A DNA stretch of 64,000 bases from an uncultured Verrucomicrobiae bacterium (GTDB lineage: Bacteria > Verrucomicrobiota > Verrucomicrobiia > Chthoniobacterales > UBA10450). The notes beneath the pieces are model-generated. The model saw only the letters and a list, made by a program, of their open reading frames with translations. It had not been told where the DNA came from and searched no databases. The first letter of the stretch is position 1, and every line of letters begins with the position of its first letter. Positions 1-64,000 of the stretch are shown one piece after another. The position numbers and the translations under genes were made by a program. The stretch is from positions 1 through 64,000 of the forward strand of contig CAWIBO010000002.1 in the NCBI GenBank assembly GCA_963834385.1. The letters are read 5' to 3'.

Positions 1-4
1 CTAA

Positions 5-116
5 ATTACTTCTGCCTTCTTACTTCTCCTTCTGCCTTTTCCCCCAGTCCCCCTCTCTGCGTCCTCTGCGTCTCTGCGGTTAAACCCAGGCTCGACGGAG
101 TCTCGCCCTACCGGGG
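5..116. repeat. Composite intergenic repeat: TTCTGCC/TTACTTC 7-mers, CTCTGCGTC 9-mers and a REP-like element
   Basis: 5-84 closely matches 14790-14861. 85-116 (cccaggctcgacggagtctcgccctaccgggg) recurs at six other sites. Confidence 0.85.
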
Positions 117-165
117 AGCCCATTTTTTTTGCCCGGCGCGCACAAAGCCTGCTCTAGAAATTATA

Positions 166-1206
166 ATGTTTCCCTCCCTCCCTCTTCCATTCCGGCTGGG
201 GGCCGCGACGCTTCTGCTGGTCGCGGCTTTTTCCCCGCCGGCCCACGGCCATTCACCCACCGGCAGCAGCTGGGCCAGCGGCACGGTTTACTTCCAGATG
301 GCTCTCGGGCAGGCCGGACGCCTCCTGACCGACGGCAACACCTCCTGGGACCAGGCGGCCAGCCCGGCTGCGACCTACTGGAGCCAGAACGCGCAACGGA
401 CCAATTTCGTGGCCGTGACCAACTCGGCCGCGCCGATCAGCCGGGGTGACCGGGTGAACTCGGTCGCTTTCGCCAGCACCTTCTTTGGCAGCTCGTTCGG
501 GTCGAACACCCTCGCCATCTGCGGATGGTCGCGCACCGGGTCGACCACGATCGAGGCCGACATCCTTTTCAACAACGCCATGAGCTGGGATTCCTACCGC
601 GGAAACCTCCGGTTCGGCAGCGGCGGCCGCGCCATCGGCGAGATCCGCCGGGTTTTCCTCCACGAAATGGGACACGCCATCGGGTTGAACCACCCCGACC
701 AGGCCGGGCAAAAGGTCTCGGCGGTGATGAACTCGGTGGTGAGCAACACGGAACTGCTGACCGCGGATGACGAGGCGGGCGCGCATTCGCTTTACGGCAA
801 GCCTTCCTCGAGTCCGAGCCCGACGCCGTTGCCGACGCCGGTGCCCACCCCGCAGCCGTCGGCCACGCCGAACGCCACGCCGCCGGCCACTGCCACAGTG
901 AGCCTGTCGGTGGCGCCGAGCAACATTCGCAAGGGCGAGACCGCCACGTTCCGGGTGACCCTGAGCGCGCCCCGGCCCTCCTCCACCACGATCGGTTTCT
1001 ACATGAACGGCAGTGCGCGTTCGGGAAGTTACTACCGGCTGAGCGCCTCGCAGTTTGTGGTCCCGGCGGGTCAAACCTCGGCCACGGTCACGCTGACGGC
1101 GTTGAGCGGGTCGAAGAAGGTCAAGACCGCCACGATGAATCTCACGGCCGGCTCGGGTTACTCCCTCGGCTCGTCGAAAACTTCCACTGCTTCCATCACT
1201 CGATAA
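166..1206 (+). CDS. Secreted matrixin-family (metzincin) zinc metalloprotease with Pro/Thr linker and C-terminal beta-sandwich (Calx-beta-like)
   Basis: Signal peptide, HEMGHAIGLNH (HExxHxxGxxH), Met-turn SAVMNS, EADILFN motif, PSPTP linker. Confidence 0.85.
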   Translation: MFPSLPLPFRLGAATLLLVAAFSPPAHGHSPTGSSWASGTVYFQMALGQAGRLLTDGNTSWDQAASPAATYWSQNAQRTNFVAVTNSAAPISRGDRVNSVAFASTFFGSSFGSNTLAICGWSRTGSTTIEADILFNNAMSWDSYRGNLRFGSGGRAIGEIRRVFLHEMGHAIGLNHPDQAGQKVSAVMNSVVSNTELLTADDEAGAHSLYGKPSSSPSPTPLPTPVPTPQPSATPNATPPATATVSLSVAPSNIRKGETATFRVTLSAPRPSSTTIGFYMNGSARSGSYYRLSASQFVVPAGQTSATVTLTALSGSKKVKTATMNLTAGSGYSLGSSKTSTASITR

Positions 1207-1223
1207 CCATCTGATTCCCCTCT

Positions 1224-1811
1224 ATGAAAAAACTACTCACTCTTCTCGCGCTCCTGGTGGCCTGCCAGAATCTGCCGGCCACTTCCGTTGTCCCGCCCAC
1301 GTTTGACCAGTTGGTCGGCCAGGCGGAGGCGATCTTTCACGGCCGTGTCACCTCGGTGCACTCTCTCTGGGTCGGCGAAGGCAGCCAGCGGCATATCGAT
1401 ACCCTGGTCACGTTCGAGGTGGCCGACGCGATGAAAGGCGGGCTCGAGCGCTCCTACACCATCCGGATGTTTGGCGGCACCGTGGGCGACGAAAGCATGG
1501 GGATCAGCGATGCGCCCGAGTTCCAGGTGGGCGACGAGGATATTCTCTTCGTGGAAAACAACGGCAGCCAGGTGGTGCCGCTGGTCGGGATCATGCATGG
1601 CCGGTTCCGCGTGGTCCGCGATGAGAACGGCAGCGAAGCGGTGCTGGAGGCCGGGCACGAAGCGGTCCGCGACGTGGCGCAACTGGGCCAGGCGGAGGAA
1701 AGCGTGACGCCGCTGGTGGGGCGGCATTTGAGCGCGGCGGAGTTCAAGGCGGCCATCCGGAGCCGGTTGCAGTCGCTGCCGGGCGGGGTGGCGGACCAGC
1801 ATCAGAACTGA
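1224..1811 (+). CDS. Secreted hypothetical protein, possible TIMP/NTR-like OB fold, partner of the metalloprotease
   Basis: Signal peptide MKKLLTLLALLVAC, 17 bp after the protease, motif LVGQAEAIFHGRV...GGTVG...PEFQVGDEDILFV. Confidence 0.65.
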   Translation: MKKLLTLLALLVACQNLPATSVVPPTFDQLVGQAEAIFHGRVTSVHSLWVGEGSQRHIDTLVTFEVADAMKGGLERSYTIRMFGGTVGDESMGISDAPEFQVGDEDILFVENNGSQVVPLVGIMHGRFRVVRDENGSEAVLEAGHEAVRDVAQLGQAEESVTPLVGRHLSAAEFKAAIRSRLQSLPGGVADQHQN

Positions 1812-1814
1812 TCG

Positions 1815-2066
1815 TTTAGACGCGGAGGCGCGGAGGCTGCAGAGGCGCTGAGAGGATTTTACCGCGGAGGCGCGGAGGGCGCAGAGAGGGAGAGGGGATG
1901 CGCCGGGGACGGCGCACGCTACAGCGTCGGAGAGCGGGCTGACGCGTGGCGGACTTGGACGCGCTGTAGCGTCCGCTGTCCTCAGCGGATTGGGAGCTGA
2001 AGCGCGGGAGCAGGAGCAGGATTAAGAGCAGGAGCAGGAGGGGAGGCGCCGGGGACGGCGCCGGGC
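1815..2066. repeat. Repeat cluster between convergent genes: 9-mer tandems, GTAG-type hairpins, GAGCAG hexamers
   Basis: cgcggaggcgcggagg tandems, gctgtagcgtccgctgtcctcagcgga hairpin with an inverted partner, (ggagca)n. Confidence 0.75.
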
Positions 2067-2069
2067 ACC

Positions 2070-2411
2070 CTATTCCCGGACGGCGGTGGCTTCCTTGCCT
2101 TTGCGGTCGCGGAGATAATTGAGCTTGGCCCGGCGGGCTTTGCCTTGTTTCTCCACTTCCACCTTGGCAATGCGAGGGCTGTTCACGGGGAACACGCGCT
2201 CGACTCCTTCGCCGTAGGAAATGCGGCGGACGGTGAACGTTTCATTCAGTCCGCGGCCTTTGCGGCCAATCACGATCCCGGCGAAAATCTGGATCCGCTC
2301 CTTGTCGCCTTCGCGCACGCGGGTGTGCACCTTGACGCCGTCGCCGACGTTGAACTTGGTGGTGTCCGTCTTGATCTGCTCGCGCTCGATGGCGTCAATG
2401 ATGGGGTTCAT
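2070..2411 (-). CDS. rplS: 50S ribosomal protein L19
   Basis: [10 protein letters not shown]...[11 protein letters not shown]...[18 protein letters not shown]...RRAKLNYLR; start moved to ATG at 2411 (113 aa). Confidence 0.97.
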
Positions 2412-2544
2412 AAAAATCAGGGTTCCCCGGGTTAAACGCCGCCGGCCAACGAGGGGCGACCGGCAGGGCGGGGAGGGTGGATTATGCCTGAAAAACGGTC
2501 CCGTGCAACTAATTGGCCCGACGGGGGAGGGGGCAGGGGCGGCG

Positions 2545-2756
2545 TGAGTGGTGAATGGTGAATTGTGAATGGTGGGGGGGGGCGCGTTGGGGGCTCTGAT
2601 CACCGTTCACGGATCACCGATCACATCCGCAGCGGCGGTGCCCGGGAGCACGAGCACGAGCACGAGCAGGAGCAAGAGCAGGAGCAGGAGCAGGAGCAAG
2701 AGTAAGAGCGCCGCGGGGCGGCGGCACTATTCACGATTTACCATTCACGATTCACG
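2545..2756. repeat. Nested short tandem repeat array: (GTGAATN)n, (TCACCGN)n, (GAGCAN)n, inverted (TTCACGA)n
   Basis: Directly visible tandem 7-mers and 6-mers. Confidence 0.85.
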
Positions 2757-2843
2757 TCCCGATAGCGAAGCGCGAGGGTTGTGCCCGCGGCGGGGGCGGA
2801 TATAGTGCGCCCCGCTTCCCTGGAAAGGGAGCATTGGACAGGG

Positions 2844-2920
<77 letters not shown>

Positions 2921-2939
2921 CTAACAGAGGATTCGTTTT

Positions 2940-3104
2940 ATGATAAAAACTCGTCATCTCATGTTTCTTGGCCTCGCCTCGTTGTTCCTGGGCGCCTGTG
3001 CCCAACGCGAAGTGATGGTGGAAGTGCCGGCCACGTCTGCTGCTGCCGCCACCACCACGACCACCACGACAACGGCCACGGTCGAGCCGAGTCCGGCGCC
3101 GTAA
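2940..3104 (+). CDS. Small Thr/Ala-rich lipoprotein, 54 aa (not in the ORF track)
   Basis: Hand translation MIKTRHLMFLGLASLFLGACAQREVMVEVPATSAAAATTTTTTTTATVEPSPAP; lipobox LGAC; AGAGG upstream. Confidence 0.7.
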   Translation: MIKTRHLMFLGLASLFLGACAQREVMVEVPATSAAAATTTTTTTTATVEPSPAP

Positions 3105-3139
3105 ACGGCGGGGCGGACGCGGCGGCGCGACGACACCAT

Positions 3140-3378
3140 GGAGGGACGAGCTTCTGCTCGTCCTACAGGGGTTTTGCTTATGCGGGTGGAGACGCGTGCT
3201 CCCAGGCTCGACGGAGTCTCGCCCTACCGGGGGGAGGGAGGAGCGTGAATCGTGAATGGTGAATCGTGAATAGCAGGGGGCGCCCGCTTTTTGGTGGGGT
3301 AACGATCTGCCCTGACAGAAACTTGTTCCGGCCTTAAATCTCGGTGACCTCTGCGTTCTCCGCGTCTCCGCGGTAAAA
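3140..3378. repeat. Composite repeat cassette, copy 1 (GGAG hairpin, REP-A, (GTGAATN)4, 9-mers)
   Basis: Collinear with 6162-6417 and 6431-6627. Confidence 0.9.
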
Positions 3379-3394
3379 ATGCCGTCGGCGCGGC

Positions 3395-4314
3395 CTAAAA
3401 CGTGGTCGTGATTCGATAATATCGCTGCGAAGCCGGCGGGGCGGGATCGGTCACCACGACCTCGGTGGCCGAGGCCGAGGGGGCAATGTTGGCGAGCGTC
3501 ATCCACGTTCCCGCGGTCAGGGAGTCGCGAAATTCCGCGGTGTAAGGCTGTCCTGCCAGCGCGTCGAACCTGAACTGGATCGTGCTCCCGACCTTCTGGA
3601 TCGATTTGATCACCGGCGTGACCGGGATCACGTATTGCACGGTCAGAGTGGGCCGGTTGCTGGTCTCCTCGCTGGAAGCGAAGTGGCGCAGGGTCCGGCC
3701 GGTGGTTTCGGACTGGGAACGAAGCAGCCAGCCGAAGTTGCTGGAAGGGCGTGTTCAGCCATTGTTTGACGTCGGCGACAAGCGTTCGCGGTGGAGGCAA
3801 AGGTGTAAGTGCCGATTCCCTGAACAAACCGGGTGGCGCTGATGGTGCTCGAGATATCGGTGGCCGCGGAAGCCCCGGCGGCGCCCCAGGGGGTGGCGGA
3901 GTGGAAGCGATTGTTCCAGGTTACTTCACCCGTGACCGCCGCGCGCCCGGCGTCACCGCTGGCGCTGGTGCCGGTGCCTTCGCCCCAGTCGACCAGGAGC
4001 CGACGCAATTCAAAGGTGGAGTCGACGGGAGTAATGGGAGTTGCCACCACGGTCAGGGTGAGGGTGGCTGCCTGGATGGAGGCATTGGTGGGGATCTGAC
4101 CAACGAGATTGAACCGGATGAGCCCGCGGGTGCGCTTGACGTTTGAGTTTGCCCCGGCGGTGACGCGATCGTTGCCGCCGGTGTTGTTGTTCGGCTGCGG
4201 CTCGAAGAGGGTGGCGTCGGTGCTGGCGGTCAGCGCCACCGTTCCGGCCCGCGCGGCCAGCCCGCTCACGAGGACGAGGAGAGCGACGAGTAGGTAACGG
4301 GGGAAAACGGACAT
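3395..4314 (-). CDS. Secreted DNRLRE-domain protein with C-terminal beta domain; two apparent frameshifts (about 3783 and 3745)
   Basis: Signal peptide, DATLFE...RGLIRFNL...IQAATLTL. Removing two single bases gives LVADVKQWLNTPSSNFGWLL...RPTLTVQY, which joins ORF 3395..3640 ending RYYRITTTF. Confidence 0.75.
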
Positions 4315-4380
4315 GCGAGGAAGGGCGCCAAAGAATCCGAGATTGCGCGCCGGTCCCGTTGTTAAGACAATGGGACGTTT

Positions 4381-5166
4381 ATGACAAGTTCTCCCGTCTT
4401 TTCGCGCCCTCTCTTCGTCTGCCTAAGCCTTTTTGCGGCCTTGATCCTCCCGGCGGCAGCGCAGGTCTCCAGCATTAACCCGGTGGCTGACTCCTTTGTT
4501 ACTCCCGGATCGGATGGAAGTTTGGGGGGCAATAATTACGGCGCGGCGGGCATCATGGGTCTCGCGCCGGCCGGAAAGACGCAGGGCGAATTCCAAAGTC
4601 TGTTGCGTTTCGATCTGGCCGCGACCAAAGCCGCCTTTGACGCCCAGTTTGGCGTCGGCCAATGGACGCTGGCCTCCGTGACCCTGCAATTGACCGCCGC
4701 GCCCGCCAACAACGCCATCCTGAACGAACCAAGCGCGGGCAGTTTTGCGGCCTCATGGATGCAGAACGACTCCTGGGTGGAGGGAACCGGGAACCCGAAT
4801 ACGCCGACGACCACTGGCATTACCTTTGACACGCTCTCCTCCTTCCTCGGCGGCGGGGATGAGGCTCTTGGGACCTTTGCCTACAGTGGCGCGACCAGCG
4901 GAGCGACCATTTACACGCTTTCCCTGACGTCGGGGTTTGGCGCTGATCTGGCGGCGGGGAACCTGGTGAGCCTGCGCCTTCACGCCGCCGACTCGAATGT
5001 CAGTTACCTGTTTAACACCCGCAATTTCAACACGGCGGCGAGTCGGCCGGTCCTGACGGTGACGGCGGTGCCGGAGCCGGGAATATGGTTTCTGCTGGGG
5101 AGCGGGGTTTTCCTGGTGGCGGTGGCCGCTTTAAAGCGCTGGAGACTGGATACTTGGAAAGCGTAG
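4381..5166 (+). CDS. DNRLRE-domain protein with PEP-CTERM sorting signal
   Basis: ADSFV...NYG...SLLRFDL...RPVLTV, then VPEP, a hydrophobic helix and basic KRWR. Confidence 0.88.
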   Translation: MTSSPVFSRPLFVCLSLFAALILPAAAQVSSINPVADSFVTPGSDGSLGGNNYGAAGIMGLAPAGKTQGEFQSLLRFDLAATKAAFDAQFGVGQWTLASVTLQLTAAPANNAILNEPSAGSFAASWMQNDSWVEGTGNPNTPTTTGITFDTLSSFLGGGDEALGTFAYSGATSGATIYTLSLTSGFGADLAAGNLVSLRLHAADSNVSYLFNTRNFNTAASRPVLTVTAVPEPGIWFLLGSGVFLVAVAALKRWRLDTWKA

Positions 5167-5222
5167 GATCTGTTTTTTAATCTTGTTGACCTTGGCCTCG
5201 TGGCAGGCCTAAAAGCGCGCCT

Positions 5223-6077
5223 ATGAAACGCATCACCTTGACCTTTGTTTTCCTCTGCGCCCTCGGCGCCTTTGCCTTTGGCGGTGGCCAACCGCTCCCG
5301 GATACCGGGAAAGAGATGGCGCCGCCACCGCCGCTCCCTGACGCCTCCTGCTTCGAGGGCTGGTATTTCGGCCTCCATGTCGGCGGGCTGATCGGCGAGT
5401 CCGGCACCCGTACCTTTGTCGAGGAAGAATCACTCGGCGCGCAGGGTAACGGCTTCGTTTTTGCCTTCGATTCATCGCGGGAGGACGCCGAGTCTGCCTT
5501 CCAGGGCGGCCTGCATTTTGGCCGGAACTGGCAACGCGGAGGCTGGATCTTCGGTTTTGAGGCCGATCTTTCCGCCACGCACGTTCGGCAGAGTGATTTT
5601 GCCACGGCCGCGACCGAGCTCCCGAATGGTCCCCTCTATATCACGGGTGTCGAATCGCAGTCCGAGATCGATTGGTACAGCACCCTGCGTCCGCGTTTCG
5701 GCCACACCCTGGGCGATCGCGTCTTCCTTTATGGAACCGGCGGTCTTGCCCTTTCCAACGCCCGGACCCATTCGACCTCCGTCCTCACGGCCAGCACATC
5801 GGAGGGTGGCAGCACCTTCGCGGGTGAAAGCTCGACCGATGACGATATCAAGTTTGGCTGGACGGCCGGCGCGGGCATTGAATTTTGCCTGAGCCACAAC
5901 CTGATCCTGAGCTTTACCTATCTTTACGTTGACCTGGCGAACAGCAGCGTGACGACCGAGTTCAACGAAACCAGCGGACAGGTGGATCAAGGCGTTCGCA
6001 CCTATGATGCCATCACCCACACCTCCACGGGGAACAACTTCCACGTGGTCCAGGGCGGTTTGAGCATCAAGTTCTAG
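5223..6077 (+). CDS. Outer membrane beta-barrel protein (Omp25/Omp31-like)
   Basis: Signal peptide, GWYFGLHVG, LYGTGGLA, GWTAGAGIE, C-terminal Phe. Confidence 0.85.
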   Translation: MKRITLTFVFLCALGAFAFGGGQPLPDTGKEMAPPPPLPDASCFEGWYFGLHVGGLIGESGTRTFVEEESLGAQGNGFVFAFDSSREDAESAFQGGLHFGRNWQRGGWIFGFEADLSATHVRQSDFATAATELPNGPLYITGVESQSEIDWYSTLRPRFGHTLGDRVFLYGTGGLALSNARTHSTSVLTASTSEGGSTFAGESSTDDDIKFGWTAGAGIEFCLSHNLILSFTYLYVDLANSSVTTEFNETSGQVDQGVRTYDAITHTSTGNNFHVVQGGLSIKF

Positions 6078-6094
6078 ACAACCCTCCCGCAGCG

Positions 6095-6135
6095 AACGGC
6101 GGCCTCGGTTCATCCGATGCCGCCGTTTTGCTTTT
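6095..6135 (+). terminator. Intrinsic terminator after the porin gene
   Basis: aacggcggcctcgg-ttcat-ccgatgccgccgtt stem followed by ttgctttt. Confidence 0.75.
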
Positions 6136-6161
6136 CAGCGGGCGGGGCGGGCTGACCCAAC

Positions 6162-6627
6162 GGAGGGACGAGCTTCTGCTCGTCCCTTCGAGGGGTTTGC
6201 GCTTTTTTGCAGGTGGAGCGCGTGCTCCCAGGCTCGACGGAGTCTCGCCCTACCGGGGAGGGAGGAGCGTGAATCGTGAATTGTGAATTGTGAATAGCAG
6301 GGGAGCGCGCCGCTTTTGATGGGGCGGCGATCTGTGAACTTATTCCTCCCTCAGTGAGCTCTGTGGTCTCTGTGGTGAACCTGACCCCCTCAGCGTCCTC
6401 CGCGTCTCTGCGGTAAACCCTACCGGGGGATGGAGCGCGTGCTCCCAGGCTCGACAGAGTCTCGCCCTACCGGGGAGGGAGGAGCGTGAATCGTGAATGG
6501 TGAATCGTGAATAGCAGGGGAGCGCGCCGCTTTTGATGGGGCGGCGCTCTGTGAACTTATTCCTCCCTCAGTGAGCTCTGTGTGTCTCTGTGGTAAACCT
6601 GAGCCCCTCCGCGTCTCCGCGGTAAAA
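6162..6627. repeat. Composite repeat cassette, copies 2 and 3 (about 200 bp tandem duplication)
   Basis: 6214-6417 and 6431-6627 are near-identical and homologous to 3140-3378. Confidence 0.92.
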
Positions 6628-6635
6628 AACCAGCC

Positions 6636-6971
6636 TCAGGCGAGCGCTTCGATCCGGTCGAGCAGGTTCTTTTTGCTCGTCATCCCGGTGATCTGTTCCT
6701 GCACCTGTCCGTTCTTGAAGAGGAGCAGGGTGGGAATGGCGCGGATGTTGTAACGCGCGGAAAGGCTCTGGTTATGGTCGACGTTCACCTTGGCCACCTT
6801 GAGCGCGCCCGATTTTTCCTTCGCGATCTCGTCGAGAATCGGCGCGATCATCTTGCAGGGCCCGCACCATTCCGCCCAGAAATCGACCAGGACCGGGCTG
6901 CTGCTGTTGGTGACCTCGTTATCAAAGTTGTTTTCGTCCACCGTGACGGTGGCAGAGTTTTCTGTTGCCAT
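6636..6971 (-). CDS. trxA: Thioredoxin
   Basis: VLVDFWAEWCGPCKMIAP; ATG at 6971. Confidence 0.96.
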   Translation of the reverse strand: MATENSATVTVDENNFDNEVTNSSSPVLVDFWAEWCGPCKMIAPILDEIAKEKSGALKVAKVNVDHNQSLSARYNIRAIPTLLLFKNGQVQEQITGMTSKKNLLDRIEALA

Positions 6972-6973
6972 AA

Positions 6974-7720
6974 TCAGCCAAGATACGCCCAAATCTGCAG
7001 GAGCAAAACAATCGCGGAAAGACCGAAGATGCCCCAGCAGAGCGGAAGCGGGATCGCGTCGACATAATCGAGCAGTCCGCCGGTCCCGTGGGCAGCCGGG
7101 GCCGGCGCGGTCGAGGAAGCGACGCGCACACTGGCGGGCTGGGGACCGGGACGCGGCGAAGGCTGGGGCGCCAGCGGCTGGGTTTTCGCCATGGCCACGC
7201 GGGCTGGCGGGGTGACCGGGTCGGGCAAATCGGTGATCCGGGCGGTTTCCTTTTTTGGACCGGCGCTGGCTGATGGCGGAGGCACGGTGGAACCGGCCGG
7301 GGGACGAGGCGGTGTCGGCGCGGAGGGTGTCGGCGCGGCCGCAGCCGGCGGTTTCATGAAAGAAAGCGGAGAAGGAGCCGGCTTCGGCGCCGCGGCGGGC
7401 GGGGAGATGGGTGCGGCCGGAGGCTTGGGCGCAAAGGAAGGGGGCGCGGGCGGCCGCGGAGCCGAGGAGGGGGGCGCAGGTGCGGTGGCGCCGGGAGGCG
7501 GGGCCGCTGGCGTCGGCGGACGCGCCATTGGTGGCGCGGGTGGCCGGGGCGCGCCGGCGGAGGGGGCAGAAGGGGGACGCGGTGGGAGCCCGTTGCCGCC
7601 CGGCCGCGGTGGCAGGGTGATGCGAACGGTTTCGCGTTTTCGCGGACTTTCCGCTGCCGGACCGCGCGGCGGTAAAGTGATGCGAACAGTTTCTTTTTTG
7701 GGCTCGTTCGAATCACTCAT
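6974..7720 (-). CDS. Pro/Ala-rich disordered protein with repeated KxETxRI motifs and a C-terminal transmembrane helix
   Basis: KKETVRITLP, KRETVRITLP, KKETARITDLP; hydrophobic C-terminus; 2 bp from trxA. Confidence 0.75.
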   Translation of the reverse strand: MSDSNEPKKETVRITLPPRGPAAESPRKRETVRITLPPRPGGNGLPPRPPSAPSAGAPRPPAPPMARPPTPAAPPPGATAPAPPSSAPRPPAPPSFAPKPPAAPISPPAAAPKPAPSPLSFMKPPAAAAPTPSAPTPPRPPAGSTVPPPSASAGPKKETARITDLPDPVTPPARVAMAKTQPLAPQPSPRPGPQPASVRVASSTAPAPAAHGTGGLLDYVDAIPLPLCWGIFGLSAIVLLLQIWAYLG

Positions 7721-7864
7721 GATCTTGGCGGGGGGTTATTAGTCCGTGATTTCCGGGGTCGAAGTCAACACGAATGGACCAGCCCGGTGAAAATTATAAA
7801 ATCCGGGTGGAGCGTGTGCCGGAGCAACGACCGCTCATCCCTTACTCTGCCCCCGAAGCGCGCT

Positions 7865-9259
7865 TCAGGCAACGAGATCGTAACCGCGCGCCGCGGTGAT
7901 GCGCCGGTGAATGAACTCGCCCACGGGGGCGTTTTCCGAGAGAACAACACGCGCGTCCACGTCCGGCGCATCGGCCGCGGTGCGCGCGATGAGCGGGCTG
8001 TCCACCAGCATCTTCAGGTCGCGGCCGACCTGGGCCTGCGCGATTTCGCGCGCGATTTTCTGCTGCAGGGTCATGGCAATGCGATAACGGGCGTTCTTTA
8101 CCTTGTCCGGCAGCTGGCCCGGCATTTTGGCCGCGCGCGACCCTTCCTCGCGTGAGTAACGAAAAATGCCGAGGCGCTCAAAGCGCATCCGCTCGATGAA
8201 GGCGAGGAGCGACTCGAATTCCGCCTCCGTCTCGCCGGGGAACCCGACGATGAAGGTGGTGCGCAAAGCAATCCCGGGCAGGCGGGCGCGCAGGTCGCCC
8301 AGCAGATCCTCGATGTGCCCGCGGCTGGTCTCCCGCCGCATCCGGCCCAGCATCGCCTCATCGATGTGCTGCAGCGGCATGTCGATGTAACGGGCCACTT
8401 TCGAGCATTCCCCGATGGTGTCGATCAGCTCCCGGCTCCAATGCGCCGGGTGCGTGTAAAGAAGACGCACCCAAAAATCGCCCTCGATCTTCTCGATGTC
8501 GCGCAGGAGCGCAGCCAGGCCGGGGCCGCGCGAAGAATCGGCCGGCTGCCGCGGGCCGGCCTTCTCCGCCCACAGATCCATCCCGTAATAGGTGGTGTCC
8601 TGGCTGATCAGGTTGAATTCCCGCACGCCTTCGGCGACGAGCGCGCGCATCTCGGCCAGGATCGAGCCCGGCGGCCGGCTGCGATGGCGTCCGCGCATCT
8701 GCGGGATCACGCAAAAGCTGCAGGGATGATTGCAGCCTTCGGCGATCTTGACGTAGGCGCTGTGGGCCGGGGTGAGGCGAAAACGGGGCGTATCGTAATC
8801 AGGAATGTAGGTCGGGCGCGGCGTGACAAGGTTGGGCGCGCCGGTGACGGCGCCGGGCGGTTCGCCGGCGATTTTTTCGACCACGGCGCCGAGCTCGCGC
8901 ACCTGGTCGAGGCCGATGAAGGCGTCGACTTCGGGAAGCTGCTCGCGCAATTCGCGGGAGAAACGCTGCGACATGCAGCCGCTGACAATCAGTTTCTGGT
9001 GCTGGCGTCTGGCCAGGCCGCGTCCCTGGTGCGCCTCGAGAATGGCCTCGATCGATTCCTCCTTGGCCGAGTCGATGAAGGCGCAGGTGTTGACCACGAG
9101 CACATCGGCTTCGTCCGGGTCGGAGGTGATCTGCATGCCCCGCTCGAGCACGCTCCCGAGCATGATCTCGGCGTCGACGAGGTTCTTGGCGCAACCGAGA
9201 CTGATCATGCCGACGCGGGTCGGCCGCGTCTTATTCGACGCTGACGTCGGAGTCATCAT
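7865..9259 (-). CDS. rimO: Ribosomal protein S12 methylthiotransferase RimO
   Basis: SLGCAKNLVDAE, VNTCAFIDSAKEESI, CNHPCSFC radical SAM motif, PDVD, YDLV. Confidence 0.93.
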   Translation of the reverse strand: MMTPTSASNKTRPTRVGMISLGCAKNLVDAEIMLGSVLERGMQITSDPDEADVLVVNTCAFIDSAKEESIEAILEAHQGRGLARRQHQKLIVSGCMSQRFSRELREQLPEVDAFIGLDQVRELGAVVEKIAGEPPGAVTGAPNLVTPRPTYIPDYDTPRFRLTPAHSAYVKIAEGCNHPCSFCVIPQMRGRHRSRPPGSILAEMRALVAEGVREFNLISQDTTYYGMDLWAEKAGPRQPADSSRGPGLAALLRDIEKIEGDFWVRLLYTHPAHWSRELIDTIGECSKVARYIDMPLQHIDEAMLGRMRRETSRGHIEDLLGDLRARLPGIALRTTFIVGFPGETEAEFESLLAFIERMRFERLGIFRYSREEGSRAAKMPGQLPDKVKNARYRIAMTLQQKIAREIAQAQVGRDLKMLVDSPLIARTAADAPDVDARVVLSENAPVGEFIHRRITAARGYDLVA

Positions 9260-10145
9260 TCCCGAGGGGCCGCCCGTTTTTGGTGATTTCGACCCCGCCG
9301 GGATCAGAGAGACGCACGGTCACGCGTTTGCCGGTGAAACGAAACGGGCCTTCGCCGGGCGTGATCCAGCGCTCGAAAGCGGTGGTCTGGCCATCAACGA
9401 CCACGCGAACAAAGGTGCGGCGGACCGGGTTGATCTCGACGCGGTGGGCGCCTTCCGTGACCGGCTCGGTGCTGCCGGTGGCGGCAAAACGGGCGAGGTC
9501 GGACGGGTTGACCGGCTCGGCTCGGCGCACTTCCGGTGCGCCTTCCTCCGCGGGCGATTCCGCGGCCATGGCGGGAGGCGGGGTGGCGGTCTCAACCGGC
9601 GCCGGCGTGGGTGCGGGCTGGACCGGGGCCGCGGTGGCGGCACCCGGGCGGGGCGCAGCCACGAGCGCGTTCGGGCCCGAGGTGTCGACCGGGGCCGGTG
9701 TGGCCGTGGCCACGGCGGCCGGCTCGTCCGCCCGGGCGGGCGCGATGCGCTGCATGTTCAGGAAAAGCTTGATCAGCGAGAAACCAATGATGAGGACCGC
9801 GAGGCCGATGACGAGGGGCAGGAGCGACGGCTTGGGCGCGGTCGCGCGAATGACCGGGCGACTCGGTGCGGGCCCCGGGTTGTCCTGCAGATAGGAATAA
9901 CCGTCGACGGTGACGGCGTTTGGCGCCTCGAACGCCTCGAGGTACTGGCTGACGTCAACGTTGAGGAACTTGCCGTAAATGACCAGGAAACCCTTGGCAT
10001 AGGCGAGACTGGGAAAATTGGCAAAGTCTTCCACCTCGATCTCCGCCAGGCGATTCGGCCGGATCTTGGTCATGCGACCGGCTTCCTCGAGGGTGAGACC
10101 GCGCGCCTCTCTGGCCGCCTTGAATTTTTCGCCGAGACCTTCCAT
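9231..10145 (-). CDS. rodZ: RodZ-like protein (HTH, TM helix, linker, DUF4115-like domain)
   Basis: LGEKFKAAREARGLTLEE...TKI...YAKGFLVIYGKFL; single TM helix; between ftsK and rimO. Confidence 0.8.
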   Translation of the reverse strand: MEGLGEKFKAAREARGLTLEEAGRMTKIRPNRLAEIEVEDFANFPSLAYAKGFLVIYGKFLNVDVSQYLEAFEAPNAVTVDGYSYLQDNPGPAPSRPVIRATAPKPSLLPLVIGLAVLIIGFSLIKLFLNMQRIAPARADEPAAVATATPAPVDTSGPNALVAAPRPGAATAAPVQPAPTPAPVETATPPPAMAAESPAEEGAPEVRRAEPVNPSDLARFAATGSTEPVTEGAHRVEINPVRRTFVRVVVDGQTTAFERWITPGEGPFRFTGKRVTVRLSDPGGVEITKNGRPLGNDDSDVSVE

Positions 10146-10165
10146 GTGGGTTCAATAGAGACCGG

Positions 10166-12590
10166 TCAAACAGCGGCGTCGAGATCGACCAAAATCTCGC
10201 GTGGTTTGGCGCCTTCGCCGGGCCCCAAAATACCCCGCTGCTCCAGAATATCAACGATGCGGGCGGCGCGGGTGTAACCGAGGCGAAGACGCCGCTGCAG
10301 AAGCGAAGTGGAGGCCCGTTTTTCCTGCCGGATGATCTCGAGGCATTTCTCGACCAATTCCTCGTCCTCCTCCGTGACCTCCTCGGCCGGCGGGGTATTG
10401 GACTGCATCTTTTCGTGAATGGAAGGGTCGAAGGCGGGCGTGCTCTGGGACGAGACGAAATCGACCAGGCGATGGATTTCCTCGTCCGTGACCAGGACGC
10501 CCTGGGCGCGGATCAGCCGCGAGGTGCTGGGAGGGAGATAGAGCATGTCCCCCTGGCCGAGGAGGCGGTCGGCTCCGTTTTCGTCGAGGATCACGCGGCT
10601 GTCGATCTTCGAGGCCACCTGGAAAGCGATCCGGCTCGGGATGTTCGCCTTGATCACACCGGTGACGACATCGGCGCGCGGGGTTTGCGTGGCCACGATG
10701 AGATGGATGCCGGCGGCGCGCGCCATCTGCGTGATCCGGGCGATGGCGCTTTCCACGTCGGCCGGCGCGGTCTGCATCAGGTCGGCCAGCTCATCGATGA
10801 TGACGACGATGTAGGGCATGCGGTCCGGGATGATGAGTTCATCGTCGCGATGCACTTTGATCTCGGGCGCGGCCGGGCCAGGTTCGCCGGCGCCGCCGGG
10901 CTTGGTCGCGGCCTCGGCATCGAGTTCCTTCTGCGATTTCTTCGGCGGGCGCCCGTTGAAGCTGGTGATGTTGCGCACGCCCACCTGCGCGAAGATGCGA
11001 TAGCGCTTTTCCATCTCGTCAATGATCCAGCGCAGCGCGAGCAGCACCTTTTTCGGATCGGTCACCACCGGGATGACGAGGTGCGGCAGCCGATTATAGA
11101 TCTGCATCTCGACCACCTTTGGGTCGATCATGATGAAACGAAGTTCCTCCGGGGTGAACCGGAAGAGCATGGAACCGATGAGCGAGTTGATGCAGACGCT
11201 CTTGCCGCTGCCGGTGGTGCCGGCCACGAGCAGGTGCGGCATTTGCGCAAGATCAGCGATGATGGCCTTGCCGTAGACGTCCTTCCCCAGGGCGAGCGGG
11301 AGCCGGCCGCGGGCCCGCGCCTCCTCCCAGTCGTGCGACTGCAGCAGTTCGCGCAAGGTGACCTTGACCTTGCGGCTGTTGGCCAGCTCGATGCCGACCG
11401 TGTCCTTGCCCGGAATGGGCGCAAGAATGTTGATTCGCTCCGCGCGCGTGGCCCGGGCCAGGTCACGTTCCAGCGCCACGATCTTGTCCACCCGCACCCC
11501 TTTGGCCGGATAAACCTCGTAACGGGTGATGGTCGGTCCCTTGGTGATGTCGCCGGGTCCCACGGCGATGCCGAACTGCGCCAGCGTCTCGATCAGCGTC
11601 TGCTGGATCCGCTCCAGCTCGACCGGGTCGGCCGCGGTCCGGCCTTCCGCGTCAAAATCGTCAAGCAGGTCGAGGCCCGGCAGGGTGTAATGCTCCGCGT
11701 CAAAGGCCGGCGCCGAGAGGTCGGGCGCGGCCTTGCTCTTTTTATCGCCGCGCAGCTCGGCCAGTGAAGGCTTGCGGCCGGCTTCGGCCGGGAGCGCGTT
11801 GGTGTCGACCACCTTCGGCTTTGGTCGCCCAGCCAGTTCTTCCGCGGAGATGATGGCCGCTTCCGGCACCGGCGCCCCCTTGCGCTTCAATTTCTTCTCG
11901 ATGGATCGCTGCTGCTTGGCCAGTTCGCGCTGGCTGATCTCGAGCTGTCCTTTCAGATCGGATTTCCGGAGCTGCTGCTGGAGGCGCCATTCGCGCAGGC
12001 GAATCAGCCCCGCGCGTGAAGCGGCCACGGACTGGCGCACCACGTGGATCGGGCGCAGGCCGGTCATGAGGATCAGGCTCGAGAGATAAGCGCCGCCGAG
12101 CAGGATGATGGAGCCGACGGTGCCGACCGCCTTGCGCAGCAGCCCGCCCCGTTCCCCGGCCAGGACGTAACCAACCCAGCCGCCCGGGCCGCTGATGTTG
12201 AAAGCGTCGCGCCAGCCCTGCAGATGGCTGGTCTGCAACTCGAAGCAGGCCGGCACCGGAGACGATGAAGATAAAAATCCAAAGAGCGCGCGGGGTCACC
12301 CGCAGCTTCGAGTAAAAGAGCTTGGCCGCGCCGAACCCGAGCAGGACCGCAGCAAGGAAATAGGAACCGGCGCCAATGAGCAGGTAGCAGAAGCCGGCGA
12401 GGATGGCGCCGAAGGGGCCAATGAAATTCTGGGCCGGTTTGTTCGGGGTCGAGACCTGGCTGAACGGGACCCAGCCGGGCAAATCGCGCGGACTGTAGGA
12501 GATCAGGGCCAGGAAAAGAAGCGTGCCCGCACCGAGGAGGATGAGGGCAAAGACTTCATTCCAGGCGTTGTTTTTTGAGCTCCGGGGCAC
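10166..12590 (-). CDS. ftsK: DNA translocase FtsK; one apparent frameshift near 12241
   Basis: 4TM N-terminus in ORF 11742..12590 joins the motor domain in ORF 10166..12256 (PHLLVAGTTGSGKS, IDELADLM, gamma domain STSLLQRRLRLGYTRAARI). Confidence 0.93.
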
Positions 12591-12670
12591 GGCGTTTTCA
12601 TAGTAGGCGTCGCAGCCGGTGTTTCAATGGAATAGACGGGGGATGGGCAGGGGGAGCGTGCGGCGGGGGT

Positions 12671-12810
12671 TGCTCTTGCTCTTACTCTTGCTCATGATCC
12701 TGATCTTGCTCCTGATCCCGGATGTGATCGGTGAACGGTGATCGGTGAACGGTGAACGGTGAACGGTGAACGGTGAACGGTGAACGGTGAACGGTGAACG
12801 GTGAACGGTG
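12671..12810. repeat. (TTGCTC)n hexamers followed by about 11 tandem GGTGAAC heptamers
   Basis: Directly visible; reverse-complement counterpart of 2597-2709. Confidence 0.92.
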
Positions 12811-12927
12811 TTTCCTCTGTTCCTGTTTTCCTGATTCATCCTCCCAAACGCCCGTTTTTCCCGGGAGCTTCGCGAGGCCGCAGCTTTCCCTTGCATGCCG
12901 GCTGACTCGACCATTAACTTCGGCCCG

Positions 12928-13230
12928 ATGCGAATCCTTCCGCGGGCGCTCGGGGCGCTCATGCTGTCGGCGGCCGTGCCGCTTTTCTTTTCCTGCGAAA
13001 AACATTACGTGGGCGAGTTGCCCGAGCATCACGGACCGGGGCACAAGGCGCACGGCGAAGGGCACGGCGACAAGGCCCACGGGCACGAGCACAAGGCGGG
13101 GGAGGATCATCACGCGCCGGGACACGCGCCCGCGACCGATCCGCACGCGCATGGCGATTCCGGCCTGACCCGTTCGCCCGCGCCGGCCAGCCCGACCCCG
13201 GCTGATTTTTTCCCCGACAAGCAGCCTTAA
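12928..13230 (+). CDS. His-rich small putative lipoprotein
   Basis: MRILPRALGALMLSAAVPLFFSC signal with Cys, then 14 His in about 55 aa. Confidence 0.7.
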   Translation: MRILPRALGALMLSAAVPLFFSCEKHYVGELPEHHGPGHKAHGEGHGDKAHGHEHKAGEDHHAPGHAPATDPHAHGDSGLTRSPAPASPTPADFFPDKQP

Positions 13231-13246
13231 CCAGGAGCTGATTATT

Positions 13247-14677
13247 ATGGCCGCGACCCCGTACGCCACCCGCCCGCCGAACATCACCGGAATGCCGCCC
13301 GGCGTTCCCTACATCATCGGAAACGAGGCAGCCGAGCGCTTCTCCTTCTACGGGATGCGCGGCATCCTGATCGTTTTCATGACCACCTACCTCGTCAATA
13401 CGGCGGGGGTGCTGGCGCCGATGGGCGATGCGGAGGCGCGGGCGTGGTTTTCGACCTTTGTCTCGGCGGTTTATTTCCTGCCGATCCTTGGCGCGATCCT
13501 GGCGGAAGGTTTCCTCGGGAAATATCGCACCATCTTTTATCTCTCGATTGTTTACTGCCTGGGCCATGTCGCGCTCGCCTTCATGGACACGGAGATCGGG
13601 ATTGCCTTTGGCCAGGAAAAGGTGCTCGCCATTGGCCTTGGGCTGATTGCTCTTGGGTCGGGTGGGATCAAGCCGTGCGTTTCCGCCAACGTGGGTGACC
13701 AGTTCGGCGAATCGAACAAGCACCTGCTTTCGAAGGTTTTTGGCTGGTTTTATTTTTCAATCAACGCGGGCTCGTTCATCGCCACGATCATTTGCCCGCT
13801 GCTCCTGGCCAACCCCGCCTGGGGTCCCCGCTGGGCCTTCGGCATCCCGGGCGTGGCCATGTTCATCGCCACGATTTTCTTCTGGGCCGGTCGCAAAAAA
13901 TTCGTGCATATCCCGCCGGCAGGCTGGGGCTTCATCAAGCAGATGTTCAGCAAGGAGGGCTTCGGCGCCCTCGGGCGGCTTGTCCTCGTCTATTTCTTTA
14001 TTGCCGTCTTTTGGTCGCTTTGGGACCAGAGCGCGGGCGGCTCCTGGACGCTGCAGGCGCGCGACATGGACCTGAGCTTCTTCGGCCTCACCTTGCTCCC
14101 CGCGCAGGTGCAAACGGCGAACCCGATTTTCATCCTCATTTTCATTCCGCTGGTGAATTACGTGATTTATCCGGCGATCAACCGGGTCTACCAGTTGACG
14201 CCGCTGCGCAAGATCGGCATTGGCCTCTTCCTGACCGCGATGAGTTTCCTGATCATCGCTTTTATCCAGACCATGATCGACGCGGGGCAGAAGCCGACCA
14301 TCTGGTGGCAGTTTTTGGCTTACGTGGTCCTGACCCTGGGCGAAACGATGGTCTCAATCACCGGCCTGGAACTTTCCTACACGCAGGCGCCGAACAAGAT
14401 GAAGAGCGTGGTCATGGCGGCCTGGCTTTTCACCGTCTCACTCGGGAACGCGTTCACCGCAGCCTTCAACTTCGCCATCCTGAAGGAGGACGGTTCTTCC
14501 AAGCTGACCGACTTCCAGTATTACGTCTTCTTCGCCGTGCTCATGCTGGTGGCGACGGTCCTGTTTGCCATTGTCGCGAGCTTTTATCGCTACAAGACCT
14601 ACCTGCAATCGCAGGATGATGCCGTGGAAGAAGCCGATGCGATCGCGCCGACCGCGGCCGGCGGCGCGCCCACCTGA
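13247..14677 (+). CDS. POT/PTR-family proton-dependent oligopeptide transporter
   Basis: EAAERFSFYGM (ExxERFxxYG), GGIKPCVSANVGDQF, FYFSINAG, GLELSYTQAP. Confidence 0.93.
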   Translation: MAATPYATRPPNITGMPPGVPYIIGNEAAERFSFYGMRGILIVFMTTYLVNTAGVLAPMGDAEARAWFSTFVSAVYFLPILGAILAEGFLGKYRTIFYLSIVYCLGHVALAFMDTEIGIAFGQEKVLAIGLGLIALGSGGIKPCVSANVGDQFGESNKHLLSKVFGWFYFSINAGSFIATIICPLLLANPAWGPRWAFGIPGVAMFIATIFFWAGRKKFVHIPPAGWGFIKQMFSKEGFGALGRLVLVYFFIAVFWSLWDQSAGGSWTLQARDMDLSFFGLTLLPAQVQTANPIFILIFIPLVNYVIYPAINRVYQLTPLRKIGIGLFLTAMSFLIIAFIQTMIDAGQKPTIWWQFLAYVVLTLGETMVSITGLELSYTQAPNKMKSVVMAAWLFTVSLGNAFTAAFNFAILKEDGSSKLTDFQYYVFFAVLMLVATVLFAIVASFYRYKTYLQSQDDAVEEADAIAPTAAGGAPT

Positions 14678-14685
14678 AGCGCGCC

Positions 14686-14861
14686 AGAAAGACAGGAAGA
14701 GGAATAAATTAGGAAACCAGGAAAGCAGGAAGAGGGGATGAATCAGGAAATAGGAAAGCAGGAAAGGGAGGGATGAATTTGGTTCCAGATTTCTGCCTCT
14801 TACTTCTCCTTCAGTCCTTCGCCCCTAGTCCCCTCTGCGTCTCTCCGCGTCTCTGCGGTAA
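14686..14861. repeat. Repeat cluster: CAGGAAAG-like 8-mers plus a 7-mer/9-mer composite
   Basis: aggaaaccaggaaagcagga tandems; 14790-14861 matches 5-84. Confidence 0.8.
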
Positions 14862-14862
14862 G

Positions 14863-15777
14863 TCAGGAAAGCGCGGCGACCATGCGCTGGCGCATTTTCG
14901 CGTCGGGCAGACGGCCGTAACCTGCCTGGAGGTTGTCCTCCATGTGTTCCGGTTTGCTGGTGGCCGGGATGACACAGGTGACCGTTTCGTTCGCCACGAT
15001 CCACTTCAGGAAAAATTGGGCCCAGGTTTTGCACCCGATTTCCGCGGCGTAATCCGGCAGCGCCTTGCCCCGGGTCTGCGCGAAGAGATTACCGCGACCG
15101 AAAGGCCGGTTCACGATCACGGCGACTCCCTTCTCCTTCGCAATTGGGAAAACGCGATCGTCTGCTTCCCGTTCCATGAGCGAATAGTTGATCTGCACAA
15201 AATCGACCGGTTCCTTCTCGAGCACCCGCGCCACCTCCTCCTGGCTTTCGTCGGTGTAATGGGTGATGCCCGTGTAGCGAAGGCGGCCTTCCTTTTTCCA
15301 TGCCCTCAGGGTGGCGAGCTGTGTCTCCAGATCGATCAGGTTATGCACCTGGACCAAATCGAGCCGCGTCGTCTCCAGCAATCGCAATGAGTCCTCGAGC
15401 TGTTTCAGGCCCGCTTCGCGCCCGGTCGTCCAGACCTTGGTGGCAAGGAACAGTTTGTCCTGCAGCTTCAACTCCGTGGCCAGGTCGCCCACCACTTCCT
15501 CCGCGCGGCCGTACATGGGCGACGAATCCACCAGGCGGCCGCCGCCCTGCACGAGTCGCGTGAGGACGGCCTTGAGCGGGGCCCGTTCCGCGGCAGAGGC
15601 GCCAGCGTCGAAGGTGCGCGACGTCCCGAGACCGATGACCGGCAACTTTTCGCCGGAATGGGGAATCGCCCTCATGATGAGGTCATCTTTTTGCGGTTGT
15701 CCGAGGGCGCTGCGACCGCCCACCATGGTGGCAAGCATCGCGCCTCCCATTACCCTGGCTGCTTCTCGTCGGGTCAT
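14863..15777 (-). CDS. Aldo/keto reductase with possible Tat signal
   Basis: LPVIGLGT, DSSPMYGRAE, LFLATKVW, DLVQVHN, QINYS, IPATSK; N-terminal MTRREAARV. Confidence 0.9.
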   Translation of the reverse strand: MTRREAARVMGGAMLATMVGGRSALGQPQKDDLIMRAIPHSGEKLPVIGLGTSRTFDAGASAAERAPLKAVLTRLVQGGGRLVDSSPMYGRAEEVVGDLATELKLQDKLFLATKVWTTGREAGLKQLEDSLRLLETTRLDLVQVHNLIDLETQLATLRAWKKEGRLRYTGITHYTDESQEEVARVLEKEPVDFVQINYSLMEREADDRVFPIAKEKGVAVIVNRPFGRGNLFAQTRGKALPDYAAEIGCKTWAQFFLKWIVANETVTCVIPATSKPEHMEDNLQAGYGRLPDAKMRQRMVAALS

Positions 15778-15871
15778 CTGCCCATTATAGCAGGCGCTGA
15801 CGGCGGGCAAAGTTACGGTGACAGAAAGCCGCTGATTGCGCCGGACGGAATCGAGCCGAATCTTCCCGATC

Positions 15872-17008
15872 ATGTCTTCCACCCGCCGTCACTTCATCAA
15901 GCTCTCCGCCGCCGCCGGGGGCGCCCTTGGTCTCGGGCTGCCGTTCCGATCATTGTGCGCGCAGGGGGAAACTGCCGCCGTAAAGCCGATGAATATCCTC
16001 ATTCTGGGAGGGACAGGGTTCACGGGCCCTTTTCAGGTGCGATATGCGCTCGGGCGCGGGCACAAGGTGACCATATTTAACCGGGGCAAACGGCCGAGCG
16101 ATCTGCCGAAAGAGGTCGAGCATCTCAAGGGGGATCGCAGCGGCGATCTGAAGGCGCTGGAGGGTCGGAAATGGGACGTGGTCATCGATAATCCGACGAC
16201 GCTGCCGGTTTGGGTGCGCGATGCCGGGCAGATCCTCCAGGGCCACACCGATCGCTACGTCTTCATTTCGACCATCTCGGTTTATAAGGACGGCGGGAAA
16301 CCTGAGGCCGACGAGAACGCTCCTCTGCAGGAATACGAGGGCGCCGACGCGATGAAGGAAACGCGGGAAAGTTTGATGGCCTCGGACTTCAAGCTTTACG
16401 GGCCGCTCAAGGTGATGGCGGAACGGGAAGCGGAAAAATGGTTCCCGCGCCAGACACTTGTCGTGCGGCCCGGTCTGATCGTCGGACCGCGCGATGAGAG
16501 CGACCGGTTTACCTATTGGCCGGTTCGGATTGATCGGGGAGGGGAGGTGCTGGCGCCGGGGAGACCGACAGATCCCGTTCAGTTCATCGACGCGCGGGAT
16601 CTGGCCGAATGGACCATCCGGATGGTGGAAGAACGCGCCACCGGCACTTTCAACGCGACCGGCAAATCGATGGGAATCGGCACGATGCTGGAGAAGATCA
16701 AGGAAGGCGTGGGCGGGCAGGCGAAGTTCACCTGGCTACCGGCCGACTTTCTCGAAAAACAAAAGGTCTCGCCATGGTCTGACATGCCGGTCTGGATCCC
16801 GCCCGCGGCCGATCCGGGCGCCGGGCGGACGGGAATTCAGAAGGCGCTCGCGCGGGGACTCACCTTTCGTCCGGTCGACGAGACAGCCAGGGAAACCCTG
16901 GCGTGGTTCAAGTCGCTCCCGGCGGCGCGACAGGCGGATCTGGGCGCGGGTCTGACCGCGGAACGCGAGAAGGAAGTGCTGGCGGCGTGGCGCCAGCGGC
17001 AGGGGTAG
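15872..17008 (+). CDS. NAD-dependent epimerase/dehydratase (extended SDR) with Tat signal
   Basis: STRRHFIK twin-arginine motif, ILGGTGFTG, YGPLK (YxxxK), RPGLIVGP. Confidence 0.88.
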   Translation: MSSTRRHFIKLSAAAGGALGLGLPFRSLCAQGETAAVKPMNILILGGTGFTGPFQVRYALGRGHKVTIFNRGKRPSDLPKEVEHLKGDRSGDLKALEGRKWDVVIDNPTTLPVWVRDAGQILQGHTDRYVFISTISVYKDGGKPEADENAPLQEYEGADAMKETRESLMASDFKLYGPLKVMAEREAEKWFPRQTLVVRPGLIVGPRDESDRFTYWPVRIDRGGEVLAPGRPTDPVQFIDARDLAEWTIRMVEERATGTFNATGKSMGIGTMLEKIKEGVGGQAKFTWLPADFLEKQKVSPWSDMPVWIPPAADPGAGRTGIQKALARGLTFRPVDETARETLAWFKSLPAARQADLGAGLTAEREKEVLAAWRQRQG

Positions 17009-17038
17009 CCGGAAGAAGATGTGGAAGAGGGCCGGCCG

Positions 17039-18322
17039 ATGAGCGCAATTTTACTTCGTTGGCGCGACCGGATGGTGGAAGTGCGGCCGGAGGAATGGCG
17101 CGCGCTCGTGCTGGCCTTCGTTTTCAATTTCATCGTCCTGGGCAGCTATTATGTGCTGCGCCCGATTCGCGACGAGATCGGCGCGGCGGGCGGACTGGAG
17201 AACCTGGCCTGGATGTTCACCGGCACCCTGGTGGTGATGCTGGGGGCGAACGCCCTCTTCTCGGCCATCGTGACCCGGTTCTCCCGGCGCCGGTTCATTC
17301 CGCTGGCCTACCGTTTTTTCATCCTGAACCTGGTCGTGTTCTGGATCCTGATGCGAATGCTCCCGGCCAATCCTTGGGTCGGCCGGGCGTTTTTTGTCTG
17401 GGTCAGCGTCTTCAATCTTTTCGTGGTGAGCGTTTTCTGGGCGTTCATGGCCGACATCTTCAACACCGAACAGGGGAAACGTCTTTTCGGCTTCATTGCC
17501 GTGGGCGGCACCCTGGGGGCCATCGTGGGCGGGACCGTGACCGCGTCGTCGGTGCAGATTTTTGGCGCGGCCAATTTGCTGCTCGTCTCCGCGGTCCTAC
17601 TGGAAGGGGGCGCGTGGTGCGTGCGAGCCTTTCCGGGTTCCTTCCGCAAGGGCGGGCCGCCGGGAGAATCGGGTTCGTCCGAGGCGCCGATTGGCGGGTC
17701 GGTCTGGGCCGGGCTGACGCACGTGCTGCGATCGCCGTATCTGCTCGGCATCTGCCTGTTCATGCTCCTGCATTCGGTCACGGCCACCCTGGTCTATTTT
17801 CAACAGGCGGAGATCACCGGGCGTGTCTTCGTTGATCGCGGTGCGCGCACGGCCTTTTTCGCGCAGCTCGACGTCTGGGTAAACGTGCTCACGATCGTGA
17901 CGCAGATGTTCCTGACCGGGCGGCTGCTGCGCTGGCTGGGGGTGGGGGTGACGCTGGCGATGATGCCGTTGATCAGCCTGGCCGGGTTCCTCGCGCTGGG
18001 GTTCGTGCCCGTGCTGGGCCTGCTGGCGGTTTTCCAGGTGCTGCGGCGGGCGGCGAACTACGCGCTTTCGCGGCCCGCGCGGGAGGTGCTTTTCACGGCG
18101 GTGCCGCAGGAGGACAAGTACAAGGCGAAAAGTTTCATCGATACCTTTGTTTATCGCGCGGGGGACCAGGTCGGGGCCTGGTCGTATCCACTGCTGAAAT
18201 GGCTCGGTTTGTCCCTGGCCGGGATTTCATTTGTGGCGGCGCCGCTGGCCGCCCTATGGTGTGTCCTGAGCCTCTGGCTTGGCCGCCAGTTAGCCCGTAG
18301 AACGGGGCCGCCCGCCTCCTGA
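17039..18322 (+). CDS. MFS transporter, NTP/NDP exchange (AAA/TLC-like) family
   Basis: YYVLRPIRD, SVFWAFMADIF..EQGKRLFGFI, RPAREVLFT, KYKAKSFIDTFVYRAGD. Confidence 0.8.
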   Translation: MSAILLRWRDRMVEVRPEEWRALVLAFVFNFIVLGSYYVLRPIRDEIGAAGGLENLAWMFTGTLVVMLGANALFSAIVTRFSRRRFIPLAYRFFILNLVVFWILMRMLPANPWVGRAFFVWVSVFNLFVVSVFWAFMADIFNTEQGKRLFGFIAVGGTLGAIVGGTVTASSVQIFGAANLLLVSAVLLEGGAWCVRAFPGSFRKGGPPGESGSSEAPIGGSVWAGLTHVLRSPYLLGICLFMLLHSVTATLVYFQQAEITGRVFVDRGARTAFFAQLDVWVNVLTIVTQMFLTGRLLRWLGVGVTLAMMPLISLAGFLALGFVPVLGLLAVFQVLRRAANYALSRPAREVLFTAVPQEDKYKAKSFIDTFVYRAGDQVGAWSYPLLKWLGLSLAGISFVAAPLAALWCVLSLWLGRQLARRTGPPAS

Positions 18323-18326
18323 TTCC

Positions 18327-20039
18327 ATGAAAACGATTTCTTTTCTTTTCCTGTTCATCGCCACGCCGCTTCTGGCCGCTGCGCCGGACGCGCAGTTCGA
18401 GGAGACCGCCAGGGCATATCTCGAACAATACCTGAAGACACATCCGGAAGAGGCGACGGCGCTGGGTGATCATCGCTTTGACGGCGAGGTGACCGATTAC
18501 TCGAAGGAAGCGCGGGCGCGGGAGCTGGCGATGAACCGGGAGTTCCGCGAAAAGCTGGGGAAGATCGAGGCCAAGGCCCTGTCCCCCGCGAACAGCGTGG
18601 ACCTGCGCATCCTGCGCGACAACCTCGACTACCGGATCTTCCAGCTGGAAGAGCTGAAGGAACCGGAATGGAACCCGCTGGCCTATGATGACGCGCTGGC
18701 GAGCGGCGTTTACCTGCTGATTGCGCGCGAGTTCGCGCCGGCGGAGAAGAGGCTGGCCAGCATCAAAAAGCGGATGGAAGGAATCCCGGCCGTGATCGTG
18801 CAGGCCAAGGGGAACCTGCAAAACCCGCCCCGCATCCACACCGAGACGGCGATTGAACGAATGGGGGGCGCGATCGGCCTGATGCGCGACGGGGTGGCGC
18901 CGTTGCTCGAGCAGGTGCCCTCGATGAAGGAAGAGCTGGCGCCGGTGCAGGCGAAGGCGGTGGCCGCGCTGGAGGAATACAAAGGCTGGCTGGAAAAAGA
19001 TCTGCTGCCGCGCTCGAAAGGTGATTTCCGGCTCGGGCCGGCCCGGTTCAAGAAGAAGCTCCGCTTCGCCCTCGCCTCCGAGCTTTCCATGGAGGACGTC
19101 ATGAAGCGGGCGCAGAAGGAGCGCGCGGCCACGCAGGTGCTGATGTTCCAGACCGCGCTGCCGCTCCATAAGAAATATTTCCCGGAGGCAAAGGAAGCCG
19201 AGCTGGCCGACCAGAAGAAGGTGGTCCGGGCGGTGCTGGACAAACTGGCGGAGGAACACCCGACCGACGAGACCATCGTGGCGCTGGCGGAAAAAGCGGT
19301 GCGGGAGACGACCGATTTTGTGCGGGAGAAGGACCTGGTGACCGTGCCGGACAAGCCGCTGCAGGTGATCGTGATGCCCGAGTTCAAGCGCGGCACCGGG
19401 ATTGCCTACTGTGATTCGCCCGGGCCGCTGGAGGAGAACGGCGAGACGTTTTACGCGGTCGAACCGACACCGGAAAGCTGGAGCCCGGAGCGGAAACTTT
19501 CCTTTTACCGCGAGTACAACAATCACATGGTGAAAGACCTGACCGTGCATGAGGCCATGCCGGGGCATTACCTGCAACTGGCCCACGCCAACCGGTTCAA
19601 GGCGCCGACCCTGGTGCGGGCGGTCTTCCAGAGCGGCCCTTTCATCGAGGGCTGGGCGGTTTATGCCGAAAAAACGATGGCGGCGGCCGGATATGGCGGC
19701 CCGGAAGTGAAGATGCAGCAGCTCAAGATGCGGCTGCGCGCCATCATCAACGCCATCCTCGACCAGAGCATTCATGCCGGTCGCATGACCGAAAAGGAGG
19801 CGCTCGACCTGATGATGAACGAGGGGTTCCAGCAGGAAGGAGAGGCGGTGGCGAAATGGAAACGGGCGCGCCTGACCTCGGCCCAGCTTTCAACCTACTT
19901 TGTGGGCGCGAGTGAGATGGATGAACTGCGCGAGAAAGCGGAGAAAAAGGGCGATTTCAACCTGAAGAAGTATCACGATGCCGTTCTTTCCTTCGGAAGC
20001 CCGCCGCCGAAATACGTGGCCGAGATGATGGGGCTGTGA
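18327..20039 (+). CDS. Secreted DUF885-family protein (putative metallopeptidase fold)
   Basis: PEEATALGDH, HEAMPGHYLQ, FIEGWAVYAE, YHDAVLSFGS. Confidence 0.9.
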   Translation: MKTISFLFLFIATPLLAAAPDAQFEETARAYLEQYLKTHPEEATALGDHRFDGEVTDYSKEARARELAMNREFREKLGKIEAKALSPANSVDLRILRDNLDYRIFQLEELKEPEWNPLAYDDALASGVYLLIAREFAPAEKRLASIKKRMEGIPAVIVQAKGNLQNPPRIHTETAIERMGGAIGLMRDGVAPLLEQVPSMKEELAPVQAKAVAALEEYKGWLEKDLLPRSKGDFRLGPARFKKKLRFALASELSMEDVMKRAQKERAATQVLMFQTALPLHKKYFPEAKEAELADQKKVVRAVLDKLAEEHPTDETIVALAEKAVRETTDFVREKDLVTVPDKPLQVIVMPEFKRGTGIAYCDSPGPLEENGETFYAVEPTPESWSPERKLSFYREYNNHMVKDLTVHEAMPGHYLQLAHANRFKAPTLVRAVFQSGPFIEGWAVYAEKTMAAAGYGGPEVKMQQLKMRLRAIINAILDQSIHAGRMTEKEALDLMMNEGFQQEGEAVAKWKRARLTSAQLSTYFVGASEMDELREKAEKKGDFNLKKYHDAVLSFGSPPPKYVAEMMGL

Positions 20040-20070
20040 GGAAGCGCGCGCTCGCGGCGTGAGCGCGGCA

Positions 20071-20110
20071 CGCGTGCTCTCAGGCTCGACGGAGTCTCGC
20101 CCTACCGGGG
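20071..20110. repeat. REP-A copy between convergent genes
   Basis: cgcgtgctctcaggctcgacggagtctcgccctaccgggg. Confidence 0.88.
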
Positions 20111-20112
20111 CG

Positions 20113-21669
20113 TCAGTAGTTGACCGGGTTCTTCAGGAAGCGCCACAGGATCTTGCAGGCGACGGTCCAGCTCCCGGCCCGCCCTTCCACGTGGGCCAGG
20201 ATCTGATCGAGCCTGGCCCGGTCGTAATGCGAGCCGGCGAAAAATACTCCGGCAATCCGTTGGGTGTTGCGGATGTCCGCCAGCGGATCGGCTTCCAGGA
20301 GAACAAGGTCGGCCGTTTTCCCCGGGGCGACGCTCCCAAACTGGGCGGTCAGGCCAAAATACTCCGCGGCGGAAATGGTGGCGGCGCGGAGCGCTTCCGC
20401 CGGGGTCAGGCCGGCGGCGACCAGGTGTTCGAGTTCGCGATGAAGATCGGCTCCGGGGACGATGTAGTCCGTGCCAGCCAGGATCTTCACGCCGGCACGA
20501 TGCGCCGCCCCGGTCAGGGCCAGGCCTTTTGTGTAAAAGTCGCGGTAAGTTTGCCGGGCTTCGGGTGACGGGTCCCGCGCGAGGGTGGCGTCAACGTCCT
20601 CCAGCCATTGCCATTGCATGAGGGGATGGAGGAAGCGCAGGAGGGGATCTTTCCGGACCGAGGGATGGTCGGCGTAGGCATCGACCCAGCGTGTCAGGTG
20701 CGTAGGGACATACCAGGTGCCGTGCCGGCGCATGGCGGCAAAGATGGCCTCGGCCCGGTCCGGGTCGTGGTCGTCGAGCATGCGCCGTCGATCCTCCTTC
20801 CATGCCGGCGAGTTGGCGCGGCTTCGCAGTTCCTCGCTGCCGGAAAAAGATTCGTGCAGGAGAAAGCGCGCGTGCTCGATGCTTTTTTGGTGGGCAGCCG
20901 CTTCGATTGCACTGACGGCATGCGGCCGGTGCCCGACCACATCGAGCCCGAGGCGGCGGGCCTCGGCCACGAGCGCAAAGTAGGCGTCACGCGGCAGGTG
21001 ATCATAGACCTTGATGGCGTCCGCCTCTCCCGCAAAATGCCGGACAAAGGCGCGCGCCTCCCCGGCATTGGCCGTGCCGAAGAACGTGGGCACGCCGCCG
21101 AGGCGGGCGAGCATGCGCGGACCGTTGGCCATGAAACTGGTCGTGCCGGCAATGCGAGGGGCGACGAGCGCGCCCGCTTCCGCCTGGGCGGTCCATGCCC
21201 GTTTTTCGCCGGCACAGGCGATGAAGGGATCGCCTGGCGTGGGACAGCCCTGCATGTCGCGCACATTGGTGACACCGAAGGCGAGATACAGGGGGAGGTC
21301 GAGCAGCGGCGAGACGGCGTAAACATGGGCGTGCATGTCCCAGAAAGCCGGGATGAGGAAGCGGCCCTGTCCGTCGATTTGCCGTGCGCCCGGCGGAATG
21401 GCGGCGGCCGGCTCCACCCGGGTGATGATGCCCTCCTCGATGACGACGGTCTGGCCCGGCCTGAGCCGGCCCTGCACGACATCGACCACGGTGACGCCCG
21501 TGATGGCGATCGGCCCGCGCGTCCGCACCGCGACCAGTTTTGGTTCCGGCCAGAGAACGCCGAGCACGAAGAGGCCGACGAGCGTGGCGAGGAGCGCGAG
21601 AAGGGAAGCACCGGCCCATCGGGCAAGAACGCGAAAGGCGCGGCCGGCGGAATTCGGCGTCGTGATCAT
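20113..21669 (-). CDS. Amidohydrolase-family protein with N-terminal membrane anchor
   Basis: IPAFWDMHAH, GVTNVRDM, SIEH, ILAGTD, GKTADLVLLEADPL. Confidence 0.88.
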   Translation of the reverse strand: MITTPNSAGRAFRVLARWAGASLLALLATLVGLFVLGVLWPEPKLVAVRTRGPIAITGVTVVDVVQGRLRPGQTVVIEEGIITRVEPAAAIPPGARQIDGQGRFLIPAFWDMHAHVYAVSPLLDLPLYLAFGVTNVRDMQGCPTPGDPFIACAGEKRAWTAQAEAGALVAPRIAGTTSFMANGPRMLARLGGVPTFFGTANAGEARAFVRHFAGEADAIKVYDHLPRDAYFALVAEARRLGLDVVGHRPHAVSAIEAAAHQKSIEHARFLLHESFSGSEELRSRANSPAWKEDRRRMLDDHDPDRAEAIFAAMRRHGTWYVPTHLTRWVDAYADHPSVRKDPLLRFLHPLMQWQWLEDVDATLARDPSPEARQTYRDFYTKGLALTGAAHRAGVKILAGTDYIVPGADLHRELEHLVAAGLTPAEALRAATISAAEYFGLTAQFGSVAPGKTADLVLLEADPLADIRNTQRIAGVFFAGSHYDRARLDQILAHVEGRAGSWTVACKILWRFLKNPVNY

Positions 21670-21716
21670 GCGCGGCTCCCTGTTTACAAGGAGGCAGAAG
21701 GAACGCAAACTCTGCG

Positions 21717-22352
21717 ATGCCCAACGTCGCCACCTGGATCCGCCCGAAGGACCAGGCATATTTCCAGGAGGTCTTCGCGCCCTACCCCGCCCTGAGACTG
21801 CACAATGCCGCGCTCGGCCCGGTGGCGCTCCCGGAAATGGACGGGCTGCTTTTGACGGGCGGCGCGGACCTCGCGCCGGTCTTCCTGAAACAGGAGGTGC
21901 GCGACACCGCGGTGCTCGACAAGGAGATCGATGCGGTGCGCGACCGCTGGGAACTCGACGCGATCGGAGCCGCGGTGGAGCGCGCCCTGCCTCTTTTCGG
22001 CATTTGCCGCGGCTTGCAGGTGTTGAATGTCGCGCTGGGTGGGACGCTTCGGCTCGACATCCCGGGGCATGACGGCCCGGAGATGCGCTTCAAGGACGTG
22101 CAGGAGTTGCGCAATGACCGGGCGGCGGCCCATCGTTTTAGCCTGGTGAACAGTTCGCACCACCAGGCGATCGACCGGCTGGGCGACGGCATGGTGGCCG
22201 AGGCGTGGTGCGCCAAGGATGACATCATCGAAATGGTGCGCATCGCGAAGTACCCCTTCGGTCTTGCGGTCCAGTATCATCCCGAGCGCAACGCGGAGCT
22301 TTATGCGCCCCTTTTCGCGGACTTCGTCGGGCGCTTGAATGGCGCGAAGTAA
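21717..22352 (+). CDS. Peptidase C26 / gamma-glutamyl-gamma-aminobutyrate hydrolase-like glutamine amidotransferase
   Basis: GLLLTGGAD, GICRGLQVLNVALGG, VNSSHHQAI, VQYHPE. Confidence 0.9.
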   Translation: MPNVATWIRPKDQAYFQEVFAPYPALRLHNAALGPVALPEMDGLLLTGGADLAPVFLKQEVRDTAVLDKEIDAVRDRWELDAIGAAVERALPLFGICRGLQVLNVALGGTLRLDIPGHDGPEMRFKDVQELRNDRAAAHRFSLVNSSHHQAIDRLGDGMVAEAWCAKDDIIEMVRIAKYPFGLAVQYHPERNAELYAPLFADFVGRLNGAK

Positions 22353-22371
22353 CCGGGCAGGATAGCGCGCC

Positions 22372-23253
22372 ATGGCCACGCCGCAGAACACGATCGCGAT
22401 CGTTTACGATTACGATCAGACCCTGAGCCCGAGTTACATGCAGGACGAGGTGGTTTTTCCCACCTTCGGCATCGACTCGGCGAAATTCTGGGAGCGCTGT
22501 TCCGCCCTGGTGCGCGAGGGGGGCTACGATGGGGAGCTGGCCTACATGAAAGTGTTGCTCGACACCCTGGGGATGGACCGCCCGACCAATGCCGAGCTTA
22601 AGGCGCTGGGCGCGAACCTGAACTTCTACAAAGGGCTGCCGGGGATGTTCGAGGATTTCGCCAACACGCTGCTCACCCCGGAACAGGTCGCGCATGGCAT
22701 CACGGTCGAGCATTATATCATCTCGTCCGGGATGAAGATCCTGATCGAGGGGAGCCGGCTGGCCCCGTTTGTGCGCGCGATTTTCGGGTGCGAATTCGCC
22801 GAGGATGAGCAGGGGCGGATCACTTTCCCGAAGCGGGTGATCAGTCACACGCAGAAGACCCAGTACCTTTTCCGGATCAACAAGGGCCTGCTCGATATGT
22901 CGCAGGACGTGAACGACCACATGGACGCCGATATCCGGCCGGTGCCGTTCCCGAATATGATCTACCTTGGGGACGGCCCGACCGATGTGCCCTGTTTCAC
23001 GGTCATGAAAAAGAACGGCGGCCAGGCCATTGCCGTCTATAACCCGGACGATCCGCAGCGGGCGGGTTTCCGGAAGTGCTACCAGCTTTCCACTTATGCC
23101 GACCGGGTGCGGCACATCGCGCCCTCGGATTTCCGGCCGAACACGCACCTGCGCCTGCTTCTCGAGCAGATGGTCGAGGAGATTGCCAACCGGATGGTGG
23201 AGGAGCGCCGCGCCGCGGTCGAGACCGGCACGGTGCGCGCGCCGCGGCACTGA
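22372..23253 (+). CDS. HAD-superfamily hydrolase
   Basis: YDYDQTL motif I, IISSG, KTQYLFRINKG, YLGDGPTDVP. Confidence 0.85.
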   Translation: MATPQNTIAIVYDYDQTLSPSYMQDEVVFPTFGIDSAKFWERCSALVREGGYDGELAYMKVLLDTLGMDRPTNAELKALGANLNFYKGLPGMFEDFANTLLTPEQVAHGITVEHYIISSGMKILIEGSRLAPFVRAIFGCEFAEDEQGRITFPKRVISHTQKTQYLFRINKGLLDMSQDVNDHMDADIRPVPFPNMIYLGDGPTDVPCFTVMKKNGGQAIAVYNPDDPQRAGFRKCYQLSTYADRVRHIAPSDFRPNTHLRLLLEQMVEEIANRMVEERRAAVETGTVRAPRH

Positions 23254-23910
23254 CTAGAACCAGAGCCGCCAGGCGACGCGAACGGCGAAGAAAAGCATGA
23301 CCCCGGCGGTGATGGCCTGGGTCCAGACCTGCCAGGCGGGCCGGACAAAAAAACGGGCGCCGAAATGCAGCGAGGTGCAGAGCACGATGACCCACATGAG
23401 GGCGCCGGTGAGCACAGCGGCGGCAAAAGTGAGCGCGCGACCGACCGTGAGGGCGCCTTCCGTTCCCTGCTGGCCGACCACGGCGAGCCAGAACCCGATG
23501 TTGAAAGGACTGGTCAGCGCCATGAAAAATCCGAGCCAGTAGCCCCGGCGCTCCTTTTTCGCCGGCGCGCCGGTGGCTGCGTCGAGCCCGGCCCGCAGAT
23601 CGCGATGGGCGCCGAGGGCGGCGCGAGCGAAGAGAAAGGCGAGGCCGAGCAGGAGGGTGAAACTGATGATGCCGAGCGTCTGCCGAACGGCGGCGCGGTT
23701 GAGCAGGGCGCCCGCGCCCACCGCCACGCTCAGGGCCCAGATGAAATCACCGGTGCAGGCGCCGAGGCCAACGCGCCAGGCGGAGAGGAAACCGCCGCCC
23801 TGCCCGGCGGGTCGAAGGCCGCGCCGGATCATCTCGGCGTTGACCGGGCCGGGCGGCCAGGAAACCGACCAGCCGAGGATCAGGCCCTTGAGGAAGGTGG
23901 CGAAGCTCAC
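23254..23910 (-). CDS. LysE/RhtB-family exporter
   Basis: PPGPVNAEMIRRG, GACTGD, GFFMALTSP, multiple TM helices. Confidence 0.87.
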   Translation of the reverse strand: MSFATFLKGLILGWSVSWPPGPVNAEMIRRGLRPAGQGGGFLSAWRVGLGACTGDFIWALSVAVGAGALLNRAAVRQTLGIISFTLLLGLAFLFARAALGAHRDLRAGLDAATGAPAKKERRGYWLGFFMALTSPFNIGFWLAVVGQQGTEGALTVGRALTFAAAVLTGALMWVIVLCTSLHFGARFFVRPAWQVWTQAITAGVMLFFAVRVAWRLWF

Positions 23911-23919
23911 GGGCGGACC

Positions 23920-24669
23920 CTAGAAGCCGCACCGGCGCCGGATCTCGGCAAAACTCGAGCGGACGCGGAGCAGACTGGCGAGGTAACGGTCGCTGGCCGG
24001 CACGTCATGAATCCGGGTGAGATTGCCCGGCGTTTCCAGACGCGAGAAAACCACCTGGGCAATCTTGCGGCGCGGCACGCTCACGGCGCCATAGCCGGAA
24101 GGCTGGTTGCTCGACCAGTAACGCACCATGGGCACGCCATTCTCCTCGAATTGTCCTAGATAAATGACGGAATGGCCGCTTTCCCTGCGGCCCACTTCGC
24201 GACTCCAAAAGATCTTCATGAAGTCGCCGGGCCGGGCCGCCTCGTAACTGCTGAAGTTGCGGCCCAGTTTCAGTTCGTGGAAAAGACGGGCGGTGCCGGG
24301 ACCGTTGGCGTTCCAGCGTCCCCAGATGCCCTCGCCATCGGCCTGGTCGCGAATGATGAGCTGTTCAAGCGTGGCATGGGGCAGGTGCAGCCGCCCCTGT
24401 TCGCGCAGCGTCTCCAGCGTCTGGATGAAAACGAGGTAGGTCGCGCCGGAGCAGTAGCTGGGCGAGGCCGCCTTTGGCAGGATGAAAAATTTGCCGGATT
24501 CAAAATGCGCGGCGGATTGGAGTTTGATCTTGGCATAGCGCGAGGTGGAATAGCCACCCGCCTGCGGCATCCCGTCGATCTGGCGGAGGATAAGCGCGTT
24601 CAGGTCGGAGGCGGCCGCCGCCCAGGGACCGGCGAAGACAACCAGGAAAAGGAGGCGAAACAGGGTCAC
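23920..24669 (-). CDS. Secreted protein with an NlpC/P60-like Cys-His signature
   Basis: Signal peptide from GTG 24669; YCSG...PGDF...GHSVIYLG. Confidence 0.55.
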   Translation of the reverse strand: MTLFRLLFLVVFAGPWAAAASDLNALILRQIDGMPQAGGYSTSRYAKIKLQSAAHFESGKFFILPKAASPSYCSGATYLVFIQTLETLREQGRLHLPHATLEQLIIRDQADGEGIWGRWNANGPGTARLFHELKLGRNFSSYEAARPGDFMKIFWSREVGRRESGHSVIYLGQFEENGVPMVRYWSSNQPSGYGAVSVPRRKIAQVVFSRLETPGNLTRIHDVPASDRYLASLLRVRSSFAEIRRRCGF

Positions 24670-24738
24670 GGAGCGCCCATTATAACACACCGCCCGGTGG
24701 CTCGCCTCGGCGGGAAATCCATGTTATCTCCTGATGTC

Positions 24739-25542
24739 ATGATTCGGTTTACCAAGATGAATGGCGCGGGCAACGATTTCGTGCTGCTCGACAACCGGGA
24801 CGGGGGAATTGCCCTGGAACCGTCTCAGATCGAACGAATTTGTGACCGTCACCGCGGGGTGGGAGCGGACGGCATTCTGGTGCTGGAGCCGGCGGCCAAC
24901 GGGGCCGATTTCCGGATGCGTTATTACAACCGCGACGGGGGCGAAGCGGAGATGTGCGGCAATGGCGCCCGCTGTTTTGCGCGGTTTGCCCGGGAGAAGG
25001 CCGGGGCTGGGAACGCGGTTTCCTTTGAGACTCCGGCGGGCATTATCCGCGCCCGGCTGGACGGCGAACTGGTTTGCCTGGAGATGAGCGAACCGACGGG
25101 GATGCGGCTCGACCTTTCGCTGGAAGCGGCGGGCCGGGAAGTGGCGGCCCATTTCATCGACAGCGGGGTGCCCCACGTGGTGGTGCCGGTTCCCGCGCTG
25201 GAGGAGGTCGATGTGCGGGGGCTGGGCGCCGCCTTGCGACAGCACCCGGAGTTCGCGCCCAAGGGGGCGAACGTGAATTTCAGCGAAAAGCGCGGCCGCC
25301 GGCGGATTGCCATCCGCACCTATGAGCGCGGGGTGGAGGACGAGACGCTGGCGTGCGGGACGGGCGTGGTGGCCAGCGCGCTTTTGTATGCGGCCACCGA
25401 GGAGGTGGACGGCCCGATCGGGGTCCTGGTGCGGGGCGGGAGCGAAATGACCGTCGGATTCAAGCGTTTGGGCGAGAAGTTCACGCAGGTGACACTGACG
25501 GGGCCGGCCGAGTTTGTTTTCGAGGGCACGCTCGAGCTTTAG
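24739..25542 (+). CDS. dapF: Diaminopimelate epimerase
   Basis: FTKMNGAGNDF, GVGADG, EMCGNGARC, TYERGVEDETLACGTG. Confidence 0.96.
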   Translation: MIRFTKMNGAGNDFVLLDNRDGGIALEPSQIERICDRHRGVGADGILVLEPAANGADFRMRYYNRDGGEAEMCGNGARCFARFAREKAGAGNAVSFETPAGIIRARLDGELVCLEMSEPTGMRLDLSLEAAGREVAAHFIDSGVPHVVVPVPALEEVDVRGLGAALRQHPEFAPKGANVNFSEKRGRRRIAIRTYERGVEDETLACGTGVVASALLYAATEEVDGPIGVLVRGGSEMTVGFKRLGEKFTQVTLTGPAEFVFEGTLEL

Positions 25543-25632
25543 GGCGGACCGGCGGTTCCGGCCGCGACCCCCGGCTTGAGGCGGACAATCCCTTTTATTG
25601 CGGGGGCGAACGCTCCCCCTTACAATCGCGCG

Positions 25633-26511
25633 ATGTTTCAAGGCACCTACACCGCGCTGGTGACGCCGTTTCGCGACGGCCGGATCGATGCCGGGGCGCT
25701 GGAACGTTTGGTGGAAGGGCAGATCGCCGCGGGGCTGGACGGCATCATCGCGGTGGGCACCACCGGGGAAGCGCCCACCCTCTCGCGCGACGAGCGGGAG
25801 GAAGTGATCCGGCTTTGCCTGCAGATTGCGAAAGGACGCTGCCAGGTTTTGGCCGGCACCGGATCTTATTCCACGCGCGAAGCGGTCGCCGCGACCGAGG
25901 CGGCGGAAAAGCTCGGGGTCGACGGCGCCCTCGTGGTGGCCCCTTATTACAACAAGCCGAGCCAGGAAGGGCTGTTCCGCCATTTCACCGCGGTGGCGAA
26001 GGCGACAAAGCTGCCCATCATGCTCTACAACATCCCGGGGCGTTGCGGCGTGGACATTCTGCCGCCCACGGTGGTGCGCCTGGCTGAGGGATGCCGCAAT
26101 ATCGTCTCGATCAAGGAAGCCAGCGGCAGCGTCGACCGCGTGAGCGAACTCCGGGGACTGCTCCCGGCGGAGTTTACCATCCTGAGCGGGGACGACGCGC
26201 TGACCCTGCCTTTTCTGGCGGTGGGGGCGGTCGGCGTGGTAAGCGTCGCCTCCAACCTTGTCCCGGCGGAGGTGGCCGCTTTGGTCCGGGCGGGCCGGGC
26301 TGATCGCCGGGAGGAAGCCACGAGACTGCATCACCGGTTACACGGGCTTTTCCGGGATCTCTTTATCGAGCCAAACCCGGTCCCGGTGAAAACGGCATTG
26401 TGTTGGCGCGGCCAGATGAGTGACGAAGTGCGGCTGCCCCTCTGCGAAATGTCGGAAACGAACCGCGAACGCCTGCGCACAACGCTGGCGGCGTTCGACC
26501 AGAGCCCGTGA
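25633..26511 (+). CDS. dapA: 4-hydroxy-tetrahydrodipicolinate synthase
   Basis: TALVTPF, GTTGE, PYYNKP, LYNIPGR, IKEASG, NPVPVK. Confidence 0.96.
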   Translation: MFQGTYTALVTPFRDGRIDAGALERLVEGQIAAGLDGIIAVGTTGEAPTLSRDEREEVIRLCLQIAKGRCQVLAGTGSYSTREAVAATEAAEKLGVDGALVVAPYYNKPSQEGLFRHFTAVAKATKLPIMLYNIPGRCGVDILPPTVVRLAEGCRNIVSIKEASGSVDRVSELRGLLPAEFTILSGDDALTLPFLAVGAVGVVSVASNLVPAEVAALVRAGRADRREEATRLHHRLHGLFRDLFIEPNPVPVKTALCWRGQMSDEVRLPLCEMSETNRERLRTTLAAFDQSP

Positions 26512-27254
26512 ACGCGACGCGCATTCTGCTGGTCGGAGCCGCCGGTCGCATGGGACAGGCGATCGAGGCGGTGGCCCGCCGGCAGAACGCGGTCGAGATC
26601 GTGGCTCGATGTGATCGCGGCGATGAGCTGGGTGAAAAGGTGGCGGGCTGCGATGTCGTGATCGATTTCAGCTCGGCCACGGCCACGGGAGAGGTGACGC
26701 GGGCCTGCCTGGCCGCGGGCAAAGCACTGGTGATCGGCACCACCGGGCACGACGAAGGCGCTTTGGCCGTCCTGAGAACCGCCGCGGAATCGATCCCGGT
26801 GCTGCTTTCGCCCAATTTCAGCGTGGGGGTAAACGCGATGCTCTGGCTGGCGGCCCGGGCCACGGAATTGCTTGGGCCCGACTTCGACATCGAGATCGTG
26901 GAGATGCATCACCGGCACAAGAAGGACGCCCCAAGCGGCACGGCGAGGAAGCTGGCCCAGCGAATCGCGGAGACGCGGAAGATGGACAGCGGAATTTTTC
27001 GTCATGGCCGGAAGGGAGATGTGGGAGAGCGACAGACTGGGGAGATCGGCTTGCACGCGATGCGGGGAGGCGACGTTGTGGGGGATCACACGGTGGTTTT
27101 CGCCGGCAGCGGGGAGCGCCTGGAGTTGACGCACAAGGCCTCGAGCCGGGAGGTGTTCGCCGCGGGCGCGCTGCGCGCGGCGCAGTGGGTCGCGGATAAA
27201 CCGCCCGGCTTTTACGGGATGGACGAGGTGCTCGGGCTGGGCGGTGAGAAATGA
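26508..27254 (+). CDS. dapB: 4-hydroxy-tetrahydrodipicolinate reductase
   Basis: GAAGRMG, IGTTG, PNFSVG, EMHHRHKKDAPSGTA. Confidence 0.96.
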   Translation: MNATRILLVGAAGRMGQAIEAVARRQNAVEIVARCDRGDELGEKVAGCDVVIDFSSATATGEVTRACLAAGKALVIGTTGHDEGALAVLRTAAESIPVLLSPNFSVGVNAMLWLAARATELLGPDFDIEIVEMHHRHKKDAPSGTARKLAQRIAETRKMDSGIFRHGRKGDVGERQTGEIGLHAMRGGDVVGDHTVVFAGSGERLELTHKASSREVFAAGALRAAQWVADKPPGFYGMDEVLGLGGEK

Positions 27255-27751
27255 GAGCGGGCATTGCCCTCGGCTCGAACCTGGATGAACGGCTGAACCA
27301 TCTCCGCCTGGCGCGCGATCGCATCATCGGGCTGCCCGGGGCGGACGAACCGGTCGCCCTCTCCTCCGTTTACCAGACCGCCCCGGTCGAGTGCCCACCC
27401 GGCACGCCCGATTTTCTGAATGCCGTGATGGAAATATCCTACGACGGGGCGGCGGAGGATCTTCTGCGCGAGCTGCGCCAGATCGAGGGGGAACTGGGCC
27501 GGGAGGAAACGCGCGCGCGCAACCAATCGCGGACGATTGACCTGGATCTGCTTTATTTCGGCGACCAGGTCCGGGAGGGCGAGGAGATCGAGTTGCCGCA
27601 CCCGCGCCTGGCGGAGCGTCGTTTTGTGCTCGAGCCGCTGGCTGAAATTCGCCCGGAGCTGATCCTGCCCGGCCAGGAGGAGACGGTGGCGCGGCTGCTG
27701 GAGAAACTGCCGGCGGAGCCGGTGGTGGTGCGCGCCCCGGCACAATGGTAA
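27251..27751 (+). CDS. folK: 2-amino-4-hydroxy-6-hydroxymethyldihydropteridine diphosphokinase
   Basis: IALGSNL, FLNAV, RTIDLDLL, LPHPRLAERRFVLEPL. Confidence 0.95.
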   Translation: MRAGIALGSNLDERLNHLRLARDRIIGLPGADEPVALSSVYQTAPVECPPGTPDFLNAVMEISYDGAAEDLLRELRQIEGELGREETRARNQSRTIDLDLLYFGDQVREGEEIELPHPRLAERRFVLEPLAEIRPELILPGQEETVARLLEKLPAEPVVVRAPAQW

Positions 27752-27762
27752 GGTCGGGCGCG

Positions 27763-28524
27763 ATGGAGGATTTCCGCGAAAGAAAGCGGCGGGGCCAACG
27801 CCTGACCGCGTTGACGGCTTACGATTATCCGACGGGCCGTCTGCTCGATGAGAGCGGGATCGACATCATCCTCGTGGGCGACTCGGTCGGGATGGTGGTG
27901 CTCGGTTATGAGGACACCACCGAAGTGACCCTGGACGCGATGGTGCATCACACGCGCGCGGTGGCGCGGGGAGTGAAAAAGGCGCTGCTCGTGGGAGACC
28001 TTCCTTTCGGGACCTATCCCGATCCGGCCACCGCGGTGGCCTCCGCGCACCGGTTGATGGAGGCGGGCGCTCAGGCCGTGAAGCTGGAGGGCGGCGCGAG
28101 TCATCGGGAACAGATTGCGGCGATCGTGGGCGCGGGCATTCCGCTGATGGCGCATATCGGGATGCTGCCGCAAAGCGTGCGGATCGAGGGCGGCTACAAG
28201 TTGAAGGGCCGGACGCCGGCGGAGGCGGAGCTGCTTCTGCGGGATGCCGCGGCGGTGGAAGAAGCGGGGGCCTTTGCCGTGGTTCTCGAGATTGTGGCCG
28301 CGGAAACGGCCCGTCGCCTCACCGCTTCCGTGCAGATCCCGACAATTGGGATCGGGTCGGGAGAACATTGCGATGGGCAGATCCTGGTGACGCACGACCT
28401 GATCGGCCTTTTTCCGTGGTTCACGCCCAAGTTCGTCTCACCGCAGGCGCGGGTGGCCGACGAGATTCGGCGGGCGGCGGGAGCTTTTATTGAACAGGTG
28501 CGGGCCGGCGACCGTCCAGTTTGA
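27763..28524 (+). CDS. panB: 3-methyl-2-oxobutanoate hydroxymethyltransferase
   Basis: LTAYDY, ILVGDS, VKLEGG, PTIGIGSG, DGQILV. Confidence 0.96.
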   Translation: MEDFRERKRRGQRLTALTAYDYPTGRLLDESGIDIILVGDSVGMVVLGYEDTTEVTLDAMVHHTRAVARGVKKALLVGDLPFGTYPDPATAVASAHRLMEAGAQAVKLEGGASHREQIAAIVGAGIPLMAHIGMLPQSVRIEGGYKLKGRTPAEAELLLRDAAAVEEAGAFAVVLEIVAAETARRLTASVQIPTIGIGSGEHCDGQILVTHDLIGLFPWFTPKFVSPQARVADEIRRAAGAFIEQVRAGDRPV

Positions 28525-28560
28525 CAGGCGCGGAGTGTTGATCCCTTTAGGGAAAGCAAA

Positions 28561-29622
28561 ATGAAGGCAGCAAAGAACCTCGATGATGATTTGATCTGGT
28601 CAGGCAGCCGGCAGCGGAGCTGGCTGTTGTTTGCCCTGCTGGTCTCGCTGGCCCTGCACGCCGTGCTCTGCCTCTATTTTTACCGGACCGAATTCCAGGC
28701 GGCCCTGACGGCAGTCAAGGAAGCGCCCCGCACCTCCACTTTCAATGTGACCCGGGTCGACCCGAGCACGTTGCTCGACAAGGCGAGCATGGACCAGAAT
28801 GCCGCCGCGGCGAAACCGAATCCCGACCAGACGGAGGTGCAGCTGCCGGACGAGAAAAAGTCATTCGACCAGCTTCTGCAGGAGATGCAGGCGAGCGCGG
28901 CGATTCCGGACGACACGGCTGATGTGCTGCCCGACCAGCCAAAGGTTGAGCAGAGCGACGTCAGTTCGGTCCTGGAAGAGATCGAGAACACCACCGCGCA
29001 GATTCTTTCCCGAAGCCCGAATGCCACGCGGGAACAGTCGCTTCTCAGTGACGCCGCCTCATCGGGGCGTCCGCAACCGGCGCTGACCGGGACCGAGCTG
29101 GCCACGAGCACGACGATCACCAAGCCGAACACATTTACCAGCCAGTTGCCGGGCGACAGCGCCGGTCCGCGCCGGGGCAACCCGGGTTTCAGCGACCTGG
29201 ACCAGTTGTTGTCGCAGAAAGGCCCGATCGGTTCGGGCACGGCGATTCGCATGCCGAACGACCAGCTATACAATTACGACAGCGCGGCGCTGCAACAGGG
29301 CGCGATCACGGAGCTGCAGAAGCTGGGCATCCTGATCAAGCGCAACCCGAAGATGAAATTCGTGATTGAGGGATACACCGACTCCTTTGGTTCGCCCGCC
29401 TACAATCTTGACCTGAGCCAGCAGCGCGCGGACAGCGTGGCCCAATATCTGGTGCAGGTGTTCGGGGTGGACCCGGCCCAGATCGAGGCGCGCGGGTTTG
29501 GGGGCACGAAGTTTCTGGTTCCGCCGCGGGCGGTCGACATGACCTCGGAAGCGGCGGTGAACGCCGAGATTGCGCGGCAGCAGCCAAACCGCCGCGCGGT
29601 GGTGGTGGTGAAGGATAGGTAG
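28561..29622 (+). CDS. Membrane-anchored OmpA-like peptidoglycan-binding protein with long linker
   Basis: N-terminal TM helix (SLALH); IEGYTDSFGSPAYNLDLSQQRADSV...NRR. Confidence 0.85.
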   Translation: MKAAKNLDDDLIWSGSRQRSWLLFALLVSLALHAVLCLYFYRTEFQAALTAVKEAPRTSTFNVTRVDPSTLLDKASMDQNAAAAKPNPDQTEVQLPDEKKSFDQLLQEMQASAAIPDDTADVLPDQPKVEQSDVSSVLEEIENTTAQILSRSPNATREQSLLSDAASSGRPQPALTGTELATSTTITKPNTFTSQLPGDSAGPRRGNPGFSDLDQLLSQKGPIGSGTAIRMPNDQLYNYDSAALQQGAITELQKLGILIKRNPKMKFVIEGYTDSFGSPAYNLDLSQQRADSVAQYLVQVFGVDPAQIEARGFGGTKFLVPPRAVDMTSEAAVNAEIARQQPNRRAVVVVKDR

Positions 29623-29860
29623 CCGCCGCCGTGGAACGGCGGCGGAATGACGAAGGTCTGATGACGAATGACGAAGTGGGGGGCGTTGGCGCGGTTTGTC
29701 ATCCCGAGGCTGGCGCAGCCCGCCGAGGGACCTCGCGGTCGCAGGGGGCGGGCGCTGACGCGCGCGGCGGTGGGCGCAGGGGTGGCGGCCGCTTTTTGTT
29801 GGGGCGTAGGCGGGTTCAGAATTCGGGGGGTCCTTCGCCGTCTTTGCGGCTCAGGATGAC
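29619..29860. repeat. Repeat cluster: GTAG hairpin, GAATGAC 7-mers, inverted GTCATCC...GGATGAC pair
   Basis: gtagccgccgccgtggaacggcggc; gtcatcccgagg at 29698 and ctcaggatgac ending at 29860. Confidence 0.75.
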
Positions 29861-29876
29861 CGAATAGGGGCGCGTT

Positions 29877-30440
29877 TTACCAGTTCGTCAGCCAGCTGGG
29901 CTCATTGGCAGGCTCGTCCGCCACGGTCCAGAGATCGAAGGTTGGGTTACGACTGCCTGTGCCGGGGCCGCCCGGGTTCAGGTCGGGATTCCCGGCGGTG
30001 GAATATCCGTAGGCATCCCCGAAGGGATCGCGGATGAACTGGACCGCGCCGCCGGTCGCCTGGGGCGGACTGAGCTGGTTGGGCTGAAAGGTCATGTAGG
30101 CGCGGTTCTCGGCTTTGCGCTGGGCATCGAGATCGTCGTCGCCGCTGAGGGCACGGTAGAGCACAAGGTTGGCCGCGGGATAATTTGCCGGGTTGGTCGT
30201 GGAAGTGGTGAGTGAATTGGTGTCGGCCGAGGAAGGATACGTCCCGTTATCGGCCTTGTAATTTTCGAGCGCGGCGGACATGGCGGCGATCTCGGCTTGG
30301 GCGCGGGAGCGGGCGCCTTTTTTCTGCACGTAGTTGCTGGTGCCAAGGATGAGCCCGGCCAGGATGATGATGATCGTAATCACCACGAGCAGCTCAATGA
30401 GGGTGAAGGCGCCGCGCGCCGGAAAAGCTTTCCCGGTCAC
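29877..30440 (-). CDS. Type IV pilin / GspG-like pseudopilin
   Basis: GTG start overlapping the pilC stop; RGAFTLIELLVVITIIIILAGL prepilin motif; ALENYKADNGTYP, DPFG, FDLW. Confidence 0.85.
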   Translation of the reverse strand: MTGKAFPARGAFTLIELLVVITIIIILAGLILGTSNYVQKKGARSRAQAEIAAMSAALENYKADNGTYPSSADTNSLTTSTTNPANYPAANLVLYRALSGDDDLDAQRKAENRAYMTFQPNQLSPPQATGGAVQFIRDPFGDAYGYSTAGNPDLNPGGPGTGSRNPTFDLWTVADEPANEPSWLTNW

Positions 30441-31832
30441 GTCTGGGACTGCAGGCCGCTGATGATGCTGATGAGCGGCATGAAGAGGGCAATCACGATG
30501 ACGCCGACGATCAAGAGCCAGGAAAACGATCATGATCGGCTCAAGCATGGAGGTGAGGCCGGAGACGGCGTTGTCCACTTCGTCGTCGTAGACGTCGGCG
30601 ATCTTGAGGAGCATTTCGGGGAGCTGGCCGGTTTCTTCGCCGACGTCGACCATGCTGATGACCATGGGCGGGAAGACGGTGCTGGCCTCGAGCGGGTGCG
30701 ACGATGATTCCCCTTCCTTGACCGCGTCGTGCACCTTGTCGATGGCGTCGGCGATGACGACGTTGCCGGCGGTTTCGCGGGTGATGTTGAGCGCCTGCAG
30801 GATGGGCACACCGCGAGGTGACCAAGGGTGCCGAGGGTGCGGGTGAAGCGGGAGATGGCGCTTTTGCGCTGGAAGTCGCCGAAGAGCGGCAGCGCAGCTT
30901 GACCTGGTCGATCAGGGCGCGGCCGCGGCCGCTGCGAGGCTTGAAGAAGCCGGTAGGCGACCACCAGGACAACGCCGACGCCGAGGAGAATCAGGCCATG
31001 ATGCCTTGAAAAGGTCGGCTGAAACCGATGACGAAGCGCGTGATGGCCGGGAGCGGGCGATCGCCCGAGCATGTCCTCGAAGATCTTCTCGAACTTCGGA
31101 ACGATGAAGATCAGGAGGAAGACGATGATGGCCGACGGCGATGACCATGACGATGATCGGGATACACCATCGCCGAGACGATCTTGTTCTTGAGCTTCTG
31201 CGCCTTTTCCTGGTACTCGGCCAGACGGTTGAGGACGACTTCGAGCACCCCGCCGAGCTTCGCCGGCCTTGACCATGTTGACGTAGAGCTTGTTGAAGAT
31301 CGCGGGATGCTGCGCGAAGGCTCTTCGGAGAAGGTGCTGCCGGTCTGCACGGAGTCGGCCAGCGTGTTGATGGTGCGTCTTCAGCACCGGATTCGGCTCC
31401 TGTTTGGCCAGCACGGTCAGACCCGCGCAGCAGCGGCAGGCCGGAGTCAATCAGGGTGGCCAGCTGCCGGGTGAAAATCATGAGGGTCTTGCCTGCGACT
31501 TTCGCGGCCCGAGCCTTTCCACCGATGCTGGCCTTGCCTTTGCAACGCAGCGGCTGCGCGCTTTCTTGACGGCGGACATGTCACCTTTGCCCTCCTCGAC
31601 GAGCCTGGTCGGGGTAGAGCTGGCCGCGGCGCAGCTGCCGATCGCGTCGGCCTCGTTCGGGGCGTCGATCACTCCGGCGGTTTCCTGGCCTTCTGGTCAA
31701 GGGCGGTGTAATGAAACTTCGGCATGGCGGAGTTGGGTCCGATGGCCATCGTTGGCCGAGACACGGCCTCGATCAGAAGACAGATTACCTGGCCGCGTGC
31801 ATCGAGGGCTGTCATACTGTAAAACGGGCCAT
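30437..31832 (-). pseudogene. pilC: PilC/GspF platform protein with many frameshifts (probably a consensus artefact)
   Basis: Fragments in different frames: FTRQLATLIDSGLPLL, FNKLYVNMVKAGE, ISRFTRTLGTL, MVDVGEETGQLPEML, LTSMLEP. Confidence 0.8.
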
Positions 31833-31877
31833 GGTGAAAATTCGGGGACGCTAGAAGTCTTGCAGACTGGCCGGTTC

Positions 31878-33581
31878 CTAGGTGTATTTCAGGACTTCCT
31901 CGATGGTGGTGTCGCCGTCGAAGATATTGCGCAGGCCGTCCTCGCGCAGGGTGACCATGCCGAGTTCGATGGCCTTTTGCCTTGAGGACCACGGTGGGGG
32001 CGCGTTCGGTGATCAGTTCGCGAAGCGGATCGGTGATGTCGCAGCAGTTCGTAGATGCCCTTGCGGCCCTTGTAGCCGGTCTGCGCCGCAGGCGTCGCAG
32101 CCGCCGCCGGTGAAGAAATGCTTGTCGCCGATGTCGCGCTGGGAGAAGCCGAGCTGGTTGAGCACGGTCGGGCTCGGGCTCGTAAGGCCGCACGGCACTC
32201 CTTGCAGATGGTGCGGAGCAGGCGCTGGGCGAGCACGCCCTCCAGGGTGGCGGAGACGAGGAAGGGCTCGACGCCCATGTCGATCAGACGGGTGACGGCG
32301 CCCGGCGGCGTCGTTGGTGTGCAGGGTGGTGAAGCACCAAGTGGCCGGTGAGGGAGGCCTGGATGGCGATCTGCGCGGTTTCCATGTCGCGCATTTCGCC
32401 GACCATGATGCGGTCCGGATCCTGACGCAGGAAGGCGCGGAGGACGCGGGCGAAGGTCAGGCCGATCGCTTCGTTGATCGGGACCTGCATGATGCCGTCG
32501 ATGTCGTATTCCACCGGGTCCTCGGCGGTGAGCAGCTTGGCGTCGATGGTGTTGATCTTGCGCAGGCGGCGTAGAGCGTGGTGGTCTTGCCCGCGCCGGT
32601 CGGGCCGGTGACGATGAAGATGCCGTTGGGCTTGCTGGATCGTCTCGTGGATGTACTCGTAGATGTAATCGGGCGTCAGCCCAGATTCTCGAGGTCGAGG
32701 TTGACGGAGGAGCGGTCGAGCACGCGGAGCACGACGCTTTCGCCGATACTGGGTCGGCAGGGTGGAGACGCGCATGTCGACCGGGCGCCCGTCGATCATT
32801 CGTTCATGATGCGGCCGTCCTGCGGGCAGGCGGCGCTCGGCGATGTTCATGTTCGCCATGACCTTGACGCGGGAGATGACCGGGAGTCGCGAGGTGACCG
32901 GCGGCGGCGCCATTTCGTAAAGCGCGCCGTCCACGCGGTAGCGGATCTTGAACTCGTTCTCGAAGGGCTCGAAGTGAATGTCGCTCGCGCGGCTCCTTGA
33001 TGGCCTGGTAGAGCACCAGGTCGACGAAACGGATGATGGGCGCGCAGTTGGCCTCGGCCTCGAGCTGGCGGCGCTGGTATCGTCGCCGCGCAGGGTCATG
33101 AGCTCGCCGGCTTCGCCGAGCTGCTTCAGGATATCCTCCATGCTGGAGCTCTCGCTGCCGTAGTGCTCGTTGATCAGCTCCTCCACCTGACCGGTGGGCG
33201 AAACGACCACGTGGATCTCCTTGCCGAGGGCGAAGCGAAGATCCTCGGTCGCGCGCAGGTTGAGCGGATCGACCAGCGACACCGTCAGGGTGTTCTCATT
33301 CAGGCCCAGGGGAAGGGCGCCGTGGAGGCGGGCCAGCCCGGCCGGAATGAGCGCGCAGCACTTCCGGCGGGCTGACGTGATGGTCCAGGTCGATGAATTC
33401 GGCGCCGAGGTCATCGGCGATGACGCGGCCAGAAATCGTGCTCGGTGACGAAGCCGTCCTCGACGAGAGTCTGGGCCACGGTCTTGCCATTGACGTTGGC
33501 CTCCTCGAGGACGTCATCCGCCTGGCCGGGCTGCAAGACCTGCTGCTCCACGAAAAGATCGGCGACCTGCTTGTTGTTCAT
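31878..33581 (-). pseudogene. PilB/GspE assembly ATPase, copy 1, many frameshifts
   Basis: [52 protein letters not shown] in shifting frames. Confidence 0.85.
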
Positions 33582-33596
33582 CGTCGGAAAAACCGC

Positions 33597-35298
33597 CTAA
33601 CCGTCATCGCCCATGGTGACCGCGATGACTTCCTCGGCGGAGGTCATGCCGGCGAGCACCTTGCGGATGCCGTCTTCGCGCAGGGTGCGCATGCCGAGTT
33701 CGCGGGCGCGTTGCCGCAGGACGAGGGTGGAAGCTGCTTGTTGATCATGTGGCGCACTTCGTCGTCGACGTCGAAGATCTCGAAGATGCCGAGACGGCCG
33801 TTGTAGCCGTTGCCCCGGCACTTCTCGCAACCGATCGGGCGCATGACCGTGGCCCCGGTGAGCTGGGAGGCATCCAGATTCAGCGCCCGCAGTTCCTCCT
33901 CGGAAAGCTCGGCCGGCTCTTGCAGTCGGCACAGAGCCGGCGGACGAGGCGCTGGGCCATGATGGCGCGCACGGCGGAGGCGATGAGGAACGGCTTCATG
34001 CCGATGTCGACCAGACGCGCCACGGCGGAGGGGGCGTCGTTGGTGTGCAGGGTGCTGAAAACCAAGGTGACCGGTGAGGGAGGCGTTGATGGCGATGTTG
34101 GCCGTCTCCAGGTCGCGAATTTCACCGATCATGATGATGTTCGGCGCCTGGCGGAGCATGGAGCGCAGCGCGGCGGCGAAGGTCATGCCGATGTCGTCCT
34201 TCACCATCACCTGGTTGATCCCGCTCATCTGGTATTCGACCGGGTCTTCCACGGTGATGATCTTGCGGTCGGGCTTGTTGATGAATTCAGGCAGGCGTAG
34301 AGCGTGGTGGTCTTGCCCGAGCCGGTCGGGCCGGTCACGAGGATGATGCCGTCGGGCAGGCTGAGGAGGTGCTCGAAGGTTTCCTGGTCGTCGCTGAAGA
34401 AGCCGAGCTCGGGCAGGCCGAGGAGCAGGCTCGATTTGTCGAGAATACGCATGACCACGCTTTCGCCGTGGTTGGTCGGAATGGTGGAGACGCGGAGATC
34501 GATCGCCTTGTTCCCGATCTTGACCTGGATGCGGCCGTCCTGCGGCAGGCGTTTCTCCGCGATGCTCATGGAGCCGGTCATGATCTTGAGGCGGGAGATG
34601 ATGGCAGACTGGAGCCGGCGGGGGGGCGCCTGCATTTCCTGGAGAACGCCATCGATGCGGAAGCGCACGCGAAACTTCGTCTCGAGCGGCTCGAGATGGA
34701 TGTCACTGGCGCCGGCCCGGTGCGCCTCGATCAGGAGCATGGAGACCATCTGGATGATGGGAGCGTCGGCCTCGTCGCCTTCCAGCGCCCCGGCGTTGTC
34801 GGTCAGCTCAAGGTCGAGGGCCGGTTCGCCGCCAAGTTGCTCGAGGAGGGCATCGGAGGCGTCGTCCGCCGACCCGTAATATTTGATCAGGGCCTCGCGG
34901 ATCTGGGCCGGGCTGGTGCAGACGAGCTCGAGTTCGCGCTGCAAAAGAAAGCCAAGGCTGTCGATGGTGTCGATGTCCAGGGGATCGCCCACGGCAACGA
35001 CCAGGCCGGAATCGCCCAGTCCCACCGGGATGACTTTGAAGCGGCGGGCGTGCGCGGGCCGGATCTGCTGGATGATCTCGGGCGGAATGACCCGGGTGGA
35101 GAGGTCGATCCAATCCATGTGCGCCTGTGCGGCGATGGTGCGGGAAACATCGGTTTCCGAGATGACGCCCTCCCGCACGAGCACCTCGACCGCGTTGGAG
35201 GAGCCGTTGCGCCGGGCTCGCGCGCCCGCGACCTGCTTGCCGGTAACGAGTCCCGCGTCCTGCAGCAACTCGAGCACGTAATCGTCGTTTCGGTGCAC
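33597..35298 (-). pseudogene. PilB/GspE assembly ATPase, copy 2, frameshifted in its 3' part
   Basis: [51 protein letters not shown]. Confidence 0.87.
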
Positions 35299-35307
35299 CG
35301 GGAGGAA

Positions 35308-37164
35308 TTATTCTACCGTGACGCTTTTCGCGAGATTGCGCGGCTTGTCCACATCGCGCCCGAGGGCGACCGAGAGATGGTAGGCAAGCAGTTGCAGGGG
35401 AATCACGGAAAGAATGGGGGTGACGACATCGTGGGCGACGGGGAGAACGATGATGTCGTTGGCGATTCCGTGCAGGCGGTCGGCTGAGGTCTCAGAGGTG
35501 ACTACGATGAGCGGGCCCTTGCGCGCCTTGACCTGCTCGATGTTGTTCAGGTTCTTGGAAAAAACGGCGTCATCCGGCGCGATGAAGAGACTGGGCAGGT
35601 CGGGGCGAACGAGGGCGATGATGCCGTGCTTCAGTTCGGCGCTGGGATGGCCCTCGGCGAAAAGATAGGTGATCTCCTTGAGTTTGAGGGCGCCCTCGAG
35701 AGCAATCGGATAGTTGAGCTGCCGGCCGAAGAAGAGCAGGCCGTTGGCCGAGACATATTTGCGGGCGATCTCCCGGATATGATCGCTCAGCTTCAGCACC
35801 TCCTCGATTTGCTCCGGCAGATGCTCGAGCGCCTCGATGATCCGGCTGCCCTCGGCGGTGGAAAGATGCCGCATGCGGCCAAGCAGCAGGCCGATCAGCG
35901 TCATGATCACGACCTGGGAAGTGAAAGACTTGGTGGCGGCGACGCCGATCTCGGGCCCGGCGTGCATGTAGACGCCGCCGTCGCTTTCGCGCGCGATGGT
36001 GCTGGCGACGTTGTTGCAGATGCCGAGGGTGCGAAAGCCCTTGCGCCGGCTTTCCCGCAGCGCGCCCAGGGTATCGGCCGTCTCGCCGCTCTGGCTGATG
36101 GCGAAGACCAGGGTGTCGCGGTCCATGGGCGAATTGCGATGGCGGAACTCGCTCGCGAATTCCACCTCGGTCGGGATGCCGGCCAGGTGTTCGATGATGT
36201 ATTCGCCCACCATGGCGGCGTGCAGCGCCGTCCCGCAGCCGGTGAGGACAATGCGGCTGACGTCGCGGAGCTCAGCCGTGCTCATGTTGAGGCCGCCCAG
36301 CTTGGCGGAGCATTCTTCCGGGCTGAGCCGGCCGCGCATGGCGTCCCGGACGGAATTGGGCTGCTCGAAGATTTCCTTGAGCATGTAATGCGGGTAATCG
36401 CCCTTTTTGATCTCCTCCGAGGTGAATTCGACCTTGGAAACTTCGTGCGGCCCCGCTTCGCCGGCCAGGCTCTGGATCTCGAAGCGGTCGCGTTCCACCA
36501 CCGCGATGTCGAAGTCATTCAGGTAAACGGCATCGCGGGTGTAGGCCACGATTGCGCTGACGTCGCTGGCGAGAAAGTTTTCGTCCTTGCCCACGCCGAG
36601 CACGAGCGGGGAGCCGCGCCGGGCGCCAATCATGAAATCGGGGATGTCGCTGTGCAGGAGGGCGATGCCATAGGTGCCGATGACCTGCTTGAGCGCGGCC
36701 CGGGTGGCATTCACCAGGCGGGCCTTCGACTCCGTCCCTTCCATCTTGTCGTAGATGCTGCCGATGAGGTGGGCCAGCACCTCCGTGTCCGTCTCCGAGA
36801 CAAAGGAATGCCCGCCTTCGCGTTCCAGTTCCGACTTGAGGGCGGCGTAGTTCTCGATGACGCCGTTATGCACCAGGGCGAGGCGCCCGCTCTGGTCGAA
36901 ATGCGGATGGGCGTTGTCGTCCGTGACCTTGCCGTGGGTGGCCCAGCGGGTATGGCTGATGCCGTAGTGGCCGGTGACCGGTTTCTCGGAGATCAACCGG
37001 GCCAGGTTGGCGATGCGGCCCGTCCGTTTCCGTGTTTCCACGCCGCCGCCGTTGACGATGGCGACGCCGGCGGAGTCGTAGCCGCGATATTCGAGGCGAC
37101 GGAGCCCGTCGAGGAGAATGGGGGCGGCTTCGGCCCGGCCCACGTAACCTACGATTCCGCACAT
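35308..37164 (-). CDS. glmS: Glutamine--fructose-6-phosphate aminotransferase
   Basis: MCGIVGY start, LEYRGYDSAG, HTRWATHG, SQSGETADT, DKPRNLAKSVTVE. Confidence 0.98.
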   Translation of the reverse strand: MCGIVGYVGRAEAAPILLDGLRRLEYRGYDSAGVAIVNGGGVETRKRTGRIANLARLISEKPVTGHYGISHTRWATHGKVTDDNAHPHFDQSGRLALVHNGVIENYAALKSELEREGGHSFVSETDTEVLAHLIGSIYDKMEGTESKARLVNATRAALKQVIGTYGIALLHSDIPDFMIGARRGSPLVLGVGKDENFLASDVSAIVAYTRDAVYLNDFDIAVVERDRFEIQSLAGEAGPHEVSKVEFTSEEIKKGDYPHYMLKEIFEQPNSVRDAMRGRLSPEECSAKLGGLNMSTAELRDVSRIVLTGCGTALHAAMVGEYIIEHLAGIPTEVEFASEFRHRNSPMDRDTLVFAISQSGETADTLGALRESRRKGFRTLGICNNVASTIARESDGGVYMHAGPEIGVAATKSFTSQVVIMTLIGLLLGRMRHLSTAEGSRIIEALEHLPEQIEEVLKLSDHIREIARKYVSANGLLFFGRQLNYPIALEGALKLKEITYLFAEGHPSAELKHGIIALVRPDLPSLFIAPDDAVFSKNLNNIEQVKARKGPLIVVTSETSADRLHGIANDIIVLPVAHDVVTPILSVIPLQLLAYHLSVALGRDVDKPRNLAKSVTVE

Positions 37165-37285
37165 GCCCGGAGCGTAACGCAACGCCCACGGGGTGACAAC
37201 AGTGGCGCCGACCTGACAAGACCGAAGTTCGTGCCACAATGGAGGGCACGGCCCGCGACCCGGGCCGCCGCGATTACTGGAACAA

Positions 37286-38584
37286 ATGCCCGCCAACGAC
37301 CTGCCGCCCGGCACCATGGAACGCACCCTTTCCATTATCATGGGGGGCGGCGCCGGGACCCGCCTCTTTCCCCTGACCAAGGATCGGGCGAAGCCGGCTG
37401 TGCCGCTCGGCGGCAAATACCGGCTGGTGGACATCCCGATCAGCAACTGCCTGAACTCCGGACTGCGCCGGATTTATGTGCTGACGCAGTTCAACACGAT
37501 GTCGCTGCACCGGCACATCCAGTCGAGTTACAAGTTCGACAACTTCACCCGCAGCTTTGTCGACATCCTGGCGGCGCAGCAGACGCCGGAGCATTCCGCC
37601 TGGTATCAGGGCACGGCCGACGCCGTGCGCCAGAACATGCGTTATTTCCTGGAGAAGCCCTACGACCATTTCCTCATCCTGAGCGGCGACCAGCTTTACC
37701 GGATGGATTTCCGGACCCTGCTCCAGCAGCACATCGCCTCGGGGGCCGATATCACGCTGGCGACCAAGCCGGTGACCCGGGCGCAGGCGGGGGACTTCGG
37801 GATCATGGAAAGCGGGGCCGATCGCCGGATCACGCGTTTTGTGGAGAAGCCGAAGGAGAAGGAAGTGCTCGACGGCATCCGGATGAATGCCGAGCTCCTG
37901 CAGGCGACGGGTTCAGGGGCCGATGAGGAACTTTTCCAGGCTTCGATGGGCATTTATGTCTTCAACCGGCAGGTGCTGGTGGACTGCCTCGACAACGACC
38001 TGGCCGACTTTGGGAAACACATCATTCCGCAGTCGATCAAGGACCGGCATGTGAGCGCCTTCATTTTCAAGGGTTACTGGGAGGACATCGGAACCATCCG
38101 GGCCTTTTATGAGGCGAACCTGGACCTGACCAATCTGGTGCCCTCTTACAGTTTCTTCGAGGCGGCCTCGCCGATCTACACCCACCCCCGGTTTCTTCCG
38201 GGGAGCAAAATCAACGGCGCCACCCTGCGCCAGGCGATCGTTTCCGACGGCTGCATCATCTCCGACGCGCACCTGGAGCGGAGTGTGGTGGGCATCCGCA
38301 GCATTATCCGGCCCGGGGCCACGATCCGGAACAGCATCGTCATGGGGGCCGACTATTTCGAAAGCGATGCGATGCCGGTGCAGGCGGATGTTCCGCCGAT
38401 GGGAATCGGCAAGAATTGCGTCATTGAAGGGGCGATCATCGACAAGAACGCCCGGATTGGCGATGGGGTGGTGATCACGCCGGAAGGAAAACCGGCGGAT
38501 CACGACGGCGACAATTTCTACACGCGGGACGGCGTGGTGGTGGTGCCGAAGAACGCGGTGATCCCGCACGGCGCCTGGATCTAG
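37286..38584 (+). CDS. glgC: Glucose-1-phosphate adenylyltransferase
   Basis: GGGAGTRLFPLTKDRAKPAVPLGGKYRLVDIP, WYQGTADAV, FVEKP, YWEDIGT. Confidence 0.97.
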   Translation: MPANDLPPGTMERTLSIIMGGGAGTRLFPLTKDRAKPAVPLGGKYRLVDIPISNCLNSGLRRIYVLTQFNTMSLHRHIQSSYKFDNFTRSFVDILAAQQTPEHSAWYQGTADAVRQNMRYFLEKPYDHFLILSGDQLYRMDFRTLLQQHIASGADITLATKPVTRAQAGDFGIMESGADRRITRFVEKPKEKEVLDGIRMNAELLQATGSGADEELFQASMGIYVFNRQVLVDCLDNDLADFGKHIIPQSIKDRHVSAFIFKGYWEDIGTIRAFYEANLDLTNLVPSYSFFEAASPIYTHPRFLPGSKINGATLRQAIVSDGCIISDAHLERSVVGIRSIIRPGATIRNSIVMGADYFESDAMPVQADVPPMGIGKNCVIEGAIIDKNARIGDGVVITPEGKPADHDGDNFYTRDGVVVVPKNAVIPHGAWI

Positions 38585-38629
38585 GCGCGGGCGCTTCCCG
38601 GTCTTCGGGGGGTGGTGGGAGGCGGCCGG

Positions 38630-38860
38630 CTAGGGGCCGTCGCTCGAGCCGCGCATGCCGGCGGGCATGTTGGCGCCGACTTCCCAGTCCTGTTGTTCAT
38701 TCCAGGGGATGGAGGATTCCCGCCGGGCATTGGGATCGTCGACAATGGCGGCAGTCTCCTGCTTCGTGGCACAGGAAGAGGCCAGGAAAGAGGCGACGAG
38801 AAGAAGCAGAAGGGCGGTGGACCGCGTGAAGTTAAGGATTGTTTCCCGCATAAACGACAT
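38630..38860 (-). CDS. Small putative lipoprotein
   Basis: LLLLLVASFLASSC lipobox-like; RESSIPWNEQQDWE core; start at 38860 or 38851. Confidence 0.6.
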   Translation of the reverse strand: MSFMRETILNFTRSTALLLLLVASFLASSCATKQETAAIVDDPNARRESSIPWNEQQDWEVGANMPAGMRGSSDGP

Positions 38861-39620
38861 TGTCTCCAGGTTGCACCTGAACCCCTCGGGACAGGCTGCT
38901 GGCAACGATATCGCCGATGGCGGTGGCCGGTTCAACTGAAGAAACGCGGATTTTGGCGATGAGACTGGCGCCGCGCAGGACCAGCATCTCCGAGGCGCGC
39001 TCGATGCCCTGGCGGGCGCCGAGATTGAGGACGACGAAGTTGTAGGCCTCGTTCACGGCGAGGACCGTGCCGCGCAGACCAGGCCGGCTCGCGGCGAGCT
39101 GGCGCTGTTTTTGTTCCTGCTCAATCTGCTCGGAGCGCTCCTGCACGGTGCGCAATTGCTCGGAAAGAAGGTTTCTTTCCCGTTCCGCGCCTTCCAGTTG
39201 CCGGCGGGTTTCCTCGAGTTGCGATTGCAACTCGGCCGCGGAGAGCCCGGGCACGCCGTCCGGGCCGGCCACGGGGGCGGCTTCGTCGAGCCGGCGGCGC
39301 AATTCCGCAATTTCGGTGTCGTTCGCCTGCAGCCGGGACTGGAGATCGGCCCGTTCGGTCTGCGTCTTGATCAGTTCGGCCTCGGCGTTGGCAATGCGGG
39401 ACTCCGATTCCTCGAACTTGACGTTGGCGGCGGCGATGACGGCCTCCTTTTCCTTGAGCGCGTCCTGCTGCTGCTTGTTCTGGCGCTCGGAAGCGTCGCG
39501 GGCGGCGAGGGCGTTCGCCTGTTCCGTGCGCAGGGTCTGCATGCGGCTGTTATTTAGCACGCCGAAAACCGCGGAGAGGGTGAGAAACAGCAGCGAGGCG
39601 CCGATGAGAATGCGAGGCAT
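38832..39620 (-). CDS. Membrane-anchored coiled-coil protein with C-terminal small beta domain
   Basis: N-terminal TM helix, long Glu/Gln heptad region, GTVLAVN...FVVLNLGARQG...VQPGD. Confidence 0.7.
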   Translation of the reverse strand: MPRILIGASLLFLTLSAVFGVLNNSRMQTLRTEQANALAARDASERQNKQQQDALKEKEAVIAAANVKFEESESRIANAEAELIKTQTERADLQSRLQANDTEIAELRRRLDEAAPVAGPDGVPGLSAAELQSQLEETRRQLEGAERERNLLSEQLRTVQERSEQIEQEQKQRQLAASRPGLRGTVLAVNEAYNFVVLNLGARQGIERASEMLVLRGASLIAKIRVSSVEPATAIGDIVASSLSRGVQVQPGDNVVYAGNNP

Positions 39621-39747
39621 GAGAGGGGGGAAACGGCAGTTTGTAACGCGGAACGGGCGCGCCTGGCAAACAGTTTTGGACGCCCGGGCGCGAATTTCTC
39701 TGTTTTTATTTGTCCACCGGCCTTTCCGCGCCTATAGGAACCGCGCC

Positions 39748-39885
39748 ATGGGTCAGCAACACCGAGTCCAGACCAAGCGCCGGCGCCGCAAGGCTTACCT
39801 GCAACGCAAGAAAGCCACGGCCAAGGAGCCTCGCCGCGAGGCGCCCAAGGCGCGTGGCAAAAAACAGGCGGCCGCGGCCAAGTAG
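39748..39885 (+). CDS. Small very basic protein, 45 aa (only the tail of a longer ORF-track call)
   Basis: MGQQHRVQTKRRRRKAYLQRKKATAKEPRREAPKARGKKQAAAAK; AGGA upstream; fills the intergenic gap. Confidence 0.7.
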   Translation: MGQQHRVQTKRRRRKAYLQRKKATAKEPRREAPKARGKKQAAAAK

Positions 39886-39905
39886 GCTGGCGCCAGGGCG
39901 GCGCA

Positions 39906-40310
39906 GTGTCCCCGCAATATCTCATCGTCGACGGCCACAGCGTCATTTTTGCCTGGCCGGAGTTAAAGGCCCTGCATCTGCGGCGCAACTCGCTCGCGCG
40001 CGACGCCCTTATCCGGACCCTGCGCGATTACCAGGACTGGACCGACATCAGGGTGGTGGTCGTTTTCGACGGCCAGGGCGGGAAGATCGAGCAGGTCACC
40101 CTGCCGGGTGAAATCCAGGTGTTTTATTCCCAGGCGGGGCAGACGGCCGATTCGGTCATTGAACGGCTCACCGGCAAGTACGCCCCGCAGTTCCGGCTGA
40201 CCGTGGCGACGGATGACCGGGCGGAACAGGATACGGCGGCCGCGTTCGGCGCCGACCATATTTCCACCCGCATGTTGCGGGCGCTGATTGAGGAAGCCGT
40301 CAGGCGGTAG
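39906..40310 (+). CDS. NYN-domain protein (YacP/Rae1-like ribonuclease)
   Basis: YLIVDGHSVI, VVVFDG, QTADSVIERL, VATDD. Confidence 0.87.
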   Translation: MSPQYLIVDGHSVIFAWPELKALHLRRNSLARDALIRTLRDYQDWTDIRVVVVFDGQGGKIEQVTLPGEIQVFYSQAGQTADSVIERLTGKYAPQFRLTVATDDRAEQDTAAAFGADHISTRMLRALIEEAVRR

Positions 40311-40325
40311 GAGCGCGGCGATGCC

Positions 40326-40772
40326 TCAGGCGGCGCCGAGCAGAGCCGGCCGGTTCTGGCGCGCGGCAGTCTGGCGGGCCCGCTGCTGGGCGGTGGCGAG
40401 CACGCGGGAAAGAACGCAGTAAAGCTGCTCGACCGGAAGATTTTTGCTCACGTAACCGTTGGCACCGGCGCGGAGCGCCTCGTGCATCCGGTTCTCGTCG
40501 TAGCCGACCCCGGTGAAAACGATGATGGGAAGCTGCGGCTGCACCTCGCGGATGAAGGAGATGAGGGCGATCCCGTCGACCTTGGGCATTCTCAGGTCGA
40601 CGATGGCGACTTCGCAATCGTGGAACTCGAGCCAGGAAGCGGTCTGGAACCCCTCGGTGAGCGATTCGCAGGTGTGACCTTTTTGGCGGAGGTAGGTGAC
40701 GAGGAACTTCGCGATGGCGGGGTCGTCGTCGATGATGAGGAAATCTGCGCGGTCGCGGTCGAGGATTTTCAT
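40326..40772 (-). CDS. Single-domain response regulator (REC)
   Basis: IIDDD, IVDLRMPKVDG, FTG, GANGYVSK; start 40772 fits the upstream sigma54 motif (alternative start 40793). Confidence 0.88.
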   Translation of the reverse strand: MKILDRDRADFLIIDDDPAIAKFLVTYLRQKGHTCESLTEGFQTASWLEFHDCEVAIVDLRMPKVDGIALISFIREVQPQLPIIVFTGVGYDENRMHEALRAGANGYVSKNLPVEQLYCVLSRVLATAQQRARQTAARQNRPALLGAA

Positions 40773-40794
40773 GTGGCGTGTTATAATTTCCATA

Positions 40795-40810
40795 AGCAGG
40801 TAGCTTGCCA
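40795..40810 (-). promoter_or_regulatory. Putative sigma54 (-24/-12) promoter
   Basis: Minus strand TGGCAAGCTACCTGCT, GG-N10-GC spacing. Confidence 0.6.
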
Positions 40811-40830
40811 CGCACCCGGGGCTGGTTCCC

Positions 40831-41185
40831 GGAGGGACGCGCTTCCGCGCGTCCGTGGACCTGCGGAAGCAGGTGCCTCCGTCGGGCCCGGGGTCATCCC
40901 CGAGCGTAGCGAGGGACCTCACGGGCGATGTTTGGCGTGGCGAGAGGGGGCGTGAATGGTAAATCGTGAATGGTGAATGGTATATAGAAGCGGGCCTCTT
41001 CGGTGGGGCGACGCTCCGCGGAGCCTGGGAGCACGCGCCGCCCCCCAGTGAAAGCGGGGCGGTAACGAGAATTCGGGCCAAAACGCCCGCCCTCATCTCC
41101 CTCTGCTGATCTCTGTGCCCTCTGCGTCTCTGCGGTGAAACCCCTGGCTGCGCGTGCTCCCAGGCTCGACAGAGTCTCGCCCTAC
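40831..41185. repeat. Mosaic repeat cluster: GGAG doublet, GTCATCCC hairpin, 7-mers, inverted REP-A pair enclosing 9-mers
   Basis: Modules at 40831-40880, 40893-40920, 40952-40980, 41001-41037 (inverted) and 41151-41185. Confidence 0.88.
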
Positions 41186-42205
41186 CTAGCGCAGCTTTTG
41201 TTCGAGGGCCTTGACCCGTTCGAACAGTTTTCCAAGGCGGCGCACCAGGGCCAGGTGGCGGATGGCGTCTTCCAGCGGTTCGGAAGGTGTGGCCCACCAG
41301 GTGCCGCCGTTGAGATTCTTGGAAACGCCGGTCTGGGCCCCGATTTTGGTGTCATCCCCAATCTCGATATGGCCGATAATGCCGACCTGCCCCCCGATGA
41401 GGACGCGCTGGCCGATCCGGACACTCCCGGCGATGCCGACCTGGGCGGCGATGACGGAATGTTTGCCGATCACGACGTTGTGCGCCACCTGCACCAGGTT
41501 GTCGATTTTCACGCCTTCCTGGATCCAGGTCCGGCCAAAGCGTGCCCGGTCGATCGTGGTGTTGGCGCCAATCTCGACCTCGTCATCAATTTGCACGATC
41601 CCAATCTGCGGCACCTTTTGCTGGCGCCCGTCCTGCACCTCAAACCCGAAACCGTCGGCCCCGATGACGGCGCCGCTGTGCAAAACGACCCGCGCACCGA
41701 GGCGGCAGCGTTCCCGGATGATGACGTTGGGATAGATCAGGCAATCCGGGCCGATCTCGCAGCCATGGCCGACGTAGCTGCCGGCTCCGATGACGGTGTT
41801 GGCCCCAACGGAAGCGCCCTCTTCAATGACGGCGTGCGCCTGGATCGAGACGTTCGGGCCCAGGCTGGCGCCGGGTGAAATCACGGCACTGGGATGGATG
41901 CCCGGAGGAAACCGGACCGGGGGCGGAGCGAGGCGCAGGACCACCTGCTCGAAAGCCCGGGCCGGCCTGGCCACCTGGATCCGGGCCGGGCCGATCTCCT
42001 CGGCGAAATCTTCCGGAACAAAGACGGCGCTGGCCCGGGTTTTCCGGAGCGCGTGGATGTAGCGCGAATCGCCGTAGAAACTGATCTCGCCTTCCGTGGC
42101 CTCGGCGAGGGAGGCCGCCCCGGTGATGGAGAGGCCGGCCTCGCCCTGCAGGCGGCCGCCGGTCAGTTCGGCCAGTTCCGCGAGGGTAAAGGAGGGTGTT
42201 TGCAA
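41186..42205 (-). CDS. lpxD: UDP-3-O-(3-hydroxyacyl)glucosamine N-acyltransferase
   Basis: Hexapeptide repeats, IGADGFGF, KVPQIG, GANTTIDR, KIDNLVQVAHN. Confidence 0.96.
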   Translation of the reverse strand: MQTPSFTLAELAELTGGRLQGEAGLSITGAASLAEATEGEISFYGDSRYIHALRKTRASAVFVPEDFAEEIGPARIQVARPARAFEQVVLRLAPPPVRFPPGIHPSAVISPGASLGPNVSIQAHAVIEEGASVGANTVIGAGSYVGHGCEIGPDCLIYPNVIIRERCRLGARVVLHSGAVIGADGFGFEVQDGRQQKVPQIGIVQIDDEVEIGANTTIDRARFGRTWIQEGVKIDNLVQVAHNVVIGKHSVIAAQVGIAGSVRIGQRVLIGGQVGIIGHIEIGDDTKIGAQTGVSKNLNGGTWWATPSEPLEDAIRHLALVRRLGKLFERVKALEQKLR

Positions 42206-42226
42206 AGAGAGCCGGGCGGGGCCGCC

Positions 42227-43183
42227 CTATTTTTGGCCAAGACTGGCGCGGAGGGCGTCGAGCTGGCCCGCGGAACCAAGCTTCCCGTTCTTGTGCGCGA
42301 TGAAATCAGCGTAGGCCTGCATGAAAATCTTGCCGGGCGGCCGGAAATCGAACTCGGCAGGTTTGTCCCGGAAAAATTCGCGATGCACCCGGGTCCAGAC
42401 GAGCCGGCCATCGGTGTCGATATTGACCTTGGTGACGCCGAGTTTGGCGGCGGGCAGATATTCCTCCTCGTTCACGCCCCGCGCGCTCGGGTCGAGTTGG
42501 CCGCCCGCTTCGTTGATGCGTTTGACCTCCTCGACCGGAACGCTGGAGCTGCCATGCATGACGATCGGCATCCCGGGACATTTTTGGGAGATCGCCTCGA
42601 TGACATCGAACCGGAGCGACTGCTGGCCCTTGAACTTGTAGGCGCCGTGGCTGGTGCCAATGGCTGCGGCCAGGGAATCGCAGCCGGAGCGCTTTACAAA
42701 TTCCACCGCCTCCTCCGGGTTGGTCAGGCAGGCGTGGCCCTCGTCCACCTTGATGTCTTCCTCGACCCCGCCCAGCATGCCGAGCTCGGCCTCAACGCTG
42801 ACGCCCTTCGCGTGCGCGCGGTCCACGACCCGTTTGGTGATGGCGATGTTCTCCTCGAAGGATTCGTGGCTGGCGTCGATCATGACCGAGCTGTAGAACC
42901 CCGAGTCGATGCAATCGTAGCATGTCTCCTCGTCCCCGTGATCGAGATGCACGGCAAAAATGGCCTCCGGAAAGATCTCCTCGGCGGTGCGGATGATGGC
43001 CTCGAGCATGCGTTTGTCCGTATATTTCCGGGCGCCCTTGGAGAGCTGGATGATGAACGGCGCCTTGCTCTGGATGCAGCCGCGGAAAAGGCCCATGGTC
43101 TGCTCGAGGTTGTTGATGTTATAGGCGCCGACCGCGAATTTTTTGTAGGCGACTTTGTAAAGCTGGTTGGTGGTAACGATCAT
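42227..43183 (-). CDS. fba: Class II fructose-bisphosphate aldolase
   Basis: VHLDHG, SSVMIDASH, EAELG, GTSHGAYKF, VMHGSS, KVNIDTD. Confidence 0.93.
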   Translation of the reverse strand: MIVTTNQLYKVAYKKFAVGAYNINNLEQTMGLFRGCIQSKAPFIIQLSKGARKYTDKRMLEAIIRTAEEIFPEAIFAVHLDHGDEETCYDCIDSGFYSSVMIDASHESFEENIAITKRVVDRAHAKGVSVEAELGMLGGVEEDIKVDEGHACLTNPEEAVEFVKRSGCDSLAAAIGTSHGAYKFKGQQSLRFDVIEAISQKCPGMPIVMHGSSSVPVEEVKRINEAGGQLDPSARGVNEEEYLPAAKLGVTKVNIDTDGRLVWTRVHREFFRDKPAEFDFRPPGKIFMQAYADFIAHKNGKLGSAGQLDALRASLGQK

Positions 43184-43282
43184 TGGTTGATGCTGGTTGA
43201 AGTGCCGGTGCCGGCAGGCGGGATCCCGGCCTCCCTGGCAGGGGATTCTAGAAGCGAATCCGCGAAAGCAAAAATCGAAAAA

Positions 43283-45286
43283 TCAGTGACCGTTGCTCTG
43301 CAGGGGCAGAACCACGGTAACCCGCGTGCCGCGCGGGTTGGAGTCGATGTCAACCCGGCCGTTGTGGTCGAAGACAGTCCGTTTCACGATCGGCAGGCCG
43401 AGGCCCATGCCGCGGGCCTTGGTGGTGCAGAAGGGTGAGAAGACCTTTTCCTTCATGTCCGGTGCGATCCCGCGACCATTATCCTGCACGGTCACGGCCA
43501 CGCCGCTGGTCTCATCGCCTTCGCGGATTGGTTTGGCGGCCAGGGTGACCTGCGGTTTCTGCTGCCCGGTGGTGGCCTCGGCCGCGTTGGTCACAAGGTG
43601 GGCAAAGGCCTCGGTCAGGGCGGTTTCATCGCCCATGACGGAGGGGAGATTCTGCGGCAGCGACGTTTCAATGGGCATGCCGTTGCCGGCAAGACGCTGG
43701 CGGGCGAGGTCAACCGCCTTGCGTACGGCCGCGCCAAGGTCCACCGGCTTGATGATCAGCTCGGGCGGGTGGGCGAAGTTGTTGATCTGGGTGATGATCT
43801 TGTCGAGCCGGTCGATCTCCTGCACCACGATCTGGTTGAAATCCTTGCGGAAATCGGCGTCGTCGAACCGCTCGGGCAGGAGCTGGGCGAAGGTCTTGAT
43901 CGCGACGAGCGGGTTGCGGATTTCGTGCGACATGCTGGCCGCGAGATCAGTCCAGAAAGTGGCGCGGTCGAGCAGGTCCTGTTTTTGCCGGAGGCTCTCC
44001 TCCGCGGTGAGATCATGGATGACCGCGACGGCGCCGAGCGGGGTGCGCTGGTCCGAGAGTTTGCGGGTCTCGGCCTGGAGGGATTTCTGGGAATTGCGCT
44101 CGACCCACTGGCGTGGGGGCAGGGTGGACTTGCCATCGAGGGTATCGCGGAGGAACCCGGCCAAAAACGTCCCGAGTGCTTCGACCGGACGATTCAGAAC
44201 GTCGTTGGGGGACAATCCGAGCATTTGCTCCGCGGTCGGGTTAAACCAGCGGACCACGCCGTCCTCGTCGGTGGCGACGATGCCGGGTGGGATCGACTTG
44301 AGCAGCGTTTCGGCGAGCGTTTTCTGGAGGGTGATTTCCTCGTAGAGCAGGGCGTTCTCGAGAACGGTGGAAACGTGCTCGGCCAGGATGGTGAGGCCCT
44401 CGAGGTCGTTGTAATCGAACGGCTGGCCGGTGACGCGATGGCCGAAAAAGAGCCAGCCGATGATGCGGCCCCGGGCGTAAAGGGGGACGATGACCTCGGC
44501 GCCGAAGGTGTCGAGGGCGCGTCGCTGCAGAGCGCGCTGGGAGGGATCGACCGCGTGGGCGAGGTTGGCGCGGCAGATCAGGTGGGCATGGAGCTCGAAC
44601 CAGCGAACGAGCGGGTCGCGCTCGCCGAACTCGATCTCGTAGGTCTCCGGCAGGCAGCGAAGTCCCGCCCGGAGGCGATAGCGGTCGCCCTGACGAATGC
44701 GCGAGAAGATGCCGACCCGCGTGACCGTGGCGGCGTCCGCCACGCTCTCGACCACGCTGGCGAGGAGCGCGTCGACATTGTCGAACCGACGGAAAACGCG
44801 CGGGAAGCGCATGATGGGAAGAGAAGGGCTGCTGAACCGGTCGGGCAACCGCTCGAGGGGGCGGGCAGGCACGGGCACAGGCGCGAGGGTCGATTGCTCG
44901 CGCAGATCGCGATTCTCCTGTTTGACCCGGAGGAAATCAAAAGCGCGACCGACCAGGGCCTGGAACCGGCGGCGGTCGAGCTGGAGATCTTCCACCGCGT
45001 AGATGCCGCTCTGTTCGGCCTCGCGCAGCGGATCGGAGCGGGGCGTGCCGAGCGCCGTGATGAGCACATCGGGCCACTCCTGCTGGACCTGGTCGAGCAG
45101 GTCGCGCGAATCCTTTGCCCGCAGGTCGAGGAGGAGCAGGGCCGGGGTGGTCTGTTGCAGCACGCTGTCCAGGCGGTCGGCGTCGGCCACGTGGCGGATC
45201 TCGGCCACGGAACGCAGGAAAGCCTTCACCCGGCGGGCGAGATCGGCATCCTGAGTATAGAGAACGACCGCGGGAGTGGGGATCAT
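43283..45286 (-). CDS. Cytoplasmic histidine kinase: degenerate REC, GAF, PAS, HisKA, HATPase
   Basis: SMSHEIRNPL, LVTNAAEA, DNGRGI, FSPFCTTK, GMGLGL; ATGA overlap with the upstream kinase. Confidence 0.9.
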   Translation of the reverse strand: MIPTPAVVLYTQDADLARRVKAFLRSVAEIRHVADADRLDSVLQQTTPALLLLDLRAKDSRDLLDQVQQEWPDVLITALGTPRSDPLREAEQSGIYAVEDLQLDRRRFQALVGRAFDFLRVKQENRDLREQSTLAPVPVPARPLERLPDRFSSPSLPIMRFPRVFRRFDNVDALLASVVESVADAATVTRVGIFSRIRQGDRYRLRAGLRCLPETYEIEFGERDPLVRWFELHAHLICRANLAHAVDPSQRALQRRALDTFGAEVIVPLYARGRIIGWLFFGHRVTGQPFDYNDLEGLTILAEHVSTVLENALLYEEITLQKTLAETLLKSIPPGIVATDEDGVVRWFNPTAEQMLGLSPNDVLNRPVEALGTFLAGFLRDTLDGKSTLPPRQWVERNSQKSLQAETRKLSDQRTPLGAVAVIHDLTAEESLRQKQDLLDRATFWTDLAASMSHEIRNPLVAIKTFAQLLPERFDDADFRKDFNQIVVQEIDRLDKIITQINNFAHPPELIIKPVDLGAAVRKAVDLARQRLAGNGMPIETSLPQNLPSVMGDETALTEAFAHLVTNAAEATTGQQKPQVTLAAKPIREGDETSGVAVTVQDNGRGIAPDMKEKVFSPFCTTKARGMGLGLPIVKRTVFDHNGRVDIDSNPRGTRVTVVLPLQSNGH

Positions 45287-47811
45287 GCCGCGGCTACTTC
45301 GCTCTCAAAACGCACCAGCGGAAGAAGAATATGAAAAGCGGTGCCTTTTTTCACCTCGCTCTCGACCTCGATCTGGCCGCCGTGTTCCTGGATGATCCCG
45401 TGCACCACCGAGAGGCCGAGGCCGGTCCCGTAGTCCTTGGTCGTGAAGAACGGGTCAAAAACCTGTCCGATGTCCTCGGGGCGGATCCCCTCGCCGCTGT
45501 CGCGGATGGTGACGCGCAGGATTTCCTGGGTGCTGCCGTTCGTTCGGGAAAGGGCGGAGACGACATGGTCATCGCGGGTGATGCGCGTGCTCACGGCGAG
45601 TTCGCCGCCTGTGCCCATAGCGTCCATGGCGTTGATGAAGAAATTTAGAAAGACCTGCTCCAGCTGGTCAGCGTCGGCGCGGATTGTATCAACTTCCGCC
45701 TGCCATGCCCGCGTTAATTTAATATCTTTTTGGTAGAGGCGATGGCCGACGAGCTGGAGCGATTTCTCGAGCGTCTCGTGGACGTGCATCGGTTTGAGGA
45801 GGGGCTTGGCCGGGCGGGCGAAGCGGAGGAGTTGGTTGACCAGGCTGTCAATGCGGTCGATTTCGTGCCCGATCAGGTTGGAAAAGGTCTCGCGGAAATC
45901 GGAATCCTGGTAACGCTCCGGGAGAAGCTGGGCAAAGGTCTTGATCGAGACGAGGGGGTTCTTGATCTCGTGGGCCATCCCGGCGGAGAGCGTGCCAAGG
46001 CTGGCCAGACGGTCGCTCCGCCGGATCTGCAACTCGAGCTGCTTGAGCGCGGAAATATCGGTCAGCACCAGCAAGGCGCCCAGGGTGGCGCCATCCTCGT
46101 CGCGGAAGATGGAGCTGCTGGCCCGGACAATGCGCGGCCGGCTGCCATCGCCGACGCGCATCTCCGGGTCCTCCTTGCGTTCGCCCGTCTGGAGGGTGGC
46201 GAGGAGCATGCGGCAGAGGTCGGCCGGCAGCCGGTCGATTTCCTGGCCGAGAATGTCAGCGGCGTTCAGCCCGGTGATGAGCTCGGCTTCGTGGTTGAAA
46301 ACGGTGACCTGCTGCTGGGCATCGGCGGCAATGACGCCGGTGGTAAGGTTTTGCAGCAGCGTTTCATTATAAATCTTGGCGTTCTGGACCTCGGTGAAAA
46401 GCTCCGCGTTCTCGATCGCGACGGCGAGCTGTCCGCACAGGACCTGGAGGGCGTTTTGCTCCGGGATCCCGTACATTCGCCCGGAGAGCCGCGGGCCGAG
46501 AACCATGACGCCGGCCAGGTGTTCGCGTGAGGCGATCGGCATGGCGATGGCGACCTGGAGCCCCTCCATCAGGGCGGCCACGCGCCGCAGCTGCGGGGTG
46601 AGACGAATACGACGCAGTTCCTCGAGCACGAGCGGTTCCCGGGTCTCTTCCAGTTGCTGAACGAGCGGGCTCTCCCGGTCGAACTCGAGCAGATCGCGCT
46701 GCAGCTCGTTTTCCGGGAGGGGATACCGCTGGATGAGGCCACCGCGTGCCGGGAGGAGAATGACGACGCGATCTGTCTTCATGGCCTCGGTGACGGTGGC
46801 GCCGAAGCGTTCCATCAGTTCGCGGAGAGTGCTGACCGAGTTGAGGATGGTGGCGGCCTTGCTCACGGTGGCGCCGAAGTCGAGTTGCCGGCTGCCGACG
46901 AAGAGACGGTCTGCCAGGCGCTGGGAAATGCCGCGGGCCGGGGCCATGGCAAAGGCAACGACGAGAGCGGCGACGATGTGGGCCATTTGTGTCCCCCCCG
47001 ATCCGATGAAAGGGACGAGGGCGGTGGTGACCAGCCACCAGACCGCGCCGTAGAGAGTGAGGAGATAAAGGGTGAGCAGGGCGTAGGAGATCACCCGGCG
47101 AAAGAAAACGCCCACTTCCATGATGCGCCGGGTGGTGATGCCGTAGGCGATGATGAGGCTGAACAGAACGATGCGGAAAGGAGCGAGCCAGTTCAGGAGC
47201 GACTGGTGCACAAAAGGCCGGATGAAAAGGGCCAGGAGAGTCAGGCCGAGGATGACGGCCGTGCCCATGAGGATGAAAGAAAGCTCCGTGCGCTCGCGGC
47301 CGCGGGCGTTCTTGATGTCCCGAACGTAAAGCACCAGGAGCGCGAGCCCGGCGGCGGCGAAATAGATGCTGTAGAGGTAGACGCCGTTTCCGTAGACCGG
47401 AACAGGGGTCAGGTTGGGCGCCCCCTGGGCCTGCGAGAAGACCGTGTCGGCCATGAAGAAAGGAGTCTGGCAGAGGAGAACAATGCCGAGGGCGGCGCCC
47501 AGCCAGTAGCGGGTGCCGAAGAGAAGCTCCCGCCAGCTCTGGTTCGGTCTCTTGATCGAGATCCGGAGGAGATTGAAGGAATAGAGAAGGAAGGCGCCGG
47601 CGGCAGAGGCCTGCCTGATGTAGAACTCGGCAGTGGCGAGATTCTCGGTGATCGAGATCAGGTAAAGGCTGCCCAGCCAGACGGCGATGGTGCTGGAGAG
47701 GACGAGGAAGGTCTGATTGGATTTGCGGCCGGGGCTGGCCTGGAAAACCGCGAAGCCCAGCGCGATCTGGATGATCTGGGCGACAAGGATGGGCGTGGTC
47801 GCAGCGTTCAT
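45283..47811 (-). CDS. Multi-TM sensor histidine kinase (7TM-like, GAF, PAS, HisKA, HATPase; PrsK-like architecture)
   Basis: About 9 hydrophobic segments, AVAIENAELF, MAHEIKNPL, INAMDAM, DSGEGI, FDPFFTTK, GTGLGL. Confidence 0.92.
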   Translation of the reverse strand: MNAATTPILVAQIIQIALGFAVFQASPGRKSNQTFLVLSSTIAVWLGSLYLISITENLATAEFYIRQASAAGAFLLYSFNLLRISIKRPNQSWRELLFGTRYWLGAALGIVLLCQTPFFMADTVFSQAQGAPNLTPVPVYGNGVYLYSIYFAAAGLALLVLYVRDIKNARGRERTELSFILMGTAVILGLTLLALFIRPFVHQSLLNWLAPFRIVLFSLIIAYGITTRRIMEVGVFFRRVISYALLTLYLLTLYGAVWWLVTTALVPFIGSGGTQMAHIVAALVVAFAMAPARGISQRLADRLFVGSRQLDFGATVSKAATILNSVSTLRELMERFGATVTEAMKTDRVVILLPARGGLIQRYPLPENELQRDLLEFDRESPLVQQLEETREPLVLEELRRIRLTPQLRRVAALMEGLQVAIAMPIASREHLAGVMVLGPRLSGRMYGIPEQNALQVLCGQLAVAIENAELFTEVQNAKIYNETLLQNLTTGVIAADAQQQVTVFNHEAELITGLNAADILGQEIDRLPADLCRMLLATLQTGERKEDPEMRVGDGSRPRIVRASSSIFRDEDGATLGALLVLTDISALKQLELQIRRSDRLASLGTLSAGMAHEIKNPLVSIKTFAQLLPERYQDSDFRETFSNLIGHEIDRIDSLVNQLLRFARPAKPLLKPMHVHETLEKSLQLVGHRLYQKDIKLTRAWQAEVDTIRADADQLEQVFLNFFINAMDAMGTGGELAVSTRITRDDHVVSALSRTNGSTQEILRVTIRDSGEGIRPEDIGQVFDPFFTTKDYGTGLGLSVVHGIIQEHGGQIEVESEVKKGTAFHILLPLVRFESEVAAA

Positions 47812-47872
47812 CCGGTGCGGCGTGCGGGCTGGGAGGTGGGAAAACGAGGATCGCGCTCCATACCGTCGCGCG

Positions 47873-49114
47873 TCAGGCCGCCGGGCGAAGAATAATCATG
47901 GTCGCGGCGCTGCCCCCGATGCCGCGCACATTGACCAGGGCGCGGTCGATCCGGGTCCTGCGGGGCCGGTTGGCCACAAAGTTCAAATCGCACTTGGGAT
48001 CGGGGTTTTCGTAGTTGGCGGTGGGCGGGATGAGCTGGTCGCGCATGCTCAAGGCGCAGGCGATCAGCTGGAACGGGCCGCCGGCGGCCATGGCATTGCC
48101 GGTCACACCTTTGATTGAATTGACCGGGATATCGTAGGCGCGCGGCCCGAAAACCTCCTTGATGCTGGCGACTTCCGTTTCATCCAGCACCGGATGGCCC
48201 GGTCCGTAGGCGGAAATATAGTCGATCTGGTTGATATCGAGCCCGCCGTTGGCGAGCGCCAGCTTCATGGAATCGGCCAGGCCCGAGCCGGGCCGGCCGG
48301 CATCGCGGTCGCGTTGTTTTCCGTAACAGCAGATCTCAAAATGGATTTGCGCGCCGCGCGCTTCCGCCCGCGCCAGGTTTTCCAGGATCATGACGCCGGC
48401 GCCTTCCGCCAGGACGCCCGAGTCGCGTTCCAGGTCAAAGGGCCGGCTGGCTTTCTCCGGTTCGTCGTTGCGGCAGGAGCTCAGCCCGCTGGCAATGAAC
48501 ATCGACAGGGCCAGGGGCGTGATCGGGGTGTCCGTTCCCCCCGCGATGGCCACCTCTGCCTCGCCGGAGCGGATCATTTCCGCGGCCGTGGCAACGGCAT
48601 CAAGGCCCGATGGGCAGGCGGAGGAAATCGTGGCGGCATCGGCGCTCAGGCCGATCCGGTCGGCGATCATGTTGGCCGCCGCCTGCGGGATCATATGGGC
48701 CGCCGTGCTGGGGGCAGCCCGGTTGGGGCCCTTTTGCTCGACGTCCTCGAAGGCTTTTTCCAGCACATCAATGGCGCTGGAACTCACCCCGATCACCACC
48801 GGCGTCGGGCTGGGAAAATCGAGGTTCTTGGGATCGTAGCCGGCGTTCTCCAAGGCCATCATGGTGGCGGCAAAAGCGAACTGCGTATGCCGGGCCATGC
48901 GTTTCGGTTTCAGCTCGGGCTCGATGAAGTCCTGCGGATCGAAATTTTTCACCTCGCCCGCGATCCGGCTTTTGAACCCGGTGGTGTCAAAGTGGGTGAT
49001 GGGCGCGATGCCGCTGCGGCCGCTGAGAAGGGAATCCCAGAAAGCCTTCAAACCGATGCCATTTGGGGCGACCACGCCCATCCCGGTCACGACGACACGA
49101 TTTTTTTTTCTCAT
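47873..49114 (-). CDS. FabF-fold beta-ketoacyl synthase-like protein with non-canonical active site (Cys kept; His to Tyr; His to Asn)
   Basis: RVVVTGMGVV, SSACPSG, SRPFD, EGAG, IPPTAN; SAYGPGH and KGVTGNAM at the two His motifs. Confidence 0.88.
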   Translation of the reverse strand: MRKKNRVVVTGMGVVAPNGIGLKAFWDSLLSGRSGIAPITHFDTTGFKSRIAGEVKNFDPQDFIEPELKPKRMARHTQFAFAATMMALENAGYDPKNLDFPSPTPVVIGVSSSAIDVLEKAFEDVEQKGPNRAAPSTAAHMIPQAAANMIADRIGLSADAATISSACPSGLDAVATAAEMIRSGEAEVAIAGGTDTPITPLALSMFIASGLSSCRNDEPEKASRPFDLERDSGVLAEGAGVMILENLARAEARGAQIHFEICCYGKQRDRDAGRPGSGLADSMKLALANGGLDINQIDYISAYGPGHPVLDETEVASIKEVFGPRAYDIPVNSIKGVTGNAMAAGGPFQLIACALSMRDQLIPPTANYENPDPKCDLNFVANRPRRTRIDRALVNVRGIGGSAATMIILRPAA

Positions 49115-49180
49115 GGAGTTATCGGTCCCGTTTCTTCTCACAACTGAATGCCCGGGGAGGAAGGTTTTTTAATGGTTATG

Positions 49181-49250
49181 TAATTTCTGGTAATTTCGGG
49201 AGACTTCTGCGTCGCCCACTGTTATTCACCAAATTTGAGAGTTATTCACA
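49181..49250. promoter_or_regulatory. Two direct-repeat pairs in an AT-rich divergent promoter region
   Basis: TAATTTCTGG-TAATTTCGGG (49181-49200); GTTATTCAC at 49221 and 49241. Confidence 0.45.
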
Positions 49251-49252
49251 AG

Positions 49253-49270
49253 TTGCATCTTGCGTGCCGG
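49253..49270 (-). promoter_or_regulatory. Putative sigma54 (-24/-12) promoter for the ketosynthase-kinase operon
   Basis: Minus strand CCGGCACGCAAGATGCAA: GGCACG and TGCA with GG-N10-GC spacing. Confidence 0.62.
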
Positions 49271-49376
49271 AACAATTTGTTTCACCCTCGGGCCCGCCGC
49301 CACTCCTCGATTTCCGCTCCTCCCGTAAATCGTTCGTTGTCGGGCACAACCTTAGCTCTATCCCTGCCTCGCACCC

Positions 49377-50531
49377 ATGATCGCTTCTCCTGATCTGCCG
49401 CAGGTCCTTGTCATCGACGATGAAATAGGCCCCCGCGAGAGCCTGCGCATGCTTCTCAAGCCCAGTTACCGCGTCCACACCGCCGAATGCGTCGCCGACG
49501 GTGTCCGTCTTCTCCAGGAAAAAAAACCTGATGCCGTCATCACCGATATCCGCATGCCCGGCGTGAGCGGCATCGACGGCCTGCGCCAGATCCGCGAGAT
49601 CGACCCGCATGTCTCGGTCATCATGCTGACCGGGTTCGGCGCCCTGGAAACGGCGCAGGAGGCGCTTCGGCTCGGGGCCAACGATTATATCAGCAAGCCG
49701 TTCGACGCCCGCGAAATGCGCGAGGTCATCAGCCGCAACGTCGAGCGCACCCGGGTGCACCGCGCGGGGGAGAACGCCGCCCTGGAAATCCGCGGATTAA
49801 ACGATCGCCTCCTCAAAGAGCTGGCCCAGAAAGAACGCCTGGCCTCGCTCGGCCAGGCCTCGGCCGAGTTCGTCCACGATATCAGCAACCCGCTCACCAT
49901 CGTCTGGGGTTACGTCCAACTGCTTGCGCGCAAACTCGAGCAGCAGGAGAAAACCGAGGGCGAATCGGCCGCGTCCGCCCGTGAATTAAATATCATCGAA
50001 CAGAATGTCCGTCTCTGCCGCGACCTCCTGGTCATGTGGCAGAGCTACGGCAGCGAGGAAGCGGCGCCGCACAAGCCCATCTCGGTTTCCTCCATTGTTC
50101 GCGACGTCATCAAGGCCATGGAGGGCATGGCGGCGCAGCACAAAGTGACGCTGACCGGGCAGGTCTGCGAGGAACCGGGCAGCCTCCTGGGCGACGCCGT
50201 CCAGGTCCAGCGCGCCATCCAGAACGTGGTCACCAACGCCGTGCAGGCGGCGGCGGAAAGGGATAATGGCGGCACGGTCTCCGTCTCCTGCCAGCAACGG
50301 GAATTTTACACCGACGTGCGCGTGGAAGATTCCGGCACGGGGATGACCCCGGAACAGATCATCAAAATTTTCGATCCTTACTTCACGACCAAGCAGGGCA
50401 AGAGCGGCACCGGCCTCGGCCTCTACATCACGAAGAAGGTGGTCGATGATCATAACGGTTCGATCAAGGTCGACAGCACGCCGGGTGCGGGCAGCGTTTT
50501 TACCATCCGCCTTCCGCTGCTGAACGCCTGA
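49377..50531 (+). CDS. Hybrid response regulator / histidine kinase (REC, HisKA, HATPase)
   Basis: VIDDE, TDIRMPG, YISKPF; FVHDISNPL, NAVQA, DSGTG, FDPYFTTK, GTGLGL. Confidence 0.93.
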   Translation: MIASPDLPQVLVIDDEIGPRESLRMLLKPSYRVHTAECVADGVRLLQEKKPDAVITDIRMPGVSGIDGLRQIREIDPHVSVIMLTGFGALETAQEALRLGANDYISKPFDAREMREVISRNVERTRVHRAGENAALEIRGLNDRLLKELAQKERLASLGQASAEFVHDISNPLTIVWGYVQLLARKLEQQEKTEGESAASARELNIIEQNVRLCRDLLVMWQSYGSEEAAPHKPISVSSIVRDVIKAMEGMAAQHKVTLTGQVCEEPGSLLGDAVQVQRAIQNVVTNAVQAAAERDNGGTVSVSCQQREFYTDVRVEDSGTGMTPEQIIKIFDPYFTTKQGKSGTGLGLYITKKVVDDHNGSIKVDSTPGAGSVFTIRLPLLNA

Positions 50532-50577
50532 GTCACTTTCGCTTGTCAGCACCGGTCGCATCCGGTTTGTTCGCGAG

Positions 50578-53007
50578 GTGCCCGCCGGTTATTGTGTTGC
50601 ACCTGTTTTCGCCCTTCGCACGACCGGTGTCCCGTTTCGGCACGTAGCCGGCCTGGCCACACCGCGGGCCACGGAGATCGCGCGCGCGCTTCTGACCGCC
50701 CGGGCCGAGCAAGCCCGGCTGCGCAAGGAACTGAACGATCTTTTCGGTCGGCAGGAGTTCCGCATGTCGGGCCCGCCCTTCCAGTTGGCGGTGGCCGTCA
50801 TGCGGGGTCGCGCCTTGACCGTGGCTCCCGGCGTGGTGCTGCCTCCGGCCGTGCCGGCACTGGCGGAGATTTCCGCCCGGATTGCGGAACTGGAGAAACA
50901 ATTCGAGCCGGTTTTGCGTGCGGAGGTGGCGCAGGCGCGCATGGCCCTGCGCCGCTCCTGCCGCGACGTTCTCCCCGATTACCTGATTTTCGGCGCGGGC
51001 GATATTCGGCGCGAAGTGGCCGAACTGGGGATCGAGGAAGTCGGCGGCGAGCTTCCCGCCCGCAATTCCAAGGAACGCGCGCGCGAGCGGCACCTCCTTC
51101 TCTATCTGCAGCGTCTCTGCGGCAAGAACGACACTTTCAGCCGGTTCGGTCCGTCAACCTGGGGTCGGCTGGATGAAACGGTCACAGGCGTCCGCTTTGA
51201 ACCGAGTGCCGGCATCGATGAACGTCATCTCCTTCTTGAACGCTGGACGGCCCATCTCCTGGCACGCGCCCTGAACGCTGATCCCGCCGCGCGCCGCCAG
51301 TTTTGTCCGCGGCTCCACCCGAACGGCCGGATCGAGGGGAACGAGTTCGTCTTCATCGAGGACAACCGGCGCGTGCCGCTGTCGCCTGCGCTGCGCGAGC
51401 TGCTCGACCAGTGTGACGGGCAAACGCCGGCGCAGGGGCTGGAGGCCGGGCTGCCACAACTGGAGGAGTTGGTGGACCTCGGTGTTCTTCTTTTGGGAGC
51501 CGAGGTGCCCGCGCTGGAAGCGAACGCTTTTGGCGTGCTGGTGCAGGATATCGCCGCGTGGCCGGCCGGCGAGGTTCGCACCGGCTGGCTCGACCGGGCG
51601 GAACGGCTGGGCCGGCTGCCGGCCGAGTTTGGCGCCAGCACGGCGATTGCGCACCGCGTGACGGTGATGAACGAAGCGCGCCGGCTTCTTGGTGAACTGG
51701 GCGAAACCGAAGCGCTGGGGCAGCGGGCGCTCTACAAGGCGGCCAACCCAATTCTCGAGGAGTGCGCCCGGTTCTCCCAATTCCATCTTGGCGTGGAGGC
51801 GGCGGCCGCGCTCACCCGCGAGGGCCGGCCCTGGCTTGACCTTTGGCGCGACACCTATGCCTTTGTCGCGAGCCGCCTTGCCCAGGCCCTGCGCCATCTC
51901 CACCAGTCGGCGCCCCGGCACGACGGTGCGGTGGCCTGGCCGGCGTTCCTGGCCCATTGCGCGCGGCAGAACATGCCGCTCACCGGTCATGGCCTGGTGG
52001 CCCCGGGGCACGTGGCGTTCCAGGAGGTAAAAGGGGCATTCCGCAGGGCCCTGGAAGAGCGTGCGGGAGAGGCCGAGGTGGAACTCACGGCGGAAGATTG
52101 CGCGATTGTGCGCCGCAGTTTTTCGTTCCCCGCCTTCGACGAATACACTTATCCGTCGGCAGACCTGCAGATTGCGGCGCGCTCCTTCGAGGCCATGGCG
52201 CGGGGCGAATACCAATGGATCATCGCGGAACTGCATCCGGCGGTGGCCCTGCTGCACCACGGGCTTTTTTGGAGCTGCCCGGAGAAGGAGGTGCTGGCCG
52301 GGGCGCTGCGGGCCACCACCTTTGGGCAACCGAGTCCGCATTACGGATTTCACGCGGCCGATTTTACGGCGCACACGACGGTGCACCTGATGGAAGCGCT
52401 GGGAGAACAGAGCGTGTTTGTCGCGCCGCAGCGCGGGCGGCCGGAGTGGAACCCGATCCCGCCCGCGGAGGTGGAGGTGGTGGTGCAGGAGGAGAGCGGC
52501 GACGTGGTCCTGCGCCAGCGCGGCACGGGGCGTCATCTTGGTTCGCTGGCCCGGAACTGGTTGATTCCGCTTGGTTTTCATCCGTTCCATTTCGGGCGGA
52601 CGCCGCACATGCCGCGTTTGCGCTGCGGGAACGTGATCGTGCAGCGCCGTTCCTGGACGGTGAAGCTCGAGGAGCTGGCCCCGGGCAATCATGCCGGCAT
52701 CTCGCCCGCGCTCGTCTCAGCGGTGGAGTCGCTCCGGGCGGAGAAAGGCTGGCCCCGGCACATTTACATTCGGCCGACCGAGCAGGCGCTCCGGCGGAGT
52801 GGAGCGGAGGGGCGCGACAAGGACACCAAGCCGGTCTACGTGGATCTCGAGAGCTACCTTTTCCTGGAAATCTTCCATCGTTGGCTGACGAAGGCGGGCG
52901 AACTGGAAGTGACCGAGATGCTGCCGGACCCCGAACATCTGTGCTGGCAGGAACCGGGTGGAAATCACACCTTTGAGATCCGCACCCTTATTGTGCCGGA
53001 AACATGA
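50578..53007 (+). CDS. Stand-alone lantibiotic-dehydratase N-terminal domain protein (small LanB / PEARL-like peptide aminoacyl-tRNA ligase)
   Basis: YLQRLCGKNDTFSRFGP, SADLQIAA, IAELHP, HMPRL...QRRSW, KPVYVDLES, TEMLPDPEH...FEIR; ends without an elimination domain. Confidence 0.8.
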   Translation: MPAGYCVAPVFALRTTGVPFRHVAGLATPRATEIARALLTARAEQARLRKELNDLFGRQEFRMSGPPFQLAVAVMRGRALTVAPGVVLPPAVPALAEISARIAELEKQFEPVLRAEVAQARMALRRSCRDVLPDYLIFGAGDIRREVAELGIEEVGGELPARNSKERARERHLLLYLQRLCGKNDTFSRFGPSTWGRLDETVTGVRFEPSAGIDERHLLLERWTAHLLARALNADPAARRQFCPRLHPNGRIEGNEFVFIEDNRRVPLSPALRELLDQCDGQTPAQGLEAGLPQLEELVDLGVLLLGAEVPALEANAFGVLVQDIAAWPAGEVRTGWLDRAERLGRLPAEFGASTAIAHRVTVMNEARRLLGELGETEALGQRALYKAANPILEECARFSQFHLGVEAAAALTREGRPWLDLWRDTYAFVASRLAQALRHLHQSAPRHDGAVAWPAFLAHCARQNMPLTGHGLVAPGHVAFQEVKGAFRRALEERAGEAEVELTAEDCAIVRRSFSFPAFDEYTYPSADLQIAARSFEAMARGEYQWIIAELHPAVALLHHGLFWSCPEKEVLAGALRATTFGQPSPHYGFHAADFTAHTTVHLMEALGEQSVFVAPQRGRPEWNPIPPAEVEVVVQEESGDVVLRQRGTGRHLGSLARNWLIPLGFHPFHFGRTPHMPRLRCGNVIVQRRSWTVKLEELAPGNHAGISPALVSAVESLRAEKGWPRHIYIRPTEQALRRSGAEGRDKDTKPVYVDLESYLFLEIFHRWLTKAGELEVTEMLPDPEHLCWQEPGGNHTFEIRTLIVPET

Positions 53008-53786
53008 AGATCATCGCCATCGCCAACCAGAAAGGGGGAGTGGGTAAAACCACCACCGCGGTCAACCTGAGCGTGGCGCTCGGCGAAGTGGGCCAGCGCG
53101 TTCTCCTGATCGATCTCGATCCGCAGGGCAACGCCACCAGTTCCTTTGGTCTGCAGGAAATCGAGGGCGAAAGCCTTTACGACCCGATCCTTGGCCAGGC
53201 TCGCCTGGCGGACAAGATCGTGCCCACGCGGCATGGGAACGTTTTCATGATCACGGCCGACCTCGACCTCGCGGGAGCGGAGATCGAGATCGCCCGGATG
53301 CCGGATCACCTCACGCGGCTGCGGGAAGCGATGGAACCGCTGCGCCGGGATGCCACCTTCGACTTCGTCTTTCTCGATTGTCCGCCCTCGCTCGGCATTC
53401 TGATGACGAACGCGCTCGCGGCCGCGGACGAGCTGCTCACCCCGATCCAGTGCGAATACTTCGCGCTCGAGGGCCTGGTGAAAATTGTGCGCGTGGTGGA
53501 ACAGGTGCGCGATTCCGGGGCGAATCCCGGGGTGCGGATCAATGGGATCGTCATGACCATGTTCGACAGCCGGACCAATCTGAGCGGGCAGGTGGTGGAC
53601 GAAGTGCGCCAGCATTTTGGCGAACAAATCTACAGCACCATCATTCCCCGCAGCGTCCGCCTGAGTGAGGCGCCCAGTTTCGGCAAGTCGGTGCTCGAGC
53701 ATGATCCGACCGGCCCGGGTGCGCGGGCTTACCGGGCGCTGGCGGCGGAGTTCTGGGAGCGCCAGAAAGGCGGGAAGCGTCGTTAG
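53004..53786 (+). CDS. parA: ParA/Soj-family ATPase
   Basis: NQKGGVGKTTT, DLDPQGNAT, DCPPSLG, PIQCEYFALEGL, IPRSVRLSEAPSFG. Confidence 0.93.
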   Translation: MKIIAIANQKGGVGKTTTAVNLSVALGEVGQRVLLIDLDPQGNATSSFGLQEIEGESLYDPILGQARLADKIVPTRHGNVFMITADLDLAGAEIEIARMPDHLTRLREAMEPLRRDATFDFVFLDCPPSLGILMTNALAAADELLTPIQCEYFALEGLVKIVRVVEQVRDSGANPGVRINGIVMTMFDSRTNLSGQVVDEVRQHFGEQIYSTIIPRSVRLSEAPSFGKSVLEHDPTGPGARAYRALAAEFWERQKGGKRR

Positions 53787-53809
53787 TTGGAGGAAGGGCG
53801 GGCAGGGGG

Positions 53810-54104
53810 CGTGAATGGTGAATGGTGAATGGTGAATCGTGAATAGGCCGGTCGCGCCTTGTCGGTAGGGCGACGCTCCGCGGAGCCTGGGAGCCCGCCG
53901 GGCGAGCGAATCAGCCGTTGCGTCACGATCTGTCATCCCGAGCGCAGCGAGGGACCTCACGAGCAATGTTTGGTGTGGCAGCACCGTTTTCTCCCAGGCT
54001 CGACGGAGTCTCGCCCCACCGGGGGAGGGTGAAGGGTGAATGCCGGGTTTCGCGGAGGGACGAAGCTTCCGCTCGTCCATGGACCTGCGGAAGCAGGTCC
54101 CTCC
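53810..54104. repeat. Mosaic repeat cluster: 7-mers, inverted REP-A pair enclosing a GTCATCCC hairpin, GGAG doublet
   Basis: Modules at 53810-53845, 53863-53894 (inverted), 53932-53958, 53991-54021 and 54054-54104. Confidence 0.88.
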
Positions 54105-54217
54105 GTTGAGTTTTCGCGGCGATTTGATGGGCGGGATTTGCCGAGAGCGGGAACCCGTGCTACGTTCAGTTGAACGTAAAAGGCGTCAGGGATTTTTCGC
54201 CGCGCGTATCAATCACG

Positions 54218-55472
54218 GTGGATTTACAGGGTAAACTCGCAATTCTGGCTGACGCGGCGAAGTACGACGCTTCCTGCGCGAGCAGCGGCACGACCAAACG
54301 CAACGCGCGTGTCTCGGGCGGCCTCGGCTCCACGGTCGGGACCGGGATTTGTCACAGCTACACCCCGGACGGGCGCTGCGTTTCCCTCCTCAAGATTCTT
54401 CTGACCAATTACTGCGTCTACGACTGCCTTTATTGCATCAACCGCGTTTCCAGCGATGTGCCACGGGCCCGTTTTACTCCCGACGAGGTGATCAAGCTGA
54501 CCCTCGATTTTTACCGCCGCAATTATATCGAGGGGCTTTTCCTCAGCTCGGGGATCATTCGCAATCCGGATTACACCATGGAGCAGGTGATCGCCGTGGC
54601 CCGTCGGCTCCGATTGGAACACCAGTTTCGCGGCTATATCCATTTAAAGACGATTCCCGAGGCTTCGCCCGCGCTGATCGAGGAAGCGGGCCGGTGGGCG
54701 GACCGAATCAGCATCAACATTGAGCTGCCGACCCCGGCCGATGTGGCGAGGCTCGCGCCGGAGAAAAGCTTCGAGAACACCCGCAAAGCCATGGGCGGGA
54801 TCCGGGATCGAATTGCCGAGGCGAAAGCGGCACGAAAAGAGACGGCGAAAGCGCCGGCTTTTGCCCCCGCTGGCCAAAGCACGCAAATGATCGTGGGCGC
54901 GACGGAAGCGAGCGACGCCACCATCCTGGAGCAGGCTTCCGATCTCTACGCGAAGCATAAGCTGCGTCGGGTTTATTACTCGGCTTTCAGTCCCATCCCG
55001 AGCGCGTCGAGCAAGCTGCCGTTGATCGCACCACCGTTGGTGCGGGAACACCGGCTTTACCAGGCCGACTGGCTGGTCCGTTTTTATGGGTTCAAACCGG
55101 CGGAGCTGACCACTCCGGAGGCGCAGAAATCTTGATCTGAACATTGATCCAAAACTGGCCTGGGCCCTGCGCCACCAGGCGGAGTTTCCCGTCGACCTGA
55201 ACCGCGCCGCGCGGGAATCGCTCCTGCGTGTGCCGGGGTTGGGCACCAAATCCGTTGAACGGATTTTGCGTCTGCGGCGCTGGCACAAGCTCCGGCTGGA
55301 TGACCTGACTCGTCTGCGTTTGCCGGTGAAGAAGGTTCTGCCTTTTGTCATCACGGCCGATTACCGGCCGGTCACACTCGAAGGGACGGAGCGGGACAGT
55401 TTTCTTTCTCCGCGGCCTGCCCAGATGGATTTGTTCCCGCGCGAAACCTCGGTGGTGACCGGTCAATTATGA
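54218..55472 (+). CDS. Putative DNA modification/repair radical SAM protein with helix-hairpin-helix (TIGR03916-like); one apparent frameshift near 55128
   Basis: AAKYDASCASSG, GICHSYTPDGRC, CVYDCLYC, REHRLYQADWL; continues as LDLNIDPKLAWAL...LLRVPGLG after removing one A. Confidence 0.88.
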
Positions 55473-56900
55473 TCCGGCCCATGGAGCATCTGCTTTTTGC
55501 GCCAGGCTTCGCCGGCTGGCAGCAGGCGGCGCGGGCGGCCCTTTCCCGCGAATTGATCCCGGAGGAGGTGGCCTGGCAGGAACTTGGGGCGGACCAGCCT
55601 GACCTCGCGCTCTTCGAAACGGAGGTCGTCGCAGCGGCGCCCGCGACCACGGCTTTCCGCGTTCCCCGCCGTTTCGTCGAGCTGGCCCGCCTGGTGGCTT
55701 TGCATCGCGAGGAGGCGCGCTGGGGCCTGCTTTACCGGCTCCTTTGGCGAATCACGCATGGTGAACCGCGCCTGCTCGATATTTTCGTGGATCCGGACGT
55801 GAGCCGCGCTTCCGCGCTGCAGAAGGCGGTCCGGCACGACATTCACAAGATGCGGGCGTTTGTCCGGTTTCGCGAGGTGAAGATGGCCGACGGGCCATGG
55901 TTCGTGGCCTGGTTCGAGCCGGAACACCACATCGTCGAACACAACGCGCAGTTCTTTGTCGATCGTTTCGCCTCGATGCGCTGGTCGATCCTGACCCCGG
56001 AACGATGCGCGCACTGGGATGGAAAGGAGTTGTCGATCACCGCCGGGGTGAACAGGAGCGAGGCGCCGCAGGAGGACGAGATCGAGCCGCTCTGGCTCAC
56101 CTATTACGCAAACATCTTTAACCCGGCCCGGGTGAAAGTGCAGGCCATGCAGGCGGAGATGCCGCGGAAGTACTGGCGGAATCTTCCGGAAAGCGAATTG
56201 ATTCCCGCTCTTTTACGCGAGGCCCCGCGAAGAATGGATGAGATGGCGAGGAAAAGCGCGGCCCAAACGGCGGAGGCGGAAGAGTTCTGGTCGCCGGCGC
56301 AGCCGCCCGCGACCTCGAGCTTGAAGAAGATGGAAGAGGCGGCGGCGGCCTGTCGCGCCTGTCACCTTTACAAGCGCGCCACGCAAACGGTCTTCGGCGA
56401 AGGCCCGAAGGAAGCCACCTTTATGCTCCTCGGCGAGCAACCGGGCGACCAGGAGGATTTGGCCGGCAAGCCGTTTGTCGGGCCGGCGGGGAAACTGCTC
56501 GACCGCGCCCTGGTGGAGGCGGGGATCGACCGGGACGAAGTTTACGTCACCAACACGGTCAAACATTTCAAGTGGGAACCGCGCGGCAAGCGGCGTCTGC
56601 ACCAGAAACCGAACTCGCGCGACATTGCCGCCTGTCGTCCGTGGTTCGAGGCGGAGCTGGCCCTGGTGAAACCGAAGCTCCTCATCTGCCTCGGCTCGAC
56701 CGCGGCCCAGGCCATCCTCGGGTCCGGTTTCCGGGTCACGCGTGAACGCGGCAAAGTGCTCGAGTCGCCCCTGGCCCCGCGTGTTCTGGCGACGGTCGCA
56801 TCCCTCCTCGCTCCTGCGCCAGCCTGACGAGGAAGCCCGGGCGCAGGCTTACGCTCTTTTCCTGGATGATCTGCGCGCAGCGGTTGCTGCCGTGGCCTGA
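55469..56900 (+). CDS. DUF4130 fused to UdgX-family uracil-DNA binding protein; one apparent frameshift near 56797
   Basis: HKMRAFVRF, FNPARVK, MPRKYW; then CRAC, GEQPGDQED, KHFKW, KRRLHQKP; HPSSLLR restored by removing one base; stop at 56900. Confidence 0.87.
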
Positions 56901-56907
56901 GGCCGCC

Positions 56908-57354
56908 CTAACCGGCTGGAGAAGGGCTGGCCTTCGCCTCTTTACGCGCCTTCTTGGCCGCTTTTTCCGCCTCGGTCCGCGGTCCAAGCTTCACCGTTTT
57001 GGCCTCGAGGGAGCCGTCCTCCTTCTTCCAGTAGGACCCCCGAACCTCCATCTCCGCGACCACATCCTTCAGCGTCGCCGGTTCGCCTCCCTTGGTGATG
57101 GTGGTGCGCTCGGAAATCTTGAAAACGCGCGGCTTCTCCTTGCCGGCCACGGTGAAGGTTCGGGCTTCGGCGTCAACCGTCCCGATGGTGCCGCGGTAGG
57201 GGCTGGCCCGTTCGATCTTGGGCGCGGGCGTCTCGGTGGGCGCGGCGGAGATTTCGGGGGTGGGCGAGGGGGAACCCTGGCCGCCCGCGAAAGGGGTGGA
57301 GAGGCAGAAAAACGCGGCTGCGAAAAGGCCCGCGCACAGGCACGAATGTTTCAT
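56908..57354 (-). CDS. Small secreted protein with an OB-like domain (DUF5666-like)
   Basis: Signal peptide, SPSPTP linker, GTIGTVDAEARTFTV...ATLKDV...V.GSY. Confidence 0.6.
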   Translation of the reverse strand: MKHSCLCAGLFAAAFFCLSTPFAGGQGSPSPTPEISAAPTETPAPKIERASPYRGTIGTVDAEARTFTVAGKEKPRVFKISERTTITKGGEPATLKDVVAEMEVRGSYWKKEDGSLEAKTVKLGPRTEAEKAAKKARKEAKASPSPAG

Positions 57355-57379
57355 GGCATGGATTCCGGGTTGAAGGTTT

Positions 57380-57452
57380 TGGAGGTAAGGGGATTCGAAC
57401 CCCTGGCCTCGTCATTGCGAACGACGCGCTCTACCAACTGAGCTATACCCCC
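57380..57452 (-). tRNA. tRNA-Ala (anticodon CGC), CCA not encoded
   Basis: GGGGGTA/TACCTCC acceptor stem with G3:U70, anticodon arm CGTCG-TT-CGC-AA-TGACG, GGTTCGAATCC. Confidence 0.96.
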
Positions 57453-57559
57453 GTCTGGCGGCATCATGATACCCTCCTGAAGCGGGTTTTCAAACGGTCC
57501 GGCGAGCGCTTTGTGCCTGGCCAATTGCGCGTCGGCGCAGGCTGGCCTAGGAAACGACC

Positions 57560-58054
57560 ATGAAATCCTCCGCATCCCTGATCGTGGCGGTGGTGGCGCT
57601 GGCGATGGCGGCGACCGCCCTTGTGCTTACCCTGGGGCGCGCACCGCAGGACGAAGGGTCGGCTGAGCCTTACGAAGTCGCCGTCGCCATGGGCCGGCTC
57701 CAGCGGTTCGCGGAAAAGCTCTACTTCTCCGGCACCGCGGAGAACTGGCCGCTGGCGGATTTTTATCTGCACGAAATCGAGGAAACCAGCGATGAAGTGA
57801 TCCGGGCCGGGGCGATGGACGAGGGCGTCGCCGTCAGTGCCTACATGCGGACCATGTTTCCGCCAGCCCTGGCGGAAATGAAAAAGGCGCTCCAGACGCG
57901 ACAGGTGGAACCGTTCAACCGCGCCTACGAAGGCCTGCTCCTTTCCTGCAACGCCTGCCACCAATCCACCGGGCACGGCTATGTCCGGCTGAAGGCGCCG
58001 GCGGCTCCGAGTTACCCCAGCCAGGAATTCCGGCCGCAGGGCGGCCGTCCCTGA
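57560..58054 (+). CDS. Exported monoheme c-type cytochrome-like protein (C-terminal CxxCH, helical)
   Basis: Signal or anchor helix; CNACH near the C-terminus. Confidence 0.7.
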   Translation: MKSSASLIVAVVALAMAATALVLTLGRAPQDEGSAEPYEVAVAMGRLQRFAEKLYFSGTAENWPLADFYLHEIEETSDEVIRAGAMDEGVAVSAYMRTMFPPALAEMKKALQTRQVEPFNRAYEGLLLSCNACHQSTGHGYVRLKAPAAPSYPSQEFRPQGGRP

Positions 58055-58073
58055 ATCGCTTTGGCTGACCCGC

Positions 58074-58331
58074 TCAGCTCTTGCGGCCGATGATCAGCCG
58101 GTAAAGGAGCAGCAGGAGCATGGCGCCCACGACCGACATGATCCAGCCGGCGGCATAATTCGCTCCACCGAAGGTGATGCGACCGAGCCAGGTGCCGAGA
58201 AACGCGCCGGCAATGCCGAGCAGCATGGTGATGATGCAGCCGCCGGGATCCTTGCCCGGCATGAGCAGTTTGGCGATGCCGCCGACAATGAGACCAATGA
58301 CCAACGTCCAGATGATTGCGCCGATATCCAT
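58074..58331 (-). CDS. GlsB/YeaQ/YmgE-family stress response membrane protein
   Basis: IGLIVGGIAKLLMPGKDPGG..ITMLLGIAGAFLG. Confidence 0.92.
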   Translation of the reverse strand: MDIGAIIWTLVIGLIVGGIAKLLMPGKDPGGCIITMLLGIAGAFLGTWLGRITFGGANYAAGWIMSVVGAMLLLLLYRLIIGRKS

Positions 58332-58390
58332 AAGTATAAGGTGTTGTTTAACGAATCGTCGGGGACCAGCCTGCCGGATTCGAAAAACAA

Positions 58391-59983
58391 TTACAACTCC
58401 ACAACTTGCGCCTTGTGAATATCTTCGCTCGCCTGCAGGGCCGCGAGCAGCTTCGGGGTCGGTTTTGTATCGAGGTTGAGCACCGTCAGCGCCGTGCCCC
58501 CCTCCTGGTTCCGGCTCAGCGACATGGTGGCGATGTTGACCCCATGGTCACCCAGGAGGGTGCCAATGCGCCCGACAATGCCGGGGCGATCGGTGTTCTC
58601 CAGAACAAGAATCACGCCCTGCGGCCGCGCCTCGACCGGGCGTCCGTTGACGCTGACGATGCGCGGGGTGACGCCAAAAAACGCGCCGGCGACTGAAACC
58701 GGGTCGCCCTCGGCGGCGGCGGAAAGCTCAAGCAAATCGGTGTAATCGCCCAGGGCGCTCAGACGGCTCTCCGTTACCCGCAGGCCGAGACTCTCGGCAA
58801 AGGCCGGGGCGTTGACTTCATTGACGTCGATGCCGCCGGCGCTGTGCAGAAACCCCTTCAGGACAGAGCGCGTGATCGCGGTGGTGTCGACTTCGTTGAC
58901 CTTGCCGCTGTAATTCACATTCAGCCGCTCCATCCGCGCGGGCGCGATTTGGGAAAGGAAACGGCCGAGCTTTTCCCCGAAGAGGAGGTGGGGTCCGACC
59001 ACCTCGAGTGTCTTGGCGTCGAGGTTCGGCATGTTGAGGGCGTTACGGATCGTTCCCTCAAGCAGGGCGGCCCGGATCGACTCGGCGATTTCAATGCCAA
59101 CGCTCTCCTGCGCCTCGGCGGTGGAGGCGCCGAGATGCGGGGTCAGGACGAGGCTGGGCGCCTTGCGGAGGGGTGAATCCGCCGGGAGCGGCTCCTGTTC
59201 AAAGACATCAAGGGCGGCGCCGCCCACCTGGCCGCTTTGCAGGGCCTCGAGCAGGGCGTTCTCGTCGATGAGGCCGCCGCGGGCGCAATTGATCACGCGA
59301 ACGCCGGGGCGGGTTCGGGCGAGCGTCTCCTTGTTGAGGAGGTGGCGGGTCTGCGGCGTGAGCGGGGTGTGCAGGGTGATGAAATCTGCGCGCGCCAGAA
59401 GCAGGTCGAGGTCTTCCGCCAGTTCCACCTGCAGGGTGCGGGCGCGGGTGGCGGCGAGGTAGGGGTCGAAGGCGACCACGCGCATGCCGAAGGAGATGGC
59501 GCGGCGGCTGAGCTCGCTCCCGATCCGGCCCATGCCGATGATGCCGAGGGTTTTGTTGTAAAGTTCCACCCCTTCGAATTGTTTCCGCTGCCAGCTCCCG
59601 CTCCGGACGGACGCGTCGGCCTGCGGAATCCTGCGCGCCACGCTCAGGAGGAGGGAAAAGGCGTGTTCCGCGGTCGAGACGGTATTGCCGCCGGGGGCGT
59701 TCATGACGATGATCCCGCGGCGGGTGGCGGCCTCCAGGTCGACGTTGTCGATCCCGACCCCGGCCCTTCCGATGACTCGGAGTTTGGTTGCCGCCTCCAC
59801 CACCGCCCGGGTCACCCGGGTTTCGCTCCGGACCACAAGGGCGCTGAACTCCGGAATTCTCGCGATCAGCTCCGCCTCCTTCAGGCCATGCTGGACGGAG
59901 ACTTCGAGCCGACCATCGCGTCCCAGTTCCTCGACGCCCCGGGCGGAAACGGGATCAGCCACCAGGACTTTAAGCGGGGTCAT
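58391..59983 (-). CDS. serA: D-3-phosphoglycerate dehydrogenase (with ASB and ACT domains)
   Basis: GRAGVGIDNVD, GMGRIG, INCARGG, TPHLGASTAEAQ, DRPGIVG. Confidence 0.96.
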   Translation of the reverse strand: MTPLKVLVADPVSARGVEELGRDGRLEVSVQHGLKEAELIARIPEFSALVVRSETRVTRAVVEAATKLRVIGRAGVGIDNVDLEAATRRGIIVMNAPGGNTVSTAEHAFSLLLSVARRIPQADASVRSGSWQRKQFEGVELYNKTLGIIGMGRIGSELSRRAISFGMRVVAFDPYLAATRARTLQVELAEDLDLLLARADFITLHTPLTPQTRHLLNKETLARTRPGVRVINCARGGLIDENALLEALQSGQVGGAALDVFEQEPLPADSPLRKAPSLVLTPHLGASTAEAQESVGIEIAESIRAALLEGTIRNALNMPNLDAKTLEVVGPHLLFGEKLGRFLSQIAPARMERLNVNYSGKVNEVDTTAITRSVLKGFLHSAGGIDVNEVNAPAFAESLGLRVTESRLSALGDYTDLLELSAAAEGDPVSVAGAFFGVTPRIVSVNGRPVEARPQGVILVLENTDRPGIVGRIGTLLGDHGVNIATMSLSRNQEGGTALTVLNLDTKPTPKLLAALQASEDIHKAQVVEL

Positions 59984-60001
59984 GTTGGAAGAATCCCCTT
60001 C

Positions 60002-61831
60002 CTAACCGAAGATCACGAGATGAATTTCCTGGGGCAGATCGGCGGCCACGTTCGTGACCACGCTGCCGCGCAGGAGCTTGGTCATGGCGTTCCGCTGGGA
60101 AGCGCCAATGATGAGGTAATCGACCCCCATGGTCGCGGAAAGATCGAGAATCGTGGCGGCCGCGTTCTCGCTCACGGCGTAGACGGGCAGGACGCTGACG
60201 CCGCGTTCCTCGCCCATCTTCAGCATGGCCGTCATAATGGCGTTGGCCTCGGGATCGTCCTGCCAGCGGGCGCCCCGGGCCAGGACGGAAGGAGCGGCTG
60301 AGAAATAGACCGCCACTTCCTTCACGAAAAGGACGCAAAGCACCGCTTTCCGTAGTTGCGCCTCGTCGAGGGCAAACCCTAGGACCGGGGTGATGCCGCG
60401 GGCCGCGACCATGATCTTCTGGCCCTCGGCGAAGCGGGGCTGGAGGGCGGTCGGCAGCTCCGGGGTCACCATCTCGGCCACGCCGCGCGTGACCGTGACG
60501 GTCTTGAGCCCGGAAAGTTTGTGTGAATAGGCGCGCATGGCGTAGCCGCCGCCCAGGACGCAGATGGCAAAGAAAAGCGCATCCGGCTTGGTTTTGGCGA
60601 TGGTCAGTTCCACCGCGGCCAGGACCAGGAAGGTCAGGCCCATGATGACCCGCTGCGGCCATTTCAGGTCGAGGTGTTTGTTGAAGGTGCAGGCGCCGAG
60701 ATTGACCGCGATGGCTCCGACCACGCCGATGGCATAAAGACCGGCCAGACCCTCGAACTCCTTGGTCACGGCGAGGATGAGAATGGGAATGCCTATCGCG
60801 ATATAAAGCGGAAGAGTCGGCACGCCATGGCGGTTCAGGCGGGTGAGTTGCCGCGGCATCTCGCCATCCTGCGCCATCATGTAGATGACGCCGATCAGTG
60901 CCACCACCGCGGTGTTGACCGCGCTGAAAAGGAGCAGGCCGAAAACGGCGCCGACGACAAAGCCGAGCCCATGCCCGACCGCGGCTCCGCCCAGCAATCC
61001 ACCGTAGTGCTCGGCGAGGAAACGGAGCATGTCCTCCTTGTGCGAGGCGAGGACGCCGGAAAGACTCGTTGGGATCGACAACATGGCCCAGCCGAGCAAA
61101 ATCGTGCCGAGAACAACCTCGACCGCGACCGGCACGATGGCTTTGGTGGCGGTCTTTTTGACCGTCGGCTTCGCGGGATCGGAGCCGGCATCCGGTTTCA
61201 TGACCCCGGTGATGTTGGCCACCGCCTCGACGCCGCTCAGGGCCAGGATCACGCCGACGAACGCGATCCAGGTCTGGCCCAGGTCGGTGTGGCGCGGCTC
61301 GAAGTATTCCGTGGTCAGGTGAGGCGAGCTGAGAAGGATGATCATGACCACCACCCCGACCGCGGGCAGGGCCAGCCAGAGCGAGACGCTCCCGCTGTGT
61401 TTCGGCCCGAAAAAGTTGATCACCCCGACGATGAGAATCAGAACCATCGTGGCGACCGGCGCGTGACTGGCGGGCACGCCGAAATAACTCACGGCCGCCC
61501 AGCCACTGAGGGCGGCCGTGACCATGAAATTGGCGACGAGGAGGAGCGCGCCGGTCGAGGCCAAAAAGCGGCTTTGCCGGCGGGCAGCCGAATAAACGCC
61601 GCCGCCGTCGGGGAAGTGCGTGCAGACGATGATGTAATTGTAAGCCACCACCGCAGTAAGGATGCAGACCGCGAGAATGATCGGAAATGAGGAGAAGCCG
61701 GCCGCGATAAAGGCCAGGCCGATGACGTAGGCCTTGCTCGTTCCCCAGTCGCCGTAAAGAAGCGCGGCCGCCCGCTTCCAATCGACGTTGCGCGGCCGGT
61801 GGACGCCGGGCTCAGGAATGGGCGTGGCCAT
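60002..61831 (-). CDS. APC-family amino acid permease fused to a C-terminal universal stress protein domain
   Basis: DGGGVYS, ALSGVEAVAN, LYAIGVVG, about 12 TM helices; IIGASQR...LLRGSVVTNV. Confidence 0.85.
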   Translation of the reverse strand: MATPIPEPGVHRPRNVDWKRAAALLYGDWGTSKAYVIGLAFIAAGFSSFPIILAVCILTAVVAYNYIIVCTHFPDGGGVYSAARRQSRFLASTGALLLVANFMVTAALSGWAAVSYFGVPASHAPVATMVLILIVGVINFFGPKHSGSVSLWLALPAVGVVVMIILLSSPHLTTEYFEPRHTDLGQTWIAFVGVILALSGVEAVANITGVMKPDAGSDPAKPTVKKTATKAIVPVAVEVVLGTILLGWAMLSIPTSLSGVLASHKEDMLRFLAEHYGGLLGGAAVGHGLGFVVGAVFGLLLFSAVNTAVVALIGVIYMMAQDGEMPRQLTRLNRHGVPTLPLYIAIGIPILILAVTKEFEGLAGLYAIGVVGAIAVNLGACTFNKHLDLKWPQRVIMGLTFLVLAAVELTIAKTKPDALFFAICVLGGGYAMRAYSHKLSGLKTVTVTRGVAEMVTPELPTALQPRFAEGQKIMVAARGITPVLGFALDEAQLRKAVLCVLFVKEVAVYFSAAPSVLARGARWQDDPEANAIMTAMLKMGEERGVSVLPVYAVSENAAATILDLSATMGVDYLIIGASQRNAMTKLLRGSVVTNVAADLPQEIHLVIFG

Positions 61832-61931
61832 GGTCTAACTCGCGCGCTGGGCGAAAAACGGCCGGGGAACTGCCGGAAAGGCGCTCTGGGAAAGGTGATC
61901 CACTGGAGGAGGCTGGGGTTTTCGCATGAAC

Positions 61932-63005
61932 TCAACCGCGGTGCAAACCAGGGGCAGGCTTGAGCTCGGCCAAAACCTCGATCTCCGCAGTCTGCGGGAA
62001 CATATCGAAGGGAGTGATTGAGCGCGCGACGTAATGTTCGCCCAGGTCCAGAAGATCGCGCGCGAGCGTGGCCGGATTGCAGGAAATGTAAAGCAACGTC
62101 CCGGGCGTCTGGCGCCGGAGGATGTCCCGGACGGCCGGATCGAGGCCCGCCGCCGGCGGATCGACAATGACCGTTGTGTGGGGCAGCGGAGCCGCCCGGA
62201 GGATCTTCTGAAGCTCCGCCGCGACGTCACCCGCATGATATTCCTCGTTCGGCCCTGCCCCCGCCCTGGCGGCCTCCACCGCGAACCGGTCCCAGTCGAT
62301 GCCCACGCCCCGCGCAGCCCGGTCCGCCGCACCGCGGAGGAAGAAGCCGGCGCCGCAGTAGGCGTCGACGAGCAGCTCCTGCCCCTCCGGGATGAGCGAA
62401 CGGACCTGCTCAAGGAGGAGCGCGGCCACCTCATCGTTGGTCTGCTCGAAGACGCGGGGTCCGCCGCCCGCGCGCAAGGTGTAATGGCCGGGCCGCGGCC
62501 GCTCCCGGCGCAGGGCGGAAAGTTTCGCGTTCACCTCCTCCTGCGCAATCGGGCAGCGTTCGATGTCGAGGAGGACGTGCTCCTGCCGGCGGTAAAAGCC
62601 GATGACGCCACCTTCGGAGTGAACGGTGATGCGGTTGCGATAACCGTAGGGGTGCGGGGAGGCCACCATCGGGCGCATGGGCACCTCTGGAAGACGGCCG
62701 AGGCGCTGCAGCGTTTGTTCCACCTGGCGCGCCTTGACCTGCAACTGGCGATCGTAGGCCATGTGCTGGTAACTGCATCCGCCGCAGGCGCCAAAATAGG
62801 GGCAGCCGGGTTCAACCCGGTCGGGCGAAGCCAGGAGCAGCTCCGTCATCTCGGCCTCCGCGAACCGTTTTTTTTCACGCACCACCTGGGCCGAGATTTT
62901 TTCGCCGGTAATGGTCAGGGGCACAAAGACCGTCTTGCCTTCGTGCCGCCCGACACCGGCCCCGCCAAAGGCAATATCGTGAATCTCGAGGGCGATCTTC
63001 TCCAT
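61932..63005 (-). CDS. TRAM-domain RNA m5U methyltransferase (RlmD/TrmA family)
   Basis: CPYFGACGGCSYQH, FEQTN, DAYCGAG, VDPP, YISCNPATLARD, DMFPQTAEIE. Confidence 0.9.
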   Translation of the reverse strand: MEKIALEIHDIAFGGAGVGRHEGKTVFVPLTITGEKISAQVVREKKRFAEAEMTELLLASPDRVEPGCPYFGACGGCSYQHMAYDRQLQVKARQVEQTLQRLGRLPEVPMRPMVASPHPYGYRNRITVHSEGGVIGFYRRQEHVLLDIERCPIAQEEVNAKLSALRRERPRPGHYTLRAGGGPRVFEQTNDEVAALLLEQVRSLIPEGQELLVDAYCGAGFFLRGAADRAARGVGIDWDRFAVEAARAGAGPNEEYHAGDVAAELQKILRAAPLPHTTVIVDPPAAGLDPAVRDILRRQTPGTLLYISCNPATLARDLLDLGEHYVARSITPFDMFPQTAEIEVLAELKPAPGLHRG

Positions 63006-63079
63006 GGCAGCGCCCTCAGGCGGGAGACAAAGCCTGGTCGACCGGCCGAAGAAGGCGAACGGGTGCGCCGGGGAACCCG

Positions 63080-63487
63080 CTAATAATGCCGGGTGTAGGG
63101 ATACTTCGACTCGTAGCCCAGCTCGGGCGGAAACTCCGAGAAACCGGCGTGTTTCCAGTGGGTGTCGCTGGGCAGGATCGGCATGTAGCCGTCGCGATGC
63201 ATCGGGATGGGCCAGAAAAGAAACTCGTAAAGACCGATGCCGAACCGGGCCACGGTCCGCCGGATGCCGCGGACAACCCCGTAGGAGGCCGCGGCAGCGT
63301 TGCCTTCGCGGTCATTGATGTAGGCAATCTGGTGCGGGATCTCGGTCGCGCCCATGAACATGTTGGACACGCCACGGCTGAATTTGCGCGTTGGTCCGTA
63401 ATCGTTCCCCGGCGGATCGTGGATATCGGCCCGGGCAAAGGCGAGCAGGAGGAGGCTGGAGGCGAAAGCGACGGCAAAAGTCTTCAT
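63080..63487 (-). CDS. Exosortase system-associated protein (TIGR04073-like)
   Basis: Signal peptide; GPTRKFSRGVSNMF..TEIP...G....R...GLYEFL.WPIP. Confidence 0.72.
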   Translation of the reverse strand: MKTFAVAFASSLLLLAFARADIHDPPGNDYGPTRKFSRGVSNMFMGATEIPHQIAYINDREGNAAAASYGVVRGIRRTVARFGIGLYEFLFWPIPMHRDGYMPILPSDTHWKHAGFSEFPPELGYESKYPYTRHY

Positions 63488-63503
63488 ACGCGTTCCCGAA
63501 ACT

Positions 63504-64000
63504 CTAGGTAATCGGGGGGATGGGGGCAATCTCCGATTTTGTCTCGGGCGAAAGGGGGGGCTGGCCGCGGGTGGCCCGGAGCGAAATGAAGATGGTCACG
63601 CTGAGAACGGAAATGATGAAGGCCAGGGAAGCCCAGTTCGGCAGGTGATAAATGTCGCCGATCAACATTTTGATGCCGACGAAGGAGAGGACAATGGCGA
63701 GACCCGTCTTCAGGTAAACGAACCGGTCGATGATGTGGGCCAGCAGAAAGTAAAGGGAACGCAGGCCGAGGATGGCGCAGACGTTGGAGGTATAAATGAT
63801 GAACTCGTTCTGGGTGATGGCAAAGACCGCCGGGATGGAGTCGACCGCAAAGACCAGGTCCATGGTCTCGATGACAACGAGGACAAGCGCGAGCGGGGTC
63901 AGCATCCAGCGGCCCTGTTGTTTCACAATGAACTGCTGCTCGTGATACTCCGGGGTGATGCGCATCCATCTCCGGCAAAGCCGCAGGACGAAATTGCTTT
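63504..64000 (-). CDS. TerC-family membrane protein (5' end outside the window)
   Basis: TPL...IETMDLVFAVDSIPAVFAIT...YTSNVCAILGLRSLYF. Confidence 0.93.
   Translation of the reverse strand, partial: SNFVLRLCRRWMRITPEYHEQQFIVKQQGRWMLTPLALVLVVIETMDLVFAVDSIPAVFAITQNEFIIYTSNVCAILGLRSLYFLLAHIIDRFVYLKTGLAIVLSFVGIKMLIGDIYHLPNWASLAFIISVLSVTIFISLRATRGQPPLSPETKSEIAPIPPIT

Follow-up and report, generated by a model that had tools for sequence, protein, structure and literature searches.

Why should a ketosynthase with an unusual active site share one divergent promoter region with three kinases and a PEARL-like enzyme, and could it make a signal that one of these kinases senses? The arrangement lies in a stretch of 64,000 nucleotides (hereafter the window) from an uncultured member of the Chthoniobacterales, which are common soil bacteria. 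The first-pass annotation had proposed a quorum-sensing-like circuit with a lipid-derived signal.

Layout and conservation of the locus

The genes, gaps and overlaps described in that annotation were borne out by the ORF coordinates, including a 61 bp gap between the ketosynthase (KS) and HK1 and an ATGA overlap between HK1 and HK2:

43283..45286, minus strand: HK2 (667 aa), atypical receiver, GAF, PAS, HisKA, HATPase
45283..47811, minus strand: HK1 (842 aa), membrane domain of HisKA_7TM type, then GAF, PAS, HisKA and HATPase; probable receptor
47873..49114, minus strand: KS (413 aa), FabF-like, Pfam ketoacyl-synt, starting at its own ATG
49115-49376: divergent gap between KS and HK3 (262 bp)
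49377..50531, plus strand: HK3 (384 aa), canonical receiver and HisKA-HATPase, PhcR-like architecture
50578..53007, plus strand: PEARL-like or small LanB protein (809 aa), Lant_dehydr_N (E 1.8e-13)
53004..53786, plus strand: parA, ParA-family ATPase, Pfam AAA_31

The Pfam domains of the encoded proteins also agreed with the claim that the locus lacks a DNA-binding regulator. The conserved core consists of KS, the 7TM-GAF-PAS kinase HK1 and the atypical-REC kinase HK2, facing the REC-kinase HK3; it recurs in all 20 loci of the window's family and in 38 loci from other Verrucomicrobiota, spanning several lineages of the phylum, abundant soil forms included. Co-occurrence of the ketosynthase with the 7TM kinase had been suggested as a check, and the linkage was tight across lineages, HK1 directly following KS in 20/20 family loci, 38/38 distant clade loci and 66 of the 68 metagenome loci with enough flank. 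As controls, two ordinary FabF loci (L087, L089) carried no kinase, and among 80 generic kinase loci, collected by a genome contig scan with the HK1 alignment and mostly unrelated, a ketosynthase preceded a 7TM kinase in a single case. This locus, a Nitrospirota record (L107), has a canonical FabF over the cut-off in the KS place, together with FadL; in another (L151) a ketosynthase was present but unlinked. At one further site (L264) KS and HK1 occur alone.

Gene linkage, active-site changes, domain make-up and promoter direction together suggest a self-made lipid signal encoded beside its membrane receptor, in a manner resembling Ralstonia phcBSR, a reading that we regard as evenly poised between holding and failing. 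KS would make an acyl-derived signal, which the membrane domain of HK1 would sense and relay through two more kinases to sigma54-dependent genes. According to the excerpted description of phcBSRQ (PMC8578825), that locus unites a synthase, a membrane kinase and a REC-kinase; both loci pair a lipid-signal enzyme (here a candidate) and a linked membrane sensor kinase with a soluble receiver-kinase protein that lacks a DNA-binding domain, the transcription factor being encoded elsewhere. The likeness is one of arrangement: the phc synthase is a methyltransferase and its output the LysR-type PhcA, whereas the candidate synthase here is a ketosynthase, the output sigma54 and the sensor a HisKA_7TM-GAF-PAS protein.

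The ketosynthase active site and its possible role

KS combines a thiolase fold with a FabF-like sequence: Foldseek gave a TM of 0.86 to Bacillus subtilis FabF, the closest solved structure is 1J3N (39%), and the score against the FabF model TIGR03150 (371 bits) falls below its cut-off of 493.75. In a quick tree the 59 rows of clade ketosynthases formed one group with an SH-aLRT of 99. Ordinary FabF copies are present elsewhere in the window's genome.

Compared with FabF/KAS II as outlined in the excerpt of PMC7138838, KS shares the fold, the nucleophile (Cys163 in FabF, Cys167 in KS), Lys335, the Asp265 position and the loop 1 glycines. However, Tyr303 and Asn340 occupy both FabF His positions, the Thr305/Thr307 pair is replaced, a new Arg397 sits at the Phe398 position, Ile399 replaces the Phe400 gate, and loop 2 is four residues shorter. 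All 21 family copies have Cys-Tyr-Asn instead of the Cys-His-His triad. Arg at Phe398 and Ile, Leu or Met at Phe400 replace the GFGG loop with its Phe gate. Across the clade the catalytic Cys is kept in 59/59 rows, Asn340 in 53/59, and position 397 is His or Arg in 59/59; position 303 is variable (His, Tyr, Trp, Asn), 35 of 38 distant copies retaining the first His, which the window's KS lacks. KS may load an acyl chain on Cys167 and, with His303, His340 and the Thr pair missing, transfer it or condense it head-to-head, rather than carry out malonyl-ACP elongation.

The first-pass annotation had pointed to the signal-making ketosynthases PpyS and DarB. As close kin these did not hold up, KS being FabF-like and scoring 28 bits against the DarB model NF005293 (cut-off 450). 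PpyS, in the part of PMC4578411 available, has a Cys-His-Asn triad and makes its signal by head-to-head condensation; KS resembles it as a stand-alone ketosynthase with Asn for the second His and as a proposed signal maker. However, the PpyS model was built on OleA and His281 is retained, whereas KS is FabF-derived with Tyr at the first His, so that the Cys-His-Asn triad on an OleA/FabH-type scaffold, common to PpyS and DarB, is not found in it. The receptors differ as well, the candidate here being a membrane kinase, unlike in PpyS/PluR; one locus (L226) recalls that pair, with genes for a LuxR-type regulator, a fatty-acid desaturase and a FAD oxidase ahead of its clade KS. Acyl transfer is the chemistry described for His-less KS0 domains (PMC7327777 and PMC7923214, as excerpted), and would be expected of an enzyme that, like them, keeps the Cys and has lost the first His, although KS0 domains belong to type I assembly lines, whereas KS stands free as a type II enzyme and lacks the second His too.

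The same substitutions could be read differently. KS may be a non-catalytic or single-turnover subunit whose Cys captures acyl-ACP, acyl-CoA or a fatty acid brought in from outside, and which regulates HK1 through direct contact; the module would then sense lipid status and make no signal. We consider this somewhat improbable, yet a serious contender. Changes at each of the two His, at the Thr pair and at the Phe gate would suit such a role, the freedom of position 303 is also compatible with a binding protein of relaxed catalysis, and the window's locus has neither an ACP nor an acyl-CoA ligase, the genome's three ACP matches lying elsewhere. On the other hand, the conserved substitutions at 340 and 397 suggest a rebuilt site, a canonical FabF can occupy the same place (L107), and in L226 a clade KS accompanies the desaturase and oxidase with no kinase.

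Co-variation of KS with HK1 bears on both possibilities. Among 12 family loci KS distances tracked the HK1 7TM domain (Spearman 0.51; partial Mantel 0.49, p 0.005, in 12 related genomes) and not the cytoplasmic part (-0.06). In 30 distant loci, KS tracked both parts of HK1, the cytoplasmic no less than the 7TM (partial 0.27 vs 0.20), and L038 and L040 are counter-examples, sharing the 7TM type of L046 and L048 but not their KS type. Since KS and the 7TM domain are adjacent, shared recombination alone could yield the correlation, which suits contact between the proteins as well as matching of product and receptor.

FadL is encoded in 31 of the 38 distant loci; none was found in the 20 family loci or in the window's genome, the family having lost it. 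With the FAD oxidase on the sigma54 arm, it would fit uptake and breakdown of outside lipid by an acyl-binding system. Under the lipid-signal reading, the product would leave the cell or partition into the membrane, where the 7TM domain of HK1 may read it, and FadL, where present, may help it across the outer membrane.

The divergent region and the sigma54 arm

The divergent region had been described as the AT-rich start of both arms, with a sigma54 motif and direct repeats. Its 1-kb bin has 58.9% GC, against 64-65% on both sides, and it contains:

49222-49230 and 49242-49250, plus strand: two 9-mer direct repeats 20 bp apart, putatively DnaA-box-like
49254-49269, minus strand: sigma54-like site towards KS, both dinucleotides kept in 9/18 family gaps
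49342-49357, plus strand: sigma54 -24/-12 site towards HK3-PEARL-parA, position-matched in 17/18 family gaps

Sites for both arms are present, but the conserved one faces the REC-kinase-PEARL arm and not that of KS; its 17 matches compare with a shuffle mean of 0.15 and a maximum of 3 in 2000, and in distant loci the site points the same way, towards the HK3 arm. A sigma70 scan of 42900-54300 returned 0 sites, terminator predictions around the locus were at chance level, and the sole match of an Rfam search was a tRNA. A search for the sigma54 activator was successful outside the family, 17 of 38 distant loci encoding a full one; the window's family has lost the linked gene and shows no orthologue of it above the order-wide background. 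The window's genome encodes rpoN along with five sigma54 activators, and eight PEP-CTERM matches were found in it. HK1 and HK2 may phosphorylate an activator whose gene lies within the locus in the other class but elsewhere in this genome, and which would switch on the HK3 arm as feedback.

The repeats, present as described, look like DnaA boxes and fit the DnaA 9-mer consensus. Of the 20 family upstream regions that were inspected, 17 have such repeats, and the genome contains 7 copies of the 9-mer itself, one of them upstream of dnaA. The locus might accordingly be imagined as mainly a cell-cycle or differentiation relay of the AtoS/CtcB type acting through sigma54, with KS giving an internal membrane-lipid cue and not a cell-cell signal. 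AtoS is the top NCBIfam match, below cut-off, 16/20 family loci have parA attached to the HK3 arm, and chlamydial sigma54 reportedly acts in developmental conversion. We think this improbable as the main function: none of the 38 distant loci has parA or the PEARL gene, DnaA-box-like 9-mers are only scattered there, and FadL together with the variable tailoring enzymes suggests that a small molecule passes through the envelope. The relay and the lipid-signal reading can hold together, and in the window's family the promoter would be coupled to replication through the boxes.

The kinases, the PEARL-like protein and the proposed circuit

HK1 has 8 hydrophobic segments and the Pfam order GAF-PAS-HisKA-HATPase; PF16927 was detected in 17 of 26 HK1 members, the window's own copy not among them. 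The N-terminal receiver of HK2, missed by Pfam, keeps the Asp and lacks the Lys and one acidic residue. HK1 begins with 7TM-GAF and the genome has the sigma54 and PEP-CTERM complement given above, as would suit a PrsK/PrsR-type kinase controlling PEP-CTERM/EPS genes through sigma54, the link drawn by the first-pass annotation. We now regard it as very unlikely. HK1 scores 75 bits against the PrsK model TIGR02916 (cut-off 300) over the kinase core only, no protein of the genome passes that cut-off, and neither a PEP-CTERM gene nor one for an exosortase came to notice in the loci retrieved, which were read without a search by family. The PEP-CTERM gene claimed for the window has such a tail by eye (4381-5166), which Pfam did not confirm and which lies 38 kb away.

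That the genes are chance neighbours held by general synteny is scarcely credible: synteny in the family extends equally to fba, lpxD and NYN on the flanks, but outside it KS-HK1-HK2 persists in three layouts with different flanks, which refutes a chance neighbourhood for the core, though not for PEARL and parA.

These two genes are family-specific additions outside the core. PEARL fills the slot behind HK3 that is held by a FAD oxidase or a methyltransferase in the other class (11 and 7, respectively, among 32 loci; Pfam was run on 3 oxidases and 4 methyltransferases and the remainder assigned by likeness). Its divergence follows parA and HK3 (0.65 and 0.58) and not the 7TM domain (0.14), and one genome (G011) keeps it next to a KS match containing stops. 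The protein has PF04738 only and no elimination domain, as a stand-alone glutamylation-type domain would. A profile search matched 6EC7 (E 4.2e-7), a single-sequence PDB search gave no match, and the Atlas clusters gave PF04738 at 0.98-0.99, with recognition under the tool's threshold. Y176, R179, K183, K751, E780 and R802 are invariant; they were tentatively matched to BhaB residues (PMC11962472, excerpt) by their spacing and position. The excerpts of PMC11962472 and PMC11212132 describe SnaE-type PEARLs with which this candidate shares a length of ~800 aa, Lant_dehydr_N as only domain, apparently the conserved Tyr-x2-Arg helix and the terminal Arg, and the lack of an elimination domain and of a visible precursor peptide. 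It differs in standing behind a sensor kinase, with no scaffold peptide or NRPS in the locus and no NRPS/PKS nearby; the genes of this arm are flanked by the 262 bp gap before HK3, a 46 bp gap and a 4-base overlap of the PEARL stop with the parA start.

In the lipid-signal reading, the enzyme behind HK3, be it oxidase, methyltransferase or PEARL, may modify the signal or its precursor, PEARL possibly adding an amino acid from aminoacyl-tRNA onto a free carboxylate. A bolder and distinctly speculative version is a cell-cell signalling system proper to the Verrucomicrobiota, a large soil family among them, with a lineage-specific lipid signal made by the FabF-derived enzyme and its new active site, KS and 7TM changing together as specificity cassette, and, in the window's family, a PEARL under sigma54 feedback that couples a tRNA-borne amino acid to lipid or relay protein, and a DnaA link to replication; if true, the chemistry of the autoinducer would be new and no PEARL would have had a regulatory role before this one. 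Our literature search found no paper on the KS-kinase module and no signalling chemistry for Chthoniobacterales. Should the simpler reading hold, it would identify a candidate synthase-receptor pair belonging to a bacterial signalling system undescribed to date. It would also define an active site new to ketosynthases (Cys/Asn/His-or-Arg), give the orphan HisKA_7TM domain a class of ligand and place a PEARL outside natural-product clusters.

The conserved Ala-rich C-terminus of HK1 was considered as a degron or PEARL substrate and set aside, since the same stretch encodes the HK2 ribosome site and the ATGA overlap and is not kept outside the family. The cultured Kiritimatiella glycovorans carries an annotated kinase of the set (P0123), which makes the core directly testable.

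A conserved ketosynthase-kinase module

The module formed by the FabF-like ketosynthase (KS) and its neighboring kinases is real and conserved, and apparently unpublished; the literature search found no paper on it, subscription papers being outside its reach. All genes, gaps and overlaps lie at the positions reported by the first-pass annotation:

47873-49114, minus strand: KS, heading the minus-strand arm
Downstream of KS after 61 bp, minus strand: HK1, with 8 hydrophobic segments, GAF, PAS and kinase
Overlapping HK1 by ATGA, minus strand: HK2, kinase with an N-terminal receiver
Between the KS and HK3 arms: divergent gap of 262 bp
First gene past the gap, plus strand: HK3, canonical receiver and kinase
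Downstream of HK3, plus strand: PEARL-like protein, then parA

The HK2 receiver keeps its Asp and is without the Lys and one acidic residue (52 aligned copies, read by eye). By the source names of its KS homologues the window belongs to Chthoniobacterales. The membrane domain of HK1 was HisKA_7TM in 17 of 26 members, and 303 representatives of this 7TM domain score below 1e-30. A membership test did not place the kinase with PrsK.

Of 24 family genomes, 19 hold KS orthologues of >50% identity, against none of 16 from the order's other families. HK1 directly follows KS in all 20 fetched family loci, which also carry HK2 (19), HK3 (17), PEARL (17) and parA (16), the absences in the remaining loci being contig edges. 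Since fba, lpxD and an NYN gene are about as syntenic as the module, linkage within the family is by itself weak proof. L037 and L050 belong to the genomes G007 and G002, both unpublished, and one tally takes in G014; no conclusion rests on any of these.

In the search of 400 phylum genomes, 74/401 passed 1e-110. From 78 listed places we fetched 40, which cover almost every top-scoring place outside the family; weaker matches, among which L090 scored, may hold more members. Two were plain FabF without kinases and 38 were clade members, with HK1 next to KS in all 38, HK2 in 34 and HK3 in 32. The source names of this distant lineage are Kiritimatiellia, and protein P0123 of Kiritimatiella glycovorans is identical to the kinase of L058. 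A metagenome scan with a KS motif gave 120 loci, 80 of them with flanks (79 with KS); the 7TM kinase adjoins KS in 66 of the 68 having at least 400 bases downstream. The two exceptions are L226 and L242, the latter looking like a chance match. The 80 generic kinase loci gave a single case, L107, of a KS ahead of a 7TM kinase. Genome G004 carries two KS-HK1 copies of different subtypes (L042 and L049) and also two PEARL copies. In a single locus (L264) KS and HK1 stand alone.

Ketosynthase active site and a proposed signaling model

The KS is FabF-like yet under the FabF cut-off (predicted structure pLDDT 73.6, TM 0.86 to FabF), and ordinary FabF-type copies are present elsewhere in the genome. 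In the E. coli FabF numbering of active-site residues, taken from PMC7138838, Cys163 and Lys335 are retained; His303 is replaced by Tyr, His340 by Asn, Phe398 by Arg (Arg397 in the window) and Phe400 by Ile, Thr305/307 are gone, and loop 2 is shortened by four residues. Cys/Tyr/Asn/Arg are invariant across 21 family copies; the 38 distant ones have Cys (38), His303 (35), Asn340 (32) and His397 (36) or Arg397 (2), and a third lineage carries Trp303. From these counts, Asn340 plus His/Arg397 is the change common to the clade, in which the 59 kinase-linked copies group together (SH-aLRT 99, quick tree). Judging from non-elongating His-less ketosynthases (KS0), as described in PMC7327777 and PMC7923214, normal malonyl-ACP elongation by these enzymes would be unlikely.

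Distances were compared in the family loci that have all eight parts intact (12 of 21), where mean identities were 0.475 (7TM), 0.57 (PEARL), 0.64 (KS), 0.71 (HK1 cytoplasmic) and 0.88 (Fba). KS correlated with 7TM at 0.51 (partial Mantel 0.49, p 0.005), but not with the cytoplasmic remainder of HK1 (-0.06). This result is weakened by the adjacency of the genes, the relatedness of the genomes and the exceptions L038/L040. PEARL distances track parA and HK3, not 7TM (0.14). Across 30 distant loci, also against a specific KS-7TM pairing, KS tracks the cytoplasmic part equally (0.27 vs 0.20 for 7TM).

The best-fitting model, its function inferred, is that KS would make a lipid signal, the cognate membrane kinase would be the receptor and a sigma54-driven arm would provide feedback. 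Such a circuit would work like phcBSRQ of Ralstonia (PMC8578825) and be chemically nearest to PpyS (PMC4578411), without belonging to either kind. In the main rival reading KS would be an acyl-binding co-sensor.

Promoter region and the HK3 arm

The sigma54 motif noted earlier in the divergent gap is present as two sites: the conserved one towards HK3 (49342-49357) occurs in 17/18 family gaps (shuffle mean 0.15), the less-kept one towards KS (49254-49269) in 9/18. With a strict pattern, 15 of 35 usable distant regions point to the FadL-HK3 arm and 2 to KS. The genome has rpoN. A REC-AAA-HTH sigma54 activator follows HK2 in 17/38 distant loci; it is linked in 0/20 family loci and has no orthologue among the five activators of the window's genome. 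In L069:14946-15524 and L082:15008-15586 it is reduced to receiver and HTH (192 aa, without AAA domain).

The direct repeats are putative DnaA boxes by their fit to the consensus. Of the seven copies of the 9-mer in the genome, one precedes dnaA and others lie before mreB, ksgA, ku and pafA/dop (recognized by eye); similar sites precede KS in 17 of 20 family genes examined, and occur only singly in distant loci. A replication-linked relay may overlap with the signal-synthase or co-sensor reading. Clusters of such sites at G000:C3:313754 and C2:827619 are candidates for the replication origin.

FadL (PF03349) is present in 31/38 distant loci, nearly always as first gene of the HK3 arm; it was found neither in the 20 family loci nor in the window's genome (89.6% complete). 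Behind HK3, 32 distant loci include 11 with a FAD-linked oxidase and 7 with a SAM methyltransferase (Pfam on 3 and 4 loci respectively, others by likeness). Single loci have O-methyltransferases, B12 radical SAM enzymes or an OlsB-like acyltransferase nearby, and a third layout reads HK3-(oxidase)-KS-7TM kinase-reduced HK2. There are two further single cases. L226:5781-11435 encodes, all on one strand, a LuxR-type regulator, a fatty-acid desaturase, an FAD oxidase and a KS of the clade, with no kinase. In L107:1449-13650 (Nitrospirota record) FadL faces canonical FabF (546 bits), followed by a 345-aa unassigned protein and the three kinase types.

The PEARL-like gene and its surroundings

PEARL occurs in 21/24 family genomes, in 0/16 genomes of other families in the order and, outside the family, as a single weak match in the phylum sample; neither it nor parA was found in the 38 distant loci. 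In metagenome loci it lies beside 20/22 Arg-type KS vs 0/13 others, FadL showing 0/22 and 5/13. Residues that by spacing and position resemble the PEARL-type ones of PMC11962472 are conserved; no elimination domain or scaffold peptide was seen. According to PMC11212132, PEARL-type enzymes such as SnaE can amidate small-molecule carboxylates. The chance that PEARL belongs to the kinase circuit we put at about even, the one tie being its position in the sigma54-driven enzyme slot.

Adjoining parA are a radical SAM gene and a DUF4130-uracil-DNA glycosylase fusion (54170-56827). A PEP-CTERM gene was also claimed for the window; the protein at 4381-5166 has a PEP-CTERM-like tail by eye, without Pfam match. 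A single-domain receiver (40326-40775, minus strand), syntenic across the family, has a conserved Ala-rich C-terminus, which by eye resembles ClpX degrons and the tails of PEARL substrates. A tRNA-Ala(CGC) at 57380-57452 (minus strand) lies 4.4 kb from PEARL and inside about 7-8 of 14 family loci scanned (L032, L033, L035, L039, L046, L047, L048, L049); this proximity is probably synteny.

Follow-up and report, generated by a model that had tools for sequence, protein, structure and literature searches.

The gene at 50578..53007 (+ strand) of the window, the whole 64,000-nucleotide stretch of DNA that was analysed, encodes an 809-aa LanB-like protein (P0001). We consider it probable that this protein is a PEARL-type amide ligase, not a dehydratase of lanthipeptides or thiopeptides, and that it is encoded outside a biosynthetic cluster, is vertically inherited as a near-core gene and is operonic with a REC-histidine kinase gene and parA. 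To our knowledge, all PEARLs studied so far come from biosynthetic gene clusters, where their substrate is a scaffold peptide or an NRPS product. The enzyme described here belongs to a distinct, deeply conserved clade found in >160 species-level genomes, which is cluster-free and wired to a two-component operon. If the proposed reading is true, the role of tRNA-dependent, ribosome-independent amide ligation extends to ordinary cell physiology. Genes of this kind should not be annotated as "lantibiotic dehydratase" or counted as RiPP clusters in genome mining.

The LanB-like protein and its predicted active site

The gene is recognised by its ORF and translation, by the PF04738 match and by the AF2 model. 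Its start codon is GTG. The public gene call for the protein is 747 aa long (P0004). The N-terminus YRVAPIFLIRMAGVPF is kept in all 20 homologues that were read, and therefore the 809-aa form is regarded as the correct one. The motifs quoted for an 809-aa ORF in the first-pass annotation were each located in the translation of 50578-53007 (+): YLQRLCGKNDTFSRFGP at residues 176-192 (51103-51153), QRRSW at 689-693, KPVYVD at 751-756 and TEMLP at 779-783. The protein terminates 7 residues past the E-x-R motif. Pfam assigns PF04738 (Lant_dehydr_N) in two stretches, with 50 bits and E 1.8e-13 against a cut-off of 28, while PF14028, the elimination domain, has no match in the protein; this is the outcome that had been anticipated for an HMM scan. 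At 50 bits the Pfam match is a weak one. No NCBIfam family is matched.

The modelled protein has the LanB glutamylation-domain fold. Foldseek matched the AF2 model (pLDDT 77.5, pTM 0.75) to TbtB (6ec7, E 3.6e-20, TM 0.66), GodF (2.9e-19), MibB (7.5e-16) and NisB (3.7e-13), and MadB was also among the matches. The best match outside the LanB proteins had an E value of 0.26, and glutathione synthetases and a ligase appeared among the weak matches (E 0.7-0.95, probability 0.07-0.13). Searched against PDB sequences, profile A2 matched TbtB with E 6.4e-37. The Foldseek result and the PF04738 match above cut-off both indicate the glutamylation-domain fold that PEARLs have. The pLDDT of the model is below 50 at residues 182-193, 592-600 and 791-798, and several key residues lie near these stretches. 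The AF2 model and profile A2 also point to a putative PqqD-like RRE (winged-helix) domain at residues ~245-310 (51310..51507, +). The model shows three strands here (250-267), followed by helices (270-300). Positions 266-326 of profile A2 match PqqD chains weakly (E 0.012-0.19), PF05402 is matched by one of the 32 A2 members, and the region is deleted in 2 of 20 homologues (L054 and L055).

Conservation of the active site was assessed in alignment A2, with 32 sequences, and in alignment A4, with 21 sequences including multi-PEARL-cluster paralogues and NRPS-linked enzymes. Y176, R179, K183, N184, T186, D529, R690, E800 and R802 are invariant in A4, where R14, E551 and H553 are ≥90% conserved; in A2, D529 and H553 are invariant and E551 is ≥90% conserved. 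Residues were mapped to PEARLs through published numbers, spacing and homologues from look-alike clusters, and no characterised PEARL (TglB, BhaB, AmmB or SnaE) was among the aligned sequences. The YLQRLCGKNDTFSRFGP motif (51103..51153, +), which contains the invariant residues from Y176 to T186, aligns to YVARAAVKTSPYSTF of TbtB. The Y-x-x-R spacing of Y176 and R179 is that of Y205 and R208 of BhaB-C-Trp (BhaB7), described in the published account as tRNA CCA contacts (PMC11962472). The pattern N[DE]T[IA][GS][FY]FGP retrieves 629 relatives in species genomes. The link between the KNDT motif and PEARLs stands, as the motif is characteristic of a broad clade to which enzymes of multi-PEARL and NRPS clusters belong.

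Alignment to TbtB and spacing suggest that R690 and Y730 (52645..52767, +) are the adenine-stacking Arg/aromatic pair. They align with R746/F786 of the TbtB chain by our own count, which equals the published R743/F783 if the chain has 3 extra residues, and their 40-residue spacing is the same as that given for R715/F755 of BhaB. With Y176-x-x-R179 and R690 invariant and Tyr or Phe at the Y730 position in 21/21 A4 rows, the equivalents of the tRNA 3′-end contacts Y205/R208 and R715/F755 of BhaB7 are present. D529 and E551-L-H553 (52162..52236, +) are the predicted Mg/ATP-site acidic residues with a conserved His. Their columns hold residues 557/575/577 of a Brevibacillus multi-PEARL-cluster paralogue, and the acidic residues published for PEARLs are D558/E575 in BhaB-C-Trp (PMC11962472) and D542/E564 in TglB (PMC11117183). 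The E-x-R motif, E800-I-R802 (52975..52983, +; codons gag atc cgc), is invariant in alignments A1, A2 and A4; the published equivalents are E813/R815 in BhaB (PMC11962472) and E801/R803 in TglB (PMC11117183), and the Brevibacillus paralogue has E812/R814 in these columns. Residues 557/575/714/754/812/814 of this paralogue are thus within one residue of the numbers 558/575/715/755/813/815 published for BhaB-C-Trp (PMC11962472); its N-terminal numbers are offset by ~20-23 from the published ones. Asp542 and Arg803 of TglB are described as PEARL-only, with Tyr and Leu in split LanBs (PMC11117183). At these positions Asp529 and Arg802 are invariant here instead of Tyr and Leu. By this indirect mapping, the protein has the ATP-site residues that are absent from LanB dehydratases (D529, E800 and R802). 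The loss of ATP- and tRNA-binding residues, which would have counted against a PEARL, is not seen either in A4 or in the Brevibacillus columns, where the mapped residues are kept. The fold, the missing elimination domain and the invariant PEARL-specific ATP-site residues bear out the first-pass proposal of a stand-alone small LanB of PEARL type. By analogy, a ligase of this fold, with a proposed descent from ATP-grasp enzymes, would use ATP to phosphorylate a carboxylate. An aminoacyl-tRNA would then attack the activated carboxylate through its amino group, so that one amino acid would be added.

Genomic neighbourhood and inheritance

The first gene of the operon (49377..50531, +) encodes a hybrid REC-histidine kinase of 384 aa (PF00072, HisKA and HATPase_c), in which D57, H167 and many further residues are invariant among 21 orthologues. 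It ends at 50531, which leaves a gap of 46 bp to the LanB-like gene, and the stop codon TGA of the latter (53005-53007) overlaps the ATG of parA (53004-53006) in the sequence ATGA; the coordinates confirm both spacings as they had been described. The parA gene (53004..53786, +) encodes a ParA/Soj-type ATPase (PF13614/PF01656) and is followed downstream by a radical-SAM/DUF4130-UDG DNA-repair pair, as identified by Pfam. The gene for an accessory FabF-like ketoacyl synthase (KAS; PF00109/PF02801) lies divergent from the operon (47873..49141, −). Its product reaches 371 bits against the fabF model, under the cut-off of 494, and the canonical fabF is located elsewhere in the genome (642 bits, G000:C2:612355). 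Two GAF-PAS sensor histidine kinases, assigned by Pfam, are encoded at 43283-45286 and 45283-47811 (span 43283..47811, −). Pfam analysis of the neighbouring genes revealed no peptidase, exporter or cyclase beside the LanB-like gene, and it upholds the statement that no LanC, elimination enzyme, YcaO, peptidase or exporter adjoins it. The LanB-like gene is probably co-transcribed with the REC-histidine kinase gene and parA. The genes of the operon would be co-expressed, and the LanB-like gene would be under phosphorelay control.

Of the 201 genomes of the family, 168 carry the LanB-like gene, mostly as a single copy, and these represent 31 of its 36 genera. The relatives of this Verrucomicrobiota family are named Chthoniobacterales in the sources. 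A phylum-wide sample contains the gene in only 4 of 301 genomes. The gene order HK-HK-KAS / REC-HK-LanB-like-ParA is held in 20/20 loci from 20 genomes: the REC-histidine kinase gene stands upstream and the ParA gene downstream of the LanB-like gene in all of them, KAS and the second histidine kinase are likewise in place in 20/20, and the first histidine kinase is present in 19/20 (missing in L047). The 4-bp overlap with parA recurs in 13/20 loci, and the gap is ≤4 bp in 15/20. The neighbourhood, whose conservation had been proposed as a check, is thus kept in all 20 loci, which come from one family, and inheritance alone could explain a gene order that is conserved inside a single family. 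A REC-histidine kinase orthologue occurs in 154/201 family genomes. Both this gene and the LanB-like gene are missing from the genera g158 (0/22 each), g162, g167 and g175. In genus g158 and in family f64, parA has another location and is not accompanied by the module. In family f64, the two histidine kinases, the KAS and a REC-histidine kinase homologue are found together without the LanB-like gene, which shows that the KAS and the kinases are independent of it. Across the loci, the neighbours are 67-79% identical to the proteins of the window and the LanB-like protein 47-57%, and it therefore changes more quickly than is typical of a core enzyme. The LanB-like gene is vertically inherited and near-core in one soil Verrucomicrobiota family.

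Relatives, possible substrates and alternative explanations

The source genome comprises 2.9 Mb in 5 contigs and is 89.6% complete. A profile search for PF14028 found no match in this entire 89.6%-complete genome, the result of a genome-wide search for elimination domains that had been called for; as a positive control, the domain was found in 4/5 actinomycete genomes. PF14028 is present in only 2/121 family genomes, in separate frames of full LanB length (1072-1126 aa). PEARLs have no elimination domain, fused or nearby, and none was found in the protein or in the genome. Searches of the same 89.6%-complete genome gave no YcaO and no NRPS condensation domain, and no LanC match, the LanC search having also given no positive-control match. 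The genome contains 6 KAS-like matches and 3 stand-alone carrier proteins.

Small ORFs are plentiful at the locus, the DNA of which has 65% G+C. In a comparison of 21 loci, with three example members per family, all inspected small-ORF families common to ≥17/21 loci were alternative frames of big conserved genes, and no conserved intergenic precursor-sized ORF was found among the loci compared. The description of the enzyme as an orphan therefore holds for the locus and genome searched, which yielded neither a precursor nor an NRPS, LanC or elimination partner. The gene is adjoined by kinases, KAS, ParA and the DNA-repair pair, and not by a substrate gene in a biosynthetic cluster as for PEARLs; neither the separate elimination protein and Ser/Thr-rich precursor of split-LanB clusters nor the fused elimination domain of LanB-A, with LanC and LanA nearby, was found.

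A search at E≤1e-3 returned 3060 related proteins, and the near-full-length ones among the matches listed are ~790-880 aa long. In a sample of 32 relatives, 30 match PF04738 and none matches PF14028. A quick tree, midpoint-rooted, computed without a LanB outgroup and from hand-picked rows, places the family in one clade (SH-aLRT 100) on a long branch (1.19), to which a sister clade, "tier 2", is joined at 100; both together join an NRPS/PKS-linked group at SH-aLRT 99. The protein does not conform to a split LanB with an elimination partner, which had been named earlier as a refuting outcome: PF14028 was not found in the 89.6%-complete source genome and occurs in only 2/121 family genomes. The 13 sampled loci of relatives comprise three with multiple PEARLs, TPR and DAO, six NRPS/PKS loci, two with a paralogue and PALP/TldD, and two unclear ones. 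The tier 2 proteins (P0167; L148, L149, L151, L152) are metagenomic and share 25-27% identity over the full length with the LanB-like protein in A2, or 28-30% by tblastn, and the motifs SYLQRLxxKNETISFFGP, PDLQ, GELHP and E-x-R. At one tier 2 locus, genes for a sigma-54 response regulator and a histidine kinase immediately precede the LanB-like gene. Unlike the LanB-like gene, the tier 2 genes lie in small clusters with KAS, KAS III, FabA, SDR, thioesterase, adenylation, carrier, condensation and PPTase genes; the four readable loci contain KAS, KAS III, thioesterase, A, T and C domains and PPTase.

Since the sister clade is found in clusters with KAS, KAS III, thioesterase, adenylation and carrier functions, we lean tentatively to a non-ribosomal or acyl carboxylate as the substrate. 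Judged by the clusters of the nearest relatives, a small non-ribosomal carboxylate is no less indicated than a protein or a ribosomal peptide. In a further reading, which we regard as less likely than not, PEARL chemistry has moved from natural products into core physiology as a family-wide, phosphorelay-linked aminoacylation of a cellular carboxylate that would use ATP and a charged tRNA. The target could be the lipid or acyl product of the adjacent KAS, or a protein C-terminus. Such a reaction would add a new kind of tRNA-dependent modification, with a link to signalling and, via translational coupling to parA, perhaps to the cell cycle.

We regard it as somewhat unlikely that the substrate is a ribosomal peptide or the C-terminus of a protein. 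The specific proposal that the enzyme adds a tRNA-dependent tag to the C-terminus of a ribosomal product, be it a scaffold peptide whose gene lies elsewhere or a protein of the cell, for instance the kinase or ParA, is unlikely, although the putative RRE is kept in 18/20 homologues and no NRPS condensation domain was detected in the genome. In the published account, the RiPP-type PEARLs all modify the C-termini of peptides, and eGFP, MBP and lysozyme can be labelled with nothing more than a short tag (PMC11962472). The C-terminus of the REC-histidine kinase is fixed in length, with TIRLPLxxx in 19/20 orthologues, but this tail extends just 3 residues past the last strand of the ATPase domain, and ParA C-termini vary in length and sequence. 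Further arguments against such a tag are the lack of a conserved precursor-sized ORF in the 21 loci, the thiotemplate and fatty-acid-type clusters of the sister clade, and the putative RRE itself, which two homologues have lost and which is described as dispensable in BhaB7 and TglB (PMC11962472).

The gene could also belong to a dispersed secondary-metabolite pathway with its other genes elsewhere, its position between kinase and parA being an inherited order without functional meaning. Wherever the context of a relative could be read, it was a biosynthetic cluster or a neighbouring paralogue, the genome has the KAS-like and stand-alone carrier proteins mentioned above, and the LanB-like protein evolves faster than its neighbours. 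However, a near-core, mostly single-copy gene in 31/36 genera is unusual for secondary metabolism, the 4-bp overlap with parA recurs in 13/20 loci, the REC-histidine kinase and LanB-like genes are jointly absent from four genera, and NRPS, LanC, YcaO and the elimination domain were not found in the genome. We regard this explanation as quite unlikely.

It is improbable that the protein is an ATP-grasp-like ligase or regulator that no longer uses tRNA and either takes a free amine as nucleophile or, for example, scaffolds the kinase or ParA. The proposed descent of PEARLs from ATP-grasp ligases (PMC11117183), the glutathione synthetases and ligase among the weak Foldseek matches and the long branch of the family agree with this idea, but the Y-x-x-R and KNDT motif and the Arg/aromatic adenine pair, which are connected with the tRNA 3′ end, do not vary, and the full 800-aa architecture is kept. 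A split-LanB-type glutamyl-tRNA-dependent glutamylase, with an unrecognised elimination partner or stable Ser/Thr glutamylation, is very improbable: the nearest solved structures and sole significant PDB sequence matches are the split LanBs TbtB and GodF, but they are closest by default because, according to a review, no PEARL structure is solved (PMC12945691), D529 and R802 are invariant where split LanBs carry Tyr and Leu (PMC11117183), and the elimination domain was not found in the genome and is known from 2/121 family genomes only. The PEARL-type ligase offers a testable system, with one gene, invariant catalytic residues and a natural loss in one genus. It could help in the search for aminoacylated metabolites or protein tags of a new class.

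Comparison with known systems

TbtB (PDB 6EC7/6EC8) and GodF (9JHQ) are the best structural and sequence matches among the solved structures. The LanB-like protein has the adenine-binding Arg/aromatic pair and the C-terminal Glu in common with them. TbtB and GodF do not need ATP and operate together with a separate elimination protein. Unlike them, the LanB-like protein has the PEARL-specific Asp and Arg, and an elimination partner was not found.

SnaE, from the threopeptin NRPS-PKS cluster of Stackebrandtia nassauensis, is an NRPS-associated PEARL, and the likeness is drawn from its published description only. It is presented there as a stand-alone protein annotated as a lantibiotic dehydratase, without a precursor peptide, that acts on a non-ribosomal carboxylate (PMC11212132). 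The grouping of the family clade with NRPS/PKS-linked relatives (SH-aLRT 99) resembles this case. In contrast to SnaE, the LanB-like gene stands in a context of kinases, KAS and parA and not of an assembly line, and no condensation domain was found in the genome.

BhaB7 (BhaB-C-Trp) and TglB share with the LanB-like protein the ~800-aa LanB-N architecture without elimination domain and, putatively, an RRE-like domain. The Asp, Glu-x-His, Arg/aromatic, Glu-x-Arg and Y-x-x-R residues are found in matching columns or spacing, as far as the published numbers extend. Its identity to the paralogues of look-alike multi-PEARL clusters is only 18-21%, and the protein belongs to a different main branch of the tree. 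The LanB-like gene has no scaffold peptide, paralogue, oxidase or peptidase gene beside it, and is instead near-core in a bacterial family and placed inside a two-component operon.

The LanB-like ORF and its predicted fold

The LanB-like gene, described in the first-pass annotation as an orphan enzyme resembling peptide aminoacyl-tRNA ligases (PEARLs), spans positions 50578–53007 on the forward strand of the window and encodes 809 aa from a GTG start codon. The quoted motifs QRRSW, KPVYVD, TEMLP and YLQRLCGKNDTFSRFGP (residues 176–192, 51103–51153) were all recovered in its translation. The public gene call for this protein has 747 aa. The 809-aa form is supported, since the N-terminus YRVAPIFLIRMAGVPF opens all 20 homologues read. 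The gene borders also proved to be as annotated: the upstream REC histidine kinase gene (REC-HK) ends at 50531, leaving a spacing of 46 bp, and the TGA stop overlaps the parA start codon (ATGA, 53004–53007). As expected from the first pass, the protein matched the Pfam model PF04738 (Lant_dehydr_N; 50 bits, cut-off 28) and not the elimination domain PF14028. No NCBIfam model matched the protein or 32 of its relatives. In a promoter and terminator scan no promoter was called, and terminator-like sites numbered 6 where 5.0 were expected. No RNA run containing the stretch is listed among public runs, and only two soil-metagenome DNA runs contain small shares of it (0.19 and 0.10).

The AlphaFold2 model, computed with 21 homologues as input, reached a mean pLDDT of 77.5 and a pTM of 0.75. 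Among known structures it matched only those of the LanB type, namely TbtB (E 3.6e-20, TM 0.66), GodF (2.9e-19), MibB (7.5e-16), and NisB and MadB (both about 1e-13); the first match beyond this group has an E-value of 0.26. According to a review (PMC12945691), no PEARL structure has been solved, so that the split LanBs are the nearest among solved structures. The protein as a single sequence retrieved nothing relevant from the PDB sequences, and the profile of 32 relatives (alignment A2) retrieved TbtB at E 6.4e-37. In this profile the KNDT motif, the region carrying K183, N184 and T186, is aligned to 'VKTSPYSTF' of TbtB, which corresponds to the classical LanB motif. Profile positions 266–326 match PqqD chains weakly. 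Three strands and helices are modelled in this region, which makes an RRE-like domain likely. In the family alignment A1 (21 sequences) the RRE-like domain (columns 245–331, window residues about 245–310) is absent from two sequences of about 680 aa (L054 and L055), and a helical N-terminal insert (columns 47–105, window residues about 45–105) is absent from nine.

Predicted catalytic residues and partner genes

The residues R743, F783 and E851 of TbtB are stated in PMC11117183 to be common to PEARLs and split LanBs. The same source gives Asp542 and Arg803 of TglB as PEARL-only residues, whose places are taken in split LanBs by Tyr and Leu. For BhaB-C-Trp (BhaB7), PMC11962472 names D558, E575, E813 and R815 as ATP/Mg residues, R715 and F755 as adenine contacts, Y205, R208 and R429 as contacts of the tRNA CCA end, and R34 as lying near the substrate carboxylate. 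The corresponding positions were mapped indirectly, through published residue numbers and homologues, not through the sequence of a characterised PEARL. R179, D529, R690, E800 and R802 are invariant in A1, in A2, which reaches down to 18% identity, and in A4, an alignment of 21 sequences including multi-PEARL and NRPS-linked paralogues. Four more positions, Y176, K183, N184 and T186, do not vary in A4 and reach at least 90% conservation in A2; for H553 it is A2 that shows no variation and A4 that is at least 90% conserved. In both alignments R14 and E551 stay at 90% or above.

In the same columns a Brevibacillus paralogue carries residues 557, 575, 714, 754, 812 and 814, at most one residue apart from the published 558, 575, 715, 755, 813 and 815 of BhaB-C-Trp. 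From D to E the distance is 22, as it is in TglB (542 to 564). R690 and Y730 align, by our own count, with R746 and F786 of the TbtB chain, which are the published R743 and F783 if the chain has three extra residues. The column-wise comparison matches the published BhaB7 numbering in the C-terminal half only; N-terminal mapped residues are offset by about 20–23 from the published ones, and when eight paralogues from multi-PEARL clusters were compared with the BhaB7 residues no uniform offset emerged. The alignment obtained with the C-terminal 90 residues as query ends at residue 840 of the TbtB chain, short of the E-x-R motif, and the contrast of E-x-R with E-x-L in TbtB therefore relies on the statement in PMC11117183. 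The conserved residues suggest a reaction in which ATP would activate a carboxylate and an aminoacyl-tRNA would then attack it.

A search of the window's genome, which is 89.6% complete, did not find the elimination domain PF14028. As a positive control, an identical search detected it in four of five actinomycete genomes. Two of 121 genomes of the family contain it, both in LanB-sized frames of 1072–1126 aa. LanC, YcaO and NRPS condensation domains were not found in the window's genome, the LanC search having been run without a positive control. In line with the first-pass remark that no precursor-sized ORF lies beside the gene, no conserved intergenic small ORF was found in the loci compared.

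Distribution in the family and proposed recruitment to a phosphorelay operon

More than 1000 close relatives of the LanB-like protein were found, of which the best 120 are 51–58% identical and mostly about 800 aa long; where a source names them, they are Chthoniobacterales or Verrucomicrobiota MAGs. Across the phylum the gene was found in only 4 of 301 sampled species genomes. Three of them are the genomes sampled from the window's own GTDB family, including that of the window itself; the fourth is a weak match outside it. Within the family it is present in 168 of 201 genomes, in 97 of 114 high-quality genomes and in 31 of 36 genera; six of the genomes that carry it are flagged as unpublished, and setting these aside leaves 162 of 195. 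It is mostly single-copy, and internal stops are absent from most matches listed. Two copies are interrupted, with four in-frame stops (G335:C6:413983–416382) and one TGA (G429:C8:45892–48225); these may be pseudogenes or assembly errors.

Twenty loci from 20 genomes were read, selected non-randomly for their long contigs and so as to cover different genera. The gene order is shared by all 20, within one family: a GAF-PAS histidine kinase (HK) and a ketoacyl synthase (KAS) gene lie on one strand, and REC-HK, the LanB-like gene and ParA on the opposite one. Nineteen of these loci also have the outer GAF-PAS kinase, and the order downstream of ParA is variable. Neighbours are 67–79% identical to the window's proteins, except some KAS genes (33–71%), and the LanB-like protein is 47–57% identical. 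Its stop overlaps the parA start by 4 bp at 13 of the 20 loci and the two are at most 4 bp apart at 15; the median gap to REC-HK is 95 bp. The KAS beside the operon is an accessory paralogue (fabF model 371 bits, cut-off 494), the canonical fabF being elsewhere in the genome.

A REC-HK orthologue occurs in 154 of 201 family genomes and is missing from four genera that also lack the LanB-like gene (g158, 0/22; g162, g167 and g175). Another family, f64, has the HK-HK-KAS and REC-HK module at 35–48% identity, with neither the LanB-like gene nor ParA (L065, L066), and in g158 ParA stands alone. The LanB-like gene is therefore a later gain: the kinase/KAS module is older and received it in an ancestor shared by most of the family. 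The two GAF-PAS kinases, the FabF-like KAS and the divergent REC-HK (43283–50531) are conserved beyond the family.

Several features of the surroundings were recorded separately. The parA gene (53004–53786) is unlinked from parB; the only ParB (ParB_N, HTH and C domains) is encoded on another contig (G000:C1:149242–149520; L170:5724–6689), with an unknown 340-aa gene on one side and an M28 peptidase gene on the other, and nothing related was seen in its neighbourhood. On that contig, adjacent KAS-like genes of 412 and 374 aa (G000:C1:153439–155321; L170:10383–12739), the second with an N-terminal KS domain only, look like a KS/chain-length-factor arrangement. Downstream of parA, 54170–56827 encodes a radical-SAM protein (TIGR03916) and a DUF4130/TIGR03915-UdgX-type uracil-DNA-binding fusion, a known 'putative DNA modification/repair' pair that follows ParA at 3 of the 20 other loci. 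A forward-strand ORF of 191 aa (56866–57441) has no family match, overlaps tRNA-Ala(CGC) on the reverse strand (57380–57452), and is unlikely to be a gene along its full extent.

Relatives, possible substrate and known PEARL clusters

With a limit of E≤1e-3, a profile search of 1.84 billion representatives gave 3060 relatives; those listed that are nearly full-length have about 790–880 aa. PF04738 was found in 30 of 32 sampled relatives and PF14028 in none. A cluster look-up for ten distant relatives gave no informative names, and the ESM Atlas matches are 'lantibiotic dehydratase' clusters only. The KNDT-region pattern occurs in at least 633 stretches of species genomes, 629 of them relatives, from Actinomycetota, Acidobacteriota, Chloroflexota, Proteobacteria, Cyanobacteria and Bacillota. 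No description of the family's LanB-like clade was found among literature titles and the beginnings of abstracts.

The closest outgroup is a sister clade, tier 2, which is 25–27% identical in A2 and 28–30% by tblastn. A metagenome scan with its member P0167 alone returned no relative; with alignment A6 it returned tier-2 relatives at 22 loci. At the four with enough flank, the neighbours include KAS, KAS III, FabA, SDR, thioesterase, adenylation, carrier and condensation domains and a PPTase. At one tier-2 locus the genes immediately upstream encode a response regulator and a kinase. In a quick IQ-TREE search (42 rows, midpoint-rooted, without a LanB outgroup) the family forms a monophyletic group (SH-aLRT 100), carried by a long branch, and is sister to tier 2 (100). 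The pair joins an NRPS/PKS-linked group (99), and the multi-PEARL group falls on the opposite side.

The description that best fits the LanB-like protein is that of a PEARL-type ligase from a branch tied to thiotemplate and fatty-acid-type clusters, which was recruited to a phosphorelay operon and is near-core in one family. The orphan PEARL-like reading of the first pass is thus partly supported, by the LanB fold, the indirectly mapped PEARL-only residues and the elimination domain not being found. We lean slightly towards a non-ribosomal or acyl carboxylate as the substrate, because of the sister-clade context, because the accessory KAS adjoins the operon, and because the RRE is one that known PEARLs can do without and that 2 of 20 homologues have lost. 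The peptide or protein C-terminus proposed in the first pass is a slightly less favoured candidate. Co-folding of the enzyme (A1) with REC-HK residues 200–384 (A5) gave a score of 0.01 (mark 0.32) and speaks neither for binding nor against it. ParA, encoded directly downstream, is an unlikely substrate since its C-termini vary.

The context of the relatives was annotated at 13 loci, hand-picked out of 75. NRPS or PKS genes are present at six, a paralogue with PALP or TldD at two, and nothing telling at another two. The remaining three contain multiple LanB-like paralogues and a DAO-type oxidase. Small ORFs ending in 'PLALA' were not seen in five relatives' loci, including the flanks of these three, so their comparison with bha/amm is one of gene content. 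Brevibacillus aydinogluensis (L071) has four LanB-like paralogues, a TPR protein and the oxidase; Pseudovibrio sp. SPO723 (L073) has three paralogues, a TPR protein and the oxidase; Rhizobium leguminosarum Tri-43 (L072) has two candidate LanB-like ORFs, the 897-aa one without a Pfam match, and the oxidase. In this gene content the three loci resemble the bha/amm pyrroloiminoquinone PEARL clusters.
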